From: Minisyncoccota bacterium
GTDB taxonomy: Bacteria > Patescibacteriota > Minisyncoccia > Phycocordibacterales > DSPV01
NCBI GenBank assembly: GCA_036517235.1
Contig: DATDXL010000001.1
Span: 1-42,083, forward strand
Direction: 5' to 3'
DNA length: 42,083 nucleotides
In this document: positions 1 through 42,083 of the stretch, in pieces
How positions within the stretch are numbered: position 1 is the first letter of the stretch
Layout of the letters: the number at the start of each line of letters is the position of its first letter
Position numbers and translations under genes: made by a program
The notes under the pieces: generated by a model
What the model was told of the DNA's origin: nothing
The model's input: only the letters and a program-made list of their open reading frames with translations
The model's database searches: none

Positions 1-132
1 TGAAGAAGAAAGAAGACTTTTGCAGAAACCGCAGAAGACTGCGGGTGTTTTGGGTGGGTGAGAAAAGAGAGGGTGGAGGGGTTTCGTAATTCACAGAAGA
101 GTTAGAGAAAAAGAGGAACAACGGGACGTAAA

Positions 133-162
133 GCAAAAATCTCCCCGTAGGGAGATTTTTGC
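133..162 (-). terminator. Candidate intrinsic terminator downstream of the 246..2198 gene
   Basis: Perfect 13-bp inverted repeat GCAAAAATCTCCC / GGGAGATTTTTGC with a 4-nt loop and A/T runs in the arms, 84 nt past the stop of the minus-strand ORF. Confidence 0.5.
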
Positions 163-167
163 GCTGT

Positions 168-185
168 CCTGCCTGCGCAGGCAGG
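168..185. repeat. GC-rich 18-bp perfect palindrome CCTGCCTGCGCAGGCAGG
   Basis: Self-complementary on inspection. A related 27-bp version, CCTGCCTGCGCGCGGCGCGCGGGCAGG, occurs at 30141..30167. Confidence 0.7.
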
Positions 186-245
186 CGGAAGCATAAGGTA
201 TATCGATGGCGGAGAGAGGAGTTTCATAGCTTGCATGTTAATAGA

Positions 246-2198
246 TTACTGAACTAACGACCACAACAACTGATTCAATAATGCCGTCATCGAATCAAGC
301 GTAGCGCCGACAGCCGCAAGAGAAGAAGAGTTTAGACTTGTGCTCCCCGAAGAGGATGTGGGAGAAATAGCGTCATTCGGAGAGTAAATCTTGAAATGTG
401 AGTCACTCGAATCGCAGGGTGTACCGGCACCTGACTGGCAGACCTGGACCGTGTAAGCGCCGTCAGGAGAACTCTCACCGGAGCCGTACGAATCTATGAT
501 CTTGCCAACGTTCCAATTGTAGGAAGAACCGTATACGCCCGTGGCGATTGGATAGTCAATGGAGTATATAGCAGGGCATACGGGCCCGGTACATGTTGGG
601 TGTTGTTGGAGCGTGACATTGTAATATCTCGGCGCAGGAGGCATACAGTATGCTCCTTCCGGACATTGCACAGACGTTCTGTTGTCCTGCCATTTGATCG
701 TCTGTGTTGTTCCCCTCTGCCAAGTTTCGCCTCCGTTAGGAGAAACGACAGTAAGAGGTTGCGTAGAAACAACTCCCACACGTACTGAGGCGCTCGTCTG
801 AACTAACTGGCCACTTGCATCGCTTACGGTGAATTGAGGAGTGTATGTTCCTGCGGTCGCATAGCTGTGCGTAAAAGTCGCGGACTGCGTAAATGATTGG
901 GTCGCGGAAGAAGAAACGTTTCCTGACTGTGCGTACACCTCGTCACCCCACCATACGGAGTAGCTAAGCGACGTGCCATCAGAATCATACGCCTTTACTG
1001 TCCATGTTCCCGTCTGTCCTACAGAAAGAGATGTTGGCGCATCAAGCCCGCTTATAACAGGAGGTCTGTTGGTAGAGGTGCCTGAATATATCTTGAAGTA
1101 TGAGTCGCTTGAGTCACAGGAGTTTGTGCTGGTCTGACAGACTTGGACGGTGTAAGCACCATCGGGAGCAAGACCATTATAAGGGTCTGCGATTTTGCCC
1201 ACGCCCCATGAATACGAATTGCCGGCAACCTTTTTGGCTATGGTGTAAGGTTGAATCGCGTAGGCAGGACAGACCTGACCTGTGCAGGGTGGATAATATG
1301 CCAATAGAGTGATGTCGTAATATGATTCTTGAGGGATATAACAGGGAGCGCTAACTGAGGAGGACACATCGTTTATACAAGTGACCGGGCTGACCCCGCG
1401 CCATGTGATAGTCTGTGTCGTTCCTTTCTGCCAACTTTCTCCGCCATTCGGCGAGATGACGGCAATTGGAGCTGTGCTTCCGCCACACCTGAATTCGGCA
1501 TACTCATTCCGACCGTCAATCGTAGTGTACGCGGAACCGCTACATGAACTGCTCCACACCAATCTCGTACCTGAAGAACCTTTTACATCCGCAACACAGG
1601 TTCCTACTCCGCTACAACTAAACTGAGGAGGGCGTACTTCCGTATTATTGCTTGTAGTCGTATAGGCTCCGATGCCACTGCATTTTTGCTCGGTCGCCGA
1701 ACTGTTAAACACACACTTGACCTGCTCGTACGCAACATCGGGTCTTGGTATCGGTGTCGTACCGCATCCATACAATCTATTGAGCTTTGCACGTGTTGAA
1801 ATACCAACATACCCCGTTCCGCGTACAAGATTATTTGGCGTCAAGATCTCAGATTTATATTTTTCTTGGAGACCGACTACTGCTGAAGCGACTTCTTCAT
1901 CGAAAATGTCTGTCTTTCCACTCAATAAACCCTCTTTGTTTAGAACGGTGACAAGTTGTGATATTTCATTTCCTCCGTCACCAATACGAAGATTCTTTTC
2001 AAAGGTATAACACCACGGCACGGTGACGGAAGTATCCTGCTGTGTCTTCAGCTGTGCTTTTAATTGTTCGATCTGTGCCAAGAGCGATGTGATCTGCGCC
2101 TGTAAATCCGCAACGGACACGTTTTGTGCATATGAGTACGCGGGGACAAGCACGAACGATGCCAAGAGAAACCAAAAGAATATCTTTTTCATATCCAT
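246..2198 (-). CDS. Secreted multidomain surface protein: signal peptide, coiled coil, peptidoglycan-binding-like domain, two copies of a Cys-rich ~125-aa domain flanking a PKD-like domain
   Basis: The N-terminus MDMKKIFFWFLLASFVLVPAYSYA is signal-peptide-like. LQAQITSLLAQIEQLKAQLK is coiled coil. Internal repeats are aa 245-372 and 482-606 (SPNGGE[ST]WQ[KR]GTTQTI.W ... PDGAYTVQVCQ ... CDSSDS[YH]FKIYS). A PKD-like block (GTWTVKAYDSDG...YTPQFTVSDASG) lies between them. Confidence 0.7.
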   Translation of the reverse strand: MDMKKIFFWFLLASFVLVPAYSYAQNVSVADLQAQITSLLAQIEQLKAQLKTQQDTSVTVPWCYTFEKNLRIGDGGNEISQLVTVLNKEGLLSGKTDIFDEEVASAVVGLQEKYKSEILTPNNLVRGTGYVGISTRAKLNRLYGCGTTPIPRPDVAYEQVKCVFNSSATEQKCSGIGAYTTTSNNTEVRPPQFSCSGVGTCVADVKGSSGTRLVWSSSCSGSAYTTIDGRNEYAEFRCGGSTAPIAVISPNGGESWQKGTTQTITWRGVSPVTCINDVSSSVSAPCYIPQESYYDITLLAYYPPCTGQVCPAYAIQPYTIAKKVAGNSYSWGVGKIADPYNGLAPDGAYTVQVCQTSTNSCDSSDSYFKIYSGTSTNRPPVISGLDAPTSLSVGQTGTWTVKAYDSDGTSLSYSVWWGDEVYAQSGNVSSSATQSFTQSATFTHSYATAGTYTPQFTVSDASGQLVQTSASVRVGVVSTQPLTVVSPNGGETWQRGTTQTIKWQDNRTSVQCPEGAYCMPPAPRYYNVTLQQHPTCTGPVCPAIYSIDYPIATGVYGSSYNWNVGKIIDSYGSGESSPDGAYTVQVCQSGAGTPCDSSDSHFKIYSPNDAISPTSSSGSTSLNSSSLAAVGATLDSMTALLNQLLWSLVQ

Positions 2199-2404
2199 GA
2201 ACTATTTGTTAATAATGAGTAAGACGTGAGTATAAGCACAATATTACACCTCCTCTGTCAAATAAAATCTCGAAACAAAAAACCGACTGGTAGCACAATG
2301 CCCCCAACCGGCCATTTCTTTCGAGAAGTCACAGGCTCACAACCTGCACTCAAAATTGTACCACGCACATCTTACGACACAAGAAAGTTATCCCCATGTC
2401 AAAA

Positions 2405-2426
2405 CCGCCCCTCGGAGGGCGTTTTT
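2405..2426 (-). terminator. Intrinsic terminator after fusA
   Basis: On the minus strand, the hairpin CGCCC-tccgag-GGGCG is followed by a T run, starting 2 nt after the fusA stop. Confidence 0.7.
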
Positions 2427-2427
2427 A

Positions 2428-4569
2428 TTATTTTCTTGAAGCAATAATTTCTTCCGCAACGTTTTTGGGCACCGTTTCGTAGTGATCGAATTCCATCGTG
2501 GAGGAACCACGGCCTTCGGACATCGAACGCAGCGCGGTCGTGTAGCCGAACATCTCGGCGAGCGGCACTTTTGCTCTCACCACTTTATTCATGCCACGCT
2601 CGTCAACGCCTTCAATGGTGGCGCGTTTCGACGAAAGGTGTCCGGTGATATCACCGATGAATTTTTCCGGCACCACCACTTCCATGCGCATAATGGGTTC
2701 AAGTATGACAGGCTTGGCACGCTTCGCGGCATCCTGGAATGCTTGCGACGCGGCGATTTTGTAGGCGATCTCCGACGAATCTACATCGTGGTAGGAACCG
2801 TAGGTGAGCTCGCAGGATATATCTACTGCAGGGAAACCCGCAAGGATACCGCGCTCCATGGCTTCCTTAACCCCTTTTTCGACTGCCGGAATGAACTCTT
2901 GGGGAATAACGCCTCCCTTGATTGAGTCAATGAACTCATAGTGGTCGTAGCGAGAAACGTTCTTTGGGATTTTCTTTCCCTCCACAAGCGGCTGCATCGG
3001 ACGAATGGTGAGTTTGACGTGGCCGTACTGACCTTTGCCGCCGGTCTGCTTGATGTATTTATGCTCCGCCTCCGCCTCCGCAAGGATGGTCTCCTTATAG
3101 GCGACCTGCGGCTTGCCGACATTTGCTTCGACGGAAAATTCTCGCTTCATGCGGTCCACCATGATCTCAAGGTGAAGCTCGCCCATGCCCGCGATGAGTG
3201 TCTCCCCTGTCTCAGAATTCGTGGAGATCCTAAATGTCGGGTCTTCGTCGGAGAGGCGCTTCAATGCCATGCCCATCTTCTCCTGGTCGGCTTTGGTCTT
3301 CGGCTCGATGCGCAAGGAAATAACCGGCTCCATGAATTTGATGGGGTCAAGGATGATGGGATTATTCTCGTCGCAGAGCGTGTGGGAAGTCTTGGCTTCC
3401 TTGAGGCCTACCGCCGCCGCGATCTCGCCTGAAAATACTTTTTTTACCTCTTCGCGGTGGTTCGCCTGAAGACGCACGATACGCGAAAGACGCTCTTTCT
3501 TCCCTGTCGTTGCGTTGTAGACGTAAGACCCCGATTCAACGGTACCCGAGTAGACGCGGAAGAAGTTGAGCTGGCCTACGAACGGATCGGTCTGAAGTTT
3601 GAATACAAGTGCAGAAAATGGCTCCTCATCAGAGGCATGGCGTACCATAGGCTCGCCGGTATTCGGATTGACGCCCGTAACAGGAGGAATATCCAGCGGT
3701 GACGGGAGATAGTCGACGACGGCATCAAGCACCAACTGTACCCCTTTGTTCTTGAGCGCCGAACCGGTAAAGACGGGGAATATCTGGTTGGCACAAACTG
3801 CTTTGCGCACGGTCTTTTTTAGATCATCAACGGAAATTTCTTTGCCCTCGAGGTACGCCTGCATTTGTGCATCATCGTGTTCGACTATTTTTTCGATCAA
3901 TTCATGCCGATATTTTTGGGCTTCTTCGAGGTAGTCGGCGGGAATTTCCGCTTCACGCACATTTTCTCCCATCTCGCCGTCGAAATAATAGGCCTTCATC
4001 TTGAGGAGATCGATGACGCCCTCATGCTTCTCTTCGAGGCCTATCGGGATCTGGAAACGAATGGCTTTTTTGGAGAGCCTCTCGAGAATGGATTTGTATG
4101 AAAAATCAAACGATGCGCCCATGCGGTCCATTTTGTTGATGAAACACAGGCGCGGCACCTCTCCGTCGTCGGCATAACGCCAGTTGGTCTCCGATTGAGG
4201 CTCAACACCCGCGACACCGTCAAAAACGACGACGGCCCCATCGAGTACGCGAAGTGAGCGTTTCACTTCAGCAGTAAAATCGATGTGTCCCGGGGTATCA
4301 ATGATATTGAAACGAACTCTCTTGGAGATGTCCCTACCCATGTAAACCGGGTTCCAGAAACAAGTGATGGCGGCAGCGGTGATGGTGATGCCACGCTCAC
4401 GTTCCTGCTCCATCCAGTCGGTTACAGTATCACCCTCGTGCACTTCGCCGATCTTATGCGTCATACCGGTATAGAACAAAATGCGCTCGGACGTGGTCGT
4501 CTTGCCGGCGTCGATATGGGCTATGATGCCAAAATTGCGTACTTTTTCCAGTGGGTAATCGCGGTTCAT
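2428..4569 (-). CDS. fusA: Translation elongation factor G
   Basis: 713 aa with the GTPase motifs AHIDAGKTTTSERILFYTG, DTPGHIDF and NKMDR, and full-length EF-G domain order. ATG start. Confidence 0.97.
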   Translation of the reverse strand: MNRDYPLEKVRNFGIIAHIDAGKTTTSERILFYTGMTHKIGEVHEGDTVTDWMEQERERGITITAAAITCFWNPVYMGRDISKRVRFNIIDTPGHIDFTAEVKRSLRVLDGAVVVFDGVAGVEPQSETNWRYADDGEVPRLCFINKMDRMGASFDFSYKSILERLSKKAIRFQIPIGLEEKHEGVIDLLKMKAYYFDGEMGENVREAEIPADYLEEAQKYRHELIEKIVEHDDAQMQAYLEGKEISVDDLKKTVRKAVCANQIFPVFTGSALKNKGVQLVLDAVVDYLPSPLDIPPVTGVNPNTGEPMVRHASDEEPFSALVFKLQTDPFVGQLNFFRVYSGTVESGSYVYNATTGKKERLSRIVRLQANHREEVKKVFSGEIAAAVGLKEAKTSHTLCDENNPIILDPIKFMEPVISLRIEPKTKADQEKMGMALKRLSDEDPTFRISTNSETGETLIAGMGELHLEIMVDRMKREFSVEANVGKPQVAYKETILAEAEAEHKYIKQTGGKGQYGHVKLTIRPMQPLVEGKKIPKNVSRYDHYEFIDSIKGGVIPQEFIPAVEKGVKEAMERGILAGFPAVDISCELTYGSYHDVDSSEIAYKIAASQAFQDAAKRAKPVILEPIMRMEVVVPEKFIGDITGHLSSKRATIEGVDERGMNKVVRAKVPLAEMFGYTTALRSMSEGRGSSTMEFDHYETVPKNVAEEIIASRK

Positions 4570-4687
4570 GGTTCAAATGTAAAATGCAAAAATCAAAATG
4601 GAAAATGGCAATGCAAAATAATAAATTAAAAATCCCCGCAGAGGGTGCATGTAGAATACCCGAAATGCCGAAAAAAAGCAAAATTAG

Positions 4688-4954
4688 CTATCGGTAAATG
4701 TCATGGGTATCAACCGCGACAACATAAACTTCATCCTTATCGCCTGTGGAATATTGAAAAATGACTTTTACCCTACAATTCACCGAGAAAGCGTATTTGT
4801 CGGAAAGTTTGCCATGCAGTTTGTGAACCTTCAGAGATTTATGATTCTTTCTGTCTTTAAAGAGCTCTACCTTTTCAACGATTTCTTCAGCAAGCGCGCT
4901 ATCAAGCTTATTTAGCTTCCTCAAAAAAGCGCGCGTATACAAAATACTAATCAT
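4688..4954 (-). CDS. RelE/ParE-superfamily type II toxin
   Basis: 88 aa. The C-terminal half LKVHKLHGKLSDKYAFSVNCRVKVIF resembles the RelE/YafQ-type core. It overlaps the upstream antitoxin gene by 8 nt. Confidence 0.7.
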   Translation of the reverse strand: MISILYTRAFLRKLNKLDSALAEEIVEKVELFKDRKNHKSLKVHKLHGKLSDKYAFSVNCRVKVIFQYSTGDKDEVYVVAVDTHDIYR

Positions 4955-5171
4955 TGAACTTCTTCATGAGTTTTCTTAAATCTCCACGAAAAACCCTATC
5001 GGCTTTTATGTCCCTCTCAGATTCAAGTATTTCCTTTATCAGTTCTTCCTCCTGATACCACTCAAGGGCTTGGCGAACGGCATGTGCCTTATTGGCCGCC
5101 TTGCCGCTTTTTACAAGAGAATCTATAAATTCTTCCAGTTTCGGCGTTAATGGTACTGATAACGTAGACAT
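4947..5171 (-). CDS. ParD/CC2985-like ribbon-helix-helix antitoxin
   Basis: 74 aa. The N-terminus MSTLSVPLTPKLEEFIDSLVKSGKAANKAHAVRQALEW matches the ParD-type antidote pattern. It is translationally coupled to the toxin ORF. Confidence 0.65.
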   Translation of the reverse strand: MSTLSVPLTPKLEEFIDSLVKSGKAANKAHAVRQALEWYQEEELIKEILESERDIKADRVFRGDLRKLMKKFND

Positions 5172-5190
5172 GGAAATGTATGATTATTTA

Positions 5191-5207
5191 ATATGATGCT
5201 ATCATAT
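5191..5207. promoter_or_regulatory. Candidate toxin-antitoxin operator
   Basis: ATATGAT-gct-ATCATAT, 7-bp inverted arms, lies 20 nt upstream of the antitoxin start. The position fits autoregulated TA promoters. Confidence 0.4.
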
Positions 5208-5342
5208 ACCCCTGCCCCAGAAAGTCAAGCGAGCTTTGTAACCTACAAGGTTAAACCTTGCTAGGCTTTGAGTAGACCAAATAATACTATAGCTGGCACC
5301 GTTACGTGCAACGACGCTGCTCTCCACAACAATCGGAAGTGT

Positions 5343-5660
5343 TTACAGCGCGTTTTTCTTTTCCAATGCCTCAACCTCAGCTTTTTCCAACATTTCTAGG
5401 TCTTGTTTAAGAATTGGGAGTTGGAGTTCCGCGCTATCTACACTCGGAGTCCGAATTACAACGGGTCCAATCTTAAAACCCCCTTGAGAAATTATTCCTT
5501 CTGCTTTTTTAATCTGTCCTTTTGTGTACTCTATCCTCTCTGGTAATTCGTTGATGAATTCATTTAGCTCGTCAGTATCTAGAGTCTGATTTATTGTTGC
5601 AAGGTGGACCTCTACCGGTTTTTCATCCTTGTTTTCATGTGCTTGTTCAAATTTATTCAT
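5343..5660 (-). CDS. Hypothetical protein (105 aa, acidic, helical)
   Basis: Clean ATG ORF in the same orientation as its neighbours. I recognise no motif. Confidence 0.45.
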   Translation of the reverse strand: MNKFEQAHENKDEKPVEVHLATINQTLDTDELNEFINELPERIEYTKGQIKKAEGIISQGGFKIGPVVIRTPSVDSAELQLPILKQDLEMLEKAEVEALEKKNAL

Positions 5661-5740
5661 AAATCGTAAAGGATTAATCTAATAATACACCCAGATAATA
5701 CCCCCGAGGCAATCTGTCAAACAAAAACACCAAGTGAACG

Positions 5741-5843
5741 TATGGGCTTCGCAAGCTCTAAGCGAGCCCTGCTCCACTTTGAAACATTGCGGAGCCGACG
5801 GGAGAGCATAACAAAATCCCCGAGGTTAAACCTCGGGGATTTT
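5741..5843. repeat. Intergenic repeat copy X1, ending in the hairpin CCCCGAGGT-taa-ACCTCGGGG
   Basis: It shares the blocks GGGCTTCGCAAGCTCTAAGCGAG, GAAACATTGCGGAGCCGAC and GAGCATA-A-run-hairpin with the copies at 6704..6838 and 6906..7079. The hairpin (5818..5838) also serves as terminator of the 5855..6616 gene. Confidence 0.6.
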
Positions 5844-5854
5844 AAAACAGAGTG

Positions 5855-6616
5855 CTATCTAGAAAATCCGCGGATGAATAAACCGACGATAGCAACAATA
5901 AATAGTAATACCGACGTGTATTTCATAAATCGCGCACGATTAGGAAACTCGGCCTTACGTTTCCCTGCAAGAAAAAAGAGGTAGAAGGGTATCGTCAGAT
6001 TAAGCACAAGAGTGGCAAGACCACCGAAACTAAGTAGTCGTTGGGTTGAAAAAGAATGGGATGACTCCTCAATTATTATACCGAGGGTAAATACCCCGAT
6101 AGTTAGAAGTACCCTTATGCCAGAAATCACTACTCTCACCCACATCTTTTTTAACCAGTGATCAGGAAGTGGAAGCCAGACAAGTACCAACAGGACTGCG
6201 CCCAGATAATCAAAAGATCTGTCTCCTCCATTTATAAGAACAAGAAGTAAAACGAGTACAAAAAGGTAAAAGGGAATTTCTTCTGCGGTTCTCCAGGTTT
6301 TGATAAGCGAAAAGACTATCAATTTCTTTTGCCCATCAATTAGTGCCGCTGGTGTTTGTACAGCATCCAACCGCGAGATCTGATCGCTGGTTACTTGAAC
6401 CTGAAGGAAAAATTTCCTCAAAACAGTCATAACCAGTACAGCAAGGGCAGTCACGGCAACTACATCTCGTACTATCTGCACCGCGTCCACTCCTAGAGAA
6501 GCTCCCTTGTACACGTAGTAGGACAAGCCTAGTAATAAAATTGCCACAACTATGGCGAGAAAACTTTTTGAAACCCCATTAGGTAGATGAGAAACAATCT
6601 TACGATCATTATCCAT
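5855..6616 (-). CDS. Polytopic membrane protein, unknown function
   Basis: 253 aa counted from the ATG at 6616 (MDNDRKIVSHLPNG...), with about 6 hydrophobic spans. The 110 aa upstream in the track ORF run through intergenic repeats and look non-coding. The start is uncertain, since a TTG a few codons upstream is possible. Confidence 0.55.
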   Translation of the reverse strand: MDNDRKIVSHLPNGVSKSFLAIVVAILLLGLSYYVYKGASLGVDAVQIVRDVVAVTALAVLVMTVLRKFFLQVQVTSDQISRLDAVQTPAALIDGQKKLIVFSLIKTWRTAEEIPFYLFVLVLLLVLINGGDRSFDYLGAVLLVLVWLPLPDHWLKKMWVRVVISGIRVLLTIGVFTLGIIIEESSHSFSTQRLLSFGGLATLVLNLTIPFYLFFLAGKRKAEFPNRARFMKYTSVLLFIVAIVGLFIRGFSR

Positions 6617-6703
6617 GTACCCGTTATATAATGATAGCGCAATCCAAAACAACGTGAATGTGCACAGACGTATATAAACTACAATGATGCCTTTGTAGTT
6701 TGT

Positions 6704-6838
6704 GGGTCTCGCAAGCTCTGAGCGAGGTATTACTTTTTCAGAACCTTGCACAGTCCCGAGTGCCTGTCGAGGGACGAGCAGAAAAAACCGCCAGCAGGCG
6801 GTTATTTGTGTTCTGAAAAATTGATTCCAAGCGACCGA
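6704..6838. repeat. Intergenic repeat copy X2 (tandem with X3)
   Basis: GGGTCTCGCAAGCTCTGAGCGAG ... hairpin AACCGCC-agca-GGCGGTT ... GTGTTCTGAAAAATTGATTCCAAGCGACC. The last 29-mer matches 7050..7078 with 2 mismatches. Confidence 0.6.
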
Positions 6839-6905
6839 CAAGCCGCGAGGATTTTTCGCGTAGCTTGAGGCGCACGCGAGCATTTTCCTTATATGGGTTT
6901 CGGTA

Positions 6906-7079
6906 GGGCTTCGTAGCTCTAAGTGAGGAATCATTTGGGGGAACATTACGGAGGCGAGCTGGCTGGTTCGTCAACGACCCGAATCTTATGAGAGCTCTTG
7001 ACGACAGCGAGCCGAGCATAGGAAAACCCCGCGCTGGCGGGGTTTATCCGTGTTCCGAAAAATTGATTCCGAGCGACCT
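6906..7079. repeat. Intergenic repeat copy X3, including the rpsG terminator hairpin
   Basis: GGGCTTCGTAGCTCTAAGTGAG ... GGAACATTACGGAGGCGAG ... hairpin AAACCCCGC-gctg-GCGGGGTTT (7024..7045) ... GTGTTCCGAAAAATTGATTCCGAGCGACC. It starts directly after the rpsG stop. Confidence 0.6.
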
Positions 7080-7553
7080 TTACCAAGCAAAATGGGCGAA
7101 GGCCTTATTCGCCTCTGCCATCTTATGCACATTCTCGCGCTTCTTCACCGCGTCGCCCTCATTCTTTGAAGCGGCAATGATCTCATCAGCGAGTTTTATA
7201 TGAATCGGTTTTCCTTTCTTTGACTTTGCGGCATCGATGATCCATTTCATGGAAAGCGACGTACGACGCGAAGGGCGGACTTCCACCGGAACCTGATAGT
7301 TGGCCCCGCCCACGCGGCGTGATCGGACTTCCATATTGGGAGTGGTATTCCTAAGCGCGGCATCAAGAACTTCGAGCGGAGCAGTCTTTGTCTTCTCTTT
7401 GATCACTTCAAGCGCAGCGTATACCACGTTTCGGGCGGTGTTCTTCTTGCCGCGCTCCATCACGTAGTTTACGAATTTAGCGACCTTCTCCGAGCCATGG
7501 ACGAGGTCCGGCTCTACTGCGTGTTTTTCTCTGTCTTTTAGCTTTCTGCGCAT
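7080..7553 (-). CDS. rpsG: 30S ribosomal protein S7
   Basis: 157 aa with the typical S7 sequences (ARNVVYAALEVIKEKT, VEVRSRRVGGANYQVPVEVR). Confidence 0.96.
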   Translation of the reverse strand: MRRKLKDREKHAVEPDLVHGSEKVAKFVNYVMERGKKNTARNVVYAALEVIKEKTKTAPLEVLDAALRNTTPNMEVRSRRVGGANYQVPVEVRPSRRTSLSMKWIIDAAKSKKGKPIHIKLADEIIAASKNEGDAVKKRENVHKMAEANKAFAHFAW

Positions 7554-7621
7554 TGTGTGTCGTTTACTTGCTCTTATCCCTACTTTATAAACTTGAAACT
7601 TTCAAACTTTACAAACTCAAC

Positions 7622-8050
7622 TTATTTCGCCGCAGCTCCTGCTCCCTTACCCCTCTTGGCACCGTACTGACTGCGACCCTTTTTGCGTCCCTCAACCCCA
7701 CCGGCATCAAGCTTGCCACGCACGACTTGATAGCGAAGACCAACGTCTTTGACGCGGCCGCCACGCAACATCACCACTGCATGCTCTTGCAGGTTATGTC
7801 CGATACCCGGAATATAAGCGGTAACTTCCATACCGTTCGTAAGGCGTACACGAGCGATCTTTCTGATAGCCGAGTTCGGTTTCTTTGGAGTCTTTGTGGT
7901 TACTTTAGTGCAAACACCGCGCTTGAAAGGAGACGCGAAGAAATTCGGACGATTCTTGAGCACATTGAAACTGCGTCGCAGAGCGACAGATTTCGGTTTT
8001 CGCTTAAGCGATTTCCTGTTTCTCTTAATGAGTTGGTTTATCGTGGACAT
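7622..8050 (-). CDS. rpsL: 30S ribosomal protein S12
   Basis: 142 aa with [10 protein letters not shown]..., [22 protein letters not shown] and [14 protein letters not shown]. It has a basic C-terminal extension. Confidence 0.96.
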
Positions 8051-8159
8051 TTCAACTAAAAAACCTCCGAATGAGGTAACACTAATCTAATACGCAGAGT
8101 CAAAAAAAGCAAGTCTCTTAAGCGCTTAGCGAAACGTACAACCCTACTCACAATCGTTT

Positions 8160-9533
8160 TTATGGCGTGTTCTGATAATGATTCTTTCGTGCCAAACTTG
8201 TAGCATCCTTAACTCCCTCACTCACCTGTATTGGATAATGAAACTCCTTGTGTAGATCAAAAAGTCCTGGAGGAAAAGCCTCGCACTGTTTTATAAAATG
8301 CTCTCGGATTTCCTGTAGGTTCGGTTGCACCTTAACTAAAGCGCCGTCCTCTACGAATTTCTGAAGTAATGCTCCCCCCTCACAAGATTCCTCCTCAAGA
8401 GCAATAATATCTCCAGAAAAAAAGGATCCTGATTTTTTTCTAAAAACCTGTTTTCTCCCTGCATAGGTCTCTTTGTTCTCTGAGAACTTAGCCTTTGGGA
8501 CCCATCCATGCGGCTCTTTTACCTCGGCAATCTTATAGACTATTTCCAACTTCGGTGAATCGGCAGAGGTGACTACATCAGTAACCATTCCATAGAAATC
8601 TATCTTGGAACCCTTACCTTTCAGGTCCGATATTTTATATTCATCAAGATTCGACATCCCAATAATTTTTACATGCTGGAGATTGTGAGTATCCAGCATT
8701 TCACGCGCCATGATGCTTTGCGCCAAAAGATCCCCTGAATCTAGAACGATACCGTGCAATTTCTCTCCTCTCTGCTCCATCTCTTTTGCTACGACAATGA
8801 CATTTTCCACACCTGTTTTGACATCATAGGTATCAACCATCACCGAGCCGAGTGGGTTAGCCGAAAGATAGGCCCGAAATGCATCGATCTCAGTGGGATA
8901 TGAGGATATAAAGAAGTGTGACGCGGTACCTCCATAACTCGGGCTGTCGTACCACTTCTGCGCTAAGAGGAGCGACATATTGGTCATACCGGTGATATAA
9001 CCGCTCCGCGCTATCTTTACCGCTGCCTCAAGCCCCTGGGTGCGTAATTCGCCGACGATAAATCCATTAGGTTTCGCAGAGTGGAAAATGCGTGCAATTT
9101 TTGACGCGATCATAGTCTGGAATCCGACAACGTTGAAAAGTATCGCCTCAAAAAGTTGCAGCTCGACAAGCTTACCCGTAAGCCGCATCAGCGGTTCAAA
9201 GGGGAAACAAATAGTGCCTTCATCGAGACCCCAAATATCTCCCGAGAATCTAAATTTTAAAAAGAACTTCTCTTCCTCTTTGGTAAGCGGAAAAACTGTC
9301 TTAAGCCAGGTTATATCATCAGGAGAGAACTTGAAATTCAGGAGAATCTGAATAGCTTCCTCAAGACCAGCGGCCACAAGATAGTTGCGCCGATGTGGTA
9401 ATTCTTTAACATACAGATCAAACGTAGCTTCTTTGTCGCCATACCCGCTCCTCAGATATGCGAGAATACTGAAAAAGTTGCGGCGAGGAACATAGAGAGC
9501 CATATCCTCATTCGAAATAAGATACTTCAACAT
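8160..9533 (-). CDS. pncB: Nicotinate phosphoribosyltransferase family protein
   Basis: 457 aa. The NAPRTase-like N-terminal domain (ATFDLYVKELP..NYLVAAGLEEAIQ) and overall length fit the family. No search was run. Confidence 0.7.
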   Translation of the reverse strand: MLKYLISNEDMALYVPRRNFFSILAYLRSGYGDKEATFDLYVKELPHRRNYLVAAGLEEAIQILLNFKFSPDDITWLKTVFPLTKEEEKFFLKFRFSGDIWGLDEGTICFPFEPLMRLTGKLVELQLFEAILFNVVGFQTMIASKIARIFHSAKPNGFIVGELRTQGLEAAVKIARSGYITGMTNMSLLLAQKWYDSPSYGGTASHFFISSYPTEIDAFRAYLSANPLGSVMVDTYDVKTGVENVIVVAKEMEQRGEKLHGIVLDSGDLLAQSIMAREMLDTHNLQHVKIIGMSNLDEYKISDLKGKGSKIDFYGMVTDVVTSADSPKLEIVYKIAEVKEPHGWVPKAKFSENKETYAGRKQVFRKKSGSFFSGDIIALEEESCEGGALLQKFVEDGALVKVQPNLQEIREHFIKQCEAFPPGLFDLHKEFHYPIQVSEGVKDATSLARKNHYQNTP

Positions 9534-9555
9534 ACAACTATACTAGCACTTTAAA

Positions 9556-9591
9556 AAATATGAAAAAGGAGCCGACGTGCGTCAGCTCCTT
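9556..9591 (-). terminator. Intrinsic terminator after the LOG-family gene
   Basis: On the minus strand, the stem AAGGAGC...GCTCCTT is followed by TTTCATATTTTTT. Confidence 0.6.
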
Positions 9592-9604
9592 GTGAAAAAC
9601 ATCT

Positions 9605-10198
9605 CTACATTTCCCCATCCGGGCAAACCCACTCAACAGCCTGCCGAGGGGTTTGGGAGGGAATGAACAGGGGTGCGACCTCTTTGGGGAACACTCCCCA
9701 CTTATTGAGCCAATCGCACATGTGAACGTCCCATCCTTCCCCGTACGCGGGGTTGAGAATGGTGAACCTCTTTGGCCTCTCCTTCCAAATCTTGTAGTTG
9801 AGGTTGATGATAGCCATCAACTCCGCAAACGTCCCTGGACCACCGTAGGCGGCAATGATGAATCCGTCAGCTTCGAGCAACCTGCCCAAGCGAAGCCCGT
9901 ATTGTTCCTCGACACTATTGAGGGTCACCACACCTCCGCCGGGAATTAGGAGGGTGCTGCAAGGTACATCAATGTCAAGGAATGAATTGCCAGGTTTATC
10001 GAGCATTGTGTAGCCGAGGGTTTCTCCTCCAGCTTCTTTTGCCCCACGAACTGGAGCTTCCATTCCCGCTCCGCCGAAACCTCCTGTCGCGACTCTGTAG
10101 CCACGCTTCACCAGAAGTCTTCCAACTTCAACCATTGCGTCATACATCGCGTCGCCAGGGGCACCGCTTCCACTTCCGAGACATGCTATTGTTTTCAA
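9605..10198 (-). CDS. LOG / TIGR00725-like Rossmann-fold protein
   Basis: 197 aa with GGFGGAGMEA, PGGGV and GGPGTFAELM motifs typical of the LOG/lysine-decarboxylase-like family. TTG start with AAAGGA 9 nt upstream. Confidence 0.65.
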   Translation of the reverse strand: MKTIACLGSGSGAPGDAMYDAMVEVGRLLVKRGYRVATGGFGGAGMEAPVRGAKEAGGETLGYTMLDKPGNSFLDIDVPCSTLLIPGGGVVTLNSVEEQYGLRLGRLLEADGFIIAAYGGPGTFAELMAIINLNYKIWKERPKRFTILNPAYGEGWDVHMCDWLNKWGVFPKEVAPLFIPSQTPRQAVEWVCPDGEM

Positions 10199-10328
10199 AG
10201 GCCACCGTCCTTTCTTGTGTTGTTTGGTTTATTCAAGAGAAAATGGCTTACTATTTCAAGATAGATAATACAGTATTAATACAATAAAGTCAATACCTTT
10301 TACAAGGTCGGGCCTTGTAAGGAATTTG

Positions 10329-10946
10329 CTACATAGAGAGTCCTGTCAGGAGCCCGAAAAGCAGAGCAATGACTGGGAACAAGAGCCGCCACACAAAAAA
10401 GATAAAAATAAGAACTAATGCAAATGAGTAGCGCTCCAAAAACTCACGGATGTGCTGGAGATGAATCGGTAGAAGGGAAAAGAGGACTTTCGAACCGTCC
10501 AAAGGCGGAATGGGCATGAGGTTGAAAATAGCGAGGACAAGATTGATAAGCACGATGGTTGCGGCAATAGTAATAAATGAAGGTGAAAAAAAGCCGTAGG
10601 CGAATGAAGCACGGATCAAAAGGCCGAATATAATGGCAAGGGCTATGTTAGAAAGAGGGCCTACCGCAGAAACGATCAGCTCTCCATGCCTCTGGTTGCG
10701 AAAATTGTAGGGGTTGACCGGAACCGGCTTCGCCCATCCAAACGTGAATCCCGCAAGCGAGGTGATGATGGGCACTACTATAGAGCCGATCGGATCCAGA
10801 TGCTTTATAGGATTCAATGTAAGACGTCCCGCATAGCGCGCAGTCTGGTCACCCAAAAGAGATGCGGCGTAGCCGTGAGAGACTTCATGAACGACCACGG
10901 ACATGATGAGTATCGCTATTTGAAATATCGTATCTACCGCTTGCAT
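10329..10946 (-). CDS. Site-2 protease (M50) family membrane metalloprotease
   Basis: 205 aa with an HEVSH zinc motif in the first transmembrane segment, multiple transmembrane segments and a PPLDG motif. Confidence 0.8.
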   Translation of the reverse strand: MQAVDTIFQIAILIMSVVVHEVSHGYAASLLGDQTARYAGRLTLNPIKHLDPIGSIVVPIITSLAGFTFGWAKPVPVNPYNFRNQRHGELIVSAVGPLSNIALAIIFGLLIRASFAYGFFSPSFITIAATIVLINLVLAIFNLMPIPPLDGSKVLFSLLPIHLQHIREFLERYSFALVLIFIFFVWRLLFPVIALLFGLLTGLSM

Positions 10947-11120
10947 CCTGTAGTGAAATTTCAGGTTATGTTCGCAAAACGAACACTGTATAACCCGGCT
11001 ATTCTCTAATAAACAACAAAAACGGCTTTGACTTCTTACTTTGTGTCCCCGTAGGGAAAACGACCTGAAATTCTACTACGGGATTGCATTCTTAGAATTC
11101 TATGATACCATATCGCTTCT

Positions 11121-11363
11121 ATGCCATACGTCTGCCCGATTTCCAAAAAAAGTTCTCGCGTCGGCGGCGGCTACAGCAACCGCACACGCGCGACCCAATT
11201 CAATCCGACCGGTATGGTCAGGAAGTATTCCAATTTACAGAAAAAGAGGATTTATGTGCCCGAGCTCAAGAAATTCATAAACGTGAAACTCTCCACTAAT
11301 GCACTCAAGACCATTCAGAAGAATGGCGCGTACGCGACCCTCAAGAAGGCTGGGATAATCTAG
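11121..11363 (+). CDS. rpmB: 50S ribosomal protein L28
   Basis: 80 aa, MPYVCPISKKSSRVGGGYSNRTRATQFNPTG..., the L28 signature. Confidence 0.9.
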   Translation: MPYVCPISKKSSRVGGGYSNRTRATQFNPTGMVRKYSNLQKKRIYVPELKKFINVKLSTNALKTIQKNGAYATLKKAGII

Positions 11364-11461
11364 CGCTCCCATGTTGGTAACAAAAACAACTCAAACCTGG
11401 TCTGGTTTCCCCAATATCTCTTTTCATTTCTAACGAGAGCAGGGAAACTTCTACTTATAGA

Positions 11462-11494
11462 AAGAGCCGCCCTGCTGGGCGGCTCTTTTCTTTT
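11462..11494 (+). terminator. Hairpin plus T run between rpmB and yhhQ
   Basis: AAGAGCCGCCC-tgct-GGGCGGCTCTT followed by TTCTTTT, 19 nt before the yhhQ start. It could be the rpmB terminator or a leader attenuator. Confidence 0.6.
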
Positions 11495-11512
11495 ACTTAT
11501 TATTGTAAAACA

Positions 11513-12160
11513 ATGAACAACATCGCTGACTCTTCGCTTAAAAGACTGCTCATCGCTCTTGCGTTCTACCTCACCTCGCTTTTTTCCGCGAACACGCTGG
11601 GGTTAAAAATAATGCCATTCCTTTTCAACTCGCATCTCTCCGTTGCGGTATTTTCATTCCCTATCGTGTTCCTTATGACTGACGTTGTAGGGGAAGTGTA
11701 TGGAAAACGTATCGCCAGATTATTCGTGCTTGCCGGCTTTGTGAGCACCGCGCTTTTTATAGGATATTCCCTGCTCTCCCTCGCAGTGCCGTGGTCTCCT
11801 GATGGCAAGTGGGCAAAAGAAGGTTACAACCAAATGTTCGGAATCTCGACACGTATCGCGCTCGCATCTCTCGTGGCGTTTCTCATCGCAGAATACCAAG
11901 ATGTGATTTCTTTCTTCTTTCTCCGAAAAAGATTGGGACCAAAATCCTTCTGGTTGCGGTCAACTCTCTCGAACCTATGGTCGCAACTCTTGGATACCAT
12001 CATATTCAGCGCTATCGCGTTCATCGACGTCTATCCTCTTCCCGTTCTCGGGAGTATAAGCGTAACGTGGTGGCTCTACAAAGTAGCGATGGGGGTGCTC
12101 TACATGCCGCTCTCCTATGTCGGTATCAAATTATTGAAAGACAAAACTCAAAACCAATGA
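11513..12160 (+). CDS. yhhQ: Queuosine-precursor transporter family (YhhQ/DUF165) membrane protein
   Basis: 215 aa, polytopic. FPIVFLMTDVVGEVYGKR and the C-terminal YKVAMGVLYMPL pattern fit the Vut_1/YhhQ family. Confidence 0.75.
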   Translation: MNNIADSSLKRLLIALAFYLTSLFSANTLGLKIMPFLFNSHLSVAVFSFPIVFLMTDVVGEVYGKRIARLFVLAGFVSTALFIGYSLLSLAVPWSPDGKWAKEGYNQMFGISTRIALASLVAFLIAEYQDVISFFFLRKRLGPKSFWLRSTLSNLWSQLLDTIIFSAIAFIDVYPLPVLGSISVTWWLYKVAMGVLYMPLSYVGIKLLKDKTQNQ

Positions 12161-12939
12161 ATGTAACGGCTATAAAAACAGGAGTATTTAAGGAAGGAGA
12201 AAACCTAGCTGACTTTGTCATTAGATACATTAGAAACGTAAAAAAAGATAGTGTAATCGTGATAACTTCTAAAATCGTCGCTCTGTCAGAGAACAGAACG
12301 GTGATCATCGAAAACAAGAAGACGAAAGAGAGGGTCATTCGATCAGAAAGTGAATTGGCGATTTCTACCAAGCATGTGTGGCTCACCGTAAAAGACGGAA
12401 TGATTATGGCATCGGCAGGCATCGACGAGTCGAACGCGAATGGAAAATTGATTCTTCTTCCCCAAAATAGCTTCCGGGCTGCTCTTAAACTGCGCAAAGA
12501 GCTCATGAAAATCTACAATGTGAAAAAGCTGGGAGTGCTCATCACCGATAGCCGCACGATGCCGCTTCGAAGCGGCGTCACGGGAGTTGCTTTGGGGTAT
12601 GCAGGTTTCAAAGGACTCCGAGATTATCGTGGCACTCGCGATATTTTCGGACGAGCGTTTAAATTTTCTCAAACAAACGTCGCGGACAGCCTTGCGGCAT
12701 CAGCAGTCTTTCTCATGGGCGAGGGCAACGAACAGCGGCCGTTGGCGATAATAGAAAAATCCAATATTCAATTCTGCGAGAAAGTCTCACGTAAAGAATT
12801 GACCATAAGCCTCAGAGACGATATGTATCGGCCTTTATTTTCTCTAATCTCCAGAAAAACTCTTGACAATAGAAAACAGGAGTGTTATTACTACAGAAAA
12901 TCTACCGTCCAAAACCGAAATGAAAGGAATGATAAGTGA
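12157..12939 (+). CDS. CofE-like (F420-0:gamma-glutamyl ligase family) protein
   Basis: The start ATG overlaps the yhhQ stop (ATGA). Motifs present: ITSKIVALSE, ASAGIDESNANG, LITDSRTMPLRSGVTGVALGYAG and NVADSLAASAVFLMGEG. Confidence 0.75.
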   Translation: MNVTAIKTGVFKEGENLADFVIRYIRNVKKDSVIVITSKIVALSENRTVIIENKKTKERVIRSESELAISTKHVWLTVKDGMIMASAGIDESNANGKLILLPQNSFRAALKLRKELMKIYNVKKLGVLITDSRTMPLRSGVTGVALGYAGFKGLRDYRGTRDIFGRAFKFSQTNVADSLAASAVFLMGEGNEQRPLAIIEKSNIQFCEKVSRKELTISLRDDMYRPLFSLISRKTLDNRKQECYYYRKSTVQNRNERNDK

Positions 12940-13676
12940 AAACAAAACCGACACCCCGACAACAGAAGTTCTTTGAAAGAAACCGCCTGATTCTTCCTGA
13001 AACAGGGGAAGCAGCAGAATCAACCATCCGCTTCATTAACGAAGGAGCGGGAGCAGAATATCTGGACAAGATTAACTTGGTCCGAAGCATTCAAACACAT
13101 ATCGGCTCGACATTGGATACAGGGGAAACTGTTATCCACTTTGTCTTCCTTGGACTCGACGCACGACTCCGAGCCCAATGCCCAGCGTCCGCCTATCTGC
13201 AAAAGCCCGACGGCACAAGAACATCTCGCACCATCGCAAAGTGTAGGGTAGGAGGAATCCCTATGTGGCAAGTAGAAGACAAAAATGCCTTCTTTGAATC
13301 GATCGACTGGACAAGATTTAATGAGTTCAAGCGTCTGATTCTGGAACAAGTTGGAAAACTTGCTGCCGAATTCGCACAGACAAACCCGCAGTGGTCATAC
13401 CGTCGAAATGGCGGCTATTGCGACTGCGAATTCTGGGTTAATCCCCGGAGCACTTCAGTAAAACGCGCGGTGCGTTCAGGATACCCAATATACCGGGGCG
13501 AAAGTCTCGGATACGACATACAGTACGTTCTGCCCACTGATGACGAGCTGCAGAAATTAGGCGAACTCATCGCAGCAATCCCCTTGCCCAACGGGGTGTT
13601 CATCCGCAAACTTCCTACGGATGGAATATGCCAGTACAAAATCACCATCAAGTTCGACCTCTTCAAGAAAGTCTGA
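12936..13676 (+). CDS. Hypothetical protein (246 aa)
   Basis: Long ORF with a GTG start overlapping the upstream stop (GTGA). No recognisable motif. Confidence 0.45.
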   Translation: MKTKPTPRQQKFFERNRLILPETGEAAESTIRFINEGAGAEYLDKINLVRSIQTHIGSTLDTGETVIHFVFLGLDARLRAQCPASAYLQKPDGTRTSRTIAKCRVGGIPMWQVEDKNAFFESIDWTRFNEFKRLILEQVGKLAAEFAQTNPQWSYRRNGGYCDCEFWVNPRSTSVKRAVRSGYPIYRGESLGYDIQYVLPTDDELQKLGELIAAIPLPNGVFIRKLPTDGICQYKITIKFDLFKKV

Positions 13677-13680
13677 ACTC

Positions 13681-13708
13681 AAAGCCGCAACGAGTGTTGC
13701 GGCTTTTT
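13681..13708. terminator. Bidirectional terminator between convergent genes
   Basis: AAAGCCGCAAC-gagt-GTTGCGGCTTT, an 11-bp stem with A and T runs on both flanks. Confidence 0.7.
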
Positions 13709-14571
13709 CATTTCTGCCAAAGTTTTATACCGTCCGTCATAAGCGTAATAGTTCCTAATTCATCGGTGCGCAAGATCTTTGCTCCAGCGACATTGAGCGT
13801 ATCAAGGGTCTCCTGATGGGGATGGCCATAAGAATTTCCTTGGCCGCTTGAAATGACTGCGTATTCCGGAGAAACGGCAGAGACAAAACCCGGAGAAGAC
13901 GATGTGCGCGAGCCGTGGTGAGCAACTTTGAGCACATCGCAGTCGAGCTTCTCGCCATAGAGCTCTACAAGATATTCTTCCACGCCTTTTGTCGTATCGC
14001 CCGTGAGCATAAAGCATGTTTGGCCATAGGTGAGTTTCATAATAAGTGAGCCATCATTGGTGGAAAGCCCAGAGACATCGCGGTCGGGAAATAAAACATC
14101 CAAAATAACGCCGCGCTTTTTATCCAACACTATCCTATCCCCTGCTTTTGGTGTAAAAGGCTCAAGACCTTCCGCAGAAACACCTTTACCGAGTGCCGTG
14201 TAGACGGCTGTAGCCGTGAGCGTCCCTGGCTCAACCTCATTTCCTACATCGTAGCGTTTGAGTACATCCACAAATCCAGCGATGTGGTCTTTGTCGGGGT
14301 TGCTCACGATGAGCATATCAATAGAACGGTCATAGAACGGCATCACACCAGAGAGCTCTCGGAACACTGAGCTATCAGGACCACCGTCAAGGAGCACTTG
14401 CACACCGTTCGGAGCTTCAATAAAAATCGCGTCGCCCTGACCGATATCAAGAACCGATACCGAAAGGATGCCACCACGTTCTTCGTGCCATGCGGCAAAC
14501 CAAAGAAAAATATTGGTTATTAAAAGAAGACCGAAAAGAAACACAGGTAAATATTTTCCAAGATTCTTCAT
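13708..14571 (-). CDS. ComEC-type metallo-beta-lactamase domain protein (stand-alone)
   Basis: 287 aa from the ATG at 14571, with AAGGAGG upstream. It has an N-terminal transmembrane segment, LDIGQGDAIFIE, NPDKDHIAGF, KVAHHGSRTSS and YGHPHQETLD, as in the C-terminal MBL domain of ComEC. Confidence 0.8.
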   Translation of the reverse strand: MKNLGKYLPVFLFGLLLITNIFLWFAAWHEERGGILSVSVLDIGQGDAIFIEAPNGVQVLLDGGPDSSVFRELSGVMPFYDRSIDMLIVSNPDKDHIAGFVDVLKRYDVGNEVEPGTLTATAVYTALGKGVSAEGLEPFTPKAGDRIVLDKKRGVILDVLFPDRDVSGLSTNDGSLIMKLTYGQTCFMLTGDTTKGVEEYLVELYGEKLDCDVLKVAHHGSRTSSSPGFVSAVSPEYAVISSGQGNSYGHPHQETLDTLNVAGAKILRTDELGTITLMTDGIKLWQK

Positions 14572-14630
14572 CCTGAAAGTATACCCCTCCTTTACTTCAA
14601 ACTTCAACAAAAAGAAGTAAGCTTTCAATT

Positions 14631-14664
14631 GTTGACTAATTATCCGTACGGATAATTAGTCAAC
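14631..14664. promoter_or_regulatory. 34-bp perfect palindrome GTTGACTAATTATCCGT/ACGGATAATTAGTCAAC
   Basis: Verified self-complementary. It carries TTGACT in both orientations and lies 60 nt upstream of the MBL-domain gene start. Confidence 0.5.
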
Positions 14665-14668
14665 ATGG

Positions 14669-14702
14669 TCAAAAAAAGAAAACCCCGACATGCGCCGGGG
14701 TT
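14669..14702 (-). terminator. Intrinsic terminator after the 14709..15053 gene
   Basis: On the minus strand, AACCCCG...CGGGGTT is followed by TTCTTTTTTT. Confidence 0.7.
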
Positions 14703-14708
14703 ATAGGT

Positions 14709-15053
14709 TCAAAACTTTCCGAAGAAGCATCTGCCAAGAAGGGCTATTGCTCCCGCAATCAGCCACAACCCACAAAAGAAAAGGGTTGCAAGAAGAGGCC
14801 ATGCAAGCAGACCGTACACAGAACCAAAAACGAAGCCGATGCAGAGACTCACCATCTGACTGACAACCAGCAAGAGGTAGAACGCGAAACGGATACTGCC
14901 GCCTGGAACATATCGAGGTTGGTATGCTCCTATATCGAGCCCGTCCGGAAAATACCTGGACTTGTACCAGAGATACACTTCTGCATAGAGAGAACCCAGT
15001 GCAAAGTCAAAGATCCGGGGTACACCAAACGGCAGCGTCACCGTCCATCCCAA
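14709..15053 (-). CDS. Small membrane protein (114 aa)
   Basis: Two C-terminal hydrophobic helices, with a terminator immediately downstream. Confidence 0.45.
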   Translation of the reverse strand: MGWTVTLPFGVPRIFDFALGSLYAEVYLWYKSRYFPDGLDIGAYQPRYVPGGSIRFAFYLLLVVSQMVSLCIGFVFGSVYGLLAWPLLATLFFCGLWLIAGAIALLGRCFFGKF

Positions 15054-15220
15054 TATAGAGTGAGGTGGTCAAGCACAGGAATGGACCCGTGTACACTTCC
15101 CCACTGGAGCCAAAAAATAAGCGCGAGCGAAGAAATGAGATAGTAGCCAAGAAACAAAAGCTTGGAGTGGGATGGAGCGGCCATAAAGACCGGAGCCGAG
15201 AGAAAACGTTTGAAGTACAT
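15038..15220 (-). CDS. Small membrane protein (60 aa)
   Basis: ATG at 15220 preceded by GAAAGGA. MYFKRFLSAPVFMAAP...LISSLALIFWLQW is hydrophobic. It overlaps the next ORF by 16 nt. Confidence 0.3.
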   Translation of the reverse strand: MYFKRFLSAPVFMAAPSHSKLLFLGYYLISSLALIFWLQWGSVHGSIPVLDHLTLYWDGR

Positions 15221-15321
15221 GCATTTTCCTTTCGTTGTTGGTTTTCCATAACAACTGTACCAAAGCAAGTTCTGTATCGCAAGACACTCTGCAAAAGAGC
15301 GGGCAATCAACAGAAGCCCAG

Positions 15322-15362
15322 AACAAAAAGAAAACTCCTCCGCGGTTGTGCAGGAGGAGTTT
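15322..15362 (-). terminator. Intrinsic terminator after the 15380..15847 gene
   Basis: 10-bp stem AAACTCCTCC/GGAGGAGTTT, with a T-rich tract on the minus strand. Confidence 0.65.
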
Positions 15363-15379
15363 AAAACGGATTGGGGCCG

Positions 15380-15847
15380 CTAGGCACCAGAGAGCCAATC
15401 CCCGACCGAGATATCTCTTCGTGTTGTCAGTTTTACCACTACCCAGACAATCCCAACAACGAGTGCACTGACTAGGTTTGCGACCAGAATCGCAGCGATT
15501 GTCAGTGGGATGAAGAGTAAGCCAAGCAAGCCACCGTGCCAGACTGCAGTGATAGCTCCAGAGCCAGCGCCCAAAATCCAAACGACCATTGAAGGGGTCT
15601 CCCAGAGATACTCCCTCTCTTCAACCACCACGAATAGGAGGTACGTCAACCAGAAAATCGCGAACACGAACAGGGGGAGCGTAACGACATCCCACCAACG
15701 AGACAGGTGGAGTAAAGGTGAAGTGGGAACAGAGGCACCGATGAAGTGCCACACGCCCCAGAACAATGCGGCAAGAATGGCTGCCACCACTGACCAGCGG
15801 TAAGAAATACGCCACGTCTGTAAGACATCGCTATCGTAAAGGTACAT
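15380..15847 (-). CDS. Membrane protein (155 aa, about 4 transmembrane segments)
   Basis: Strongly hydrophobic ORF. I prefer it to the overlapping 15069..15581 ORF because a terminator follows it and a TTGACA-type promoter precedes it. Confidence 0.5.
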   Translation of the reverse strand: MYLYDSDVLQTWRISYRWSVVAAILAALFWGVWHFIGASVPTSPLLHLSRWWDVVTLPLFVFAIFWLTYLLFVVVEEREYLWETPSMVVWILGAGSGAITAVWHGGLLGLLFIPLTIAAILVANLVSALVVGIVWVVVKLTTRRDISVGDWLSGA

Positions 15848-15924
15848 AGTAATCCTTTCATTTTTGGTTTGGAGAACGTTTAATAACAGAGTACGCTTGG
15901 GATCCTACAATGTCAACCCGGTCC

Positions 15925-15990
15925 TAATGAATTTTGGCATCGGACGCTAGCCCCGCGCCTTCGGCGCAATGCCAAAATCTACTACGGGGT
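15925..15990. repeat. Inverted-repeat element, copy A (arms ...TGAATTTTGGCAT / ATGCCAAAATCTACTA...)
   Basis: The 10-bp core arms ATTTTGGCAT/ATGCCAAAAT flank a 28-nt GC-rich spacer that contains the hairpin GCGCC-ttc-GGCGC. A second copy is at 30100..30200. Confidence 0.65.
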
Positions 15991-15995
15991 CAATT

Positions 15996-16004
15996 TGGTA
16001 TAAT
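15996..16004 (+). promoter_or_regulatory. Extended -10 promoter element for the SOD gene
   Basis: TGgTATAAT lies 33 nt upstream of the ATG at 16037. Confidence 0.5.
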
Positions 16005-16036
16005 AGAGAATGAATTTATTAGAAACGTAAAAATCT

Positions 16037-16636
16037 ATGACACCTTTTAAAGAAGCAAAATTCAATATCCCCGAGCTCAAAGGCATTTCAAAGAAAACGA
16101 TAGAAGAACACCTTAAGCTCTACGCGGGCTACGTAAAGCACGCGAATCTCATACTCGAACACATCGACGAGCTCGCGCAGAATGCGGAAAAATATGCCTA
16201 CGAATTGGGCGAGCTTCAGAGGCGATTCTCATTCGAGTTCAACGGCATAGTAAACCATGAATACTACTTTGAATCTCTTTCAGGGGGAACAAAAACGCTT
16301 CCAGAAAAAAGCGAACTCAAAACAATAATCGCGGAGACATGGGGTTCGTTCGATGCATGGCTCAATCGCTTCAAGGCAATCGCGCTCACCCGCGGCATCG
16401 GCTGGGCGATGCTCTACTATGACCCCCTGACCAAGAGGCTTCTCAATGCGTGGGTAGACGAGCAACACCTGGGACAATTGAACGGCTGCAAAACGATTCT
16501 GGCGCTCGACATGTGGGAACACTCATTCGTTGCCGACTATCAGCCAAGCGGGAAAAAGAATTACGTGGAGGATTATTTCCTGAATCTCAACTGGGAAGCA
16601 GAAGAAAAAAACTATAAGCAAGCTGTCGAAGGGTAA
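16037..16636 (+). CDS. Fe/Mn-family superoxide dismutase-like protein
   Basis: 199 aa with a C-terminal DMWEHSF..DY motif and an internal NHEYYF. The ligand-like His/Asp positions are present. The N-terminus is divergent. Confidence 0.7.
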   Translation: MTPFKEAKFNIPELKGISKKTIEEHLKLYAGYVKHANLILEHIDELAQNAEKYAYELGELQRRFSFEFNGIVNHEYYFESLSGGTKTLPEKSELKTIIAETWGSFDAWLNRFKAIALTRGIGWAMLYYDPLTKRLLNAWVDEQHLGQLNGCKTILALDMWEHSFVADYQPSGKKNYVEDYFLNLNWEAEEKNYKQAVEG

Positions 16637-16722
16637 GACTTTCCTGCCCCGTAGCATCCCGAGTCGGGGAGGGATTGCTTCGGGGTTCAGTAATTTGAAT
16701 TGGGACGTCATCGAAAATAATC

Positions 16723-16752
16723 TAAAAAAGCCGCCTCCTAGAGAGGAGGGGC
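16723..16752 (-). terminator. Intrinsic terminator overlapping the stop of the 16738..17118 gene
   Basis: On the minus strand, GCCCCTCC-tctcta-GGAGGCGGC is followed by TTTTTT. Confidence 0.6.
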
Positions 16753-17118
16753 TTGGTGTCTGAGCCATTCGGGACAATCATTCGCGTATGTTTCAAGAAC
16801 TTGATCGGAAAGCCTGAGTACAAACTGGACTCCGCAGTGCTGACAACGTAGTACGGCAATGCCAGCATGGGTGTTCCCGATAAAAGGCGTAAAGCCTACG
16901 ACCGATTGGCGCCAAATAGTAGCGGCGTGACGAGAAAAATCTCCTCTACAGAAGGCGGAGAACTTTCCGCAGTGAGGACATGCAAAGTTCTCAGCAGATT
17001 CCATGGTCTCGTTAGGTTCCACTCCCCATCTGAAAAGGTATTTCTGAATAGTAATGCGTTCTTTTGTCACCTGTGCCTCCTCTGTCCACATAGTCTTCGC
17101 AAAAGAGCGTATTGTCAA
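16738..17118 (-). CDS. Hypothetical zinc-ribbon-like protein
   Basis: 126 aa with CPHCG ... CQHCG cysteine pairs. The start is either a TTG at 17118 that overlaps the comEC stop or the ATG at 17091. Confidence 0.45.
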   Translation of the reverse strand: MTIRSFAKTMWTEEAQVTKERITIQKYLFRWGVEPNETMESAENFACPHCGKFSAFCRGDFSRHAATIWRQSVVGFTPFIGNTHAGIAVLRCQHCGVQFVLRLSDQVLETYANDCPEWLRHQAPPL

Positions 17119-18632
17119 CGCAAAAGTCTTCCTGTATTAGGGGAGCTTCTTTCTCTCCTCCTGTTCAGTCGATTAACAAGAAAAAATAGCAAAGCGTAAC
17201 TTGCTACTACAAACCATATCGATAGCGCGGGCACAGACAGAGCGGCAAAGGGAACGCTTCCAAAAAACGAGGCTAAATTTATTTCATAGTGAAGCAGGGC
17301 GTAGGCGATGAAGGCGACAGGAATTGCAAGAGACGTGTGCACAAACCCTAATACTCCTGCGAGAGCGCCGAAAAGCATCGTGATAGGAATCAAAGGTAGC
17401 ACAAGTATGTTGGAGACAAGGCCAACAAGAGAAATGGTGCCTGATAGCTCGATGAGACGGGGTAGTACAAAGATCTGGGTCGCGAATGTCGCCGCGACGA
17501 TCTGACGAATACCAAAGCGTTCGGTAAGCCGCTTAAACCATCTCTCAAAATGCGGAGAGAGGTAAATGAGACCGAGCGTCGCGAGAAAACTAAGCTGAAA
17601 CGAAGGGTCAAAGGCGAGGATTTTGGGATTGTGGACGATCATGATGAACGCTGCGAAGGCAAGTGCGCGTCGTATGTCGTAGTCGCGATGCAAAAATTTC
17701 GCGAGTATGACCAGAAGTGCCATGATGGCCGCGCGAACCGCTGTGGCAGACGATCCCGCCATAAGCGTGAACGCGAGTATCCCCACTGCGCCTGCTCCGC
17801 CGGCCAAGGCCGGCGGGAAACGACTCAAGAGCCACATGATAGCGTACGCGACGATGGTCATGTTGTAGCCAGAGAGGACAATCACATGAACCAATCCGGA
17901 ACGTCTAAAGTCTTCTGTAAGTTTGTCCCCGAGTGAATGTTTCTCGCCAAGCAGAAGTCCGCCCAGGAGCGCGCTTTCAGGCTCTGGCACAACCTTTTCT
18001 ATAGAATATAGAAACTTTGATTTGAACTGCAACAACACAGCGACAATCGGATTCCTCTCTCCATGCAATATGATTTCGATCTTTGGACGGAATATCTCAA
18101 AGTAAATGCCGTCTTTGGCAAGATACGAGCGGTAGTCGAATATCCTTCCTGTGTCTGTCTCAAAATTTTCCGGTTCTTGGAGAACTCCCGACAACTTGAT
18201 GCGGTCGCCATAGGAATATGATTCAAAACGGTCGACAGACACGCGAATGCGGTCTGAAACTGAAAATCCTTGGTTCCGAGCAGAGACTTTTTCTAAATCA
18301 ATGGTGAGAAACGAAAGAGTCTCACGTTCGTCAATCTCTTTTGAGATAATTCCCTCCGCCGAAATCCTCTCGCCAACGAATTCAGTCAAAGCAAGTGTCT
18401 GCGGTTCACTCAACTCGTATCGCGCAACCCCGCCGACAGAGGCAACCAGCGCGAGTGGGACTACGAAGAGCGCCGCACTTGCGCGCGGCGCAACAAGAAT
18501 CGTATAGAGTACAAGCGCAGCCGCGATAAGAAGAATGGTCAGCGCGACAGAGAAACTTACGTAGAGGAAAGAACGTACAAAGACCCCGATTGCAAAACTT
18601 ACAACCACAATTGCGAACCTGTTCCCCTGCAT
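17115..18632 (-). CDS. comEC: ComEC/Rec2 DNA-internalisation channel protein (competence domain only)
   Basis: 505 aa, polytopic, with LLGGLLLGEKHSL..DFRRSGLVHVIVLSGYNMTIV typical of the ComEC competence domain. No MBL domain in this ORF. Confidence 0.85.
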   Translation of the reverse strand: MQGNRFAIVVVSFAIGVFVRSFLYVSFSVALTILLIAAALVLYTILVAPRASAALFVVPLALVASVGGVARYELSEPQTLALTEFVGERISAEGIISKEIDERETLSFLTIDLEKVSARNQGFSVSDRIRVSVDRFESYSYGDRIKLSGVLQEPENFETDTGRIFDYRSYLAKDGIYFEIFRPKIEIILHGERNPIVAVLLQFKSKFLYSIEKVVPEPESALLGGLLLGEKHSLGDKLTEDFRRSGLVHVIVLSGYNMTIVAYAIMWLLSRFPPALAGGAGAVGILAFTLMAGSSATAVRAAIMALLVILAKFLHRDYDIRRALAFAAFIMIVHNPKILAFDPSFQLSFLATLGLIYLSPHFERWFKRLTERFGIRQIVAATFATQIFVLPRLIELSGTISLVGLVSNILVLPLIPITMLFGALAGVLGFVHTSLAIPVAFIAYALLHYEINLASFFGSVPFAALSVPALSIWFVVASYALLFFLVNRLNRRRERSSPNTGRLLR

Positions 18633-18634
18633 TA

Positions 18635-19375
18635 TTATCTACTACTGAATTCAGCTATGAGAGCCTTTTCTTCGGAATGAGACATCGCTTTTTTATATCG
18701 CGCTTTCTTTCCTTTCACGCGAGCTTCGCACTCTTTCCACGTCTTATGCGTTTGTACGACTCCGTCAACACGGGAAACGTAGGAATAGGCTTCGCCTCGT
18801 CTGCGCGTACTGCCTTCGCGCGCGCCGATGACTGAAAGATCAAGAGGATATTGTGCGCGCAGACCTGAATAGAGCTTCGGTTTTTCACCGTCTCCAAACG
18901 CGCTGGCGATTTCATCGGCACGTGCATTACCCGGAGTGTCGGCATGACCGGTAACTTTCTTCCACTCGATATGCTTCCCTGTAACAAGACCATTGAGCGA
19001 TTCCCATAAGTCCCTGTTCTCGACTTCTTTCTTCGTGGAAGTTATCCAACCGTTCCTCTTCCAACCATGCACCCACTTGGTGATGCCATTGATGAGGTGG
19101 GTTGAGTCGGAATAAATCCTAAGCTTGGGGCTTAGAGCTTGGGGCTTAGAGCTTTTTAGTAGGTCAGGGATGCCTTCAAGGGCTTTTATCGCAGCGGTCA
19201 GTTCCATCCTGTTGTTTGTTGTGTGCTCTTGCCTACCGCCCAGTTCAATGACTTTTTCTCCCAAGCTTTCAGCACTAAGCCCTAAGCTAAAAGCTATGAC
19301 TACTCCCCATCCGCCAGGACCGGGGTTTCCTTTTGACGCACCGTCGGTGAATATAAGAATAGAATCCTGAATCAT
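18635..19375 (-). CDS. rnhA: Ribonuclease HI with a C-terminal hybrid-binding (Cauli_VI-like) domain
   Basis: 246 aa from the ATG at 19375. Motifs present: IFTDGASKGNPGPGGWG, TNNRMELTAAIKALE, YSDSTHLINGITKWVHGWKRNGW and GHADTPGNARADE. The C-terminal YSYV..HKTWKECEARVKGKKARYKK is like the RNase H1 duplex-binding domain. Confidence 0.85.
   Translation of the reverse strand: MIQDSILIFTDGASKGNPGPGGWGVVIAFSLGLSAESLGEKVIELGGRQEHTTNNRMELTAAIKALEGIPDLLKSSKPQALSPKLRIYSDSTHLINGITKWVHGWKRNGWITSTKKEVENRDLWESLNGLVTGKHIEWKKVTGHADTPGNARADEIASAFGDGEKPKLYSGLRAQYPLDLSVIGAREGSTRRRGEAYSYVSRVDGVVQTHKTWKECEARVKGKKARYKKAMSHSEEKALIAEFSSR
19123..19154. repeat. Tandem 14-nt repeat (AGCTTGGGGCTTAG x2.3) inside rnhA
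   Basis: Two exact units and a partial third. An inverted near-copy, CTAAGCCCTAAGCT, lies at 19275..19288, and a 12/14 match at 31606. Confidence 0.7.
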
Positions 19376-19409
19376 AAATAAAGAATCGCGAATAAGAGCA
19401 TTATAACTC

Positions 19410-19440
19410 AAAAAGAAAACCCCGAGGTTGAACCTCGGGG
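19410..19440 (-). terminator. Intrinsic terminator after the 19461..19679 gene
   Basis: CCCCGAGG-ttgaa-CCTCGGGG with TTTTCTTTTT on the minus strand. The stem sequence is the same as at 5818..5838. Confidence 0.7.
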
Positions 19441-19460
19441 TTTGATGAGCGCAGAACAGG

Positions 19461-19679
19461 TCAATGTTCCACACCCTTCACATAGCCAAGCCCCCAGCAA
19501 AAGGCACCCGCAATTAAGAGCCACGGCAATATCTCGAAAAGTGATGTGACCGATGCCCAAGGATACCACCACTCTATTCCTTCGTTGGAATAGACGTAGA
19601 GATTACTCAGAGACATTCCTCCCGCTATGCAAAAAATCACAAAAGCGAGAAGTAAAAATATCAGTCCAGCTGTACGCAT
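19461..19679 (-). CDS. Small membrane protein (72 aa, 2 transmembrane segments)
   Basis: Hydrophobic ORF with an ATG start and a terminator downstream. Confidence 0.45.
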   Translation of the reverse strand: MRTAGLIFLLLAFVIFCIAGGMSLSNLYVYSNEGIEWWYPWASVTSLFEILPWLLIAGAFCWGLGYVKGVEH

Positions 19680-19728
19680 AAAGAACTCCTTTCGTTAAGT
19701 ACCACATCACAATAGCAACTTCATGCTA

Positions 19729-19760
19729 AAAAGAAAACACGCCCTCCGAGAGAGCGTGTG
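19729..19760 (-). terminator. Intrinsic terminator after the 19767..20375 gene
   Basis: ACACGC-C-CTC ... GAG-A-GCGTGT hairpin followed by TTTTCTTTT on the minus strand. Confidence 0.6.
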
Positions 19761-19766
19761 AGAAAT

Positions 19767-20375
19767 CTACGTGGAAACCGGAACTGGAACCCCACATGCA
19801 ATTGCCCGTTCTTTTACCTCCTCTTTCACGGTGTTGCCATGAAGATACTTGAGGCTATCGAGGGCAACTTCCCGCACTTTCATTGAGTCTTCTGCCCACC
19901 GTCGGATATGTTCCCAGAATTTCTCGGGATACTCAGACGGCATCATCTTCAAAAACGACTCGTCGGTGATTCTACGGATCACCGAGTTGGTGCAAGAAAA
20001 CGCCCAGCGAATGTGGTCATTAGGCGGACGCTCAAACTCCATCGTTTGGAAAAACCACCGACCCCGCTCCAAGTTGGTTCCATCACCAACGCGCCTAAGA
20101 AGTAACTGAGTGTAGGAAACCTTCAACGCAATGTGCGAACCGGATCGCTGAATGGACGATAGCGTAACCGGTATTCCGTAGACGAAGTCGTCGCATGACA
20201 ACGATCCGTCCATCAAAACCTGTTCAGGAACAATCTTCAGTGTTACCACTTCTTCCCCTATGTCCTCTGTCCACGCGCGAAAAAGATAGTGGTCAAGGTG
20301 TTTGAACGACAAGTGCGGCACTGCCGCACCGATAACCGCGAGTGCATACTGCAGGGAGAATTTGGACGTATCCAT
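19767..20375 (-). CDS. Hypothetical protein (202 aa)
   Basis: Clean ATG ORF flanked by a terminator. No recognisable motif. Confidence 0.5.
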   Translation of the reverse strand: MDTSKFSLQYALAVIGAAVPHLSFKHLDHYLFRAWTEDIGEEVVTLKIVPEQVLMDGSLSCDDFVYGIPVTLSSIQRSGSHIALKVSYTQLLLRRVGDGTNLERGRWFFQTMEFERPPNDHIRWAFSCTNSVIRRITDESFLKMMPSEYPEKFWEHIRRWAEDSMKVREVALDSLKYLHGNTVKEEVKERAIACGVPVPVST

Positions 20376-20544
20376 ATCTCGTATTCCTTTCTTGTTGATT
20401 TGTTTGTGTTGAACTCTTGCGCTTTTAGGACGTATCCCTCAAGGCAGAACCTAACCAACACTACTATCTAATCAAGCAATGCAATGATCCGTAACCGCTT
20501 CCCCAATTTCCTCTATACATGGGTATAGAGCATAGCACCAACAT

Positions 20545-20566
20545 ACGTTATATCTTAGCTATAGCA
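20545..20566. repeat. Left inverted repeat bracketing the PaaX-like gene (ACGTTA-n6-AGCTATAGCA)
   Basis: Its inverted partner TGCTATAGCT-n6-TAACGT is at 21172..21193. 16 of 22 positions match. Confidence 0.55.
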
Positions 20567-20592
20567 TAATTTATGCGTATTGAAACTCCAAA

Positions 20593-21159
20593 TTATCTAA
20601 GTCCGAAACGAGAACGTATAGGTTGGTCATACTCCAGTGATTCAACAACCATGTACAGCAGATCTCTCCCTATTTTAAAATCAGCCTTTAGAAGGGAGAT
20701 GAGGTCTTCGCAATCATAGGGGTAAATCCATACGCTGTCTTGGAGACGAGCAAAACCAATTGCTATCAATGTCGTACGCACTTTCTCTCGGAGAGGCTTT
20801 CGTTTCTCTGGGATATCAAAGATGAGAACCCGCCATTTGCCATCCCATCGCCTTGGTTTCTTTATTTGATAATCCATTAGTTCAAGCTGGCGGAGTTTCG
20901 TCTTGCCTTTAGAGGTAAGACAAAGAAATTTCCCCTCATACTTGAGTAACCCTTTCGCTATCATCCTGTTACGAGAAACTGTAATAAATTCCCTCTGTCT
21001 CTTGGAAGGAAGAAGTCCGAGTTTTGCTAAAGCTCCTAAAACATTAGGCGCCACCAGCCCCACGCTAAGAACACCTGCGGCTGCCACGCTTCCGAGAATT
21101 ATCTTCTGCAGATTCTTTCTCCTGCTCCGTTTATAAGATTTCCACTCTAATTTACCCAT
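20593..21159 (-). CDS. PaaX-like (Cas2/VapD-fold C-terminal domain) putative transcriptional regulator
   Basis: 188 aa. WDGKWRVLIFDIPEKRKPLREKVRTTLIAIGFARLQDSVWIYP matches the PaaX-type W.G.W..(V/L)..(F/Y).IPE..R..R pattern. There is one transmembrane-like N-terminal segment. Confidence 0.45.
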   Translation of the reverse strand: MGKLEWKSYKRSRRKNLQKIILGSVAAAGVLSVGLVAPNVLGALAKLGLLPSKRQREFITVSRNRMIAKGLLKYEGKFLCLTSKGKTKLRQLELMDYQIKKPRRWDGKWRVLIFDIPEKRKPLREKVRTTLIAIGFARLQDSVWIYPYDCEDLISLLKADFKIGRDLLYMVVESLEYDQPIRSRFGLR

Positions 21160-21171
21160 ACGTTTACTTAC

Positions 21172-21193
21172 TGCTATAGCTATAAATTAACGT
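21172..21193. repeat. Right inverted repeat bracketing the PaaX-like gene
   Basis: TGCTATAGCTataaatTAACGT, 13 nt upstream of the gene start. It is the partner of 20545..20566. Confidence 0.55.
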
Positions 21194-21269
21194 GTTGGGA
21201 ATCTAAGAGCAACTACCCGCTCTCTTCTCCATTCTCCCCCTGATTCCCTATTCCTTGGTGCAAGGTATA

Positions 21270-22979
21270 TTAAACTATCTCCACGATTCGCAAGCGTAAC
21301 TCGGTGCGGCCGCCGAAAGAAGATTGTTCAAGTGACGCGAGCATAGAAATGATACTTCCTTCCTGCGGCGGTTCGGCGGTTGTGAAGAACTGGATTGCTT
21401 TAATAGTACTTTCATTAGAGCGCGGCAGGTGAATTTCAAGATGATTGTTCTCTTTGCCGAACCGCCGCGCCGATTTCACCGACAAATTCTCAAAAAGAAA
21501 GACGGGTTTTGGGTTGCTGTGACCGAATGGCGCAAGCTGTGAAATTTGCATATAGAAATCCCTCGTAACCTCGTCGGGAGAAAGTCTCCAATCTGCGACC
21601 CCCATGCTACCCGGGGAATCGGTAACTTCAACTTTCTCGCGCGCCGCTCTAAGTGTCTCTTCAAGTGTATGTATCTTCTCCGATTCCACCGTAAAACCGC
21701 CCGAGAATGCGTGACCACCGTATTCCACAAATGCCCCCGATGCGGCTTGCATAAGTTCCATAAGATTCACTCGTCCGTCAGATCGGCAAGAACCTTTTAT
21801 CGCACCATCTCCGTCTCGACCCCATAAAAATACCGGGCATGCGTGTTCCCCCGCAAGCGTGTTCGCGGCAAGACCCAGGAGCGCCGGGCGCCAGAGAGGA
21901 TTACCTATCACGATGACACTAGGATTCTGGTACCGCTCAGCGACAATCTTCTTTATCTCACGCACAAGACTTCCCACCATTCCCTTCCGCTCGTTGTTGA
22001 GATGTAACAGTTCGTCCACCGCATCTCCTGCCTCGACTTCGTCGTCCGTAGAAAGCAGGCGGAATGCCACGTCAGCAGAACCGAGACGTGATGCGGCATT
22101 CAATTTCGGCGTCAGGGAAAAAGAAATATCTTCTTCATTGAGCTGTCGCTGGTTCATCCCACTTTTGCGAAACATCTTTTGCAGTCCGGGACGTGGTGAT
22201 TTCCGAAGCACCAGAAGACCGTAGCGGGCAAATACTCTGTTTTCTCCGACAAGCGGTACCATGTCCGAGAGCGTTGCGATACCAACAAGATCCAAGAGCC
22301 ATTTTTCCCAACCGATGGGTGGAAGGGTAAAGGGTGTAGGGTTTAGGATAGTAGCACGACGCATCAGCCCCTGAACAAGTTTGAATGCAACGCCCGCACC
22401 ACAGAGCTCTTTGAATGGATACGCACACCCTTTCTGCTTGGGGTCAAGCACAGCGAATGCTTTTGGTGTACCTTCCGGTCCGGGCTCATGGTGATCTGTG
22501 ATAATTGTCTCTATCCCAAGTTTTTTTGCGTGAGCGACTTCGGCCACATCGGCAATACCACAATCTACCGTTATCATCAATGTCGCTCCCTCGCGTGTGA
22601 ATCTCTCTATCGCCTCGCTGTTGAGACCAAAACCCTCATCGTGTCTATGTGGCACATAGTTTGAAAAATTTTTATGACCAACTTTTTTAAAAAAATCATG
22701 CAACAGCACTCCGCCCGGCACTCCATCAGCATCGTAGTCGCTGAAAATAACAATTTTCTCTTTGTTTCTAATTGCCGAGAGAACACGCTCAACTGCTTCT
22801 TCCATCCCCTTCATCAGAAACGGGTCGTGGGTATGCTTATCGTAGTCGGGATTGAGAAACTCTGTAGCACTACCTGCATCAGCAACTCCACGGTGGTAGA
22901 GCAAGTGCCTCAACAGCTCCGGATATTCCGCGAATACGCTCTGAATGTCGTCCGGGATTGGTTTACGTAACGTGGGCAT
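21270..22979 (-). CDS. recJ: Single-stranded-DNA-specific exonuclease RecJ
   Basis: 569 aa with DHH-family motifs (IFSDYDADGV, TVDCG, ITDHHEP) and a DHHA1-type GGHAFSGG. Confidence 0.9.
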   Translation of the reverse strand: MPTLRKPIPDDIQSVFAEYPELLRHLLYHRGVADAGSATEFLNPDYDKHTHDPFLMKGMEEAVERVLSAIRNKEKIVIFSDYDADGVPGGVLLHDFFKKVGHKNFSNYVPHRHDEGFGLNSEAIERFTREGATLMITVDCGIADVAEVAHAKKLGIETIITDHHEPGPEGTPKAFAVLDPKQKGCAYPFKELCGAGVAFKLVQGLMRRATILNPTPFTLPPIGWEKWLLDLVGIATLSDMVPLVGENRVFARYGLLVLRKSPRPGLQKMFRKSGMNQRQLNEEDISFSLTPKLNAASRLGSADVAFRLLSTDDEVEAGDAVDELLHLNNERKGMVGSLVREIKKIVAERYQNPSVIVIGNPLWRPALLGLAANTLAGEHACPVFLWGRDGDGAIKGSCRSDGRVNLMELMQAASGAFVEYGGHAFSGGFTVESEKIHTLEETLRAAREKVEVTDSPGSMGVADWRLSPDEVTRDFYMQISQLAPFGHSNPKPVFLFENLSVKSARRFGKENNHLEIHLPRSNESTIKAIQFFTTAEPPQEGSIISMLASLEQSSFGGRTELRLRIVEIV

Positions 22980-23044
22980 GACAAAAGTGTAGCACAGTAA
23001 CGCTCATTGACACTTCAGAAAATACTGATAAGGTTTTACATAGA

Positions 23045-23572
23045 ATGAAACTCAAAACAAGCTTCAGAAAAGGTGGGAACGCAAGTGCATTACCCCTCCT
23101 CAACGAAATCGAAGCAATGATTCCGCCGGTGTGGCTCAATGTTTTGACGGATATCGAGATAACCGTTGTTCCATCACACAGCATGCCAAAACCCTCCCGA
23201 GCTGTCTGGGGTATCGGCGCACGAAACCTAGAGCAGAAAAATTAGTCGATCAAAGCTATCGAGGTGAAAACCTTTCGTCCCAGCACGATCCGGGTATTTC
23301 TCTTAGAACGGGTCGGCGGAGAAGAAGACCGAGTATTTCAGGTCGACCTTGTGTCTACCTGGCTCACCTGCACCTTCATCGCAAAAAAGCACGTGAAAGA
23401 GGTGTGCGATAAGATCGCTTCGGAGCACGATATCCATAACGGCAAACGACTTGGTGTTCTTCGAAAGATTTTACCGGAGTTCCTGGTCAATCCCGAGGTT
23501 GCTAAGGGACAGTTTCCCGAATTCACCGAATTCTTCAATGCTCTTAGCGAGGAGATGAAAAAATTTGCGTAA
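23045..23572 (+). pseudogene. Hypothetical gene interrupted by a single in-frame TAG (23045..23245 plus 23264..23572, same frame)
   Basis: Both ORFs are in the same frame and separated only by ...AAA AAT TAG TCG ATC.... The second part has no ATG or SD of its own. A TTGACA-n16-TAAGGT promoter-like site precedes 23045. Confidence 0.35.
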
Positions 23573-23588
23573 CCTCTCTTCGCGCAAA

Positions 23589-23616
23589 AGCGGCCTTCGG
23601 GTCGCTTTTTCTTTTC
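23589..23616 (+). terminator. Intrinsic terminator after the 23264..23572 ORF
   Basis: AGCGGCC-ttcg-GGTCGCT followed by TTTTTCTTTT. Confidence 0.65.
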
Positions 23617-23726
23617 TAGGCACTTGCATGACTGCAAACATCACAATTGACATTCTTCTTTGGCAAGAGTAGAAATGGTTTAGAAAAACAACGCTGGCAA
23701 CTTCCAACCAAGAAAGGAAATCGAAT

Positions 23727-24254
23727 ATGGAACATTTCGCAGGAAAATTCTTCCTCGTAACCCGTTACTCAATCTTCCGCATCAGCATTCCTGACGACCT
23801 TAGAACCAGCCCGGAAGTCATGAAAGTGGCTCTCCGCCATACTGGGAAAGACCTCGAAGTTCCCGTGGGAGGAGTCCTCCAGGGAGGTTTCTACCTTGCT
23901 ATCACCGGCCTTCCGGATGTCGGAATGCGAAAGTACCGCATGTGCCGCCACCAGCGGGAACCGGTTGCGGAAGCACCAAAACAAATAGGTGAAATCAAAA
24001 AGTCGCTGCGCGGTACAAAGACGTGGGGAATCGTGGGTCTGTTCATGCGGCGATCGGATGCTGAGGCATGTTTCGAAACAACGCACCAAAAGATCTTCGA
24101 TCCACGGTGGGCAGTGAATACAACCGAGGTTCTCAAGCGGATCGGAATGGATCATCCCCTCATAACCATTTCAACCGAAGGGGAGTTCGCGATTCCCAGT
24201 CAATTCTCCGACCTGCTTCGAACGCCTGAAGAGACGGAAAAATCCTCCAGCTGA
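23727..24254 (+). CDS. Hypothetical protein (175 aa)
   Basis: ATG ORF with AAAGGAAA upstream, a TTGACA at 23647 and a terminator downstream. No motif recognised. Confidence 0.5.
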   Translation: MEHFAGKFFLVTRYSIFRISIPDDLRTSPEVMKVALRHTGKDLEVPVGGVLQGGFYLAITGLPDVGMRKYRMCRHQREPVAEAPKQIGEIKKSLRGTKTWGIVGLFMRRSDAEACFETTHQKIFDPRWAVNTTEVLKRIGMDHPLITISTEGEFAIPSQFSDLLRTPEETEKSSS

Positions 24255-24261
24255 ACAAGTC

Positions 24262-24291
24262 ACGCCCCAGCTTTTGCTAGGGCGTTTTTTC
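24262..24291 (+). terminator. Intrinsic terminator
   Basis: ACGCCC...GGGCGT followed by TTTTTT. Confidence 0.65.
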
Positions 24292-24416
24292 TAGCAAAAA
24301 ATGTCGTTGATGCGCTATACTATTTTCACATGAAAGACCCCAAACGAAATCTGTACAAAGAACGTGTGGTGTTCAAGCAGGTTTTCTCGTCTTTAAAAGA
24401 GCATTAACCTATCGCA

Positions 24417-24797
24417 ATGACTAGTAAGATTTCTGACGGGGCAAGTTGCATATTCTGCAAAATCATAAGAGGGGAAATTCCGAGCCACAAAGTCTATGAA
24501 GACAAGGATTTTCTTGCATTCCTCGATATTCATCCGCATGCTCCAGGACACACACAGGTCATTCCCAAAAAACACGTCAGGTGGGTCTGGGACGTGGAAA
24601 ATGTAGGAAAATATTTTGAAATTGTGCGAAACATCGCGCAAGCACAGCGAAAAGCGTTTGACACCGACTGGATACTCTCAAAAATCGTCGGTGACGAAGT
24701 CCCCCATGCCCATATTTGGGTGTTTCCCAACGATAAGGTAAAAGGAGATAAGAATGATTTTGTCGGAAATGCCGAAAAAATCCACTCGGCCCTTTAA
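24417..24797 (+). CDS. HIT-family (histidine triad) protein
   Basis: 126 aa with CIFCKIIRGEIPSHKVYEDKDFLAFLDIHP and the HAHIWV histidine triad. Confidence 0.9.
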   Translation: MTSKISDGASCIFCKIIRGEIPSHKVYEDKDFLAFLDIHPHAPGHTQVIPKKHVRWVWDVENVGKYFEIVRNIAQAQRKAFDTDWILSKIVGDEVPHAHIWVFPNDKVKGDKNDFVGNAEKIHSAL

Positions 24798-24821
24798 TTC
24801 AGACTGCAAATCATTGGCAAC

Positions 24822-24849
24822 GAGTTGTTACGATATATCGTAACAACTC
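24822..24849. promoter_or_regulatory. 28-bp perfect palindrome GAGTTGTTACGATA/TATCGTAACAACTC
   Basis: Verified self-complementary. It lies 38 nt downstream of the TrpR-like gene stop and shares the core TACGATATATCGTA with 25305..25326 and 40062..40093. Confidence 0.6.
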
Positions 24850-24886
24850 TGAGAAAAAAACCATGTCAGTGTAACACCATGCCTCA

Positions 24887-25285
24887 CTAGAGTTCCTGCA
24901 GTAATTGCTTGAGTGACCTCCGTTGCGCCGTAAAGGGTATAGATGCTAACTGCAGTAGCATTTTAATAATGATTGGAGTACGCGAACGTTGTATCCATTC
25001 CATCGTTTTAGAAAATGTCCCACGCTCTACCTTCACCTGAAACCGCGCAACTGAAGACGGACTCATCTTGAGGAGACGACAGATTTTCCTCGTCGGAGCA
25101 TTCTGTTCAATAAGAAAAACTAGGGCAATTCGTTTTGCCAACATGGTACGCTCCGTAGGGGTAAGCAGTTCATTGACCAAGACGTGCCGAGTCTTATCAC
25201 TATATTCAGTGAGCAACAACGTCATCTTTTCTTCCATAGCACGAAGGGTTTGGAGATTGACCGCGTGTTTCGATACATGAGGCAT
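24887..25285 (-). CDS. TrpR/YerC-like small helix-turn-helix DNA-binding protein
   Basis: 132 aa from the ATG at 25285. LLTPTERTMLAKRIALVFLIEQNAPTRKICRLLKMSPSSVARF resembles the Trp-repressor-like YerC/YecD fold. Confidence 0.5.
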   Translation of the reverse strand: MPHVSKHAVNLQTLRAMEEKMTLLLTEYSDKTRHVLVNELLTPTERTMLAKRIALVFLIEQNAPTRKICRLLKMSPSSVARFQVKVERGTFSKTMEWIQRSRTPIIIKMLLQLASIPFTAQRRSLKQLLQEL

Positions 25286-25304
25286 AAAAAGAAAAACGAG
25301 TGAT

Positions 25305-25326
25305 TTGTTACGATATATCGTAACAA
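25305..25326. promoter_or_regulatory. 22-bp perfect palindrome TTGTTACGATA/TATCGTAACAA, candidate autoregulatory operator
   Basis: It lies 20 nt upstream of the TrpR-like gene start and has the same core as 24822..24849. Confidence 0.6.
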
Positions 25327-25405
25327 GCCAGTCGTAAAAGCACAACGTGCCGGTAACAACATCGCAAGGTTTTAGGTAATCGCGAAGGAAAATACCGCAG
25401 AAAGG

Positions 25406-26533
25406 TTATTTCTTCAAAACTTCTATACCAGGCAGGGTTTCGTTGGCTAGAAAGTCGAGCATCGCACCGCCCCCCGTTGAAATAAACCCAAACTTCTCCA
25501 TGAGCCCCAAGTCCTCGATAGCAGCTATCGTATCGCCCCCGCCGACAACCGATATTGCCTTGCTTCGTATCATTGCTTTCGCAAACTGATGCGTACCTAC
25601 GACAAAGCCCTCCTGGTAAACACCGAGGGGACCGTTCCAGAGAACAAACGAGGATTCGCTGACAAACTGTTCCAGGAGCATTACGGTCTTGAGCCCTGCA
25701 TCTACGATACGGTCAGACATCTTCACTTTTTCCGGCTCGAGCGCATGTTCCTCCCCTTCTCGTTGGACCAATACATCAAGAGGGATACGCAGATTGGGAC
25801 GATTTATGATCGTACTAAGATTAGGAGCGATAGTGCTCACGAGCGAGGTCCCCACCTCGAGCCCCATTGCATGAAATATGTCATTCGCGAGCGCACCTCC
25901 GACAAATACACGTTCATACCTATCCAAAAATTTCAGGAGCAAGGGAAGCTTGGTCTCGAATTTCGCACCCCCAAGCACAAAGAGAGAACCTTTCGGCGGA
26001 TGAAGCGCCGGCGTCAACCCCTGTATTTCTTCCTGTAATAAAAAACCTGCAAAGGATGGGAGAAATTTGGGAACACCCACAATAGAGGAATGTTTTCGAT
26101 GAGATACCCCAAAAGCGTCATTGACGAAAACATCAGCGAGACTCGTAAGTCGTTTCGAGAATCCCTCATCGTTCTCTTTCTCCCCCTTCTCACGCCGGAT
26201 GTCTTCGACAAGAATGAAAGCGCCATTCTGAAGAGAGCCGCTCAATTCATGTGCGCTATCAAGCGTAGATGCAAATGAGACAGAAAAACGAGTCTTGAGG
26301 TAGTGATACACAGGAGAGAGCGACTCGCCTGATCCAGGGTTGAGGTGACTGAGAATGACCGTTCGACAACCGCATTTCTCCAAGTATTCGAGCGTCGGAA
26401 GCGAGCGCCTTATTCGATAATCATTCTCCACTCTTCCGCCTTTACAGGGGACATTGAGGTCAAGTCGTAGAAGCACTCTTTGTCCCGGTGAGAGCTTTGC
26501 TTCCTCAATCGATTTCACACTACCGTTTTGCAT
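25406..26533 (-). CDS. pgk: Phosphoglycerate kinase
   Basis: 375 aa with RLDLNVP, a hinge, and the C-terminal STGGGAMLDFL motif. Confidence 0.92.
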   Translation of the reverse strand: MQNGSVKSIEEAKLSPGQRVLLRLDLNVPCKGGRVENDYRIRRSLPTLEYLEKCGCRTVILSHLNPGSGESLSPVYHYLKTRFSVSFASTLDSAHELSGSLQNGAFILVEDIRREKGEKENDEGFSKRLTSLADVFVNDAFGVSHRKHSSIVGVPKFLPSFAGFLLQEEIQGLTPALHPPKGSLFVLGGAKFETKLPLLLKFLDRYERVFVGGALANDIFHAMGLEVGTSLVSTIAPNLSTIINRPNLRIPLDVLVQREGEEHALEPEKVKMSDRIVDAGLKTVMLLEQFVSESSFVLWNGPLGVYQEGFVVGTHQFAKAMIRSKAISVVGGGDTIAAIEDLGLMEKFGFISTGGGAMLDFLANETLPGIEVLKK

Positions 26534-27302
26534 AATTTGCGTCGACAGTCTTCATGATTTGAGAAAAAGCAGTCGGGTCTAGACTTTGCCTCCCCACCAA
26601 AAGCCCTTCCACCCCTCCATCGTGCACAAGAGCTGCCGCATTTTCAGGGGCAACCGAACCTCCGTAGAGGATGGGCAGTTCTGATGCTTCGGCTCCAAAC
26701 GTGTCGTTGATGACCTTGCGGATAAAAATCGAGGTTTCATGAACCTCTCTGGGTTTCATGGCTTGGAAATTGCTCCTGCCGATAGTCCAAAGCGGTTCGT
26801 ATGCAATTATCGTCGACGTTGCCAAAAATCCTCGCGGAGCGTGGGCAAGACTCGCGAGTATCTGGCCTTTAAGCTCCTCGAAAAACCGCCCATCGCGGTC
26901 GCGCTCCTTCTCCCCCACGCAAACGATGGCGGTCATCCTCTCGCGTAAGACAAATTCAAGTTTAAGAGCTACCATGTCATCGGTATCTCCTAGTTTTCGT
27001 GCTTCCGAGTGACCTACGATAGCGTATTCTGCACCTGCATTCTTAGCCATTGCCGCGGAGACCTTCCCGGTGAAAAAACCATCGCTCTCCCAGAATACAT
27101 CCTGAACCCCAAGAGAAACCCACGTCCTCGACGCAAGCTTGGCTAATGCAGAGAGATGGATATATGAGGGGCATACCACGACATCTGTCCTTCGCAGACA
27201 CAACGCAGTCCGTTTTATCTTAGAAAAAATAAGCCTCGCGTCTTCGGGGGTGCGCGGATTCATTTTCCAATTGCCAACTATTATGTGACTACGTCGTTTC
27301 AT
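26520..27302 (-). CDS. tpiA: Triosephosphate isomerase
   Basis: 260 aa with GNWKMN, VGHSE, AYEPLWTIG and YGGSV. It overlaps pgk by 14 nt. Confidence 0.92.
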   Translation of the reverse strand: MKRRSHIIVGNWKMNPRTPEDARLIFSKIKRTALCLRRTDVVVCPSYIHLSALAKLASRTWVSLGVQDVFWESDGFFTGKVSAAMAKNAGAEYAIVGHSEARKLGDTDDMVALKLEFVLRERMTAIVCVGEKERDRDGRFFEELKGQILASLAHAPRGFLATSTIIAYEPLWTIGRSNFQAMKPREVHETSIFIRKVINDTFGAEASELPILYGGSVAPENAAALVHDGGVEGLLVGRQSLDPTAFSQIMKTVDANYAKR

Positions 27303-27359
27303 CCAAAAAATCAGAAAACCTCAATAAAGGAAGAGGCAAACCTATTATAGCACTTGCGG

Positions 27360-28649
27360 TTACTCTACCTCCCGCCAATCGACGATGTTGAAACCACCCG
27401 ACGGGCCAGATTGGAATAAGATGTTTGCAAGCCCGGTTTTGTATATTACTTCCGCACTGTTTTTAAGTGTGAGTCTATACGCCGTTACCTCCCGCAAATT
27501 TACCGAGTTGAGCAATTCAATATGCCCGTGCGGCGCATACAGGAGCAACTCGCCCCCCACATTATTCTGCGTTTGGATGGCTCGCACCGTCCCTTCATAT
27601 TCAGCGCTATTGTTTCGAGAAATCATCAAAATATAGGAATTGGTTCCGCTCCCTTGGAACACGGGGCTATTATCGATTGATACCTTGCTCGAGTCTTCGC
27701 GATCAGATAGCTTGTCCGCAATAACAGGAATCGTTGCATTCGGGTACAAGGAACTTACGCGAATAATTGGGTTATTTTGTATCGAAATATTTCCTATAAC
27801 CAAGAGTGCGCCGGCAAGCGTAATCGTAGGATTGCCTGATATCGCAAGATTGCAGGGAATTATTCTTGGCCCGATCATTGTGTTCGCGTCAATCGTGTAA
27901 GTACCACCCGAACACGTAGCACTCCCCCCTGACGCGGCATCGGTCTCCCATTGGTCAATCTGGGCGTCGGAGATGGGAAGTGATGACGTTGCCTGGTCGG
28001 GACTATTGGGATAGCTCGTTCCACCTACGGAAGTATTAGTGAGTGTCATATAGTAAGCATTTTTATCAATCTGCGAATTCCGGATAGTGTGAGCATAAGC
28101 AGAACTGGTTGCATGAATATTATCGATGAGCCCGCCAGACCCAGCAGAAATAACATCACCCCGAATGATATTCCCCTTTCCTTCAATAGTTCCCGCCGAG
28201 TGCACGTTACCTGATATGGACGAGGAATTGTACATACGCAATCCACCCTCGCCAACCTGTACGCCGTAGAAAAATGAACCGACGGTACCGTACGTAATAG
28301 AAAGTCTAACCGTCCTGAAAAGATCTGCCCAATCTCCATTTGAAGTTATCACTTTTCTCCCACCGATATCAGCGACCTGCGCCGAGGCGGTATTGCCATC
28401 AAGTGAAAGGGTCGGATTGGAACTCACGGGGAAGCCTTTGATGAGCTGGTACGCTGTGTCTTCAGCAAGCGCTTCAGCAAGATAATAGCTTGAGCGAGAT
28501 TGTCCAAGATCTATTGCCGACCGCAACTGGTAATAGACGGCACGTGAAATACCGAATGCGATCGTTGAGGAAAGGAAGAGAAAGAGCAGTACAATTCCGA
28601 GCATCGCCTGTCCTCCTCTGTAGTTTCGTCGTTTAAAACAAATTTTCAT
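27360..28649 (-). CDS. Large pilus-associated protein with a PilX-like N-terminal anchor
   Basis: 429 aa. The N-terminal RGGQAMLGIVLLFLFLSSTIAF is PilX_N-like. The body is Gly/Ser/Asn-rich and repeat-like. It is the last gene of the pseudopilin operon. Confidence 0.4.
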   Translation of the reverse strand: MKICFKRRNYRGGQAMLGIVLLFLFLSSTIAFGISRAVYYQLRSAIDLGQSRSSYYLAEALAEDTAYQLIKGFPVSSNPTLSLDGNTASAQVADIGGRKVITSNGDWADLFRTVRLSITYGTVGSFFYGVQVGEGGLRMYNSSSISGNVHSAGTIEGKGNIIRGDVISAGSGGLIDNIHATSSAYAHTIRNSQIDKNAYYMTLTNTSVGGTSYPNSPDQATSSLPISDAQIDQWETDAASGGSATCSGGTYTIDANTMIGPRIIPCNLAISGNPTITLAGALLVIGNISIQNNPIIRVSSLYPNATIPVIADKLSDREDSSKVSIDNSPVFQGSGTNSYILMISRNNSAEYEGTVRAIQTQNNVGGELLLYAPHGHIELLNSVNLREVTAYRLTLKNSAEVIYKTGLANILFQSGPSGGFNIVDWREVE

Positions 28650-28651
28650 GG

Positions 28652-29164
28652 TTAGAGGGAGTTTCTTAAAAGGATCGTGGTCTGAAACAACTCGGAACGT
28701 ACGTCATTACCATGCTCCGCCTCAACGGCCATCTCGATACCAACCGCTTTGGAACGGCTACCGACGTAGCGACGGAATACCAACACGGTCGTAGTCGCAC
28801 GGTAAGGAGTCAGCGGACCTACAAGTACGTCATTCTTGTATACATTGATGCGGCCCGACTCGAGCTTGAAGGATATCGTCTGAAGCAGACCGTTATCATC
28901 GGTCGTATTGAGTCGGATATATCCGGGACTGACGTCAAATTGACTCCCCGAGAGATCAACGTCAGTAGCGGTTCGTATCTCACGGCTCATTCGCTCCATA
29001 GAAACGATAGCGGAGTCCGCAATAGTGCGAGCAAGCACTAATTTACGGTACGACGTCATCATTGCGACGATAAGTCCCACGACAAGCACGGAAAAAAGCG
29101 TGAGCACGGTGAGATAAATGAGCATCTCTATAAGACTGAAGCCTCTATTATTCTTTAAAATCAT
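28652..29164 (-). CDS. Prepilin-type N-terminal cleavage/methylation domain protein (minor pseudopilin)
   Basis: Starts at the ATG at 29164: MILKNNRG/FSLIEMLIYLTVLTLF, the class III signal. Confidence 0.75.
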   Translation of the reverse strand: MILKNNRGFSLIEMLIYLTVLTLFSVLVVGLIVAMMTSYRKLVLARTIADSAIVSMERMSREIRTATDVDLSGSQFDVSPGYIRLNTTDDNGLLQTISFKLESGRINVYKNDVLVGPLTPYRATTTVLVFRRYVGSRSKAVGIEMAVEAEHGNDVRSELFQTTILLRNSL

Positions 29165-29168
29165 GGGT

Positions 29169-29654
29169 TCAGTCGCTGAATAGATTGGTAAGGTAGGTTG
29201 AGATCGTTCTCGTGGTAGTGCCACCTGCGGAAAACCAGGATACCGTCACCACCACCTTCTTTGTTCCCGCATCAAGGACTCCCCCCGATGACACGATGTC
29301 ACCGTTTGTGTCTCGATTCACATTGTATAACGTCATCGTGCGCTGGAATTTTCCGAAGAGCATCGACGGAGACGTCGTCGCTTGCCAGACACTGCTCGTC
29401 GCCACAAGATAATAGGTGCTCCCAGGAGAAAGCGGCGTGATGTTTGTGCTCCATCCGCCATCCCTCAACCACTTCATCGCTTCTATTCCCTCTTCGGCAA
29501 GAAGCGCTGCCTGTACGCGCTGTGTGACACCGAGGCCTTCGCGCAAGGAAAATAGGTATGCGGAGACAAGACTGAGCACCACGAGCACAAGTATGGCCGC
29601 CGCAACAATGACCTCCACAAGAGTTGTCCCTTTTTTAAAAAGTGGGTTTCGCAT
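29169..29654 (-). CDS. Prepilin-type N-terminal domain protein (minor pseudopilin)
   Basis: The ATG at 29654 sits 1 nt after the upstream stop: MRNPLFKKG/TTLVEVIVAAAILVLV. Confidence 0.7.
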   Translation of the reverse strand: MRNPLFKKGTTLVEVIVAAAILVLVVLSLVSAYLFSLREGLGVTQRVQAALLAEEGIEAMKWLRDGGWSTNITPLSPGSTYYLVATSSVWQATTSPSMLFGKFQRTMTLYNVNRDTNGDIVSSGGVLDAGTKKVVVTVSWFSAGGTTTRTISTYLTNLFSD

Positions 29655-29655
29655 A

Positions 29656-30120
29656 TCAATATGTCTCAATGATACCCGTGCCTAGTATGGAAATGGTGAA
29701 GAAACGAGAAGGATCGGCAATAAGTGAAACGGTGAGTGTTCCCGTATTATCTGTTTCACCTGTCAACCGCTTGAAGACGACATTGTCACCACCGCCTGCG
29801 AACTCGTGGGCCGAAATGGTAACAAGGGGATTGAGGACTTCGACACGATTAGCAGGATTGTTTGCATCGTACGAATCTCCAGGAAAGACGCTGACACGAT
29901 TAGCCTCCACATGCACCCCATAGCGTTGATCTTGCGAAGAGGAGAGCGTCAGCGACCGTGCCCTTTCAAAAGCCGCGGCAACGATAGCCGCATCTTTCTC
30001 TAGCGCCTGCGAACTATTGGCACTAAAGAAAGACGTGAACAAAATGGTCGACACGAAAGAGAGGGCAACGACCACCACGAGTATCTCTATTATGCTAAAC
30101 CCCATAGTGAATTTTGGCAT
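29656..30120 (-). CDS. Prepilin-type N-terminal domain protein (pseudopilin)
   Basis: Starts at the ATG at 30120: MPKFTMG/FSIIEILVVVVALSF. The upstream 86 aa of the track ORF cross a GC-rich palindromic element and are not credible coding sequence. Confidence 0.7.
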   Translation of the reverse strand: MPKFTMGFSIIEILVVVVALSFVSTILFTSFFSANSSQALEKDAAIVAAAFERARSLTLSSSQDQRYGVHVEANRVSVFPGDSYDANNPANRVEVLNPLVTISAHEFAGGGDNVVFKRLTGETDNTGTLTVSLIADPSRFFTISILGTGIIETY

Positions 30121-30200
30121 TGGGCGCGTGCCCTGCGCCTCCTGCCTGCGCGCGGCGCGCGGGCAGGTCGGCGCGATGCCAAAATCTACTATCGGGGTGA
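30100..30200. repeat. Inverted-repeat element, copy B, with a nested GC-rich palindrome
   Basis: Left arm CCCCATAGTGAATTTTGGCAT (the reverse complement of the pilin start ATGCCAAAATTCACTATGGGG), a 55-nt GC-rich spacer, and right arm ATGCCAAAATCTACTATCGGGGTGA. The spacer equals the copy A spacer plus the 27-nt palindrome at 30141..30167. Confidence 0.65.
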
Positions 30201-30383
30201 ACCCCGCACTGAAAAATGGTATCGCATTTTTGTGGCGTTGTTTGGAAGCGAGAAAAAAAGTCTTGCAAAAAGCATCCACGGTAGAATCTAGGTAAACTCT
30301 TGAATGCCCCTCGGCCACAATGCCATTTTCTAGTGACGGGGTGAAACCTCTTTCTCGGTACAGAGCTTTTGGGTCCATGGTAG

Positions 30384-31601
30384 TTAGATAGTATCTACAA
30401 GCGAGTACATCGGGGAGAGGATGGAGAGAGCAAAAAACGCGACCGCGCAGCCAACGAGGATCATTAGCACCGGCTCGATGATAGTGGAAAGATCTTTGGT
30501 CTTCTGTGACACCTCCTCTTCATAGTAATCGGCGATATTCCCCAACATTTCCGCAAGTTTCCCCGTCTCTTCTCCGATACTCGTCATCTCTGCCACAAAG
30601 ACTGGGTAAAGATCTGCGTGCTCCGAAAATACTTTTGACAAGACCTCCCCTTTTCCTAATCTCACCTTAGCTTCGTCTAACACTTCTCTGAAGAAGGAGT
30701 TCTGAACCACCTCGGCAGTTATCTCTATAGACTGGACGACCTCAACTCCGCTTGAAAGCAGAGAGGAGAGGGTTCTTCCCATCCGCGCAGAATTGGATTC
30801 ACGGACTATTGTTTTGATAACAGGCAGACGCAGTACGACAGTATCCAGTAACCGCTTCCCGGCTTTGGTCCTGCGACCCCATGAAAAGAGCGCCACCAAC
30901 CCCAAAAGGAAAAGCACCGTGAGAATACTGTGATTCTTGAATGTCTCGCTCAGGAAGATAAGCATCCTTGTATTCCAAGGCAGCTGTATCGTCAACTCCG
31001 AAAAAACCTGCGTGAGGGTCGGGACCACATACACCAGCATCAAAATCCCGATGACGACCATGACACACACAATGATCCCCGGATAGATCATCGCACCACG
31101 TATTCTCTTCTGCAGGAGGTAGGTACTCCTCATTTGATCTGAAACCATCTTAAGAGACTTAGGGAGGCTTCCCGATTCTTCACCAGCCGTGACCATAGAA
31201 ACAAAGAGTCGGGAAAAAACCTTCGGGTATTTTTTGAGTGCCTCACTGAGCGATTGCCCACGTGTTATCTCCGCCGATATAGACTGCACGACATCTTTTG
31301 TGCTCTTCTTTGAAGCCTGACGTTCTATCACGGAAAGAGCCCGCCCAAGAGACAGGCCTGCCTCGAGCATCGACCCGAGGTTGCGTGCAAACAATATCTT
31401 GTCGCGCATCGATACCCTGTTGACTATGTCGAAAATAGAAAATAATTTTGTTGCCGATTTTTCTTTTATTTCCTCAACGGATACGACAATATCACCCTCA
31501 TTTTTCAGATCGTGATAGAGGGCGAACTTATCAAGAGCGGAGCGTTCTCCCTCATATACTTCCCCCGATGTCTTTTCAGCTTTGAAATGAAATAAAGGCA
31601 T
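30384..31601 (-). CDS. pilC: Type IV pilus / T2SS platform protein (GspF/PilC family)
   Basis: 405 aa with two GspF-type repeats and 3 transmembrane segments. Confidence 0.9.
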   Translation of the reverse strand: MPLFHFKAEKTSGEVYEGERSALDKFALYHDLKNEGDIVVSVEEIKEKSATKLFSIFDIVNRVSMRDKILFARNLGSMLEAGLSLGRALSVIERQASKKSTKDVVQSISAEITRGQSLSEALKKYPKVFSRLFVSMVTAGEESGSLPKSLKMVSDQMRSTYLLQKRIRGAMIYPGIIVCVMVVIGILMLVYVVPTLTQVFSELTIQLPWNTRMLIFLSETFKNHSILTVLFLLGLVALFSWGRRTKAGKRLLDTVVLRLPVIKTIVRESNSARMGRTLSSLLSSGVEVVQSIEITAEVVQNSFFREVLDEAKVRLGKGEVLSKVFSEHADLYPVFVAEMTSIGEETGKLAEMLGNIADYYEEEVSQKTKDLSTIIEPVLMILVGCAVAFFALSILSPMYSLVDTI

Positions 31602-31611
31602 TTTGAAAAGC

Positions 31612-31884
31612 TTAGGGCTTCTGGCTTATGGCTTGAAGCTTTCTTCGGTTTTTGATTTTGCCGTAAAGCCAACCGAGAATAACACCTGCAACCACACCAG
31701 GCACAATAAAAATGAAAAAGTATTTTTGATAATTTTGCTGGAAAGTGTTTACGAAAAAGGAACAATTGGAACTTCCGATGGTACATACGGTTTGTCCAGA
31801 AAGCCAGGAGTTGAAAAGGAAAACACCTATAAATGAAATCACCACTCCCAATATTCCTCCTCTCAACCAATATCTTTTTTTCAT
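31612..31884 (-). CDS. Small membrane protein (90 aa) between pilB and pilC
   Basis: Two hydrophobic helices, an ATG start, and a position inside the operon. Confidence 0.45.
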   Translation of the reverse strand: MKKRYWLRGGILGVVISFIGVFLFNSWLSGQTVCTIGSSNCSFFVNTFQQNYQKYFFIFIVPGVVAGVILGWLYGKIKNRRKLQAISQKP

Positions 31885-31926
31885 TATTTTTTCTTTACCT
31901 ATACCCTATACGCTATCCCCTTAACC

Positions 31927-33681
31927 CTACTCCGTTATCACCCTCAGCACCTCCTCAAGCGTTGTAACGCCTTGAACGGCTTTAAAGATCCCGTCTTCAA
32001 GCATCGTCATCATGCCCTCCCTCTTCGCCTGAACCTCTATCTCATCAGAAGCAGCCCCCTTGATGATGAGATTTTTGATGGTAGGGGTTACTCGCAATAC
32101 CTCGTGGATGACAACACGTCCGTGGAAACTATCATCAACATTCTCGCCGGAACCGGAGGGTTTATAGAAAGCGATCTTCTCCCATGTTTGCCCTTTTTCA
32201 ACGATTTTCTCTTCTTTCAAAAACCCGAGAACTCTATCGAGGTCTACAGACTTGCCCAGAGTTGCTAACTCATCTTTCGTCATAACATATTTCTGACGTC
32301 CCTTCTCTGTAAGACGGCGTACCAATCGCTGGCCGATGACGACATCCAAGGTCGAGACAAGGAGAAACGGCTCCACTTTCATATCAAGGAGACGAGGAAT
32401 AGCGCCAGCTGCCGAGTTGGTATGAATGGTAGAAAGCACGAGGTGTCCGGTGAGCGAAGCGTTGACCGCTAGCGATGCCGTTTCATTGTCGCGGATCTCA
32501 CCTACCATGATGATGTCGGGATCCTGGCGTACGAGCGAGCGAAGACCCGAGGCGAACGTGAATCCTATCTCCGGTTTCACTTGAGACTGGTTGATCCTCT
32601 TCATCTGGTACTCAACCGGATCTTCAATAGTGGAGATGTTGACATTAGGAGTATTCAAAATATCGAGCATGGTGTAGAGCGTTGTCGTCTTACCTGAGCC
32701 GGTAGGACCCGAGGAGAGTATCATCCCGGTCGTGCGTTTGAGACATTCATGGATATCCTCGATGGCTTTTCCGTGGAAACCGAGGCCTTCGAGCGTAAAT
32801 CCCGTTGAGTTTTCTTTGAGAAGGCGCATGACGATCTTTTCTCCAAAATAGGTCGGAAGAATAGAAACGCGAAAAGAGACTTTGTCGGTATCGGTTTCCA
32901 CTTTAAACCTCCCGTCCTGAGGAAGGCGCTTCTCATCAAGGCGCAGATTAGAGAGCACCTTGATGCGGGCCACAAGAGACGGGCCGACGTGTTTCGGCAA
33001 CACCATCGTATCGTGCAGGATCCCATCGATGCGGTAACGCACTACCACCTCGTGCTCCCCCTGTTCCATATGGATATCGGACGCGTTCTGTATAATGGCG
33101 TGCTTCAAAAGCGTATCGACGATGCGTACCACGGGGAGATCCTCAGCCATCTTCTTCAGGTCTTTTTCGGATACCGTATCCACACCTTCATGGACAGCCT
33201 TGATAGAGGTCGCTTCTTTTTTGATGATGTCACCGAATTCCGCCTTGAGCGACTTCTGGTACTGGAGAAGCACGTGCTTGATAGACTCGGTGTTCGTCAA
33301 GCGAGGCAAGATTTTTAGGCCCACTTTCTTTTTTACGAAATCGATAGCACCAAGGTCCGACGTATCGAGCATGGCTACCTCGAGTCCTTTCTCATCCTTT
33401 CTAAATGACACAATGTTATTGGTACGTGCGATGGGCTCAGGGATTAGCGAAAGAACTTCAAAATCCACCTTCTGGCCTCGGAGGTCGACAAAGGGAATCC
33501 CCAAAACGTACGCCTGCATGCGACGTAGATCATCTTCGGAGATCTTTCCTTGGCGTACCAGTTCTTCACCCAGAGAAACACCGCTTTTTTCGGCCTCCTT
33601 CTCTGCTTTTGCAAAATCAGCTTGAGAAACAAGCCCTGAATCAAGGACAAAATCTCTTAGTTGTTTTTTCTCGATAAACAT
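31927..33681 (-). CDS. pilB: Type IV pilus assembly ATPase (GspE/PilB family)
   Basis: 584 aa with Walker A GPTGSGKTTTLY, Asp box and Walker B (IMVGEIRD), a His box, and an N-terminal GspII_E-like domain. Confidence 0.93.
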   Translation of the reverse strand: MFIEKKQLRDFVLDSGLVSQADFAKAEKEAEKSGVSLGEELVRQGKISEDDLRRMQAYVLGIPFVDLRGQKVDFEVLSLIPEPIARTNNIVSFRKDEKGLEVAMLDTSDLGAIDFVKKKVGLKILPRLTNTESIKHVLLQYQKSLKAEFGDIIKKEATSIKAVHEGVDTVSEKDLKKMAEDLPVVRIVDTLLKHAIIQNASDIHMEQGEHEVVVRYRIDGILHDTMVLPKHVGPSLVARIKVLSNLRLDEKRLPQDGRFKVETDTDKVSFRVSILPTYFGEKIVMRLLKENSTGFTLEGLGFHGKAIEDIHECLKRTTGMILSSGPTGSGKTTTLYTMLDILNTPNVNISTIEDPVEYQMKRINQSQVKPEIGFTFASGLRSLVRQDPDIIMVGEIRDNETASLAVNASLTGHLVLSTIHTNSAAGAIPRLLDMKVEPFLLVSTLDVVIGQRLVRRLTEKGRQKYVMTKDELATLGKSVDLDRVLGFLKEEKIVEKGQTWEKIAFYKPSGSGENVDDSFHGRVVIHEVLRVTPTIKNLIIKGAASDEIEVQAKREGMMTMLEDGIFKAVQGVTTLEEVLRVITE

Positions 33682-33808
33682 AGGACTCCCAGAGGAGAAT
33701 GTACTCCTAAGTATATCGCAATAAAAAGCCCTCGTCCCCTATATTATTCGGAGCAAAAAACTGACGGGGGATACCGCTGCGACCTTTTTCTGGGTACCTA
33801 CCGGGGCC

Positions 33809-33836
33809 TTGACAGAAAAAACGCCATGAGTATACT
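33809..33836 (+). promoter_or_regulatory. Sigma-70-type promoter upstream of nusA
   Basis: TTGACA (33809-33814), a 16-nt spacer, then TATACT (33831-33836). Confidence 0.55.
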
Positions 33837-33849
33837 GGTATCCATGAAT

Positions 33850-33873
33850 GTTCGCCTTCCGGCGAACTTTTTT
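33850..33873 (+). terminator. Leader terminator/attenuator hairpin in the nusA 5' UTR
   Basis: GTTCGCC-ttcc-GGCGAAC followed by TTTTTT, between the promoter and the ATG at 33892. Confidence 0.55.
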
Positions 33874-33891
33874 ACTAACAACAAGAAATCC

Positions 33892-35151
33892 ATGTTATTC
33901 GATCTCAAAGTCATAAAATCAGTTCTAGATCAACTGCAAGAAGAACGCGGGATTGCCCGTGAAAAAGTGATCGAGGCAATAGAGATTGCTCTTGCAACAG
34001 CATACAAAAAAGAGTATGGGAAGAAAGGGCAGATCATACGCTCAAAGTTCGATCCCGATTCCGGCAAAACAGACTTTTTCCAAGTGAAAGTGGTTGTTGA
34101 TCCGAGCACCGTGCTTATGCCCGATGAGGATGCGCCTGAGGGAGAAGAGCTCGCATCTCCGCAAACCTCTGATACTGAAAAGATCCATTTCAATCCAGAA
34201 CATCACATTCTACTTGAGGATGCTCAAAAAATGAAAACCGAGGTGAAAGTAGACGACGAGCTTGTGTTTCCTCTGGAAGAAAAGTCTGACTATGGAAGAA
34301 TCGCGGCTCAAACTGCGAAACAGGTGATAATCCAAAAAATCCGTGAGGCCGAGAAGATATCCGTGATGGAAGAGTTCGGCAAACGCGAAGGAGAGATCGT
34401 ATCCGGAACCGTCCAGAGAATCGAACGCGGCAATCTCTTCGTGGATATGGGTCGCGCGAGCGCTGTACTCCCCTACGAGGAGCAAATTCCTGGGGAACGC
34501 TACAAGCAAGGTGAGCGCATCCGCGCGTATCTCCTCAAGGTAGATGAGACGCCTAGGGGTATTTTCCTTAAGCTCTCGCGCTCACACCCCAAATTCCTGG
34601 AACAGCTCTTCGCCCTTGAGACGCCCGAAATCGCAAGCAAGGTGGTAGAGATAAAGGCAATCGCGCGTGAAGCAGGATCTCGCTCGAAAGTAGCCGTAGT
34701 ATCGCACGATCAACACATCGACCCGGTAGGCTCTCTCGTGGGCCAGCGGGGTGTTCGTGTGTCAACCGTCATGTCTGAGCTCGGTGGAGAAAAAATAGAC
34801 ATCATCGAGTGGTCAGAGAATCAGAAACAATTCATAGAAGATGCCCTCTCGCCTGCGCGCGTGATCTCTGTGGAGATCACCGACGAGCAAGCAAAACAGG
34901 CAAAAGTCTCTGTCGCCACTGATCAGCAATCGCTCGCCATCGGCAAAGGAGGACAAAACGTGCGCCTTGCGGCAAAGCTCACGGGTTGGCGTATTGATAT
35001 CCAATCGGATCAAAATCTTGAAGAAAAGGATGACTCAGAAAAAGCCGAGGCAGTCGCAGAGACAACTCCTGAGGAGACCCAAAAAACAGAAAAAACCGTC
35101 GCTACCGAAGAGAAATCTGAGAAAAAGAAAAAAAAGGAAAAAGGGAAGTAG
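33892..35151 (+). CDS. nusA: Transcription termination/antitermination factor NusA
   Basis: 419 aa from MLFDLKVIKSVLDQLQEERGIAREKVIEAIE, with S1 and two KH domains (GQRGVRV, AIGKGGQNVRLA) and a Lys/Glu-rich tail. The upstream part of the track ORF is leader sequence. Confidence 0.9.
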   Translation: MLFDLKVIKSVLDQLQEERGIAREKVIEAIEIALATAYKKEYGKKGQIIRSKFDPDSGKTDFFQVKVVVDPSTVLMPDEDAPEGEELASPQTSDTEKIHFNPEHHILLEDAQKMKTEVKVDDELVFPLEEKSDYGRIAAQTAKQVIIQKIREAEKISVMEEFGKREGEIVSGTVQRIERGNLFVDMGRASAVLPYEEQIPGERYKQGERIRAYLLKVDETPRGIFLKLSRSHPKFLEQLFALETPEIASKVVEIKAIAREAGSRSKVAVVSHDQHIDPVGSLVGQRGVRVSTVMSELGGEKIDIIEWSENQKQFIEDALSPARVISVEITDEQAKQAKVSVATDQQSLAIGKGGQNVRLAAKLTGWRIDIQSDQNLEEKDDSEKAEAVAETTPEETQKTEKTVATEEKSEKKKKKEKGK

Positions 35152-35323
35152 ACGTGCCCATACCCCTGGCTTCTTTTTGTCGTTCCCTAAAAACAAAAAA
35201 TGACTGTTGCAAGAATAAGGGCAAGTGAGTACTATGTGAAATCATTCGCCAACGAGGCTTTCTTGTGCAGACAAGCGAAACAAGTAATGAATGTGCCATT
35301 ATAATTAACGTTTGAAGATCACC

Positions 35324-37345
35324 ATGGACCAACTGTTTTTGAACATCAGCAATCCTTTCATGCTCTTTGCACTCATCGCCGCCGTAGTGGCTATTGTGTA
35401 CGGCTTGCTGCTAGCACGTACCATATTCAAGAGAAGCCCCGGTAATGCCCGCATGCAAGAGATATCTGATGCGATACGCCAGGGTGCGAAAGCATACCTC
35501 AACCGACAATATAAGACCATCGGAGCCATCGCTCTCGTCCTTTTCATCATCTTATGGGCAGCACTGGATCTGCGCGTGGCGCTTGGATTTATTATCGGAG
35601 CATGCTTCAGTGCGCTTGCGGGCTACATTGGCATGAACGTCTCGGTGCGCACGAATGTGCGTACCGCGGAAGCCGCACGCCAGGGACTTGCCCCAGCGCT
35701 CTTGCTCGCATTTCTGGGCGGAAGCGTGACAGGACTCCTTGTCGTGGGATTGGCACTTCTTGGTGTCGCCGGATTTTATGCGATTACGGGAGATGTAAAA
35801 TCTCTTATCGGACTTGGCTTTGGGGCAAGCCTCATTTCAGTATTCGCTCGTCTTGGAGGTGGCATTTTCACCAAAGCAGCTGACGTCGGCGCTGACCTCG
35901 TTGGGAAAGTGGAAGCGGGGATCCCCGAGGATGACCCCAGGAACCCTGCCGTCATCGCTGACAACGTCGGTGACAACGTCGGTGACTGCGCGGGTATGGC
36001 AGCCGATCTTTTTGAAACCTACGTGGTAACCCTGGTTGCAACCGCGCTTCTCGGTCACCTTATCTTCCCAAACTTTGCCGGAGCAATCATCTATCCGATC
36101 GCCCTTGGCGGAACCGCCATTATCGCTTCTATCATTGGAATGTGGTTCGTCCGTCTCGGCAAGAGTCAAAACATCATGGGAGCGCTCTACAAGGGTCTTA
36201 TCGCTGCCGGTATCCTCTCTGCAATTTCCTTTTATCCTCTCACTAAAGTCCTCATGGAGGGAAATGGCCTCTACACAACGACCAACCTCTTCATCGCCGC
36301 GCTCGTGGGACTTCTCGTAACCGCAGCGTTCGTCATCATTACTGAATATTACACCTCAACAAAATATAAACCGGTACAGTCTATAGCCAAGGCATCACTT
36401 TCTGGGCATGGCACAAACATCATCCAGGGGCTTGCGGTTTCCATGAAAGCAACTGCTTTGCCTTTGATTACCATCGTTGCGGGAATTCTTATCACCTACC
36501 ACGTGGCAGGTCTCTATGGTATCGCGATCGCCGCGATGTCGATGCTCTCGATGGCGGGCATCATCGTCGCTATTGACGCGTATGGACCTATCACCGACAA
36601 CGCGGGGGGTATCGCTGAAATGGCAGAACTCCCTAAAGAAGTGCGCGATGTCACCGACCCCCTTGACGCGGTAGGAAATACAACCAAGGCGGTAACTAAG
36701 GGTTACGCTATCGGTTCTGCGGCATTGGCAGCACTTGTGCTTTTTGCCGCGTACACGCAAGAATTTGCTTCTCTCGGAAAAGAACTGGTCTTTGCCCTTG
36801 GCGACCCCAAAGTCATCGTGGGACTTTTCGTAGGAGGTCTTCTCCCCTACTACTTCGCAGCTCTCGCGATGGAAGCGGTGGGAAAAACCGCCGGAGAAGT
36901 CGTCAATGAGGTGCGAAGACAGTTCAGAGAGATAAAAGGCATCATGGAGGGCAAGGCGAAACCGGATTACGCGCGAGCAGTTGATATAGTCACCGGTGCC
37001 GCAATCAAACAAATGGTGCTTCCTGCTCTTATACCAGTGCTCGCGCCGATCATTGTCGGTTTTACGCTTGGACCTGTGGCGCTGGGCGGATTGCTCGTCG
37101 GCTCCATCATCACAGGGCTATTCGTCGCCATTTCTATGACATCTGGAGGCGGTGCATGGGATAATGCGAAGAAGTACATCGAGGCAGGAAATTTTGGAGG
37201 AAAGGGTTCTGACGCGCACAAAGCGGCCATCACCGGCGACACGGTAGGAGACCCGTACAAAGATACGGCTGGGCCAGCGATAAACCCCATGATTAAGATA
37301 TTAAACATCGTAGCGTTACTATTGGTAGGTTTTCTTGCTAAATAA
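35324..37345 (+). CDS. hppA: Membrane-bound proton/sodium-translocating pyrophosphatase
   Basis: 673 aa from the ATG at 35324, with [37 protein letters not shown] and [14 protein letters not shown] motifs. Confidence 0.95.
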
Positions 37346-37473
37346 GGTATCTTTGTAAGGGTCTGGGAAGGGGTCGGGAAACGGGAGTTTCCCGTACAGG
37401 AGAGCAACGAGTCTGCGAGCGTTGAGAACCGTGGGTTCTCAAGGAGGAACCCGCAGCGGGTGACGACGATTCG
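37346..37473 (+). other. Structured 128-nt spacer between hppA and its duplicated 3' end
   Basis: It opens with GTATCTTTGTA (37347-37357), the reverse complement of TACAAAGATAC at 37256 and 37474. It contains the hairpins CGGGAAAC-ggga-GTTTCCCG (37375-37394) and TTGAGAACC-gtg-GGTTCTCAA (37422-37442). Confidence 0.6.
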
Positions 37474-37563
37474 TACAAAGATACTGCTGGGCCAGCTATC
37501 AATCCGATGATAAAGATATTGAATATTGTAGCCCTACTGCTTGTTGGATTCCTAGCGAAGTAG
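37474..37563 (+). pseudogene. Displaced duplicate of the last 29 codons plus stop of hppA
   Basis: It translates to [29 protein letters not shown], identical to the hppA C-terminus. 19 of 29 sense codons and the stop codon differ at the nucleotide level. There is no start codon, and an in-frame TGA lies at 37423. Confidence 0.8.
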
Positions 37564-37772
37564 TCTCATCGTCCTCCTCTCGACCATCCCTTTCATCTTA
37601 GATACTCTTGCGTCCACTAAAGGGCGTTGGGTATAATGAGCGGCAGAATACAAAGGCTTTATTGCCTAGCGAATGAGTGGAAAGAAGAAATCTTTTTTCT
37701 TCTTTCCCGAACGAGCGACGGCAACAAAGAAATCTGTTTTCTTTATTAATCGTAGCTAATCATATTCACTCA

Positions 37773-38354
37773 ATGAAAAAATATTCTGGTATCACTGCAG
37801 TAACTGTTGGTGTTTTGGGACTCATGTTCTTCGCGGCATCCGCGTCAGCGCAGGTAACGAATACAACAGGAACTCCGCGCGAAAAAATGCAGGAGAAAAG
37901 GGAGGAGGTAAAAACCAATATTCAAGAAAAAAGAGCTGACGTAAAAAATCGGCTCGAGGATAAAAGAAAGAATTTGATACGATCGTATTCAGAGCGCATC
38001 GTTAAAAATCTAACTCAAACACTCGAGAGACTCGAGAATATCGCCAATCGTCTCAGCACACGCCTTGACAAACTCGTAGGCGAAGGAGTGTCGGTAACAG
38101 AAGCACGAACCAAACTTGCGGTCGCCAAGACAAAGATCGAGGAAGCAACAACTGCAGTCGGTACGATAAAAACATTCGTAGAAACGATGCTAGCATCGGA
38201 AGATCCCAAGGCCGCCTTCGAGCAAGTGAAAGAAGCTATAGAGCAGGCTCACGAGAAGGTACGCGCCGCGCACGCAGCTCTTGTTGATGTCATTAACTCG
38301 ATAAAACCGGGTCTGAACATAAAACCAAGCACCACAACCCCAGCGTCACCATAA
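37773..38354 (+). CDS. Secreted coiled-coil (apolipoprotein-like helical repeat) protein
   Basis: 193 aa from the ATG at 37773, with the signal peptide MKKYSGITAVTVGVLGLMFFAASASAQ followed by charged heptad-like repeats. Confidence 0.55.
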   Translation: MKKYSGITAVTVGVLGLMFFAASASAQVTNTTGTPREKMQEKREEVKTNIQEKRADVKNRLEDKRKNLIRSYSERIVKNLTQTLERLENIANRLSTRLDKLVGEGVSVTEARTKLAVAKTKIEEATTAVGTIKTFVETMLASEDPKAAFEQVKEAIEQAHEKVRAAHAALVDVINSIKPGLNIKPSTTTPASP

Positions 38355-38380
38355 TCTTTTTAAAAAGTAAAAAAATCACC

Positions 38381-38656
38381 ATGGACCAATCAAACCAAAT
38401 ACCACCAGTAATGCCATCCGCGAAACAGAAATCGGTCGGACCGGTTGTCGGCATTATCATCATCGTTATCGTCCTCGTCATCGGCGCCCTCTACTTCTGG
38501 GGAGCACAGCTCAATCGACAATCGCCGGAAGATACGAGCACGCCGCCGCTGAGCTCTTCTGACAGTATCGAGAATATCAACGCAGATCTTACCGCAACAG
38601 CCATTCAAAGCATCGACCGTGATGTCGACTTGATGGGAGCAGAACTCACACAGTAA
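38381..38656 (+). CDS. Small single-pass membrane protein (91 aa)
   Basis: ATG ORF with the transmembrane segment VGPVVGIIIIVIVLVIGALYFWG and a terminator downstream. Confidence 0.5.
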   Translation: MDQSNQIPPVMPSAKQKSVGPVVGIIIIVIVLVIGALYFWGAQLNRQSPEDTSTPPLSSSDSIENINADLTATAIQSIDRDVDLMGAELTQ

Positions 38657-38674
38657 AATCTTATAATGCTCCGA

Positions 38675-38709
38675 AAACCCTCTCAGTTGGACTGAGAGGG
38701 TTTTTCTTT
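38675..38709 (+). terminator. Intrinsic terminator
   Basis: 12-bp stem AAACCCTCTCAG/CTGAGAGGGTTT with a 5-nt loop and a T-rich tail. Confidence 0.75.
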
Positions 38710-38714
38710 CCCGT

Positions 38715-38743
38715 TTGACGAGATACTAAACTGCCCGTACACT
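38715..38743 (+). promoter_or_regulatory. Sigma-70-type promoter upstream of tig
   Basis: TTGACG, a 17-nt spacer, then TACACT, ending 10 nt before the ATG at 38754. Confidence 0.45.
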
Positions 38744-38753
38744 AGCGAGACTT

Positions 38754-39794
38754 ATGCCCGCTAGGACAAAAGATAACTACACCATAGTAAGCGAAAAAGA
38801 GTTACCGAACTCCCTAAAAGAGTTTGCGGTTGAAATCTCTGTTGAGACATTCGAAACCTACCGCAAAGAGATACTCAAAAACACAGTAGCCGAAACTGAG
38901 CTTCCGGGTTTCCGTAAAGGAAAGGCTCCTGAAAAAAACGTGATTGCTACAATTGGAGAAATGGCGCTTCTCGAGAGAGCCGCGGAAAAGGCGATCAACA
39001 TCATTACCTTTTCCATCATATCCGAAAAAAAGCTTAGATTCGTAGGCCAACCATCGATAGCAATAACCACACTTGCACCAGGCAACCCCCTCCGATTTAC
39101 ACTTACGGTAAGCGTAGTACCTGAAATAACTACACCCGATTACAAAGAGATTGCAGCCACCATTAACCGTAAAAAAATTGAGCCAACGGAAATCACCGAG
39201 AGTGAATTCAAAGAATCGCTTACACGTATAGAAAAAATACTCTCTCAAGAAAAGAAGGCCGCTGGAGAAATTAAATCGTTCGAGCTAAACGACGAAGAGG
39301 CAAAAAAACTCGGCGGATTCGCGAATCTTGAAGAATTCAAGACAAAACTGAAAAAAGACCTGCTTGAGGACAAAAAGAATCGGGCAAAAGAAAAACGAAC
39401 TCTTGAAATCGTAGAGGCTCTCGTATCAAAAATGACCGTATCCTTGCCTGCGGCGCTCATAGAAGAAGAGATCGACCAGATAGAATCGGAGTTCGCTCAT
39501 GAAATGAGCCGCATGGGAGTATCCCTTGAGGAGTATGCTAAGCGGGTGAACAAAACGAAAGAGGAACTGCGAGAGGGGTGGCGCGACAACGCCGAGAAAC
39601 GGGCGAAATTCGAACTGCTCTTCCCCAGAATCGCCAAAGCTGAAAACCTCACCGTGCCTCATGATGAAGTGGAGCGAGAAACCAAACACCTGCTGGAACA
39701 CAACCCGGAAGCCAAAAAAGAAACCGCCGCGCTCTACGTCGAGCGCGTCCTCCTGCGCCAAAAAGTCCTCTCTTTTCTCGCGGAGCAGAAATAA
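38754..39794 (+). CDS. tig: Trigger factor, short form without an obvious PPIase domain
   Basis: 346 aa with the N-terminal ribosome-binding signature ELPGFRKGKAP. The C-terminal helical arm domain follows directly. Confidence 0.75.
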   Translation: MPARTKDNYTIVSEKELPNSLKEFAVEISVETFETYRKEILKNTVAETELPGFRKGKAPEKNVIATIGEMALLERAAEKAINIITFSIISEKKLRFVGQPSIAITTLAPGNPLRFTLTVSVVPEITTPDYKEIAATINRKKIEPTEITESEFKESLTRIEKILSQEKKAAGEIKSFELNDEEAKKLGGFANLEEFKTKLKKDLLEDKKNRAKEKRTLEIVEALVSKMTVSLPAALIEEEIDQIESEFAHEMSRMGVSLEEYAKRVNKTKEELREGWRDNAEKRAKFELLFPRIAKAENLTVPHDEVERETKHLLEHNPEAKKETAALYVERVLLRQKVLSFLAEQK

Positions 39795-39809
39795 CTCTGG
39801 CAAACTTTT

Positions 39810-40811
39810 TTAGGACTTTGGGCTTGGTGCTTCCAGCTTCTTTCTTACTATAAGCTCCAGCCTTTTGGCTTTGGAATGAGATAGCATTCCAAGATACGAC
39901 GGAAGGTTCTTTCCATTCACACACGAAAGCATGCGGTGCTTTGTTCTTGTCCTTAAAACTGTCCGATGCGGAAGAACGACGTATCCGAGAAAATCAACGC
40001 CTTGCCTTAATTTTCTAATCTCTATTTTCACCGGATGAAGCGAGAGAAATAATCGTTCGCGCAGAAATACTACGATATATCGTAGTATTTCTGTAAGCGA
40101 CGGGTCATCGGAAAAAATAAACACAAAATCGTCGCAGTAGCGGATATAGTATTTCTGTCTGAGTCTGTGCTTTATGAACTGGTCGAGCTCGTTAAGGTAA
40201 ATGTTGGAAAACAACTGGCTCGTGACATTGCCGAGCGGTAAACCCTTTCCACTGCTCGTCTCAAAAGACCTGACGATATGCACAACGAGCCCGAATAGCC
40301 TCTCGTCGGCTACCTTTTCGCGGATGAGTGAAAGAAGAATATGGTGGTCTATTGAATCAAAGAACTTCTTGATGTCACATTTGAGCACATAACCCTGTCG
40401 TCGAAAATTTGAAGTAACCTTTTGAGCAAAAATCTGGAGACGTTCTACGCCTGCATGGGTACCCTTTAGGTTTCGGGAAGAATAGGAGTCGTGGATAAAC
40501 GACGGGTCAAAAACGCCGTAGAGCCTTCGATACACTGCTTGAAAGAGCACTCGGTCTCTGACACTCGCTTTATGGATACGACGCAACTTAGGATCACGAA
40601 CGAAAAAAGATACGTATGGCTCGGGCTTCCATGTCCCTTGTGCTAGACTTTCATGGAGGGCGAAGAGCTCACCCTCAAGAGTAAGTTCAAATGCCGCAAT
40701 GTCCGATTTCTTTCGTTTTCCTCTGGCAAACTCGCGCCAAGCCGCAAAAAGATTTGGAAGTGAGATTACATCACAAAAACTAATACTATGATGACCCCCC
40801 CCCAACGACAC
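39810..40811 (-). CDS. DGR-type reverse transcriptase
   Basis: 333 aa with RT motifs KCDIKKFFDSIDH, LPLGNVTSQLFSNIYL (the DGR-typical [IL]GxxxSQ) and YIRYCDDFVFIF (YxDD). GTG start at 40811. The start is uncertain. Confidence 0.9.
   Translation of the reverse strand: MSLGGGHHSISFCDVISLPNLFAAWREFARGKRKKSDIAAFELTLEGELFALHESLAQGTWKPEPYVSFFVRDPKLRRIHKASVRDRVLFQAVYRRLYGVFDPSFIHDSYSSRNLKGTHAGVERLQIFAQKVTSNFRRQGYVLKCDIKKFFDSIDHHILLSLIREKVADERLFGLVVHIVRSFETSSGKGLPLGNVTSQLFSNIYLNELDQFIKHRLRQKYYIRYCDDFVFIFSDDPSLTEILRYIVVFLRERLFLSLHPVKIEIRKLRQGVDFLGYVVLPHRTVLRTRTKHRMLSCVNGKNLPSYLGMLSHSKAKRLELIVRKKLEAPSPKS
40062..40093. repeat. 32-bp perfect palindrome CAGAAATACTACGATA/TATCGTAGTATTTCTG inside the RT coding sequence
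   Basis: Verified self-complementary. It encodes TEILRYIVVFLRE and shares the 14-bp core TACGATATATCGTA with the palindromes at 24822 and 25305. Confidence 0.8.
40795..40803 (-). repeat. Homopolymer G9 (C9 on the plus strand) at codons 3-6 of the RT
   Basis: The plus strand reads ATGACCCCCCCCCAACG. On the coding strand it is GTG TCG TTG GGG GGG GGT. Confidence 0.8.
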
Positions 40812-40836
40812 CCTACCGATTATACATGCGATAAGA

Positions 40837-41151
40837 ATGCTGCATTTGGAGATTTACCGCATCGGTAAGAAACTGCCGAAGGGCGATAAGCTAGGCATTC
40901 ACGCGGAAGTTGAAAGGAAATGTTTCAAACTTCTCTCATGTTCCATAGAAGCCGCATATAGACCAAGAAAGGAAAAAACGGAAACGCTCGTGGAACTTCG
41001 CTTAACAACAGAAGTACTGAAGAATATCTGGCGCACAGAATGCGAACTTGGGATTGTGGATGAAAAGACCTATCTGCGCATCGCAGAGAAAATGGTAGAG
41101 ATATCAAAGATGACAAATGGTTGGATAACCTACACGCAAAAAGGAGCGTGA
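40837..41151 (+). CDS. avd: Avd-like four-helix-bundle accessory protein (23S rRNA IVS protein family)
   Basis: 104 aa. LEIYRIGKKLPKGDKLGIHAEVERKCFKLLSCSIEAA...LVELRLTTEVLKNIW...ISKMTNGWI follows the four-helix-bundle/Avd pattern. It lies on the strand opposite to TR and RT. Confidence 0.7.
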   Translation: MLHLEIYRIGKKLPKGDKLGIHAEVERKCFKLLSCSIEAAYRPRKEKTETLVELRLTTEVLKNIWRTECELGIVDEKTYLRIAEKMVEISKMTNGWITYTQKGA

Positions 41152-41170
41152 AAGCTCCTTTGATGCGAGA

Positions 41171-41276
41171 AACTTCGGGACGAAACCGCACGTTATCATT
41201 GGCATTGTCCAGATTCCAGTCGTTGACCTTCACCTTGCTATCGTTGAAGTTCACGTTCGGCACGTTACCGTCTGCG
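41171..41276 (-). repeat. DGR template repeat (TR)
   Basis: 41177-41276 aligns without gaps to 41513-41612. At all 20 mismatches this copy has A on the minus strand. Its translation NVPNVNFNDSKVKVNDWNLDNANDNVRFRP has 9 AAY codons. Confidence 0.9.
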
Positions 41277-41440
41277 ATTCGTTTTACCTCATTCCGTCCG
41301 TATCTCCGAGAATATTTCACAAAATTCTCTGTGTCCCACTCGGGGTACTCCGATCATGGTATGGAACAAGGCAAGCAGTTTCTTTGTGTGTGACCAATCG
41401 CCATACGCTTTAGCGGACCGACTGCACAGTCAACGTTAGT

Positions 41441-41472
41441 ATAGAAAATGCACCCTGATTGCTCAAGGTGCA
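41441..41472 (-). terminator. Hairpin plus T run about 20 nt after the target-gene stop
   Basis: On the minus strand, TGCACC-12 nt-GGTGCA is followed by TTTTCTAT. It could be a terminator or a VR-proximal structural element. Confidence 0.35.
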
Positions 41473-41491
41473 CGTGTGAAGAGTACAAGGG

Positions 41492-42083
41492 TTAAGAAGG
41501 AAGGTAAACTGTGGGACGAAACCGCACGAAATCACAGGCATGGCCCAGAGACCAGCCGTCGACCTTCACCCCGCCATCGCCGAAGTCCACGCGCGGCACG
41601 CCACCGTCTGCGGTTTCCGATTCGGCGCACATTGTCACCACCGCTCGATCCAGGAGCTTCTTGGAAGCGTTCTCCAAAAACACATCGGCGCCGAGCACCA
41701 GGCGAACCGGCAAGGTAGTCGTCCGGAGCCCAAACGGGGCAAGGGAGCGCACCGTGCGAGTGTTTACGTTGACGCCACCAAGTTTGCCGAACGGCGCTTC
41801 GTCATCATCCGCAACCCAGCAGCCGAAAGTACCGGTGACGTTGTGCTTTGGCACCGCTTCGTCCAAACTGGTGCTTCCGGAAAATTTCCAATGGTTGCAA
41901 GTGCCAGCCATCAGTTTTTCGTTGGCGCGGTAGAGAAGCTCCGAAGAGTTTCCTTTTTCGTGCATAACAATCAGGCGGGCTTTGAAGTGAGTTGGTGGCT
42001 TCGGAATCGGCAGTGCGGCAAAATCGGTATTGGTGCCATAGACCGTCTTCCACCGTCCTTCCCAGTGCTTCGCCAGCTCTGAT
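41492..42083 (-). CDS. DGR target protein, 5'-truncated by the window edge, with a C-terminal variable region
   Basis: The frame stays open from the window end to the TAA at 41492-41494, with no stop upstream of the listed Met. The last ~35 aa (ADGGVPRVDFGDGGVKVDGWSLGHACDFVRFRP) are encoded by the VR. Confidence 0.8.
   Translation of the reverse strand, partial: SELAKHWEGRWKTVYGTNTDFAALPIPKPPTHFKARLIVMHEKGNSSELLYRANEKLMAGTCNHWKFSGSTSLDEAVPKHNVTGTFGCWVADDDEAPFGKLGGVNVNTRTVRSLAPFGLRTTTLPVRLVLGADVFLENASKKLLDRAVVTMCAESETADGGVPRVDFGDGGVKVDGWSLGHACDFVRFRPTVYLPS
41507..41612 (-). repeat. DGR variable repeat (VR)
   Basis: It matches the TR at 80 of 100 positions (41513-41612). Substitutions occur only opposite TR adenines. 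It ends 15-20 nt before the target stop codon. Confidence 0.9.

Follow-up and report, generated by a model that had tools for sequence, protein, structure and literature searches.

The replacement of a gene end, with the displaced original left behind, is a classic trait of integrative elements that enter the 3' ends of tRNA and protein genes. In those that rely on tyrosine integrases (attP/attB), as well as in archaeal elements of the pNOB8/SSV type, the carried 3' segment keeps the gene intact and the original is displaced downstream, attL and attR share a common core, the joined ends of the element make up a permuted copy of the target, and successive insertions stack partial gene ends. Fungal mitochondrial mobile endonuclease ORFs (Allomyces atp6 type) bring in a foreign C-terminal gene segment and encode their own endonuclease; the replacement by lateral DNA is in frame, and the original end stays untranslated downstream. 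Group I and group II introns carry internal guides (IGS in P1/P10, and EBS/IBS, respectively) complementary to both sides of the junction, and their homing affects ultra-conserved targets in essential genes (tRNA, translation factors, ribosomal proteins) in site-specific lineages, with occasional new sites. In IS110/IS1111 (bridge/seek RNAs) and IS200/IS605 (omega RNAs, TnpB/IscB) a structured non-coding RNA within the element has sequence that determines its target or donor junction, while MITEs and other small repeats (Correia, ERIC, RUP, REPIN) are small, ORF-less and multi-copy, have hairpin potential and are presumably mobilised in trans.

The locus under study, at the 3' end of the membrane pyrophosphatase gene hppA in a 42,083-nt stretch of Minisyncoccota DNA (this whole stretch being hereafter the window), shares traits with all these systems, including a gene end apparently supplied by the element, yet it differs from every one of them. 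In respect to integrative elements, the element family represented here is only 100–220 bp long, carries neither integrase nor ORF, has a folded core and an antisense copy of the junction, and acts also at gene 5' ends, in inverted orientation; a tyrosine- or serine-integrase element was rejected because 218 bp are too small for an ORF and no recurrent recombinase occurs within 4 kb of 84 loci of the family. Unlike introns, it leaves the gene uninterrupted, its orientation is independent of gene transcription, and its core of ~100 nt has neither an Rfam intron match nor an intron-encoded protein. A group I intron would require ~200 nt or more and a P3–P9 core, which was not matched (Rfam Intron_gpI), and a group II intron was discarded as there is no Rfam domain V match and no reverse transcriptase (RT) linked to the family. 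From the guide RNAs of insertion sequences it is set apart by a single contiguous guide that is cis-paired with a target mimic, by a long and variable gene-end duplication, and by the absence nearby of DEDD recombinase, TnpA, TnpB or IscB genes; accordingly, an IS110 bridge RNA (no DEDD/RuvC-like ORF; guide at the base of the core and not in two internal loops) and IS200/IS605 (no tnpB/iscB ORF; no Rfam HEARO or IS605-orfB match) were both rejected. The Allomyces elements have neither the RNA-like conserved core nor the antisense guide. A MITE does not fit either, as the inverted repeats derive from the target and are different at every target, and the duplicated gene end, 16 to ~100 nt long instead of a fixed short target-site duplication, diverges synonymously. 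Small self-cleaving ribozymes (hammerhead, twister, pistol, hatchet, HDV-like, hairpin) gave no Rfam covariance-model match at the locus or at 18 family loci. A diversity-generating retroelement (DGR) was also dismissed, the mismatches between the two gene ends falling at all bases with no adenine bias and the family not being RT-linked. The window does contain an RT, 2.3 kb from the hppA duplication, which belongs to a separate bona fide DGR, with a repeat pair at 41170–41279 and 41506–41615 in which 21 of 23 mismatches are at one base.

Searches of the literature, based on concepts and on strings of the core sequence, returned no description of such an element family. On the evidence presented below, we consider it fairly probable that the hppA duplication marks one copy of a widespread and apparently undescribed family of ORF-less insertions of ~100–220 bp in CPR/Patescibacteria.

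Results and Discussion

The duplicated 3' end of hppA

The gene and its two ends are arranged as follows.

35324–37345, forward strand: hppA, membrane pyrophosphatase coding sequence (673 aa, a listed ORF), whose last 29 codons form copy 1 (D1)
37256–37345, forward strand: D1, the translated copy, last 29 hppA codons and TAA
37474–37563, forward strand: D2, the untranslated second copy, 29 codons and TAG

The hppA product is 100% identical to a protein (P0001) for which Pfam PF03030 is on record. Translation of both copies confirms the original prediction, according to which D1 and D2 encode an identical stretch of 29 residues followed by a stop, with 19 of 29 sense codons differing synonymously and distinct stop codons, TAA and TAG. 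The copies differ at 21 of 90 nt, 19 of these being third codon positions and 2 being first positions of Leu codons, and each of the 20 sense-nucleotide differences is synonymous. When 20 random substitutions were introduced into copy 1, none of 200,000 trials was free of amino acid changes (mean 13), and the analytic probability that all 20 are synonymous is ~3e-13. Since residues 1–22 of the peptide do not vary in any of the 120 closest homologues, the identity of the two peptides is less surprising than its combination with saturated synonymous divergence. The two copies behave as separately evolving functional ends, which supports the proposal that they come from two functional hppA alleles; codon usage and GC3 are the same in both and do not tell them apart.

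D2 lies 128 nt 3' of D1 and is off-frame relative to the D1 stop (128 = 3×42+2). As had been noted, it lacks a start codon and has an in-frame TGA upstream, which we locate at 37423–37425, with no start codon from there to D2. Also, the first 23 nt of the copies are nearly identical, with a single mismatch at 37267, and the idea that these near-identical starts mark a junction is sustained for the first 11–23 nt.

It is exceedingly improbable that the second copy arose by strain collapse during assembly or is a local tandem duplicate in decay. For this species, five assemblies made independently from groundwater metagenomes of the Hainich and Rifle type (ERZ4903072, ERZ27254763, ERZ27254767, JGI 3300025317 and ERZ27254752) are identical in the structure of positions 37200–37650, so that the duplication is not a chimera, a concern raised with the original prediction. 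Moreover, the layout is common to four other lineages, and 20 substitutions in a neutral duplicate would be expected to produce ~13 amino acid changes. No strain-level pair of filled and empty sites was found, as the five assemblies and the cluster members P0121 and P0122 are all filled.

Anatomy of the module

An 18-nt antisense copy of the junction, placed right after the hppA stop, and a conserved folded core go beyond what had been described for this locus. The components are the following.

37249–37266, forward strand: junction (target site) in hppA, AGACCCG followed across the junction by TACAAAGATAC; lies across the upstream limit of the duplication; complementary to the guide
37347–37364, forward strand: guide, 18 nt, GTATCTTTGTAAGGGTCT, reverse complement of 37249–37266
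37365–37467, forward strand: structured core, comprising GGGAAGGGGUC, hairpin A, GUACAGGAGAGCA, arm B, hairpin C, GAG, hairpin D and GACGAC
37375–37394, forward strand: hairpin A, CGGGAAA / UUUCCCG with loop CGGGAG, showing covariation
37404–37421, forward strand: arm B, variable, GCAACGAGUCUGCGAGCG; length and sequence differ across the family alignment, and it is missing in some members
37422–37443, forward strand: hairpin C, UUGAGAACC GUG GGUUCUCAAG, the most conserved block
37449–37461, forward strand: hairpin D, variable, ACCCGC AGC GGGU; altered or missing in other hppA lineages
37468–37473, forward strand: U', GATTCG, a degenerate mimic of the GACCCG that precedes D1

Guide and junction form an inverted repeat (I1) of 18 nt that is 94% complementary, and the 5' 11 nt of the guide pair also with the start of D2 (37474–37484). 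U' and the D2 start together pair with the guide into a stem that closes the core, and folding of the 128-nt spacer yields z = −3.3, with the closing stem formed by guide and D2 start. The spacer is a complete module, made of guide, core and junction mimic, and no remnant. A covariance model (R1, 61 family members) matches the core at 37367–37467 with 94.5 bits (E = 1.7e-26), the sole real match in the window; a weak one at 3340–3426 (10.6 bits) falls within coding sequence and was taken as chance. All features of the R1 family are thus found in the window, namely the core (hairpins A and C, GGAGAG and GAC motifs), the antisense guide and a second target copy. In Rfam, the region 35000–38000 (E ≤ 10) gave no match, with no family for the core, and ARAGORN reported 0 genes in 36500–38500, with no tRNA- or tmRNA-like cloverleaf at the element. 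A P2 helix (GUCG/CGAC) closing the core is not claimed, as its natural variants GGCC and GTTC occur without compensation.

A family of compact units

The family was gathered by one metagenome scan with one exact hairpin C pattern, which recovered 93 stretches (84 distinct sequences, with the upstream core anchor in 71). Most of the 93 loci have a common layout, consisting of a gene end, an antisense guide, the core and a second gene end, and a partner of the guide (at least 14 nt, at most 1 mismatch) lies 0–182 nt upstream in 45 of 71 loci. The targets include at least 26 co-oriented tRNA genes of at least 13 types, rplL (13 loci), the 5' ends of EF-G/LepA/TypA-type GTPase genes in antisense (12 loci), and also rpsI and hppA, and the distribution of the family is patchy. 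The sequence preceding D1 (U) and D1, on one side, and U' and D2, on the other, share 11–41 nt, and it is D1 that completes the gene; mimics resembling U' are seen also at rplL and GTPase targets, U' being conserved within one target class. In several loci terminators lie between D1 and the guide. The synonymous divergence of D1 and D2 is not confined to the window, with 13 synonymous and 0 non-synonymous changes in L132, 11 and 1 in L164, 12 and 1 in L162, 16 and 2 in L144, and 13 and 2 in L106; a lone non-synonymous change falls mostly within U'.

The hairpins of the core co-vary, as seen from hairpin A, in which 50 cells are changed on both sides against 15.3 ± 2.8 in shuffled alignments (0 of 500) and 98.6% are paired, and from hairpin C, whose helix is kept by double changes in the divergent copies L115b and L097b, found with the covariance model. 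Guides co-vary with their targets across the family. The duplexes of guides with the downstream copy average −18.5 kcal/mol, as compared with −12.0 for mismatched partners, and Watson-Crick pairing reaches 73% with the upstream target versus 55% with the downstream mimic. The excess of G·U over A·C (65 versus 46) points weakly to a strand-specific structure at the RNA level. Signs of mobility are multi-copy contigs, truncated and decayed copies, and a nested insertion in the tRNA locus L097, comparable to the stacked gene ends of integrative elements, where the second guide matches a T-variant present in the copy directly upstream.

These observations bear on the original interpretation, which took the locus for what remains, ~218 bp, of an integrative element. 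A large integrase-mobilised island at the hppA 3' end, later almost wholly deleted, would account for a replaced gene end next to the displaced original, as this is the signature of such elements, but we find this very hard to sustain. A compact, cargo-free unit with the same conserved core recurs at 70+ loci, with loops of 0–182 nt and no kb-sized cargo, no integrase was found near any of the 84 loci, and deletions occurring independently would not end up in a single conserved, co-varying structure of 100 nt; the 218 bp are rather the whole element. More generally, no recurrent gene for a recombinase, integrase, reverse transcriptase or nuclease was found within 4 kb of the 84 loci, where ORF clusters correspond to target genes only. 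Neither an autonomous copy nor cargo was detected, all guide-target partners lying within 182 nt. Rfam searches of 18 family loci (E ≤ 0.1) returned neighbouring tRNAs only, and two 23-nt core blocks had 0 matches in IMG/VR viral contigs, which gives no evidence for a phage satellite.

Filled and empty hppA sites

Three more deep hppA lineages (L004-7, L088-9 and L144), at 82–84% amino acid identity, have the same architecture. In all four, the guide starts 0–1 nt past the D1 stop and D1 has no terminator after it, U' reads GAYTYG, and a G directly precedes D2. The complementarity of guide and junction is found also in L004, L088, L144 and L003, three synonymous sites showing compensatory changes, and the guide of each lineage matches its own junction (GACCCGTAC / GTAAGGGTC against GATCCGTAT / ATACGGATC). 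A native-type rho-independent terminator lies downstream of D2 in L004 and L144. L003 has kept D1 and the guide and has lost most of the core and the whole of D2. Non-synonymous drift of the copies in relatives, named beforehand as an argument against two functional ends, is not what these lineages display: D2 is intact or has one late defect (L→P in L004, a frameshift by deletion of 1 nt in L088), apart from its loss in L003.

Empty hppA sites with an ordinary terminator occur in L008–L013 and L090. As empty-site set we used the single-ended hppA genes from a genome scan with the C-terminal half of hppA, which are mostly proteobacterial, together with other CPR hppA, and all of which have a single end and no spacer. 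The four filled lineages and the L003 remnant are mutual closest relatives, and over the 90-nt copies the D1-D1 distances are as saturated as the D2-D2 distances, the matrices being uninformative on D1 versus D2; therefore, a single old insertion followed by vertical descent is possible. Such descent would need selection on D2, which a homing model accounts for only through population turnover. Residues shared by D1 and D2 in a lineage-specific manner (F in the window, R in L088) were considered as an additional marker and set aside, as L144 has a D1 ending in R and a D2 ending in K, and most of the wider group have F.

Proposed polarity and nature of the element

The model that we favour, and hold to be reasonably likely, is that of a small mobile element of homing type that has no ORF, provides its target gene with a new end and displaces the native end. 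D1 would be the replacement end travelling with the element and D2 the displaced native end, in line with the original prediction that mobile DNA supplies a new hppA end; the position of D2 next to a native-type terminator in L004 and L144 fits this assignment.

The opposite polarity is unlikely, although several observations are compatible with it. In that case, a mobile unit made of guide, core, U' and D2 would land downstream of an intact gene, the guide recognising the junction, D1 would be native, and D2 a foreign gene-end fragment on the element that may serve, e.g., as homology arm when genomes recombine. In fact, the guide fits best the upstream, functional copy, U' and D2 follow without a gap on the conserved 3' end of the core, with U' conserved within a target class, and D1 is not discriminated from D2 by codon usage. 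However, the hppA guide abuts the stop of D1, which has no terminator, the native-type one coming after D2 in L004 and L144; the match of the second guide of L097 to the variant adjacent upstream is simplest if D and guide travel together; and L003 retains D1 and guide without D2.

We also regard as improbable that the module is a vertically inherited cis-acting RNA, intron-like or involved in processing, whose removal (37256–37473) would join hppA to D2, with both ends translated and selected. The guide would then be an internal guide sequence, pairing with the end of the 5' exon and with the start of D1 or D2. The topology indeed resembles group I P1/P10, the 3' half of the guide facing the exon end and its 5' half the start of D1 or D2; a G precedes D2 in the four hppA lineages, D2 is coding-intact over deep lineages that look monophyletic, and the guide co-varies with the synonymous sites of the gene. 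In respect to the P1/P10 pairing itself, the guide spans the junction and pairs with the D2 start, but there is no conserved U·G, the junction having a G/A mismatch in the window and a G-C pair in L004. Against a cis-acting RNA, the element is antisense at GTPase 5' ends, with the same synonymous-only pattern in D1 and D2, terminators separate D1 from the guide in several loci, tRNA targets are complete with D1 already, and D2 is frameshifted in L088 and deleted in L003. In addition, the core is far below any self-splicing intron in size and has no intron or ribozyme match in Rfam.

Returning to the homing-type element, integration would be guided by base pairing. The layout is gene body, U and D1, a short loop (sometimes with a terminator), a guide of 14–18 nt, the multi-hairpin core, U' and D2. 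A unit comprising D1, guide, core and U' would insert at one defined junction in a highly conserved region close to the end of an essential gene, which would be kept intact by the end copy that the element carries, and would spread to the same site in other genomes in a homing-like manner, with new sites taken occasionally. The ends of the element (U' and D1 start) would form a permuted copy of the target (U and D start), and the guide would pair across both junctions, which suggests an exchange following attP × attB logic, in which the guide, in the form of RNA or single-stranded DNA, would provide the alignment. D1 and D2 may differ only synonymously because each was once the working end of a functional gene; D2 would have worked until the insertion, or been kept working by gain and loss of the element at the population level.

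Catalysis may be due to the core itself or to a protein acting in trans. One version of the model, which we put forward tentatively and with some doubt, is that the ~100-nt core is the active part, as a ribozyme or as guide scaffold of an unlinked protein, carrying out a base-pair-splinted, attP × attB-like exchange. It might proceed by integration and excision at the RNA level followed by DNA fixation, or by RNA-guided DNA recombination; such an element would retarget by copying the target into its guide, and the spare gene end would make it harmless.

Conclusions

Should this interpretation of the family hold, CPR bacteria harbour an undescribed type of mobile element without a gene of its own, which recognises conserved sites in essential genes, namely those for tRNAs, L7/L12, S9, EF-G/LepA-type GTPases and the H+/Na+-pyrophosphatase, through a built-in complementary segment and avoids harm to the host by means of a recoded gene end. 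In CPR genomes, gene ends present twice, partial 3' halves of tRNAs and unusual structures in 3' UTRs would then have one common cause and would not be assembly errors or pseudogenes. If the exchange were indeed driven by the core, the family would constitute a new class of mobile elements, ORF-less and self-targeting; self-directed, site-specific insertion by a structured RNA or DNA module of ~100 nt becomes a testable question with defined sequences, with a bearing on programmable insertion tools and on the origins of introns and guide-RNA transposons.

Duplication of the hppA 3′ end

The names of the protein matches place the host as a CPR bacterium near Candidatus Taylorbacteria. In its genome the region of hppA is organized as follows.

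Features of the hppA region in the window
35324-37345, + strand: hppA, membrane pyrophosphatase, 673 aa (PF03030)
37256-37345: D1, the true, translated 3′ end of hppA, preceded by hppA sequence U
37347-37364: guide, antisense to the U|D1 junction
37365-37467: core, a conserved multi-hairpin stretch
37468-37473: U′, a degenerate mimic of U
37474-37563: D2, an untranslated second end

D2 codes for the same 29 residues and a stop as the hppA end (TAA in D1, TAG in D2), and 21 mismatches separate the copies over 90 nucleotides, 19 of them at the third codon position and two at the first position of leucine codons. The original prediction that the last 29 codons are duplicated with synonymous differences only is correct, and the pattern is far beyond chance: placing 20 random substitutions in D1 changed a mean of 13 residues, no trial out of 200,000 yielded zero changes, and the analytic probability of an all-synonymous outcome is ∼3e-13. 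D2 is read in another frame than the D1 stop; this frame is closed by a TGA 17 codons before D2 and offers no start codon. The same structure is found in five independent assemblies of one species (L001, L002, L185, L186, L187), which excludes a chimera arising from strain collapse, the artefact considered along with the prediction.

Two observations concern the neighbouring genes. A promoter-like TTGCGT-18 nt-TATAAT, which a simple scanner did not list, is noted at 37609-37638, ∼45 nt past D2 and ahead of the next gene (coiled-coil secreted protein, 37776-38354). Upstream of hppA, the NusA gene (33661-35151) has a long Lys/Glu-rich low-complexity tail (∼35040-35150), which is shorter in relatives (387-391 aa in L003-L007 versus 452 aa called in L001 and L002).

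Guide and fold of the spacer

The spacer between D1 and D2 measures 128 nt and holds features that the original prediction missed. Directly past the D1 stop lies the guide, GTATCTTTGTAAGGGTCT, which is the reverse complement of AGACCCGTACAAAGATAC (37249-37266) at 17 of 18 positions; its target straddles the upstream boundary of the duplication, with 7 nt on the side of unique hppA sequence and 11 nt at the very start of D1. The 5′ 11 nt of the guide pair also with the start of D2, and the 6 nt before D2, GATTCG, resemble the GACCCG before D1, with both C-to-T changes still permitting G·U pairs with the guide. When folded as RNA, the spacer is closed by the guide stem with several hairpins inside (−50.4 kcal/mol, z = −3.3). 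No Rfam family matched the spacer, and no tRNA or tmRNA was found in its region.

Occupancy of hppA in relatives

Three other lineages, at 82-84% protein identity, share the layout of the window at hppA, and sites with the element present (filled), decayed or absent (empty) are found among relatives.

State of the hppA site in relatives (P, hppA protein; L, locus or contig)
P0003 (L004-L007, L106): filled; D2 with one L to P change
P0007 (L088, L089, L096): filled; D2 lacks 1 nt near its end
L144: filled; D2 intact, terminal K/R the sole difference from D1
P0002 (L003): D1 and guide retained; D2 gone entirely, the core for the most part
L008-L013, L016, L090 (more distant): empty; single end, then plain terminator

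In each filled lineage the guide fits its own junction (GACCCGTACAAAGA with TCTTTGTAAGGGTC in the window, GATCCGTATAAAGA with TCTTTATACGGATC in L004 and L088), and the compensatory changes fall at synonymous sites in the codons for Asp, Pro and Tyr. D2 is followed by a rho-independent terminator of normal type in L004 and L144, and D1 runs straight into the guide; unlike in these two, the simple scanner found no terminator after D2 in the window species. The covariance model, R1, built from 61 family members, had no match at the empty hppA sites. Long spacer blocks are identical across lineages with saturated synonymous sites. In L003 (4999-5060) a guide-like GTATCTTTGTATGTGTC lies right past the hppA stop and is followed by only one hairpin, the second gene end being absent: this is a decayed element, whose replacement end is now the sole end.

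A family of related elements

Metagenomes were scanned with the most conserved hairpin, TTGAGAACCNNGGGTTCTCAAG, a pattern of 20 specified bases, which returned 93 matching stretches comprising 84 distinct sequences, 71 of them with the same upstream core anchor. The order is constant at every well-resolved locus (gene body, U|D1, loop, guide, core, U′, D2), and the core itself runs RRRGGGGUC, hairpin A, GUGNNGGAGAGCA, variable arm B, G and hairpin C, GAG, variable hairpin D and GCGAC(GAC). Hairpin A covaries strongly, with 98.6% pairing and 50 double-change cells against 15.3±2.8 in shuffles (0/500), a signal that collapses once the partners are slid. Hairpin C is invariant in the scanned set because the search pattern required it, and in copies recovered with the covariance model double changes preserve the helix (UUGAAAACC/GGUUUUCAAG; UGGGAAAACC/GGUUUCCCA). 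The window holds exactly one copy by this model (94.5 bits). Family-wide, GGAGAG (37399-37404) and AAGGAGG (37440-37447) are among the most conserved single-stranded core stretches and are Shine-Dalgarno-like; no conserved start codon follows them.

A guide partner (at least 14 nt, at most one mismatch) occurs 0-182 nt upstream in 45 of the 71 loci and never kilobases away. Watson-Crick pairing of the guide amounts to 73% with the upstream functional copy versus 55% with the downstream mimic, and the guide-downstream duplex averages −18.5 kcal/mol versus −12.0 for mismatched partners. Co-oriented tRNA genes, at least 26 belonging to at least 13 types, serve as targets, their T arm holding the junction; further targets include the rplL 3′ end (13 loci), rpsI and hppA, as well as the 5′ ends of EF-G/LepA/TypA-type GTPases (12 loci), where the element lies on the opposite strand with its junction at AH(I/V)D codons. 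An exception to the usual orientation is L182 (reverse strand, ∼470-610), in which the core is followed by the 3′ part of tRNA-Ile(GAT) in reverse complement, placing element and tRNA gene head-on.

Several contigs carry two or three copies. Downstream of tRNA-Gly(CCC) in L097 (reverse strand, ∼6300-6720), two insertions are nested, giving two cores and three successive tRNA ends, each with its own, different terminator hairpin; the second guide fits the sequence variant of the copy immediately upstream of it, and in the inner (upstream) core hairpin C has co-varied. Truncated copies occur in L099, L145b, L156 and L171. At the rplL 3′ end in L099 (reverse strand), a repeat of the guide and of the initial 20 nt of the core comes after D2 and breaks off into a terminator; it is either a second unit cut short or an incomplete tandem duplication.

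At loci with an unambiguous frame, differences between D1 and D2 are almost wholly synonymous.

Synonymous/non-synonymous differences between D1 and D2
Window: 19/0
L144: 16/2
L106: 13/2
L132: 13/0
L162: 12/1
L164: 11/1
L146: 7/1
L101: 7/1

Where there is a single replacement, it lies mostly in U′ (GTPases, His to Pro or Gln; hppA, Pro to Ser or Leu). The GTPase cases carry the most weight: with the element antisense to these genes, mRNA splicing cannot be what keeps D2 coding.

Comparison with known systems

The family has gene-end replacement in common with integrase-borne islands, a junction-spanning guide in common with group I and II introns, and a guide within the mobile element in common with IS110 and IS200/605 RNAs. 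Mobile endonuclease ORFs in fungal mitochondria also replace gene ends. ORF clustering within 4 kb of the 84 loci recovered only target genes and their operon neighbours, with no recombinase, transposase, nuclease or reverse transcriptase. Within that range there was no integrase, DEDD recombinase or TnpB, which speaks against an integrase, IS110- or TnpB-type element; the absence of a catalytic intron core or ribozyme model match speaks against a known intron or ribozyme, and the absence of fixed inverted repeats and a fixed target-site duplication against a MITE-type reading. An origin of D1 and D2 from a diversity-generating retroelement (DGR) was discarded because there is no adenine bias. 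The window does contain a complete DGR (39810-41965), unrelated to the hppA duplication.

Features of the DGR
39810-40808, − strand: reverse transcriptase (RVT_1)
40837-41148: bAvd-like gene
41170-41279 and 41506-41615: template and variable repeats, 110 nt, 79% identical

Of the 23 mismatches between these repeats, 21 affect a T in the first copy, corresponding to A on the minus strand. A minus-strand ORF (41492-41965) carries the variable repeat at its 3′ end. In the open-access literature, no published description of the family was found by concept or by core sequence.

Polarity and proposed mechanism

A small homing-type element devoid of ORFs fits the data. The unit D1-guide-core-U′ would occupy a defined junction close to where an essential gene ends, with D1 as the replacement end and D2 as the displaced original. 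The element ends (U′ and the start of D1) repeat the target (U and the start of D) in permuted order, and the guide spans both junctions, following the logic of an attP × attB exchange whose sites may be aligned through base pairing. Codon usage and distances do not separate D1 from D2 as the native copy; we infer that D2 is the native end because terminators lie past it, the guide directly adjoins the D1 stop, D and guide are inherited together in L097, and L003 lost D2 while keeping D1.

The filled hppA lineages look like one clade, and D1 copies are as diverged between them as D2 copies, so that the element may be old at this site. If it is old, D2 would have to be preserved by turnover, in which filled and empty alleles coexist in a population and empty ones are invaded again, as has been suggested for introns and homing endonuclease genes. 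On this view, the lesions of L004, L088 and L003 would have arisen after fixation. Filled/empty polymorphism was not observed at hppA. The sole strain-level signal comes from L187, a co-occurring strain (P0122, 4 contigs) separated from the window by three SNPs over ∼3.7 kb. Two of these are at the element junction: 37255 G>A (locus position 3432), the last base before D1, and 37267 G>T (locus position 3444), through which D1 position 12 takes on the base of D2. Noticed post hoc, these are suggestive of a trace of local exchange.

The proposal that mobile DNA supplied a replacement end to hppA holds in outline. The spacer is not the remnant of a larger island; it belongs, as a complete unit, to a family of guide-bearing mini-elements that is apparently undescribed.

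Follow-up and report, generated by a model that had tools for sequence, protein, structure and literature searches.

A chromosomal diversity-generating retroelement of the Patescibacteria with natural variable-repeat alleles and a candidate phase-variation tract at its RT/avd overlap

The DNA analysed here (the window) is a 42,083-nt stretch of a contig from a Minisyncoccota bacterium. A preliminary description had assigned all four parts of a diversity-generating retroelement (DGR) to positions 39810-42083, and ORF, profile and repeat evidence located each of them there: a reverse transcriptase (RT) gene on the minus strand, an avd gene on the plus strand, a template repeat (TR), and a target gene that bears the variable repeat (VR) and runs off the window end. 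Only one TR and one VR were found in the whole 42 kb, and an Rfam scan of the cassette gave no match.

The RT gene (39810-40811, minus strand) encodes 333 aa from a GTG start at 40811 or a TTG start at 40805 and is in frame in the window contig. Its translation contains the expected motifs LPLGNVTSQ (motif 4, [ILV]GxxxSQ) and YCDD. The protein matched Pfam RVT_1 (2e-21) and PHROG 1423 (1e-98), and its best match among solved structures was 8ub7, a 328-aa 'Reverse transcriptase' (6e-36) that we take to be the Bordetella phage bRT; the best score of a group II intron RT in the same comparison was 3e-20. Judged by motif, structure match and PHROG, the RT is assigned to the DGR clade. Homologues with E < 1e-20 numbered at least 7,997, mostly from Paceibacterota, and most genomic loci encoding a related RT (61 of 81) carried an adenine-biased TR/VR pair in the same VR-TR-RT layout. 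The RT gene also has a palindrome within it.

The avd gene (40837-41151, plus strand) lies on the strand opposite to the RT, TR and target and has a 104-aa form in the window contig. Its product matched PHROG 3206 'Avd protein of DGR' (6.5e-13), Pfam bAvd (PF22296; 6e-10, with 40 bits exactly at the cut-off) and, below the cut-off, NCBIfam DivGenRetAVD (NF033474; 1e-10). Together with homologous reversed avd genes in 53 related loci, these matches identify as Avd what had been listed as a small Avd-like ORF. Its reversed orientation had been called atypical but is the norm for the clade, being present in 53/53 relatives with a detectable avd and in architecture B3 of Wu et al. 2018 (PMC5758913). 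The ATG of the 104-aa form was created by a contig-specific SNP (40839), and in the window contig the conserved N-terminal segment LPIIHAIR is missing from Avd unless a non-canonical translation start is used.

The TR core (41177-41276, minus strand) comprises 100 nt of non-coding DNA with 29 adenines, and the VR core (41513-41612, minus strand) is likewise 100 nt long. The two belong to a direct repeat of 110 nt with a spacing of 336 nt; at 79% identity, the earlier term 'near-identical' was overstated. All 20 mismatches between TR and VR fell at TR adenines (20/20; hypergeometric P = 1.9e-14, with 29 adenines among the 100 nt of the core), and codon positions 1-2 hold 28 of these 29 adenines. 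The 3' 15 nt of the VR core, GTGCGGTTTCGTCCC (41513-41527), are G+C-rich, identical to the TR and in an IMH-like position. Beyond this block the aligned TR and VR diverge (VR ACAGTTTACC, TR GAAGTTTCTC), which makes IMH and IMH* candidate functions for these segments. Directly 3' of the homology, the TR-specific side carries the motif GAAGTTTC (41169-41176, minus strand) in an IMH*-like position where the VR has ACAGTTTA, and 23 of 60 relatives had a GARRTYTY-like motif close to the end of their TR.

The VR does lie at the 3' end of a protein gene, with its core ending 18 nt before the target stop codon (41492-41494). The window holds the 3' part of this gene (41492-42083, minus strand; 196 codons and the stop), annotated by NCBI as HEY4498472.1, 'partial'. 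Contig extension, as had been proposed, recovered the whole target of 277 aa on a 69-kb contig (L001, 8487-9320). The protein has no signal peptide and no membrane segment. No Pfam match was obtained for any of 109 target-family members collected by profile search, nor did a profile search of PDB sequences with the family give a match. An AF2 model built from the 109-sequence alignment reached a pLDDT of 84, mostly above 90 over residues 80-277, whereas a 7-sequence alignment had given only 32. Foldseek comparison of the model with PDB and BFVD returned nothing significant; in both libraries the top, non-significant matches were C-type lectins (E ~0.6, TM 0.2-0.35). The target is probably a ligand binder.

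Two hairpins were predicted in the cassette. Just 3' of the TR, the stem-loop AAAGGAGC / GCTCCTTT precedes a U-run on the TR strand (41140-41161, minus strand; -16.8 kcal/mol, z = -3.6) and overlaps the avd stop codon; it looks like an intrinsic terminator. Under a strict rule, a hairpin with a T-run followed the TR at 28 of 60 related loci, compared with 2.7% of control windows. The second hairpin with a T-run (41438-41473, minus strand; -17.4 kcal/mol, z = -5.5) comes after the target stop codon, and a consensus scan found a sigma-70-like pattern match overlapping it that would, as a promoter, drive the TR.

In its basic anatomy, the cassette is an ordinary member of a known DGR class. Architecture B3, 'TR-(avd)-RT', accounts for 90% of CPR DGRs (Wu et al. 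2018, PMC5758913), and a Patescibacteria-restricted DGR clade, cellular clade 2, is almost entirely cell-encoded (Roux et al. 2021, PMC8144416). The present element shows the same TR-(avd)-RT arrangement with avd reversed, a Patescibacteria host and cellular encoding. As in published CPR DGRs (PMC5758913, PMC8144416), target/VR, TR, reversed avd and RT follow one another in this order and orientation, the target is small and lacks any recognisable domain or membrane segment, the element is chromosomal in a groundwater Paceibacterota host, and non-adenine substitutions occur occasionally. We are highly confident that 39810-42083 is a complete chromosomal DGR, arranged as target/VR, TR, reversed avd and RT, and that it belongs to the Patescibacteria-specific clade.

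Compared with the DGR of Bordetella phage BPP-1 (mtd-avd-TR-brt), the mechanistic prototype, both elements have an RT with [IL]GxxxSQ and an Avd, and 8ub7 is the best PDB match of the window RT. The likeness extends to TR adenines at codon positions 1-2, many AAC codons, a VR at the target C-terminus, and an identical 3' segment, rich in G+C, beyond which TR and VR diverge in an IMH/IMH*-like way. However, the present avd is placed between TR and RT and is encoded on the opposite strand, the element is cellular and not carried by a phage, its target is no tail fibre of the Mtd type, and the TR has two AAG codons that are mutable to stop. Nor is there room for a spacer RNA of ~140 nt such as serves for priming in Bordetella, as the hairpin and U-run follow the TR within ~10-15 nt and the antisense avd comes next. 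By analogy with the Bordetella phage paradigm, we infer an RNA intermediate, an RT-Avd complex and a homing step. The TR would be transcribed on the minus strand into a short RNA ending in the hairpin and U-run, which RT and Avd would copy into cDNA with misincorporation opposite template adenines. With the identical G+C-rich 3' segment as guide, this cDNA would then replace the VR. In this way up to ~17 codons, namely those whose first or second position holds a TR adenine, could be recoded within the last ~30 residues of the 277-aa target.

The same locus was compared among contigs of other metagenome assemblies of the species. At least 10 contigs carried three VR alleles over an identical TR, and the TR was the same in every contig covering it. 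The TR-adenine mismatches of the alleles were 20/20, 14/14 and 19/20 (P = 2e-14, 2e-9 and 3e-12), and 16 of the 17 columns that varied between alleles were TR-adenine positions (P = 7e-10). At this assembly level, the adenine-restricted VR variation anticipated for the population was thus found. The ~3.7 kb around the variable columns contained two contig-specific SNPs and one homopolymer change, and nothing else. A metagenome scan for further alleles added one contig, which carried allele 3; this most widespread allele has a TAG stop that cuts the target to 251 aa. Three VR alleles over an identical TR, variable columns that are nearly all adenine positions and almost unchanged flanks show that the element was active recently and has rewritten the C-terminal end of one small protein.

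The RT and avd genes overlap head to head at a C9/G9 homopolymer (40795-40803), which encodes RT residues 4-6 (Gly-Gly-Gly), precedes the avd ATG by 33 nt and is the sole G/C run of at least 7 in the 42-kb window. G/C runs of 7-12 were found at 67 of 81 related loci, and the homopolymer was nearly absent from viral relatives. Within the species the tract has 9, 10 or 11 nt, with 9 in the window contig and 10 or 11 in other assemblies. The RT is frameshifted in most other assemblies of the species, where gene callers give a 241-aa protein, and N-terminal frame variants and truncated calls also occurred inside four other RT clusters (at least 90% identity). The upstream avd ATG is in frame only at a tract of 8 or 11; with 11 nt, a 120-aa form starts at ATG 40791 (beginning MTPPPNDTLPIIHAIR in contig L172). 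Since the RT is in frame at 9, RT and avd are never both in frame in this species by canonical starts.

The ON/OFF state of the tract was assessed with ATG starts only, as GTG and TTG starts were too permissive to be informative. RT and Avd agreed in phase in 23 of 24 cases; with each ATG antisense to a His codon, this concordance follows in part from geometry and does not independently prove that both genes are translated through the tract. The G-run was also considered as a Shine-Dalgarno sequence and rejected, as at 47 of the 67 loci the stretch from the tract to the conserved RT N-terminus offered no canonical in-frame start.

A homopolymer at the 5' end of a coding sequence, differing in length among near-identical genomes and shifting the frame, is what characterises the poly-G/C contingency loci of Campylobacter, Neisseria and Helicobacter, in which G/C runs of 7-12 likewise change by ±1-2 nt between otherwise identical genomes. 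Unlike at those loci, a single tract here is shared by two divergent genes, RT and avd, at the point where they overlap head to head, and what it would control is mutagenesis machinery, not a surface structure. The tract is a candidate phase-variation switch for DGR mutagenesis. On a broader reading, which we regard as evenly balanced between true and false, RT and avd of cellular Patescibacteria DGRs overlap head to head, each ATG being the antisense of a His codon in the partner gene, and have the G/C tract in common, so that slipped-strand length change would shift the two genes into or out of frame at once (with the phases offset by one in this species), forming a heritable, reversible ON/OFF switch of hypermutation that is OFF in most genomes. 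The CPR DGR literature that we searched, which did not include Paul et al. 2017 (Nat Microbiol 2:17045), contained no mention of the RT/avd homopolymer, the TR-terminal hairpin or the RT-gene palindrome.

The same frameshifts could instead mark a decaying, now inactive remnant, in which the alleles record past activity and the cassette is being lost through RT frameshifts, loss of the avd start and a nonsense mutation in the target. Such decay would account for an RT out of frame in at least four assemblies (10- or 11-nt tract), for a TAG stop in the commonest allele and for the incompatible phases of RT and avd. However, the window contig has both an intact RT and an intact target, and alleles that differ at VR adenine sites between virtually identical flanks point to very recent activity. 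The frameshifts, moreover, are confined to one homopolymer that is kept in most relatives and is reversible in principle, and no other disabling mutation was found in 12 kb. We consider decay improbable.

The extended contig placed the cassette among core genes. On one side are trigger factor (tig), H+-PPase and NusA, as previously noted, and on the other are PaaX-like, RsmE-like, ClpP and RNase Y genes. Residence on a prophage or other mobile element, rather than on the host chromosome proper, would fit the different contexts of related cassettes, only one of 80 of which adjoins tig, and the ~15 IMG/VR contigs with RTs of 43-49% identity. But no phage, integrase or transposase gene was found within 10 kb on either side, synteny was identical in all assemblies of the species, cellular Patescibacteria RTs were much closer (up to 70% identity) than these best viral relatives, and the published survey classes the clade as cell-encoded (PMC8144416), which makes a mobile location very unlikely. 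Of the earlier phrase 'chromosomal, host-domesticated', the first word holds on the core-gene flanks, the absence of phage genes within those 10 kb and the cellular origin of the closest RTs; the second is not shown, because the contexts of related cassettes vary. A non-DGR RT (group II intron, retron, Abi or DRT) beside a chance repeat is effectively refuted: the top NCBIfam model was a group II intron RT/maturase (137 bits) and Drt and retron models matched too, but all far below their cut-offs, while the best solved-structure match is a DGR RT, the SQ motif is present, Avd adjoins the RT and the mismatches are adenine-only (P = 2e-14).

As a DGR, the element extends a large catalogue by a further well-documented case. 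Its unusual part is the natural evidence of activity, namely three VR alleles over an invariant TR in one groundwater species. The target family, ~300 small proteins with a confident predicted fold and without known relatives, is the main hypermutation substrate in a very abundant bacterial lineage. If the proposed switch is real, a conserved, length-variable tract common to RT and avd would provide a concrete mechanism for the regulation of DGR mutagenesis.

The preliminary description had proposed that the region 39810-42083 is a complete diversity-generating retroelement (DGR), and every listed part was found there as ORFs, profile matches and a repeat pair. The reverse transcriptase (RT) ORF (39810-40811, minus strand) encodes 333 aa with the motifs LPLGNVTSQ and YCDD, and matched Pfam RVT_1 at 2e-21 and PHROG 1423 at 1e-98. 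Among solved structures, its top match was 8ub7 (a 328-aa 'Reverse transcriptase'; 6e-36, 127 bits), which we take to be the DGR enzyme bRT of Bordetella phage, and the best group II intron RT reached 3e-20. The NCBIfam matches (group II, Drt and retron) were all far under their cut-offs. The accessory avd ORF (40837-41151, plus strand, 104 aa) matched Pfam bAvd exactly at the cut-off (40 bits, 6e-10), and its product matched PHROG 3206, 'Avd protein of DGR', at 6.5e-13.

The template repeat (TR) and variable repeat (VR) form a 110-nt direct repeat with a spacing of 336 nt and 79% identity, and no further VR or TR was found across the 42 kb beyond this one pair. Their 100-nt cores lie on the minus strand at 41177-41276 (TR, containing 29 adenines) and 41513-41612 (VR); the latter ends 18 nt before the target stop codon (41492-41494, minus strand), and the target ORF runs off the window. 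All 20 core mismatches fell at the 29 TR adenines (20/20; hypergeometric P = 1.9e-14), 28/29 of which occupy a first or second codon position in the target frame. The two non-adenine mismatches of the 110-nt repeat fall at its ragged 5' edge.

Ten or more contigs from other samples carry the same locus. The TR was identical in every contig that covers it, and the VR occurred as three alleles, whose mismatches with the TR fell at TR adenines in 20/20, 14/14 and 19/20 cases. Between alleles, 16 of the 17 variable columns were TR-adenine positions (P = 7e-10), and the only other differences in ~3.7 kb around the VR and TR were two SNPs private to the window and one homopolymer length change. The population test proposed earlier, run here on assemblies rather than reads, confirmed an adenine-specific change, and these results show that the VR has been rewritten recently. 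Allele 3, the most widely recovered VR allele (same-species contigs L004-L007, L089 and L172), carries one non-adenine change, G to C; such changes are frequent in CPR DGRs (Wu et al. 2018, PMC5758913). In this allele, a TR AAG codon has become TAG, cutting the target to 251 aa; the TR holds two AAG codons, so stops can be generated. Eight adenine substitutions are common to all three alleles and fall in the VR third next to its G+C-rich, IMH-like 3' end (VR 41513-41551; core positions 62-84); all between-allele variation lies within core positions 11-57. In Bordetella phage, by contrast, marker transfer is IMH-proximal, the opposite pattern. The arrangement seen here suggests that conversion tracts were partial or that alleles recombined.

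The RT protein is also encoded on L001, a 68,961-bp ENA contig that extends the window and differs from it by two bases in 12,274. Both SNPs are inside the cassette, at 40839 and 41405. The G at 40839 converts ATA, present in all other contigs, to the ATG start codon of the 104-aa avd ORF, and 41405 is within the VR-TR spacer. The extension recovered the complete target as a 277-aa ORF (L001 8487-9320), which is annotated as partial (HEY4498472.1) in the NCBI MAG record of the window, 'Candidatus Paceibacterota bacterium'. Only eight close homologues of the target were found, with the differences greatest in the VR. Searching 1.84 billion representatives with a profile added 295 remote relatives, mostly of ~240 aa, that match residues 80-272. 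There were no Pfam matches among 109 aligned family members, and no PDB sequence match for the target. An AlphaFold model built on a deep alignment had a pLDDT of 84, mostly above 90 over residues 80-277. Foldseek searches with this model revealed no significant neighbour in PDB or BFVD; the top matches in both, faint and non-significant, were C-type lectins. The target may therefore have a divergent C-type lectin fold.

On L001, one flank of the cassette carries PaaX-like, RsmE-type methyltransferase, ClpP, RNase Y and HU genes, the other carries trigger factor, H+-pyrophosphatase, NusA and type IV pilus genes, and no phage or integrase genes were found around the cassette. The closest IMG/VR RTs were only 43-49% identical, and the Patescibacteria-restricted DGR clade is almost entirely cell-encoded, with targets lacking recognisable domains (Roux et al. 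2021, PMC8144416). Together, these results support the earlier claim of a chromosomal element. The neighbourhoods differ among relatives, with tig beside only 1/80 related cassettes. A PaaX_M-domain regulator-like gene (L001 7717-8295, minus strand) lies beyond the window end, divergent from the target and 190 nt upstream, and was not found beside related cassettes.

At least 7,997 RT homologues were found at E below 1e-20, the best being 55-70% identical and from Paceibacterota/Patescibacteria. We compared 80 retrieved loci together with L001 (81 in total). In 61/81, an adenine-biased repeat pair preceded the RT on its own strand at near-fixed distances, and avd lay between TR and RT on the opposite strand in all 53 loci with a phmmer-detected avd. 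The cassette shares this layout with CPR DGRs, 90% of which have architecture B3, 'TR-(avd)-RT', found almost nowhere else (Wu et al. 2018, PMC5758913). The reversed avd is therefore normal for such DGRs. The call of a DGR is correct and well supported, and the element is ordinary among DGRs of the known Patescibacteria clade.

Alongside the observed parts, adenine-specific differences and natural alleles, a mechanism can be proposed by analogy with the Bordetella paradigm. The TR would be transcribed from the minus strand, RT-Avd would reverse transcribe the TR RNA error-pronely, and the VR would be replaced under the guidance of the identical G+C-rich 3' block GTGCGGTTTCGTCCC, beyond which the VR (ACAGTTTA) and TR (GAAGTTTC) diverge. 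Downstream of the target stop lies a stable hairpin with a T-run (41438-41473, minus strand; z = -5.5), which is overlapped by a promoter-like pattern that could drive TR transcription. Immediately beyond the 3' end of the TR (41140-41176, minus strand), the GAAGTTTC motif is followed by a hairpin and then a U-run (41140-41161; z = -3.6), overlapping the convergent avd stop codon. This motif-hairpin-U-run module is conserved after the TRs of related loci; hairpins with unrelated stem sequences were detected by a strict rule in 28/60, compared with 2.7% of control windows. Given this recurrence directly after the TR, the TR RNA is probably a short, separately terminated transcript with the module as its 3' end. 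Bordetella, in contrast, has a 140-nt spacer, for which this cassette has no room. Inside the RT ORF lies a perfect 32-nt palindrome (40062-40093, residues ~240-250; CAGAAATACTACGATA-TATCGTAGTATTTCTG; -26 kcal/mol and z = -7.6 as RNA). Palindromes of other sequences, with arms of 9-21 bp, occupy the same codon position in seven relatives (L058, L064, L065, L071, L072, L074 and L076) and are absent from the closest ones.

The 5' overlap of RT and avd contains a G/C homopolymer (40795-40803) that encodes Gly-Gly-Gly (RT residues 4-6); nowhere else in the window does a G/C run reach 7. Related loci held 7-12 consecutive G (mode 10) at this position in 67/81 cases, although the surrounding DNA was not conserved; among the viral relatives examined, only 1/43 had the run. 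Codon usage does not explain the tract, since GGG accounts for just 19% of the glycine codons in sampled window genes. In 47/67 loci, no canonical in-frame start separates the tract from the conserved RT N-terminus, and in 41/45 none separates it from the conserved Avd 'LPIVH' motif. Without such starts, RT and avd must be translated across the tract from far-side starts, and their 5' ends thus overlap head-to-head. Relatives that lack the tract have the same overlap design: in L030, RT MNNRQISEGGGHS is encoded by GGA GGT GGC, codon-aligned antisense to Avd MATSLTDLPIVH, and in L045 the overlap pairs ATGATCCAT with ATGGATCAT. No description of the tract was found in the searchable literature, with Paul et al. 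2017 outside that scope.

When only ATG starts were allowed, RT and Avd shared their in-frame tract length in 23/24 loci, a concordance partly due to each ATG being antisense to a His codon, and the assembled length equalled the in-frame length in only 8 of these 23. When GTG and TTG were also allowed, the observed length was in frame no more often than plus or minus 1. Within this species, tract length varies and moves the RT and Avd reading frames: the window and L001 have 9 nt and an intact RT; three other assemblies have 10 nt, with the RT frameshifted and called as 241 aa; and one has 11 nt, with Avd called as a 120-aa form, MTPPPNDTLPIIHAIR... VR allele 3 was seen with both 10- and 11-nt tracts. 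One scaffold gap and two contig ends fall exactly at the tract, and four further RT clusters (at least 90% identity) contain members whose peptides upstream of the glycines differ or that recur as N-terminally truncated calls. The tract is most economically read as a candidate phase switch that acts on the mutagenesis machinery through slipped-strand changes. Transcriptional slippage is an alternative. Assembly error is a weakened alternative, as the lengths were reproducible across assemblies and other homopolymers in the compared stretch were invariant. The interest of the element lies in its evidence of natural activity, its uncharacterised target family and this homopolymer.

Follow-up and report, generated by a model that had tools for sequence, protein, structure and literature searches.

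In the prototype DGR, that of Bordetella phage BPP-1, the order is mtd-avd-TR-brt (PMC6182149), and the DGR RNA needs 140 nt of spacer after the 3′ end of TR, a segment that contains the priming adenosine and an RT-binding stem-loop (Handa et al., PMC6182149; 10.1101/2023.10.23.563531). A stem-loop situated right after TR binds Avd in this phage, and an Avd-binding stem-loop just 3′ of TR was described for 207 out of 278 DGRs, those from CPR bacteria included (Handa et al., 2024, bioRxiv 10.1101/2023.10.23.563531). According to the main text of Wu et al. (2018; NAR 46:11, PMC5758913), 90% of their CPR set has another organization, TR-(avd)-RT, designated Architecture B3; the same text indicates that TR and RT may even occupy different strands, so co-transcription of both elements is not required.

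We analyzed a stretch of 42,083 nt (the window) from a bacterium whose genome assembly is 1.01 Mb long and 92% complete. The following features of the window are relevant here:

39810..40811, minus strand: DGR RT ORF as assembled, with GTG start at 40811 (RVT_1, E=2e-21)
40788..40836, plus strand: probable ancestral 5′ end of avd, with ATG ATG at 40788-40793, C9, and then N-D-T-L-P-I-I-H-A-I-R
40795..40803, no strand assigned: C9/G9 run common to the 5′ regions of avd (plus) and RT (minus), from comparison with relatives
40813..40827, minus strand: ATG TAT AAT CGG TAG, homologous to the RT-sense start of relatives, ATG GAT AAT CGG CAR, from comparison with relatives
40837..41151, plus strand: avd ORF as assembled, 104 aa from an internal ATG (PF22296, NF033474, dN/dS)
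41135..41169, minus strand: post-TR hairpin, from enrichment and covariation
41170..41279, minus strand: TR, from a 110-nt alignment to VR
41308..41329, minus strand: stem-loop in the 5′ leader of TR, GAGAAT-loop-ATTCTC, followed by a CGGAGA/CGGTGA motif (RNAalifold)
41466-41438, minus strand: promoter-like TTGAGC-17-TATACT, overlapping the hairpin of the target gene (consensus scan)
41473-41448, minus strand: terminator-like hairpin of the target gene (consensus scan)
41492..42083, minus strand: 3′ part of the target gene, with VR at its C-terminus; the open frame runs off the window and is cut by the contig end
41506..41615, minus strand: VR, a 110-nt direct repeat of TR

The assignment of target, VR, TR and RT to the minus strand, and of an Avd-like gene filling the gap between TR and RT to the plus strand, had been made in the original prediction and was upheld by the ORF map, the repeat alignment and the profile matches; the plus-strand ORF (40837-41151) takes up 315 of the 358 bp separating TR and RT, which is nearly the whole interval, as had been claimed. 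TR and VR differ at 23 of their 110 nt, 21 of these mismatches being at TR adenines (minus strand). At the GC-rich 3′ boundary (IMH/IMH*), the sequence CGTGCGGTTTCGTCCC is the same in TR and VR, and the two repeats diverge beyond it; the 3′ end of TR, GAAGTTTCTC (41176-41167), is conserved family-wide. VR spans the last ca. 35 codons of the target, and the RT carries the motif LPLGNVTSQ (GNVTSQ; class pattern [I/L]GxxxSQ). The adenine pattern, the RT motif and the position of VR identify the locus as a DGR. Profile searches of the target gene against Pfam and NCBIfam gave no match, NCBIfam contains no DGR-specific RT model, and a search of positions 40600-41700 against Rfam matched no family.

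The 80 closest relatives of the RT all come from CPR-type MAGs, and the MAGs of nearly all RT relatives are labeled as Patescibacteria. An inverted avd is found by jackhmmer directly upstream of RT in 77 of the 78 relatives having upstream DNA, and the complete order VR, TR, (avd), RT, with TR co-oriented with RT, in ca. 58; wherever TR was identified, it has the orientation of RT. The same layout occurs in three paralogous DGRs (C76, C88 and C11) from the same ca. 1-Mb genome, where each of the four Avd matches adjoins an RT in the same inverted position. The window thus contains an ordinary CPR (Patescibacteria) DGR, with a layout already catalogued as Architecture B3: it has the same order and strands, a single adjacent target, a host of the CPR/DPANN type and a reversed avd as the sole accessory gene, and shows no difference in layout from B3 as described in the main text of Wu et al. 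(2018). The original prediction regarded this layout as atypical, which is correct with respect to the Bordetella phage prototype only; comparison with DGR loci from related genomes shows that an inverted avd is the norm in this lineage, not an exception. This layout has been known since 2017/18 and predominates among CPR bacteria, such that the finding as first stated matters little. In turn, the main text of Wu et al. (2018) mentions neither a hairpin with U-tract after TR, nor a structure in the 5′ leader, nor a G/C run at the avd/RT junction.

From the sequence comparisons we infer, with good although not full confidence, that this B3 element would most likely be expressed as three transcription units, with the starts of avd and RT overlapping across the G/C run. 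The first unit would be the target gene, closed by its own terminator-like hairpin. The second would consist of TR as a stand-alone structured RNA of ca. 300 nt, beginning near the promoter-like site at 41466-41438 and comprising a conserved folded 5′ leader, the template and, right after it, an extended hairpin plus U-tract reaching over the avd stop codon. This hairpin would probably end the transcript and be the counterpart of the stem-loop that binds Avd in the Bordetella phage DGR RNA; an RNA ended in this way could be functional without crossing avd in antisense to reach RT. The third unit would be formed by avd and RT, divergently transcribed from promoters placed inside each other's 5′ ends, with ancestral coding starts probably overlapping head to head over a hypermutable G/C run where a change of one base would re-phase both genes.

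As assembled, the first in-frame starts are GTG 40811 for RT, with TTG 40805 as a second option, and ATG 40837 for avd; these are 25 bp apart, as had been noted, and the sequence TATAAT occupies minus-strand positions 40824-40819, ending 7 nt before the GTG. In the window, the avd frame remains open as far back as 40795, next to an in-frame TGA (40792-40794), and the upstream ATGs (40788-40793) are one C out of the avd frame. In nearly all loci the frame is open through the run. An avd-sense ATG situated upstream of the run, and open to it, was found in 63 loci, and an RT-sense ATG in 49. Among relatives, the Avd His codon is CAT 27 times and CAC twice, and CAT gives an ATG on the RT strand. 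In the window, the RT-sense ATG (40827-40825) is out of the RT frame and followed by TAG (40815-40813). C76, L015 and L018 have both ATGs in frame, with the homologous upstream ATG initiating the avd frame (M-I-T-P-P..LPIIH); other loci have neither ATG in frame. The three frame states are about uniformly distributed among 60 loci (18/18/24), which fits rapid switching and, equally, the upstream ATGs not being real starts. From these comparisons, the avd and RT genes of relatives appear to overlap head to head at the G/C run instead of lying 25 bp apart, and GTG 40811 and ATG 40837 are probably not the ancestral starts. Full-length Avd being out of frame by one C (C9), only an N-terminally shortened Avd from ATG 40837 would be possible; likewise, closure of the ancestral RT frame by the TAG would limit the RT start to GTG 40811 or TTG 40805.

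The sequence TATAAT had been proposed as the promoter of a leaderless or near-leaderless RT mRNA. Its position is correct; its role as a promoter is doubtful, because the hexamer is the antisense of the Avd codons ATT ATA (Ile-Ile), and the entire 40813..40827 segment the antisense of L-P-I-I-H. It could nevertheless be a working −10 box, with RT translated from GTG 40811 on a leaderless mRNA and avd from ATG 40837, the two genes being truly 25 bp apart whatever their ancestral starts. We consider this rather unlikely, even if the hexamer has a perfect consensus and the GTG that follows 7 nt later shares its frame with G9. Two substitutions in the window, GAT to TAT, which creates the TATAAT, and CAR to TAG, which closes the old frame, are both synonymous for Avd, and the internal ATG 40837 is unique to the window, the relatives having ATA; this resembles the acquisition of secondary starts. 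However, a promoter scan gave no −35 partner, and the relatives have GATAAT, AACAAT or AATAAT at this position, the hexamer being inherited coding sequence and not a conserved promoter position. Besides, an Avd starting at 40837 would lack ca. 12 N-terminal positions of the family model, and an RT starting at the GTG would still pass through G9, which the assembled ORF reads as Gly-Gly-Gly. Leaderless GTG starts are also inefficient in model bacteria. Two other candidates at this junction were rejected: a −35 box of avd at TTGCCG, which follows the C-run, because the implied −10 lands in conserved Avd codons, and the Leu codon of LPIIH as a general start for Avd, because this codon is often ATH, GTC or CTN.

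Returning to an ancestral overlap of avd and RT across the G/C run, 64 of 82 relatives have at least seven Gs at the homologous place, as compared to 10 G/C runs of at least 7 nt in 478 kb of flanking sequences. Loci without a G-run contain (GA)5, (GT)n or (CT)12 at the same place. Among contigs with nearly identical flanks (0-4 mismatches in 1.4-2 kb), the run varies in length, five groups of such contigs differing by one G (for example, G8/G9, G9/G10 and G9/G10/G10), with no length variation among runs of 5-8; homopolymer lengths from short-read assemblies are error-prone. A Shine-Dalgarno-like function of the G-run for RT was rejected as the main explanation, because its position varies less with respect to avd than to RT, it is often inside open frames, and it can be replaced by dinucleotide repeats. 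The tract in the coding 5′ end and the length polymorphism among near-identical contigs are those of a contingency locus. In simple-sequence contingency loci of Campylobacter, Neisseria, Haemophilus and Bordetella (for example, PMC1891110, PMC8355987), where poly-G/C tracts occupy promoters or 5′ coding regions, there is likewise a length-variable G/C run of 8-12 nt in the 5′ coding region, with in-frame and out-of-frame states and with other repeat types at the same site. In contrast to these, here a single tract lies in two antisense-overlapping genes, so a change in its length would re-phase both, and it would control a hypermutation device instead of a surface structure. Changes in run length may switch the expression of avd and RT; a literature search identified no paper describing a slippery repeat in the avd/RT overlap that gates both genes. 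The slippery repeat is a more surprising element than the inverted layout and, if it truly gates both genes, hypermutation in CPR bacteria would itself be phase-variable.

Immediately after TR, the inner stem AAAGGAGC/GCUCCUUU (41161-41140; 8 bp, four of them G-C) is followed by UUUUUG and enclosed by an outer CGC/GCG helix, and the avd stop codon (41149-41151) falls in the hairpin loop. A G+C-containing stem with a U-tract on the TR strand is what is expected of an intrinsic terminator, although the hairpin was absent from the list of an automated scan of the window. Scoring 58 loci for a stem of at least 6 bp plus a T-run, we found the structure in 66%, compared to 14% of shuffles and 8% of random places; it was also strand-specific, with 66% on the TR strand and 22% on the avd-sense strand. 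Pairing is supported by covariation in 22 close relatives, including the outer helix. As in the intrinsic terminators that convergent genes share, the transcripts of avd and TR converge on a G+C-containing stem with an A-run on one side and a U-run on the other; unlike in such terminators, the stem here extends over the avd stop, and another covarying helix surrounds it. Its position also matches that of the Avd-binding stem-loop of Handa et al. (2024), such that it may be an RNP element besides, or instead of, a terminator. A second conserved structure precedes TR: the leader stem-loop has nine pairs, eight of them with compensatory changes and few broken, in an RNAalifold analysis of 20 relatives. 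The promoter-like site at 41466-41438 is a candidate for the start of the TR transcript, and the −10-like hexamers of relatives are concentrated 160-260 nt upstream of TR. Pairing of long segments of the TR 5′ flank with sequences 3′ of TR (RNAduplex), as would form a phage-like cPRT stop duplex, did not differ between native and permuted loci (p=0.37); with short segments, the best comparison of the leader with the TR 3′ end (p=0.02) did not pass correction for 12 tests. As the motifs are conserved across loci, these comparisons have little power and do not speak against such a duplex.

The original prediction proposed either separate TR and RT transcripts or antisense control of avd. The hairpin with its U-tract, the covarying leader and the free synonymous sites of avd favor separate transcripts. 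The opposite possibility is a single minus-strand transcript from TR to RT, reading through the post-TR hairpin and across avd in antisense, in which the TR-RT region would be a spacer and avd would be dampened by pairing with its antisense or by collision of the two transcriptions. In favor of this, TR and RT share their orientation wherever TR was found, the phage RNA requires 140 nt 3′ of TR, and the inner stem is short in the window. Additionally, the covarying outer helix implies that the functional RNA runs at least a few bases past the point of terminator release. Against this, synonymous-site entropy is at background along the whole body of avd, with variability undiminished anywhere, which argues against a spacer RNA running antisense through the gene; the conserved structured RNA is instead 5′ of TR, the hairpin with U-tract is strongly enriched on one strand, and −10-like hexamers stand at constant distances ahead of the RT-sense ATG in many relatives. 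Considering also that TR and RT can be on different strands (Wu et al., 2018, main text), we find a co-transcript improbable.

The locus shares with the BPP-1 DGR (PMC6182149) the adenine-specific TR-to-VR differences, the Avd and RT pair, the location of VR at the 3′ end of the target and a stem-loop right after TR. It differs in that this stem-loop is followed by a U-tract, the place of the 140-nt spacer is occupied by the inverted avd, and the family has a conserved fold 5′ of TR and no conserved RNA signal antisense to avd. If CPR elements needed the same 140 nt, their RNA would have to enter avd in antisense. The textbook model from the phage, with a long TR-RT spacer RNA, has to be modified for the most numerous cellular DGR lineage, in which the TR-RT interval is a protein gene on the opposite strand; for this lineage, the sequence data favor a short template RNA with its own termination. 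We put forward, only tentatively and as somewhat less than an even chance, a joint reading for the CPR B3 clade. It would combine a stand-alone, terminator-bounded template RNA, with its organizing structure 5′ of TR and the hairpin as its sole 3′ element, with an avd/RT overlap placed on a hypermutable repeat under selection, either poly-G or, in some loci, (GA)n, (GT)n or (CT)n. A single slippage event in this repeat would then turn the two proteins on or off, and targeted hypermutation along with them. The window would represent an off, or partly escaped, state, with C9, a TAG-closed RT start and secondary starts at 40837 and 40811. As a speculation, the terminal post-TR hairpin could offer its 3′-OH as a cis-primer.

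The 104-aa product of the avd ORF matches PF22296 (bAvd) with E=6e-10 and 40.0 bits (cut-off 40), covering positions 13-105 of the 107 in the model, and NF033474 (DivGenRetAVD) with E=1e-10 and 41.6 bits, below the cut-off of 80; a search for contigs encoding it retrieved no match on record. That the plus-strand ORF is a chance frame, with a co-oriented avd elsewhere, is hardly conceivable and already refuted by the conservation data: even with one profile match just at its cut-off and the other under it, and with a contig that stops inside the target gene and leaves no sequence upstream of it in the window, homologs occupy the same place and strand in the 77 relatives (jackhmmer E 1e-18 to 1e-41), dN/dS against relatives is 0.13-0.24 with saturated dS, the genome's four Avd matches all lie inverted beside an RT, and none of the relatives examined has a second avd. 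The context and conservation of the ORF thus back its assignment as a real, conserved and inverted avd gene. When the upstream extension is included, the alignment of Avd to bAvd begins at model position 8 instead of 13, and also reaches position 105.

The window is a complete 42-kb contig from a 1.01-Mb genome (completeness 92%), and its 3′ end is occupied by a DGR. A 110-nt direct repeat makes up the template (TR) and variable (VR) copies, which differ at 23 positions; 21 of these are adenines in the minus-strand sequence of the TR. The inverted avd gene, the 25 bp separating the GTG at 40811 from the ATG at 40837, and the TATAAT at 40824–40819 (minus strand), all described in the original prediction, were found in the sequence. 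The deduced Avd matches the Pfam bAvd model with 40 bits, exactly the cut-off, and scores under the cut-off of the NCBIfam DGR Avd model.

Features of the DGR cassette and its surroundings, in window coordinates.
41506–41615, minus strand: VR, at the C-terminus of the target ORF, which continues past the contig end
41466–41438, minus strand: promoter-like TTGAGC-17-TATACT, just past the target gene
41308–41329, minus strand: leader stem-loop, ca. 25–50 nt upstream of the TR
41170–41279, minus strand: TR
41135–41169: outer helix plus post-TR hairpin, with CGC at the end of the TR and GCG after the U-tract
41161–41140, minus strand: post-TR stem, AAAGGAGC/GCTCCTTT, with the avd stop codon in the loop
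40837–41151, plus strand: avd ORF, between TR and RT
40827–40813, minus strand: homolog of the RT start of the relatives, ATG TAT AAT CGG TAG
40795–40803: C9/G9 homopolymer at the avd/RT junction, common to both genes
40811–39810, minus strand: reverse transcriptase (RT) ORF (RVT_1, E=2e-21), with the DGR-type motif GNVTSQ

The layout had been called atypical, which is true only in comparison with the phage prototype and does not hold within the lineage. We collected the 80 closest RT loci, using contigs from one genome per species; all are in CPR-type MAGs and their RTs show 45–64% identity. Among the 78 loci, relatives and paralogues together, that have DNA upstream of RT, 77 have an avd homolog next to the 5′ end of RT, in opposite orientation (jackhmmer E=1e-18 to 1e-41). 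The sole exception, L053 (CAVXIE010000003.1), lacks avd and has the TR directly upstream of RT, with a G10 run still in place. A TR/VR pair with A-biased mismatches was detectable in ca. 58 loci, in which the order VR, TR, (avd), RT is invariant and the TR lies on the RT strand. This arrangement is already catalogued as architecture B3, given as TR-(avd)-RT with the parentheses denoting the reverse strand (Wu et al., 2018, PMC5758913), and the locus is thus a B3-type CPR DGR, of a kind already known. The avd ORF is conserved in the relatives, under purifying selection (dN/dS 0.13–0.24, with dS saturated), and no co-oriented avd was found elsewhere, so that the inverted gene withstands this comparison. 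Three further copies with the identical arrangement occur in the same genome, on contigs C76, C88 and C11, making four inverted-avd cassettes in 1.01 Mb with that of the window contig (C1). The RT genes of C76 and C88 show 72% and 64% nucleotide identity to the window copy, and in C88 an open RT frame begins only downstream of the G-run.

Between 40795 and 41276, the most interesting feature is this G/C run shared by avd and RT. A run of 7–12 G (mode 9–10) on the RT strand, just before the conserved RT N-terminus, is present in 64 of 82 loci, and the remaining 478 kb of those loci hold just ten runs of G or C of at least 7. The run lies 33–55 nt (mostly 36–42) from position 2 of the Avd model and 35–80 nt from the RT anchor. 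In nearly all loci the open frame of avd extends upstream across the run (as Pro-Pro-Pro), and the run is followed by the conserved Avd segment x-P-[IVL]-[IVL]-H-K, whose Pro is often preceded by a codon that is not a start codon. In 63 loci the C-run is closely preceded by an ATG; C76, L015 and L018 have it in frame with avd (M-I-T-P-P-S-D-T-L-P-I-I-H...), and in the window, C88 and L012 it is out of frame by one C. On the other strand, upstream of the G-run, many relatives have an ATG in the RT sense, in the sequence ATG-AAY-AAY-MGG, which is the exact antisense of the codons encoding [IV]-[IV]-H in Avd. Opposite this ATG, the His of Avd is encoded by CAT in 27 cases and CAC in 2, against a background of roughly 70:30, a skew which argues that the RT-strand ATG would be under selection. 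Because the ATG of each gene is a His codon of the other, the two ATGs are either both in frame or both out of it, and loci are about evenly spread over the three frame states (18, 18 and 24 of 60 loci).

A metagenome scan with the RT 5′-end motif returned 32 contigs, some forming near-identical groups (0–4 mismatches over 1.4–2 kb of flanking sequence). Within such groups, including counterparts of the paralogues C76 and C88, run lengths differed by one base.

Run lengths within near-identical contig groups.
L092, L098 and L103: G10, G9 and G10
C76 (this genome) and L108: G8 and G9
C88 (this genome) and L111, L123: G9 and G10
L018 and L117: G9 and G10
L106 and L109: G8 and G9

Contig groups whose runs are 5, 7 or 8 long showed no variation. 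Two further near-identical metagenome contigs, L095 and L120, have an interrupted G-run (GGGGGGGAGGCGC) and may represent a variant with a fixed tract. Thirteen loci with an Avd match lack the G-run, and four of them have a dinucleotide repeat at the same place: (GA)5 in the paralogue C11, (GT)n in L058 and L069, and (CT)12 in L079. Such replacement suggests that what is selected is a slippery repeat, not G's as such. Since long homopolymers are prone to mis-calling in short-read assemblies, we only infer that the junction would switch by changes in run length. A literature search retrieved no paper linking DGRs with homopolymers or phase variation.

Alignment of the junction from all loci changed the reading of the 25-bp spacing and of the TATAAT. 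The plus strand of the window reads ATG ATG A, C9, AAC GAC ACC CTA CCG ATT ATA CAT GCG ATA AGA ATG. The two upstream ATGs (40788 and 40791) would be in frame with a C8 run; in the C9 state, the avd frame contains a TGA (40792–40794) ahead of the run. When the window Avd is extended, its alignment to the Pfam model begins at position 8, as against position 13 unextended. The final ATG, at 40837, is found in the window alone, relatives having ATA. On the minus strand, the old RT leader is closed by its TAG and out of phase with RT, and both of its window-specific substitutions are synonymous for Avd. These comparisons make ATG 40837 and GTG 40811, the sole starts available in the window assembly, look secondary. 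The alternative that TATAAT is a −10 element for a leaderless RT mRNA starting at the GTG has in its favor a perfect consensus hexamer 7 nt before the GTG; we consider it doubtful, because the hexamer corresponds to codons 2–3 of the old RT leader, antisense to Avd Ile-Ile, and no −35 partner was found for it.

Directly after the TR, on the TR strand, there is a hairpin followed by a T-run. A stem of at least 6 pairs with a T-run follows the TR in 66% of 58 distinct loci, the corresponding figures being 14% for shuffled sequences, 8% for random positions within these loci and 22% for the avd-sense strand. Among 22 close relatives the letters of the stem vary and pairing is preserved. In several relatives the enclosing CGC/GCG outer helix reads CAC/GTG, a compensatory exchange whose partner change falls on a third codon position of avd and is synonymous (ACG to ACA). 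Cryo-EM showed that the initial 33 nt of the phage spacer fold into a stem-loop that binds Avd, and such stem-loops are predicted just 3′ of the TR in 207 of 278 DGRs, CPR included (Handa et al., bioRxiv 10.1101/2023.10.23.563531). The window hairpin occupies the position of that phage element, and may bind Avd, terminate transcription, or do both.

Upstream of the TR, the leader stem-loop shows compensatory changes at 8 of 9 pairs (20 relatives), conserved motifs reach ca. 105 nt from the TR, and −10-like hexamers in relatives cluster 160–260 nt from it. In a codon alignment of 71 sequences, the entropy at synonymous sites of avd stays at background over the entire gene body; a functional spacer RNA running antisense to avd should constrain these sites somewhere. 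Together with the post-TR hairpin, the leader stem-loop and the promoter-like site, this leads us to favor a TR RNA of ca. 300 nt that forms a unit of its own, ending at or just after the hairpin. Two options had been proposed, separate TR and RT transcripts or antisense control of avd, and sequence evidence better supports the former. Read-through of the TR RNA past the hairpin into avd antisense is the less likely reading, given those unconstrained sites, and stays a live rival because the outer helix covaries beyond the U-tract, which argues that at least some of the RNA extends past the first U's.

Within 41308–41345 and 41370–41382 (minus strand), the TR 5′ leader contains two consecutive hairpins, of which the TR-proximal one covaries strongly in relatives, and the conserved motifs GAAACTGC, AAC-N-CAG and CGGTGA/CGGAGA. 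No Rfam family matches this leader, and a native-versus-permuted duplex test of the leader strand against the TR 3′ end, weak for conserved motifs, gave no pairing signal. Elsewhere in the window, a 32-bp perfect palindrome inside the RT gene (40062–40093) matched itself on the opposite strand in a genome search, and a 91-nt direct repeat (37254–37344 and 37472–37562, 78% identity) is the duplicated 3′ end of a membrane pyrophosphatase gene.

Follow-up and report, generated by a model that had tools for sequence, protein, structure and literature searches.

A 14-bp core, TACGATATATCGTA, is common to three perfect palindromes in the 42,083-nt stretch of DNA analysed here (hereafter the window), which is a chromosome of CPR/Paceibacterota type. 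Two of the palindromes bracket the gene of a small TrpR-like helix-turn-helix (HTH) protein, and the third lies within the reverse transcriptase (RT) gene of a DGR. Our comparisons suggest that the three palindromes are probably operators for the TrpR-family dimer encoded from 25285 to 24887, and that the intragenic site, when occupied, may hold the RT down. The features of the window on which this reading is built are the following.

24822–24849: candidate downstream operator, a 28-bp perfect palindrome (GAGTTGTTACGATATATCGTAACAACTC), 37 nt 3' of the regulator stop, between convergent genes
24887–25285, minus strand: gene of a 132-aa TrpR/YerC-like HTH protein from the 'MPHVSK' family, proposed as the binder (profiles, AF2, Foldseek)
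25305–25326: candidate upstream operator, a 22-bp perfect palindrome (TTGTTACGATATATCGTAACAA), its centre 30 bp 5' of the regulator ATG
39810–40811, minus strand: DGR reverse transcriptase gene, 333 aa, with YCDD and LPLGNVTSQ motifs (Pfam RVT_1, E=2.1e-21)
40062–40093: intragenic operator-type site, a 32-bp perfect palindrome (CAGAAATACTACGATATATCGTAGTATTTCTG) with the same 14-bp core, within the RT ORF
40837–41151, plus strand: avd accessory gene, antisense to the RT, between TR and RT (NCBIfam DivGenRetAVD, PF22296)
41170–41279, minus strand: DGR template repeat (TR), one copy of a 110-nt repeat pair
41492–42083, minus strand: 3' portion of the DGR target gene, truncated by the window end (277 aa in L011; no Pfam match)
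41506–41615, minus strand: DGR variable repeat (VR) at the 3' end of the target gene, the other copy of the 110-nt pair

Three palindromes share one core in the window

The three palindromes had first been pointed out in a reading made from the letters alone (the sequence-only reading), and we confirmed both their coordinates and their perfect pairing. The same reading held that three copies are not a coincidence. Indeed, the exact 14-mer occurs three times in the window, and with up to two mismatches allowed, four matches were found against 0.04 expected; none of 100 shuffles reached four. The downstream palindrome separates the regulator gene from a convergent HIT gene. The upstream palindrome leaves a gap of 19 nt to the regulator ATG at 25285, and its imperfect extension spans 25296–25335. 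Promoter and terminator consensus scans around all three window sites gave nothing above background, no T-tract was found 3' of these sites, and Rfam returned no match for the palindromes.

The regulator is predicted to adopt a TrpR-type fold

The regulator gene truly starts at the ATG from which MPHVSK is read, an N-terminus shared by all homologues; a longer TTG ORF running through the upstream palindrome was rejected. The window protein scored 23.9 bits against Pfam PF01371 (Trp_repressor, cut-off 27) and 21.9 bits against NCBIfam TrpR. A homologue beside a Taylorbacteria DGR passed the PF01371 cut-off with 32.3 bits, and PF01371 is on record for P0004 and P0005. The family profile matched PDB entry 3kor, a 'possible Trp repressor' (E=3.5e-5). 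The AF2 model of the window protein (pLDDT 75.6) comprises eight helices, and its Foldseek matches in the PDB at ranks 1–33 were all TrpR or TrpR-like (probability 0.72–1.0, target-normalised TM score 0.46–0.70, with weak E-values of 0.07–1.4). AF2, Foldseek and the profile all indicate a TrpR-type all-helical fold with an HTH.

Against the YerC/YecD subfamily model TIGR02531 (cut-off 42.2 bits), neither the window protein nor the protein of the Taylorbacteria contig L341 gave a match. The model was passed only by a 103-aa protein of a CPR MAG (L159, 49.9 bits), and this genuine YerC/YecD gene is preceded, at 27 bp from its start, by a TACGATATATCGTA palindrome. The 'MPHVSK' TrpR-like family comprises 512 clusters at 50% identity (E≤1e-3) and is specific to CPR bacteria.

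Palindromes flank the regulator gene across its family and covary with its recognition helix

In a syntenic 77% orthologue (L012), the core is present upstream and ~26 nt downstream of the regulator gene, and the same arrangement was found for a 44% homologue (L018) in a GC-rich, non-syntenic context. Both flanks were available for 53 distinct members of the family, and we surveyed these for perfect palindromes of at least 14 bp, for which the background is 0.146 per kb. Such a palindrome occurred upstream in 41 members, with a median gap of 17 bp to the ATG, and downstream in 37, at a median of 21 bp past the stop. Both flanks carried one in 32 members, and in 31 of these the central 14-mer was identical upstream and downstream, being TACGATATATCGTA in 23 and another core in 8. 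The bracketing of the small HTH gene, proposed earlier from a single locus, is therefore tied to this gene family-wide and on both flanks.

The core also changes with the protein. Of the members with a TATCGTA half-site, 34 of 35 have SPS[ST] in the recognition helix; with other cores, this is the case in 1 of 19. Among the other helix/core pairs are STST with CGGT, SSST or SGST with CGC, STAT with AATATATG, and SE[AS]T with GCTGTAT or GATGTAT. Position ±8 of the operator is usually constant within one genome. The association of site with gene and the covariation of helix with operator are demonstrated here in silico, and this covariation argues for the TrpR-like protein as the binder and for autoregulation; we infer that the protein physically binds the core. 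The suggestion of the sequence-only reading that the HTH protein binds the core and autoregulates gains from both lines, as the family-wide flanking sites and the helix/core pairing point that way. As judged from sequence, the dataset is a clean natural example of helix–operator co-evolution in the TrpR family.

The palindrome arms have a median of ~26 bp and reach 48 bp, often far longer than an HTH dimer needs, and both the 5' and the 3' end of the transcript unit of the regulator carry a site, some sites being between convergent genes. Both features would suit RNA hairpins, acting as a 5'/3' stabiliser or terminator of the regulator mRNA, or as an RNase III or attenuation site in the RT mRNA. 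We consider this reading unlikely. Mismatches in near-palindromes comprised 7 G·U, 5 A·C and 8 transversions, so that a sense-strand G·U bias is absent (7 vs 5), and the palindromes are continuous and loop-less through a perfectly paired centre with an invariant GATATATC apex; these two observations indicate a DNA rather than an RNA element. In addition, changes in the core go together with changes in a recognition helix that belongs to a DNA-binding fold, and the window sites have neither a following T-tract nor an Rfam match.

The core recurs at one codon position in DGR RT genes

The window DGR is genuine: 21 of 23 TR/VR mismatches fall at TR adenines, the RT is of the DGR type, and an Avd is present. 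Against DivGenRetAVD (NF033474), whose cut-off is 80 bits, the avd product scored 41.6 bits; the called gene has a recorded PF22296 (bAvd) annotation. At E≤1e-30, the RT has 7993 homologues, for the most part in Paceibacterota and other CPR. In the same organism, a PaaX_M-type gene is divergent from the DGR target gene, and its start sits at a 38-bp near-palindrome with a related core, TACGCTATAGCGTG.

At 40062–40093, the palindrome codes for (T)EILRYIVVFL(RE), immediately following the YCDD motif. It is located ~720 nt from the start of the 1002-nt gene, before motifs 6/7 and the thumb. An assembly artefact was ruled out, as the ORF is intact and an independent assembly (L139), made from a different sample, has the palindrome too. 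Separately, a 120-bp palindrome that ends contig L152 is probably an artefact.

We found the exact core at the same LRYIV codons in seven DGR RTs, namely that of the window and those of L148, L341/342, L343, L344/345, L346 and L347. RYIV stands at this position in 6 of 120 RT homologues, and 114 are without it. Five of the further RTs were found by peptide alone, and all five have the exact 14-nt core in perfect palindromes of 16–26 bp; the sixth (L148), found by DNA, carries a 32-bp palindrome. Given the window codon usage, P=0.0064 for RYIV being encoded by the core. Chance or codon bias as the origin of the palindromes was ruled out by the shuffles, by this codon-usage test and by the five of five peptide-ascertained RTs with the exact core. 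In an NJ tree, the site-bearing RTs fall at at least four separate places, with degenerate variants adjacent. The link between regulator and RT, drawn earlier from one genome, thus proved recurrent. The proposed comparison of related RTs cut both ways: the five RYIV-peptide RTs keep the core, whereas the closest RT homologue (P0007, 70% identity) has neither palindrome nor peptide. Collectively, these in silico results show that the RT site has been selected at the DNA level in several lineages.

The alignment with P0007 also bears on whether the palindromes are a small mobile repeat (REP/MITE-like) that the HTH gene accompanies, the RT copy being an insertion. Identical palindromes around a gene recall REPs around RAYT genes, several genomes are multi-copy, and a relative (L266) has a tandem 111-bp array carrying the site. 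However, the window RT shows no indel at the site relative to siteless P0007, which rules out repeat insertion into the RT; the intragenic copies all use the single frame reading RYIV, at orthologous codons; no transposase lies nearby; the core has 3 copies in 51 kb; and the associated gene encodes an HTH regulator. The marks of REP/RAYT- or MITE-like elements (insertion copies, extragenic position, high copy number, a transposase-like gene) were not found, and we regard this explanation as very unlikely. A CRISPR-like array in L266 was likewise dismissed, as its four copies 111 bp apart form a plain tandem repeat with 98% identity.

A DNA or RNA hairpin acting in retrohoming, also raised by the sequence-only reading, fared worst. 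The site does lie within a DGR gene, and known DGRs use a hairpin or cruciform beside the VR, as in the DGR of Bordetella phage BPP-1. The window palindrome is not an inverted repeat directly downstream of VR/IMH, as the VR-proximal hairpin is; it stands ~1.4 kb from the VR and ~1.1 kb downstream of the TR. Moreover, the site is lacking in 114 of 120 related DGR RTs, and the same element flanks the regulator gene and sits in the non-DGR genes leuS and miaA. A DGR-specific hairpin is thus extremely improbable.

The arms of the window RT site (…ATAC|TACG…) differ from those of the regulator's own operators (…TTGT|TACG…), with C instead of T at ±8. Because this position is usually constant within a genome, the affinity of this paralogue for the RT site, or its occupancy, is uncertain. 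On the Taylorbacteria contig L341, the regulator gene and the target gene of a genuine DGR (TR/VR mismatches at A, 19/19) are divergently oriented, and the arms of the RT site (TCTCTTACGATATATCGTAAGAGA) match those of the regulator's own downstream operator. Adjacency of regulator and DGR is not a rule: besides L341, only 1 of 80 regulator loci (L289, with an RT lacking the core) has an RT within 5 kb of the regulator, which is about chance level.

Sites elsewhere point to a wider regulon

Asking which genes the core precedes, as the earlier reading had proposed, gave regulator genes, three UDG (uracil-DNA glycosylase) genes and priA; many of these sites lie 10–80 bp 5' of the start codon. The core is also found within genes: inside leuS (L183, L185) and inside miaA (L157, L248), in each case at orthologous positions in distant CPR classes, and inside a glycosyltransferase gene. 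Paired sites are spaced 58–82 bp apart. Inside leuS, miaA and the RT genes, the comparisons show DNA-level selection that overrides codon choice. The sites in leuS and miaA and upstream of the UDG genes imply a regulon wider than the DGR; by site placement, the RT is one target among several, and the regulon is not DGR-specific.

Such a distribution raises the question of whether the TrpR-like protein binds the core for chromosome organisation or marking (parS, matS, Noc/SlmA-like), or in a general roadblock or nucleoid role, the RT site having no DGR-specific meaning. The orthologous sites in the housekeeping genes leuS and miaA would fit, as would the low to moderate copy number per small genome (at least 11 in a Campbellbacteria MAG) and the flanking of the binder's gene by sites, as with some parS. 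Against this, many sites occupy the classic operator position before starts, and the RT site recurs in at least four RT lineages, a recurrence that argues for a gene-specific benefit. We therefore give chromosome marking a small chance.

A further observation concerns the identity of the binder. An identical 16-mer, TTACGATATATCGTAA, precedes PadR-family genes by ~30 bp in 36 MAGs from Chloroflexota, Actinomycetota and other phyla, and the PaaX_M-type gene near the DGR starts at its TACGCTATAGCGTG-core near-palindrome. A winged-helix protein of the PadR/PaaX type could thus bind the core, with the TrpR-like gene merely its most constant target. Yet the cores shift with the TrpR-like recognition helix (34/35 vs 1/19), no PadR of the 16-mer-preceded family was found in the CPR loci or the window, and the flanking arrangement tracks the TrpR-like gene into non-syntenic contexts. 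Binding by another protein is thus quite unlikely, and the TrpR-like dimer is retained as the proposed reader of the core.

Known boxes and a viral source were rejected. A LexA box was ruled out by neighbouring genes and spacing. NrdR boxes (consensus acaCwAtATaTwGtgt) occur in tandem ~31–32 bp apart upstream of nrd genes; no nrd genes lie beside the examined sites, the spacings here are 58–82 bp, and the core differs at ±4, 7 and 8. Among the matches listed with the 14-mer in a viral scan, most were single and apparently due to chance. In phage L057, the 14-mer occurs in three promoter-like intergenic repeats that are unrelated to the regulator system.

Proposed mechanism and comparison with known regulators

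In the mechanism that we propose, the TrpR-like dimer would use its recognition helix (…SPS[ST]VAR…) to read the invariant core TACGATATATCGTA, and lineage-specific arm bases would add to specificity. The two sites around its own gene, one over the promoter/5' region and the other immediately 3' of the stop codon, would mediate autoregulation and may work by looping or by blocking read-through. The RT site may have arisen by nucleotide substitutions in a tolerant RT helix, the peptide thereby becoming LRYIV. When occupied, it would most likely act as an intragenic operator that stalls or blocks RNA polymerase ~720 nt into the gene. Blocked RT transcription would keep RT, and hence mutagenic retrohoming, low in response to the ligand of the regulator. 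Both the sign of regulation, here RT repression, and the roadblock are inferred. Two further points count against the operator reading: intragenic operators are atypical for TrpR and HisR, and many of the palindromes (up to 32–48 bp) exceed the 20-bp TrpR-type operator.

E. coli TrpR, which has trp, aroH and trpR operators, autoregulates via a site at its own promoter. The window regulator resembles it in its predicted small, all-helical, intertwined-dimer HTH fold, its palindromic operator of ~20 bp and its candidate autoregulatory site. It differs in its marginal sequence similarity (23.9 bits in Pfam, below the cut-off of 27), in its operator (TACGATATATCGTA vs TGTACTnGTnnACnAGTACA for E. 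coli TrpR), in a second identical site just past the stop together with intragenic sites, and in its CPR hosts and the targets found, which are not amino-acid biosynthesis genes.

The RT site, as a candidate operator within a coding sequence, is similar to lac O2 in lacZ, gal OI in galE and the cre/CodY roadblocks, intragenic repressor sites that act by looping or elongation block. All these known sites accompany a promoter-proximal operator of the same operon, whereas no core site was seen at the DGR promoter of the window organism and the RT site is ~720 nt into the gene. As with the DGR accessory elements (Avd, IMH, VR-proximal hairpin), the RT site belongs to a genuine DGR; unlike the VR-proximal hairpin, it is away from the VR, absent from most DGRs and shared with non-DGR genes. 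PadR autoregulation in Chloroflexota and Actinomycetota is comparable in its identical 16-mer ~30 bp before the regulator's own gene, and differs in its winged helix, in a single site without a downstream partner and usually without extended arms, and in phylum.

HisR of Firmicutes (YerC/YecD family) is a TrpR-family repressor for which comparative genomics identified lineage-specific 20-bp palindromes (PMC9413887). Its sites (consensus cacTTTAnnnnnnTAAAgtg) precede his genes, and histidine metabolism makes up its regulon (PMC9413887). Unlike HisR, the window protein falls below the YerC/YecD model and has the conserved MPHVSK N-terminus and a longer C-terminus.

Our literature search found no report of a regulator-binding site inside a DGR RT gene and no relevant paper containing the exact motif. 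To our knowledge, cellular control of DGR activity is largely unknown. A regulator site at one RT codon position in several CPR lineages is, on the comparisons made here, a candidate for such control of targeted hypermutation. More speculatively, and we hold this only as a tentative possibility, a dedicated TrpR-like sensor may gate DGR hypermutation in CPR bacteria, as a ligand-responsive repressor whose targets are an RT-internal operator and a small number of genes for replication, repair and translation. No richer DGR reservoir than the CPR bacteria is known, and they are hard to culture; a sequence-defined regulator/operator pair is therefore useful, since synthetic parts allow tests in vitro or in E. 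coli. If the proposal is true, the TrpR-like protein would rank as the first cellular regulator of a DGR, and its RT site would exemplify how a transcription-factor site within coding sequence can be under long-term selection across a phylum-level radiation; surface-protein diversification would then be switched on only in a particular physiological state, such as the loss of a host or of nutrients.

Three copies of one core in the window

The window is a segment of bacterial chromosome (with NusA, H+-pyrophosphatase, trigger factor, RecJ, PGK/TIM and type IV pilus genes) of groundwater CPR/Paceibacterota origin; its source contig, of 68,961 bp, is from the Rifle aquifer sample series. Three perfect palindromes in it contain the 14-bp core TACGATATATCGTA, with the coordinates and lengths claimed in a sequence-only reading of this DNA. 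Two bracket a gene for a TrpR-like helix-turn-helix (HTH) protein, and the third lies in the reverse transcriptase (RT) gene of a diversity-generating retroelement (DGR).

Features of the window
24822-24849: perfect palindrome of 28 bp containing TACGATATATCGTA, 37 nt past the regulator stop
25285->24887, minus strand: 132-aa TrpR-like gene, bracketed by the 28- and 22-bp palindromes
25305-25326: perfect palindrome of 22 bp containing TACGATATATCGTA, ending 19 nt before the regulator ATG
40811->39810, minus strand: RT ORF of 333 aa, holding the 32-bp palindrome
40062-40093: perfect palindrome of 32 bp containing TACGATATATCGTA, within the RT ORF
41170-41279: DGR template repeat (TR)
41506-41615: DGR variable repeat (VR)

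With up to two mismatches allowed, the core has 4 matches in the window against 0.04 expected from dinucleotide-preserving shuffles, in agreement with the earlier view that its recurrence is not coincidental. The RT palindrome encodes EILRYIVVFL, immediately 3' of the YCDD motif. The RT is part of a genuine DGR, in which TR and VR show 23 mismatches, 21 at TR adenines, and the accessory gene avd lies antisense between TR and RT (40837-41151). Its closest homologues carry the names Paceibacterota or Taylorbacteria.

Two further features were seen nearby. A nine-G run on the coding strand at the RT 5' end (40797-40805), encoding SLGGG, is kept in the 63%-identical Taylorbacteria RT (L341 10006-10014); a scaffold gap in another assembly (L139 5714-5752) falls exactly on it. 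The run could serve as a slipped-strand switch, or the tract may just be prone to assembly errors. The final 91 nt of the H+-pyrophosphatase gene (37254-37344) recur 218 bp downstream at 37472-37562 with 78% identity, so that the 3' end of this gene is partly duplicated.

Matched palindromes flank the regulator family

An initial homology search returned few relatives of the regulator, and both with known context had the motif. In L012, the syntenic 77% orthologue, the core lies upstream of the gene and again 26 nt past it; in L018, a 44% homologue whose contig is non-syntenic and rich in GC, it occurs three times, twice on the upstream side and once 26 nt downstream. Scanning JGI metagenomes with the family alignment gave 276 relatives, and an exhaustive HMMER search sized the family at 512 clusters at 50% identity (E<=1e-3). 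Among the best 80 of the 276 loci, 53 distinct proteins had 90 bp or more of flank on each side and were counted. Perfect palindromes of 14 bp or longer were present within 80 bp upstream in 41/53 (median distance from centre to ATG, 17 bp) and within 85 bp downstream in 37/53 (median distance from stop to centre, 21 bp), against a background of 0.146 per kb elsewhere in the regulator loci. Both sides carried one in 32 members, and in 31 of these the central 14-mer was equal upstream and downstream. Of the matched cores, 23 were TACGATATATCGTA and 8 were others, such as ATACAGCGCTGTAT, TATGATATATCATA, ACCGATATATCGGT and CATATATTAATATATG. These counts indicate that the palindrome goes with the small HTH gene; the bracketing noticed in the window holds across the family.

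Some loci showed unusual arrangements. Downstream of one family member (L266 5449-5809), a 111-bp unit with the operator palindrome is repeated in tandem (3.3 copies, 98% identity), and six core copies lie inside 1 kb around the regulator gene of L284. Short contigs from other assemblies (L007-L010, L001) stop a few to ~60 bp from regulator-flanking palindromes, and the end of L152 (4158-4278) is a 120-bp perfect palindrome around the core; both probably come from the way assemblers treat perfect inverted repeats and not from biology.

The TrpR-like protein as the putative binder

Against Pfam Trp_repressor, the window protein scored 23.9 bits (cut-off 27) and a homologue 32.3 bits. The family profile matched PDB 3kor, a 'possible Trp repressor', at E=3.5e-5, and the first 33 Foldseek matches of an AF2 model of the window protein (pLDDT 75.6) were TrpR or TrpR-like, with weak E-values. 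These profile and model comparisons indicate a distant relative of TrpR/YerC. TrpR-family regulators, including YerC (HisR), have 20-bp palindromes with lineage-specific sequence (PMC9413887).

Recognition-helix start and paired core
SPS[ST]: 34/35 members with half-site TATCGTA, versus 1/19 with another core
STST: TATCGG
SSST or SGST: TATCGC and TATCGAA
T[RE]QT: TATCAT
SE[AS]T: GCTGTAT or GATGTAT
STAT: AATATATG

This covariation is as predicted for direct base readout by a TrpR-like protein, and argues against some other factor as the binder. It favours, in silico, the earlier proposal that the small HTH protein recognizes the core. We consider it highly probable that a TrpR-like dimer binds the palindromes and regulates its own gene through the flanking sites, as TrpR and HisR do; the window regulator would be a divergent member of the TrpR family.

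The RT site recurs in other RTs

An 18-mer scan of GTDB species genomes found a 32-bp palindrome, at exactly the same codons, in a second DGR-type RT, from Paceibacterota and of 47% identity (L148). RYIV occupies the palindrome position in 6 of the 120 best RT homologues, the window's own RT included. DNA was retrieved for the other five, and each has the unaltered 14-nt core within a perfect palindrome.

RT homologues with RYIV
P0011 (L341/L342): palindrome of 24 bp
P0016 (L343): palindrome of 26 bp
P0045 (L344/L345): palindrome of 24 bp
P0008 (L346): palindrome of 16 bp
P0076 (L347): palindrome of 26 bp

None of these five encodes the RYIV peptide without the palindrome. With window codon usage, the probability of RYIV being encoded as CGATATATCGTA is 0.0064, which argues that the DNA motif dictates the peptide rather than vice versa. 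Conservation among orthologous RTs, raised in the sequence-only reading, extends to these five and to L148, and not to the closest homologue (P0007, 70% identity), which has neither palindrome nor peptide; it encodes TLVLRIASFLESK instead, with no indel. This comparison indicates that the window's RT site arose via substitution in a variable helix. In an NJ tree, site-bearing RTs occupy at least 4 separate positions and are adjoined by degenerate variants (ILRCIV, ILGHIV, IYRYID), a distribution that suggests gain and loss.

Probable double-stranded DNA sites with lineage-specific arms

The palindromes are unbroken through the centre, with no loop. Mismatches in near-palindromes comprise 7 G·U, 5 A·C and 8 transversions, with no sense-strand G·U bias, and an Rfam comparison gave no match. 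For these reasons double-stranded DNA sites are favoured over RNA. Outside the core, the arms differ between genomes and are common to sites within one genome, such as ATAT-TACG in all of at least 10 Campbellbacteria sites and AAATGT-TACG in 4/4 sites of Parcubacteria bin.649; this makes it probable that the arms belong to a lineage-specific recognition sequence. In our view, palindrome extension by template switching may also lie behind the longest arms (up to 32-48 bp).

Other genes and other users of the core

In the scan of GTDB species genomes, the core also precedes other genes of CPR MAGs: three uracil-DNA glycosylase genes (10-40 bp upstream; L227, L246, L232), priA (72 bp; L189) and a genuine YerC/YecD gene (27 bp upstream of the start; L159). 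It lies at the same position inside leuS of a Paceibacterota (L183) and a Saccharibacteria MAG (L185), at the same position inside miaA of a Kaiserbacteria (L157) and a Saccharibacteria MAG (L248), inside a glycosyltransferase gene and between convergent genes. Every copy that lies within a gene is read in the RYIV frame. The putative regulon is, on these placements, wider than the DGR.

Palindromes with this or another core lie elsewhere too. PadR-family genes of 165-260 aa are preceded, at a distance of ~30 bp, by the identical 16-mer TTACGATATATCGTAA in 36 MAGs/genomes from Dehalococcoidia, other Chloroflexota, Actinomycetota and further groups, some with a GC content of 68-73% (L149, L154-L156, L158, L161, L163, L166-L168, L172, L175, L178-L180, L184, L194, L200, L208, L210, L217-L221, L223, L228, L235, L236, L238, L249, L250, L253, L254, L258); this looks like an unrelated regulator family with the same palindrome. 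In an IMG/VR phage contig (L057 3794-5880), the 14-mer occurs three times, each copy in a repeat of the form TTGTCAAG-N-ATATACGATATATCGTA that lies between genes and resembles a promoter or operator of the phage, with no TrpR-like gene near the copies. Two PaaX_M-type genes (188-192 aa) were also noted. One, just beyond the right end of the window (L011), is divergent from the DGR target gene and has at its start a 38-bp near-palindrome ATATGCTAACTTTACGCTATAGCGTGAAGTTAGCATAT (8296-8333), whose core matches the TrpR-type core at 11/14 positions; at the other (window 20593-21159, minus strand), an imperfect palindrome centred on GCTATAGC spans 21152-21201, and 20544-20557 matches the core with 2 mismatches. 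A metallo-beta-lactamase-fold gene (13708-14628, minus strand) is directly preceded by a 36-bp perfect palindrome with a different core, TGTTGACTAATTATCCGTACGGATAATTAGTCAACA (window 14630-14665), which closely follows a terminator-like hairpin and is probably the operator of another regulator.

A candidate intragenic operator in the DGR

The regulator gene stands beside a DGR on a Taylorbacteria contig (L341/L342) that shares a sample with the window's source contig.

Features of L341/L342
7935-8327, minus strand: TrpR-like gene, divergent from the DGR target gene
8554-9291: DGR target gene
9162-9284: VR
9520-9642: TR, with 19/19 TR/VR mismatches at A
9658-9999: avd, antisense
10001-10990: RT

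Here 30- and 32-bp palindromes flank the regulator, and the RT site TCTCTTACGATATATCGTAAGAGA has arms equal to those of the regulator's downstream operator. Since avd lies on the opposite strand between TR and RT in this DGR as in the window's, a TR-to-RT transcript would be antisense to it in both. Adjacency is not the rule: among the best 80 of 276 loci, only one (L289) had an RT within 5 kb of the regulator. This DGR-type RT lies 3.5 kb from the TrpR-like gene, is without the TACGATATATCGTA core and has a different 32-bp perfect palindrome, TCATTCTCTAATTCGCGCGAATTAGAGAATGA (9383-9414), in its coding sequence between motifs 3 and 4.

The RT site is a candidate intragenic operator or roadblock ~720 nt into the gene, resembling lac-O2/roadblock-type operators. 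A blocked transcript would be truncated ahead of motifs 6/7 and the thumb, and DGR activity would be lowered while the regulator is in its DNA-binding state. We regard this action tentatively as the most likely reading, at somewhat short of even chances. The core is absent from this organism's DGR promoter, where a PaaX_M-type gene with its 38-bp near-palindrome holds the place. The window RT site has C, not T, at +/-8 and arms unlike those of the regulator's own operators, and so may be bound more weakly, belong to an unseen paralogue or be left over from horizontal transfer of the DGR; its arm class resembles the operators of family members L284 and L293-L298.

We found no account in the literature of the core motif or of such a DGR regulator. 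New here are a family that spans the CPR and whose 14-bp core hardly varies, the bracketing of the regulator's own gene on both sides, and conserved in-frame sites in RT, leuS and miaA. The regulator and its putative site offer a concrete and inexpensive way to test how DGRs are controlled in CPR bacteria.

Follow-up and report, generated by a model that had tools for sequence, protein, structure and literature searches.

Thousands of DGRs have been catalogued, and those of the CPR/Patescibacteria are said to have been first surveyed by Paul et al. in 2017 (Nat Microbiol). The layout described for CPR hosts is architecture B3, TR-(avd)-RT, where avd is encoded by the reverse strand (Wu et al. 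2018, PMC5758913). The RNA of the Bordetella phage BPP-1 DGR (gene order mtd-avd-TR-brt), as seen by cryo-EM, contains a TR:Sp duplex of 7 canonical bp, the nucleotides G57/C58 and a cPRT Stop duplex of about 13 bp, and an 'Avd-binding stem-loop just downstream of TR' was reported from the same work in 207 of 278 DGRs (Handa et al., bioRxiv 10.1101/2023.10.23.563531).

Here, we analyse a stretch of 42,083 nt (the window, by which we mean the whole of it) from an uncultivated 'Candidatus Paceibacterota' genome, and we are confident that the locus found in it is a complete chromosomal DGR of the Patescibacteria (CPR) clade. Its layout is B3 of Wu et al. 2018 (PMC5758913), and it agrees with what Roux et al. 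2021 (PMC8144416) call DGR clade 2; the locus shares with these CPR DGRs the host group, the gene order with an inverted avd, a cellular (not phage) context, a VR at the C-terminus of a small protein in which no domain was recognised and mismatches restricted to adenines, and nothing that would exclude it from them was found. A DGR in a CPR bacterium is thus expected, and its gene order is standard for the group. The interest lies in the RNA fold and the poly-G features that recur across the clade, and in a natural experiment, since three VR alleles are found among ten near-identical contigs, one of the alleles with a stop codon made by the element itself. Within the DGR literature that we searched (a scope to which Paul et al. 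2017 does not belong), we found no mention of the structured 5' leader, of its pairing with the TR 3' end, of poly-G where the RT begins or of CTT repeats behind the VR.

Cassette order, relatives and target

Along the minus strand, the cassette consists of a target gene with a C-terminal VR, the TR, an inverted avd and a DGR-type RT:

41492..42083, minus strand: target (variable protein) gene, 3' two-thirds, from the ORF and its translation, running past the window end
41506..41612, minus strand: variable region (VR), the last ~35 target codons, with its core at 41513-41612; three haplotypes
41170..41276, minus strand: template repeat (TR), identical in all 10 contigs
40837..41151, plus strand: avd (accessory variability determinant), between TR and RT and on the opposite strand to both
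39810..40811, minus strand: DGR reverse transcriptase, 333 aa from GTG 40811, with an alternative start at TTG 40805

At least 540 related RT loci were recovered, the best 80 of which come nearly all from Patescibacteria MAGs; A-biased TR/VR pairs occupy the same position in 53 of these 80. The RT matches RVT_1 (E = 2e-21), and its best solved-structure match is 8ub7_A (a 328-aa RT with nine entries; E = 6e-36 over residues 12-292), which we take to be the Bordetella phage bRT. The motif LGNVTSQLF is aligned there to IGSLTSQLF (xGxxxSQ), while group II intron RT 6ar1 (3e-20) and a retron-type RT (2e-17) are weaker matches. Judged by these similarities, the RT is a member of the DGR clade and not of the retron clade.

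The avd product scores 40.0 bits against Pfam bAvd PF22296 (E = 6e-10), exactly at the cut-off, and 41.6 bits against NCBIfam DivGenRetAVD, under the equivalog cut-off of 80; it had no PDB sequence match. In the parent contigs the gene was called as 101 aa with a bAvd match, and its start is likely TTG 40846 (101 aa), because the ATG at 40837 is ATA in all other contigs covering it. In all 34 relatives in which an Avd homologue was detectable, its gene holds this position and is antisense. The locus thus shares with BPP-1 a homologous RT, an Avd homologue and the adenine-specific transfer from TR to VR, whereas its gene order is different (avd being inverted here) and its target is not a phage tail fibre. 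A 34-bp IMH like that of the phage also seems to be absent, with adenine substitutions reaching within 6 nt of the homology end, and the hairpin after the VR stands at a distance of ~35 nt, with a T-run behind it.

The complete target gene was taken from ENA contig ERZ27254767 k141_1816244 (L001, 8487-9320), in which it encodes 277 aa from a start equivalent to window position 42325; the fragment in the window corresponds to HEY4498472.1, annotated as 'Candidatus Paceibacterota bacterium'. The diversified target of these symbiotic bacteria belongs to a family of at least 252 protein clusters for which neither Pfam nor the PDB nor a fold comparison gave a match: Pfam/NCBIfam searches returned nothing for the target or for 60 family members, and a profile search against the PDB gave nothing meaningful. 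An AlphaFold model built from 30 sequences reached a pLDDT of 78.9 (~90 over residues 80-277). With it, Foldseek found nothing below E = 0.6 in the PDB and no match in BFVD; the only suggestive Foldseek matches of the modelled structure were to C-type lectin domains (probability 0.2, TM 0.37). A match of the target to TseN (E = 0.011) was set aside, as it covers the poorly conserved N-terminal helices only.

The DNA downstream of the VR carries two further features:

41474..41505, minus strand: pyrimidine-rich CTT-repeat stretch (last target codons, stop and start of the 3' UTR), with a spacing of 7-8 nt
41448..41473, minus strand: post-VR hairpin, GC-containing, then a T-run (terminator scan: 11 pairs, loop 4, tail TTTCTATACT)

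The CTT-repeat stretch is absent after the TR. Six CTT occur in the 70 nt after the VR in the window, and in the relatives the mean count over 70 nt is 4.8 downstream of the VR, as compared with 2.0 downstream of the TR and 1.5 for random windows; five or more follow the VR in 31 of 53 loci, as against 2.5% of random windows, and their spacings peak at 7-8 nt. Equivalents of the post-VR hairpin are present in most related loci. By position it looks like an analogue of the inverted repeat after the VR in other DGRs, and it is terminator-like; considering that a T-run follows, it may equally be a terminator. A GC-rich inverted repeat downstream of the VR is known from only 34% of DGRs (Wu et al. 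2018, PMC5758913).

The repeat pair and its variation among contigs

Realignment reproduced the ungapped 100-bp pair with 80 identities that a preliminary description of this DNA had reported (41177-41276, the TR, against 41513-41612, the VR, at an offset of 336). All 20 mismatches of this core fall on a plus-strand T of the TR copy, that is on an A of the minus (coding) strand, so that 20 of the 29 TR adenines and 0 of the 71 other positions are changed, as the same description had it (hypergeometric P = 1.9e-14 for all 20 falling on the 29 adenines); the core is free of gaps and of non-adenine mismatches. In the VR the adenines are replaced by G (13), T (4) and C (3). An independent repeat search returned the same pair as 41170-41279 / 41506-41615 (79%), and the true homology extends to 41170 in the TR and 41506 in the VR. 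This extension holds a 21st adenine substitution (41175, A to C) and the sole non-adenine mismatch (41176, TR G vs VR A), which brings the full 107-nt repeat to 21 adenine mismatches and one other.

Read in the frame of the minus-strand ORF ending at 41492, 13 of the 33 full codons are altered, all 13 nonsynonymously, and 28 of the 29 TR adenines occupy codon positions 1 or 2. The recoding given earlier for the nine AAY codons of the TR (N to G, R, D, G, D, S, H, C and F) matched ours exactly, and changes in two Asp codons, one Ser and one Lys codon complete the 13. The TR copy sits outside any gene, as judged by ORF inspection; an ORF over it (40925-41320, minus strand) was rejected as a gene, since it crosses avd in antisense and nothing supports it. 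A search with the TR, its adenines turned to N and up to 8% mismatch allowed, found no extra VR copies in the window or in the ~20 kb flanks of the parent contig. The assignment of the minus strand as coding, of 41177-41276 as donor and of 41513-41612 as recipient is backed by the DGR-type RT, by Avd and by the variation of the VR in the population.

This variation was seen in ten contigs from different samples, which are identical over ~2.8 kb outside the VR bar homopolymer length and three single-base differences (40839 and 41405, in the window only, and 41637, in L008 only). The TR is invariant across all ten. The VR falls into three haplotypes that differ at 17 sites, 16 of which are TR adenines, and a metagenome scan for further VR alleles added one more contig, with haplotype C. 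One of the haplotypes, present in five aligned contigs, has a premature stop codon. Within the 3' 47 nt of the VR, all three haplotypes carry an identical set of 8 substitutions, and their differences are confined to the 5' part; the classical model predicts the opposite, namely that the 3' end is rewritten every time and that the 5' boundary is what varies (Wu et al. 2018, PMC5758913).

The readings that would dispense with a working element fit these data poorly. A diverged duplicated gene fragment, whose differences fell on one base by chance or through a strand-specific mutational bias, would account for the existence of a direct repeat and for nothing further; the restriction to adenines (at the P value given above), the replacement by G, T and C in place of a single transition type, the adjacent RT and Avd, the recurrence of the arrangement in 53 related loci and the location of the TR copy outside genes refute it, and we give it practically no chance of being right. 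The pair could also be a fossil, with a real TR and VR in a lineage in which retrohoming has ceased, so that the differences would be old and the haplotypes spread by ordinary strain recombination. Such a history would agree with the out-of-frame RT of two contigs with ten G in the tract described below, with the premature-stop haplotype being the consensus in several samples and with the VR 3' half being the same in all haplotypes; it is nonetheless very unlikely, given a cassette that is otherwise identical over ~2.8 kb and yet differs at 17 VR sites (16 of them TR adenines), and an RT, Avd, TR and leader RNA that are all intact in the window. Variation limited to the VR requires repeated adenine-specific rewriting, faster than a handful of neutral substitutions in the flanks. 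We thus consider the DGR very probably active, or recently so, where 'active' stands for three consensus haplotypes from assemblies; in this sense (assembly consensus haplotypes) the contig set is direct evidence of activity in an uncultivated lineage.

The leader RNA and the 3' end of the TR

The region around the TR on the minus strand contains the following elements:

41438..41466, minus strand: promoter-like site TTGAGC-17-TATACT, from a promoter scan, immediately after the post-VR hairpin
41282..41431, minus strand: conserved structured leader of the TR RNA, ~150 nt (alignment, RNAalifold, covariance model)
41383-41377, minus strand: primer-like strand AGAAACU of the leader
41376-41375, minus strand: invariant G and C, directly after AGAAACU
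41371-41363 with 41295-41287, minus strand: helix Pa of the leader
41359-41336, minus strand: leader hairpin
41328-41309, minus strand: hairpin Pb of the leader
41168..41174, minus strand: TR 3'-end strand AGUUUCU, pairing with the leader AGAAACU (41383-41377) in a long-range helix found by RNAalifold
41135..41161, minus strand: post-TR hairpin and U-run (8-bp stem 41161-41154 / 41147-41140, 6-nt loop)

Read from the alignment of the relatives, the TR leader is a structured RNA with covariation support. Its covariance-model match in the window (41282-41407, with an extra 5' hairpin, P1, up to about 41423) scores 87.7 bits (E = 5.6e-17, model R1), and the model matched 32 times in 81 sources, once per locus and in every case directly upstream of a TR. 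The predicted pairs are 92.9% paired, with double changes in 19 of 20, a level reached by none of 500 shuffles, and the leader scored 0.757 in a test in which slid controls gave 0.09-0.17. The leader helices were also recovered by a single-sequence MFE fold. The stability of the single-sequence fold of region 41100-41520 is not significantly above that of shuffles (z = -1.7), and the structural support is that of covariation, not of folding energy. No known family came up in Rfam, searched at E up to 1 around the cassette and with gathering thresholds for the entire window, and no tRNA with ARAGORN. The promoter-like site at 41438..41466 is a candidate promoter of the TR RNA; T-rich and TATAAT-like k-mers are enriched at the matching place in relatives.

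The 7-bp helix between leader and TR pairs within its own locus in 202 of 217 cells, which none of 20000 permutations reached, and compensatory changes occur in L012, L017, L087, L037, L041, L013, L049, L029, L031, L032 and L014. The TR end of this helix bears on what had been described as an IMH/IMH* pair fixing the direction of information flow. The sequence observations behind that proposal (a 16-nt A-free block identical in both copies, two differing positions and then a common AGTTT) were accurate. Operationally, an IMH is an imperfect TR-VR repeat after the A-to-N zone with a GC-rich start (Wu et al. 2018, PMC5758913), and the GC-rich, A-free 16-mer with its imperfect repeat fits this loose definition; adenine substitution nevertheless continues 3' of it, so that one of the two 'fixed' differences (41175) is itself an adenine substitution and AGTTTC alone is left common.

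The last two TR adenines, a1 (41175) and a2 (41174), lie inside GAAGTTTC. Of 24 related elements, 22 have a1 substituted in the VR (as against 56% for the other TR adenines), for which reason we regard 41175 as a product of ordinary adenine mutagenesis. Position a2 is substituted in 6 of 24, about three of these being indel offsets (~3/21); it is changed in the relatives L013 and L014, and several VRs have 1-nt indels at the junction, so that the cDNA start site proposed below would not be absolute. We had first taken GAAGTTTC for an IMH-like DNA motif, but the compensatory changes with the leader identify it as a strand of an RNA helix; it is also partly explained by a conserved C-terminal '-x-V-S' of the target family. 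Considering that AGTTTC(T) is the strand which pairs with the leader, the RNA context is a likelier discriminator of donor and recipient than a 2-nt difference, and this part of the earlier interpretation calls for revision. What distinguishes the two copies would more probably be the RNA setting of the TR (leader and 3' hairpin, both absent at the VR) together with the VR-specific downstream sequence.

The post-TR hairpin begins 6 nt past AGUUUCU, and its loop contains the avd stop codon (on the other strand). A hairpin and T-run within ~40 nt after the TR is present in 46 of 53 related loci, with differing stem sequences. Its position agrees with that reported for the Avd-binding stem-loop, and it may simply be a bidirectional terminator held in common with the convergent avd.

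The likeness to the BPP-1 RNA (bioRxiv 10.1101/2023.10.23.563531) extends to a duplex of 7 bp that involves the TR 3' end and has G and C next to it, to a 10-13-bp duplex ending just upstream of the TR, to a stem-loop with adenosines and to a stem-loop immediately downstream of the TR. Structures at the positions of the elements of Handa et al. (stem-loop after the TR, duplex of the TR 3' end and duplex ending just before the TR) are present and covary, in a permuted connectivity: the primer strand, the stop-duplex strand and the RT-binding elements of the phage lie in a 140-nt spacer downstream of the TR, whereas here their counterparts lie upstream. With the leader upstream and only a hairpin and U-run after the TR, the RNA has the look of a circular permutation of its phage counterpart. 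Retrons (msr-msd, a1/a2 inverted repeats) are alike in topology only, in that a strand 5' of the template pairs with the template 3' end, and a conserved G directly follows the 5' pairing strand. Retron RTs prime from a 2'-OH in such a geometry (branching G). The present RT, in contrast, falls in the DGR clade, with retron models scoring far lower, and is accompanied by a VR target and adenine mutagenesis; the likeness comes from RNA topology alone, the 2'-5' branch and the accumulated msDNA being features of retrons.

The poly-G tract and a proposed mechanism

One further feature lies within the RT gene:

40795..40803, minus strand: poly-G tract, G9 on the RT strand, at the extreme 5' end of the RT ORF; its first G ends the TTG codon 40805-40803

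This is the only G/C homopolymer of at least 8 in the 42-kb window. Its length is G9 in the window, L001 and L006 and G10 in L002 and L005, and L004 has an N gap; in the G10 contigs, the RT was called as a truncated 241-aa protein. Of 81 loci, 64 carry a tract of G7-12 at the matching place, and the identity among their RTs is no more than about 45-64%. Lengths are concentrated at 9 (22 loci) and 10 (23 loci). Among loci in which the first G completes a TTG or GTG, the reading frame is kept in 8 of 11 with G9 and in 1 of 10 with G10/G11 (Fisher p = 0.005). Most loci have no canonical in-frame start between the tract and the conserved RT N-terminus, and in about half of the related loci an in-frame start upstream of the tract is missing. 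Considering the two contigs with an out-of-frame G10, some of the population may have its RT switched off, and the conserved G9/G10 tract suggests that hypermutation itself could be switched on and off stochastically.

We propose that a discrete RNA of ~295 nt (roughly 41431 to 41137) would be made from its own promoter, would end at the hairpin and would be bound by RT and Avd. By analogy with the template:primer duplex (TR:Sp) of the Bordetella phage, cDNA would start at the first adenine of GAAG (41175), beside the leader:TR duplex, with the primer-side strand, the analogue of the stop duplex (helix Pa), the stem-loop and the A-rich segment all 5' of the TR, as a circular permutation of the phage RNA. 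The adenine-mutagenised cDNA would replace the VR and recode up to about 15 codons of the 277-aa protein, and the G9/G10 tract at the RT start would probably switch RT translation on and off. Extended to the whole clade, cDNA would be primed from the leader (in a retron-like topology), starting at the first A of the conserved GAAGUUUC; the ~150-nt leader would carry the primer strand with its G and C, the stop duplex, the RT-binding helices and the stem-loop with adenosines; a hairpin directly behind the TR, serving as terminator or in Avd binding, would form the end of the RNA; and the poly-G gating would let only a subpopulation hypermutate at any time. This combined scheme (a clade-wide, circularly permuted DGR RNA with leader-primed cDNA that ends at the hairpin, plus phase-variable gating of the RT) is put forward tentatively, as a reading that may well be right and that we would still not call probable. 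The RNA architecture would explain how an element without a downstream spacer could prime cDNA, and it names a start site and a primer strand that can be tested; stochastic switching through the poly-G tract, if true, would be a new layer of DGR regulation.

Priming from a nick is reportedly the model of Naorem et al., and the leader:TR helix could be real and yet architectural, closing the RNA for RT-Avd binding while priming takes place elsewhere (at the 3' hairpin, the U-tail or a nick). Helix and leader are supported by covariation, which is silent on priming, a hairpin with a free 3' end stands 6 nt downstream of the pairing strand, a2 is substituted inside the helix in L013 and L014, and the VR homology runs through AGTTTC, all of which suits such a role. 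Leader priming is favoured by the sharp fall of adenine substitution at the helix edge (a1 in 22/24, a2 in about 3/21) and by the element-for-element correspondence of the 7-bp helix, the invariant G and C, the 10-12-bp helix ending ~10 nt before the TR, the stem-loop and the A-rich stretch to the phage TR:Sp duplex, G57/C58, cPRT Stop duplex and stem-loop with adenosines; a purely architectural helix is accordingly somewhat doubtful to us, though we take it seriously. For the tract, the length differences might be sequencing or assembly noise with no switching function, or the tract might be an element of the 5' UTR or of the RNA, or an oddity of composition. Illumina chemistry copes badly with poly-G, the N gap of one scaffold falls exactly on the tract, and with no upstream in-frame start in about half of the loci, the true RT start could be misjudged. 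We nevertheless find this explanation rather unlikely, seeing that the sole G/C run of its size in 42 kb is kept in most loci at such RT divergence, that lengths cluster at 9 and 10 and are associated with frame, and that most loci lack a canonical start between the tract and the RT N-terminus.

The phase-variable poly-G genes of Neisseria and Campylobacter (PMC5084427, PMC6321876) resemble the RT gene in having G9-G10 right after the start codon, in length variants of +/-1 within one population and in the frequency of out-of-frame lengths among relatives. Searches of the literature for DGRs together with homopolymers, poly-G or phase variation gave nothing relevant within a scope to which a 2026 preprint mentioning DGRs and homopolymers does not belong. 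In contrast to those contingency genes, the gene under control here would be the RT of a DGR in a CPR bacterium, and the start predicted for the divergent avd transcript falls at the tract as well.

A DGR cassette of a known kind

Realigning 41177-41276 with 41513-41612 (ungapped) reproduced the 80 identities in 100 bp of the preliminary description, as well as its statement that all 20 mismatches of this core are a plus-strand T (coding-strand A) in the first copy. By base of the template repeat (TR), 20 of 29 adenines are changed in the variable region (VR), as against 0 of the 71 other positions, and the chance of such a restriction to adenines is 1.9e-14. In the frame of the minus-strand ORF ending at 41492 the substitutions alter 13 codons, all non-synonymously and with all 9 AAY codons among them (again as described), and 28 of the 29 adenines in the TR fall on the first or second base of a codon. 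The main reading, a TR/VR pair of a diversity-generating retroelement (DGR), is one that we support, and it is only the detail of the IMH/IMH* pair that had to be revised: the homology reaches beyond the core to 41170/41506, and the 'AC versus GA' difference consists of one more adenine substitution (the 21st, at 41175 in the 3' extension of the repeat) and one junctional non-adenine change at 41176 (TR G, VR A), the sole one of the window's extended repeat.

Features of the DGR cassette (plus-strand coordinates)
41492 to past the window end, minus strand: target gene, with the VR at its 3' end
between the VR and the next feature in minus-strand order: CTT-rich stretch following the target's VR
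41473-41448, minus strand: hairpin and T-run downstream of the target
41466-41438, minus strand: promoter-like site
41282-41431, minus strand: structured leader of ~150 nt (covariation)
41276-41170, minus strand: TR
41161-41135, minus strand: hairpin and U-run after the TR
40837/40846-41151, plus (opposite) strand: avd (accessory variability determinant)
40811-39810, minus strand: reverse transcriptase (RT)

The RT matches RVT_1 (E = 2e-21), and its best match among solved structures (6e-36) is to 8ub7, one of nine cryo-EM entries for a 328-aa reverse transcriptase that we take to be the Bordetella phage bRT. Both enzymes carry the DGR motif xGxxxSQ, and the scores of group II intron and retron RTs against the window RT are much poorer than that of 8ub7. 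The Avd product matches Pfam bAvd exactly at the threshold and NCBIfam DivGenRetAVD below the cut-off; judged by sequence comparison, TTG 40846 is the likelier start, since the ATG at 40837 reads ATA in every other contig covering that position. The neighbouring genes are ordinary housekeeping ones (NusA, H+-pyrophosphatase, trigger factor, RNase Y and ClpP), and the DGR is therefore chromosomal. Unrelated to it, the last 29 codons and stop of the H+-translocating pyrophosphatase gene recur 218 nt downstream (37256-37345 and 37474-37563, plus strand). The two copies differ at 23 nucleotides, in every case synonymously, and the repeat seems to be a 3'-end remnant of another, diverged allele, e.g., after gene replacement.

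Relatives of the RT number at least 540 in species-representative genomes, and the best 80 of them (45-64% identity) come nearly all from Patescibacteria (CPR) MAGs. Of these 80 loci, 53 have a TR/VR pair with adenine bias in the corresponding place upstream of the RT, and avd is antisense between TR and RT in all 34 loci with a detectable Avd. The element is a member of an already known, well-populated kind, having the 'architecture B3, TR-(avd)-RT' that accounts for 90% of CPR DGRs (Wu et al. 2018, PMC5758913) and corresponding to 'DGR clade 2', which is restricted to Patescibacteria; CPR targets are also noted to be without recognisable domains (Roux et al. 2021, PMC8144416). Taken alone the TR/VR pair is of modest interest; what adds to it are the RNA architecture shared across the clade, the poly-G tract and the fold of the target.

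Turnover of the VR in natural populations

An ENA contig of 68,961 bp (L001, ERZ27254767 k141_1816244) carries the same cassette and differs from the window at 2 of ~12,300 positions, both within the DGR cassette (40839, which creates the avd ATG, and 41405, in the leader RNA). Eight further contigs from other samples also have the cassette. Outside the VR the ten sequences are identical over ~2.8 kb, save for single-base changes at 40839 and 41405 (window only) and 41637 (L008 only), homopolymer length and contig-end artefacts. The strain-level comparison proposed in the preliminary description thus yielded three VR haplotypes against a TR identical in all ten sequences, which supports recent activity; the DGR is genuine and evidently active.

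VR haplotypes among the ten sequences (adenine substitutions and non-adenine differences relative to the 107-nt TR)
A: window, L001, L008 (21 and 1)
B: L002, L003 (15 and 1)
C: L004-L007, L089 (20 and 2)

The haplotypes differ from one another at 17 positions between 41556 and 41602, namely 16 TR adenines and one TR G (41590). In haplotype C a TR AAG codon has become TAG (window equivalent 41570-41572), which cuts the protein to 251 aa, and despite this stop codon C is the consensus allele in several samples. Three TR codons (two AAG, one GAA) are convertible to stop by adenine mutagenesis. The 3' 47 nt of the VR carry the same 8 substitutions in all haplotypes and the differences are confined to the 5' part (VR 41513-41555 compared with 41556-41602), the opposite of the Bordetella system, in which it is the 5' boundary that varies and the 3' one that stays fixed (Wu et al. 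2018, PMC5758913). The shared substitutions could stem from selection on 3' residues, internal-patch conversion or inter-strain recombination.

A conserved RNA structure around the TR

An alignment of the window with 18 relatives shows conservation of the stretch that separates the post-VR hairpin from the TR, and RNAalifold predicted from it a 7-bp long-range helix joining leader (A)GAAACU with the TR 3'-end AGUUUC(U) (in the window, AGAAACU at 41383-41377 and AGUUUCU at 41174-41168), a domain-closing helix, Pa, of 10-12 bp, whose end lies ~10 nt short of the TR start, and an internal leader hairpin, Pb. Folded alone by minimum energy, the window's 295-nt RNA (41431-41137) shows every one of these helices, and no Rfam family matched the RNA around the window TR. 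A covariance model of the leader found 32 matches in 81 sources, one per locus and always directly upstream of the TR, 13 of them in loci left out of model building. In the leader alignment, which is fitted to the model, 92.9% of cells are paired, 19 of 20 pairs show double changes, and 0 of 500 shuffles reach the observed values (slid controls 0.09-0.17 vs 0.757). For the long-range helix the TR-side strand was anchored independently of the leader: 202 of 217 cells pair within their own locus, a value reached by 0 of 20000 permutations, and the compensatory variants include GACAC/GUGUC, GAAAUU/AAUUUC, GACAUU/AAUGUC and all four closing pairs. A hairpin with a T-run follows within ~40 nt of the TR in 46 of 53 loci, its stem sequences being unrelated.

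In 24 related elements the TR ends in GAAGTTTC or a near variant. The conservation of this end reflects in part the conserved C-terminal x-V-S of the target protein family, and GAAGTTTC is also a strand of the RNA helix. The last two TR adenines differ sharply: in the VR, a1 (window 41175) is replaced in 22 of the 24 elements and a2 in 6 (about three of these being 1-nt indel offsets), while the remaining TR adenines are substituted in 56% of cases. Past the last mutable adenine the homology comprises AGTTTC only. Directly after the VR, in the window (41474-41512, minus strand) and most relatives, CTT(G) motifs recur every 7-8 nt (mean 4.8 CTT per 70 nt vs 1.5 in random windows; at least 5 in 31 of 53 loci); they are absent after the TR and may be a recipient-site mark.

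The RNA elements around the TR resemble parts of the Bordetella phage DGR RNA, for which cryo-EM shows a 7-bp TR:Sp template:primer duplex in which the priming residue A56 precedes G57 and C58, a ~13-bp 'cPRT Stop' duplex between Sp and sequences upstream of the TR, a stem-loop together with adenosines, and, immediately 3' of the TR, an Avd-binding stem-loop, which the same authors predict in 207 of 278 DGRs, CPR ones included (Handa et al., bioRxiv 10.1101/2023.10.23.563531). Counterparts in the CPR leader are the 7-bp helix with the 3' end of the TR, an invariant G and C after it, Pa, which stops just short of the TR, and a hairpin that precedes an A-rich stretch. The phage order is kept along the path, but the elements sit 5' of the TR, with only a hairpin 3' of it. 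From this shared order and from the covariation we propose that in the Patescibacteria DGR clade the phage DGR RNA is circularly permuted, which would also explain how an inverted avd can abut the TR. A discrete TR RNA would be made from the promoter-like site past the target's terminator and end at the post-TR hairpin; its primer-side strand would sit in the leader (a topology like that of retrons), and cDNA synthesis would start opposite a1. The main alternative is that the leader:TR helix, whose pairing is conserved, is purely architectural and priming takes place elsewhere; the sharp drop in adenine substitution from a1 to a2 fits a cDNA start opposite a1.

The target protein and the poly-G tract at the RT start

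The target has 277 aa (window 41492-42083; full gene L001 8487-9320) and gave no Pfam, NCBIfam or PDB sequence match. Its close family comprises 8 clusters, Candidatus Taylorbacteria among them, and a profile search brought the number of clusters (at 50% identity) to at least 252, for the most part ~240-aa proteins that share the C-terminal ~195 residues and the motif HLD..N.TLCAGSR..DG.VP.V.W....G.V.V.W..P.....LR.R..VS; a Pfam domain was present in 0 of 60 members checked. The AlphaFold model (30 sequences) is confident, with a pLDDT of 78.9, rising to ~90 over residues 80-277, and Foldseek returned no significant match to it in PDB or BFVD, the sole hint being a weak resemblance to C-type lectin domains (probability 0.2).

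The RT ORF opens with GTG TCG TTG, whose final G is the first base of a G9 tract (40803-40795; a C9 run when read on the plus strand); no other run of G or C in the window reaches 8. Within the population some contigs have G9 and others G10, independently of the VR haplotype. With G10 the start codons are out of frame, and the RT reported by gene callers is truncated at its N-terminus to 241 aa. In 64 of 81 loci a tract of G7-12 occupies the equivalent position, 23-65 nt ahead of the conserved RT N-terminus, usually with no alternative in-frame start downstream. This arrangement looks like a contingency locus switching the RT, and hence hypermutation, on and off; we found no description of such a tract in the literature open to search. 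Sequencing error at poly-G could instead account for the G9/G10 difference without a switch, and transcriptional or translational slippage at the tract is a further alternative. Most of the tracts are 9 (22 loci) or 10 (23 loci) long. Among loci in which the first G of the tract is also the last base of a TTG or GTG, 8 of 11 with G9 are in frame, as against 1 of 10 with G10/G11 (p = 0.005).

The tract coincides with the predicted start of the divergent avd transcript. Within 40765-40826, a scan predicted a promoter, ATTACA-16-TATGAT, for avd on the plus strand, and a TATAAT box for the RT was recognized by eye at 40819-40824 (minus strand). These two sites point towards each other from either side of the poly-G/C tract, and the avd and RT transcripts would therefore overlap at their 5' ends; the RT mRNA would be almost leaderless.
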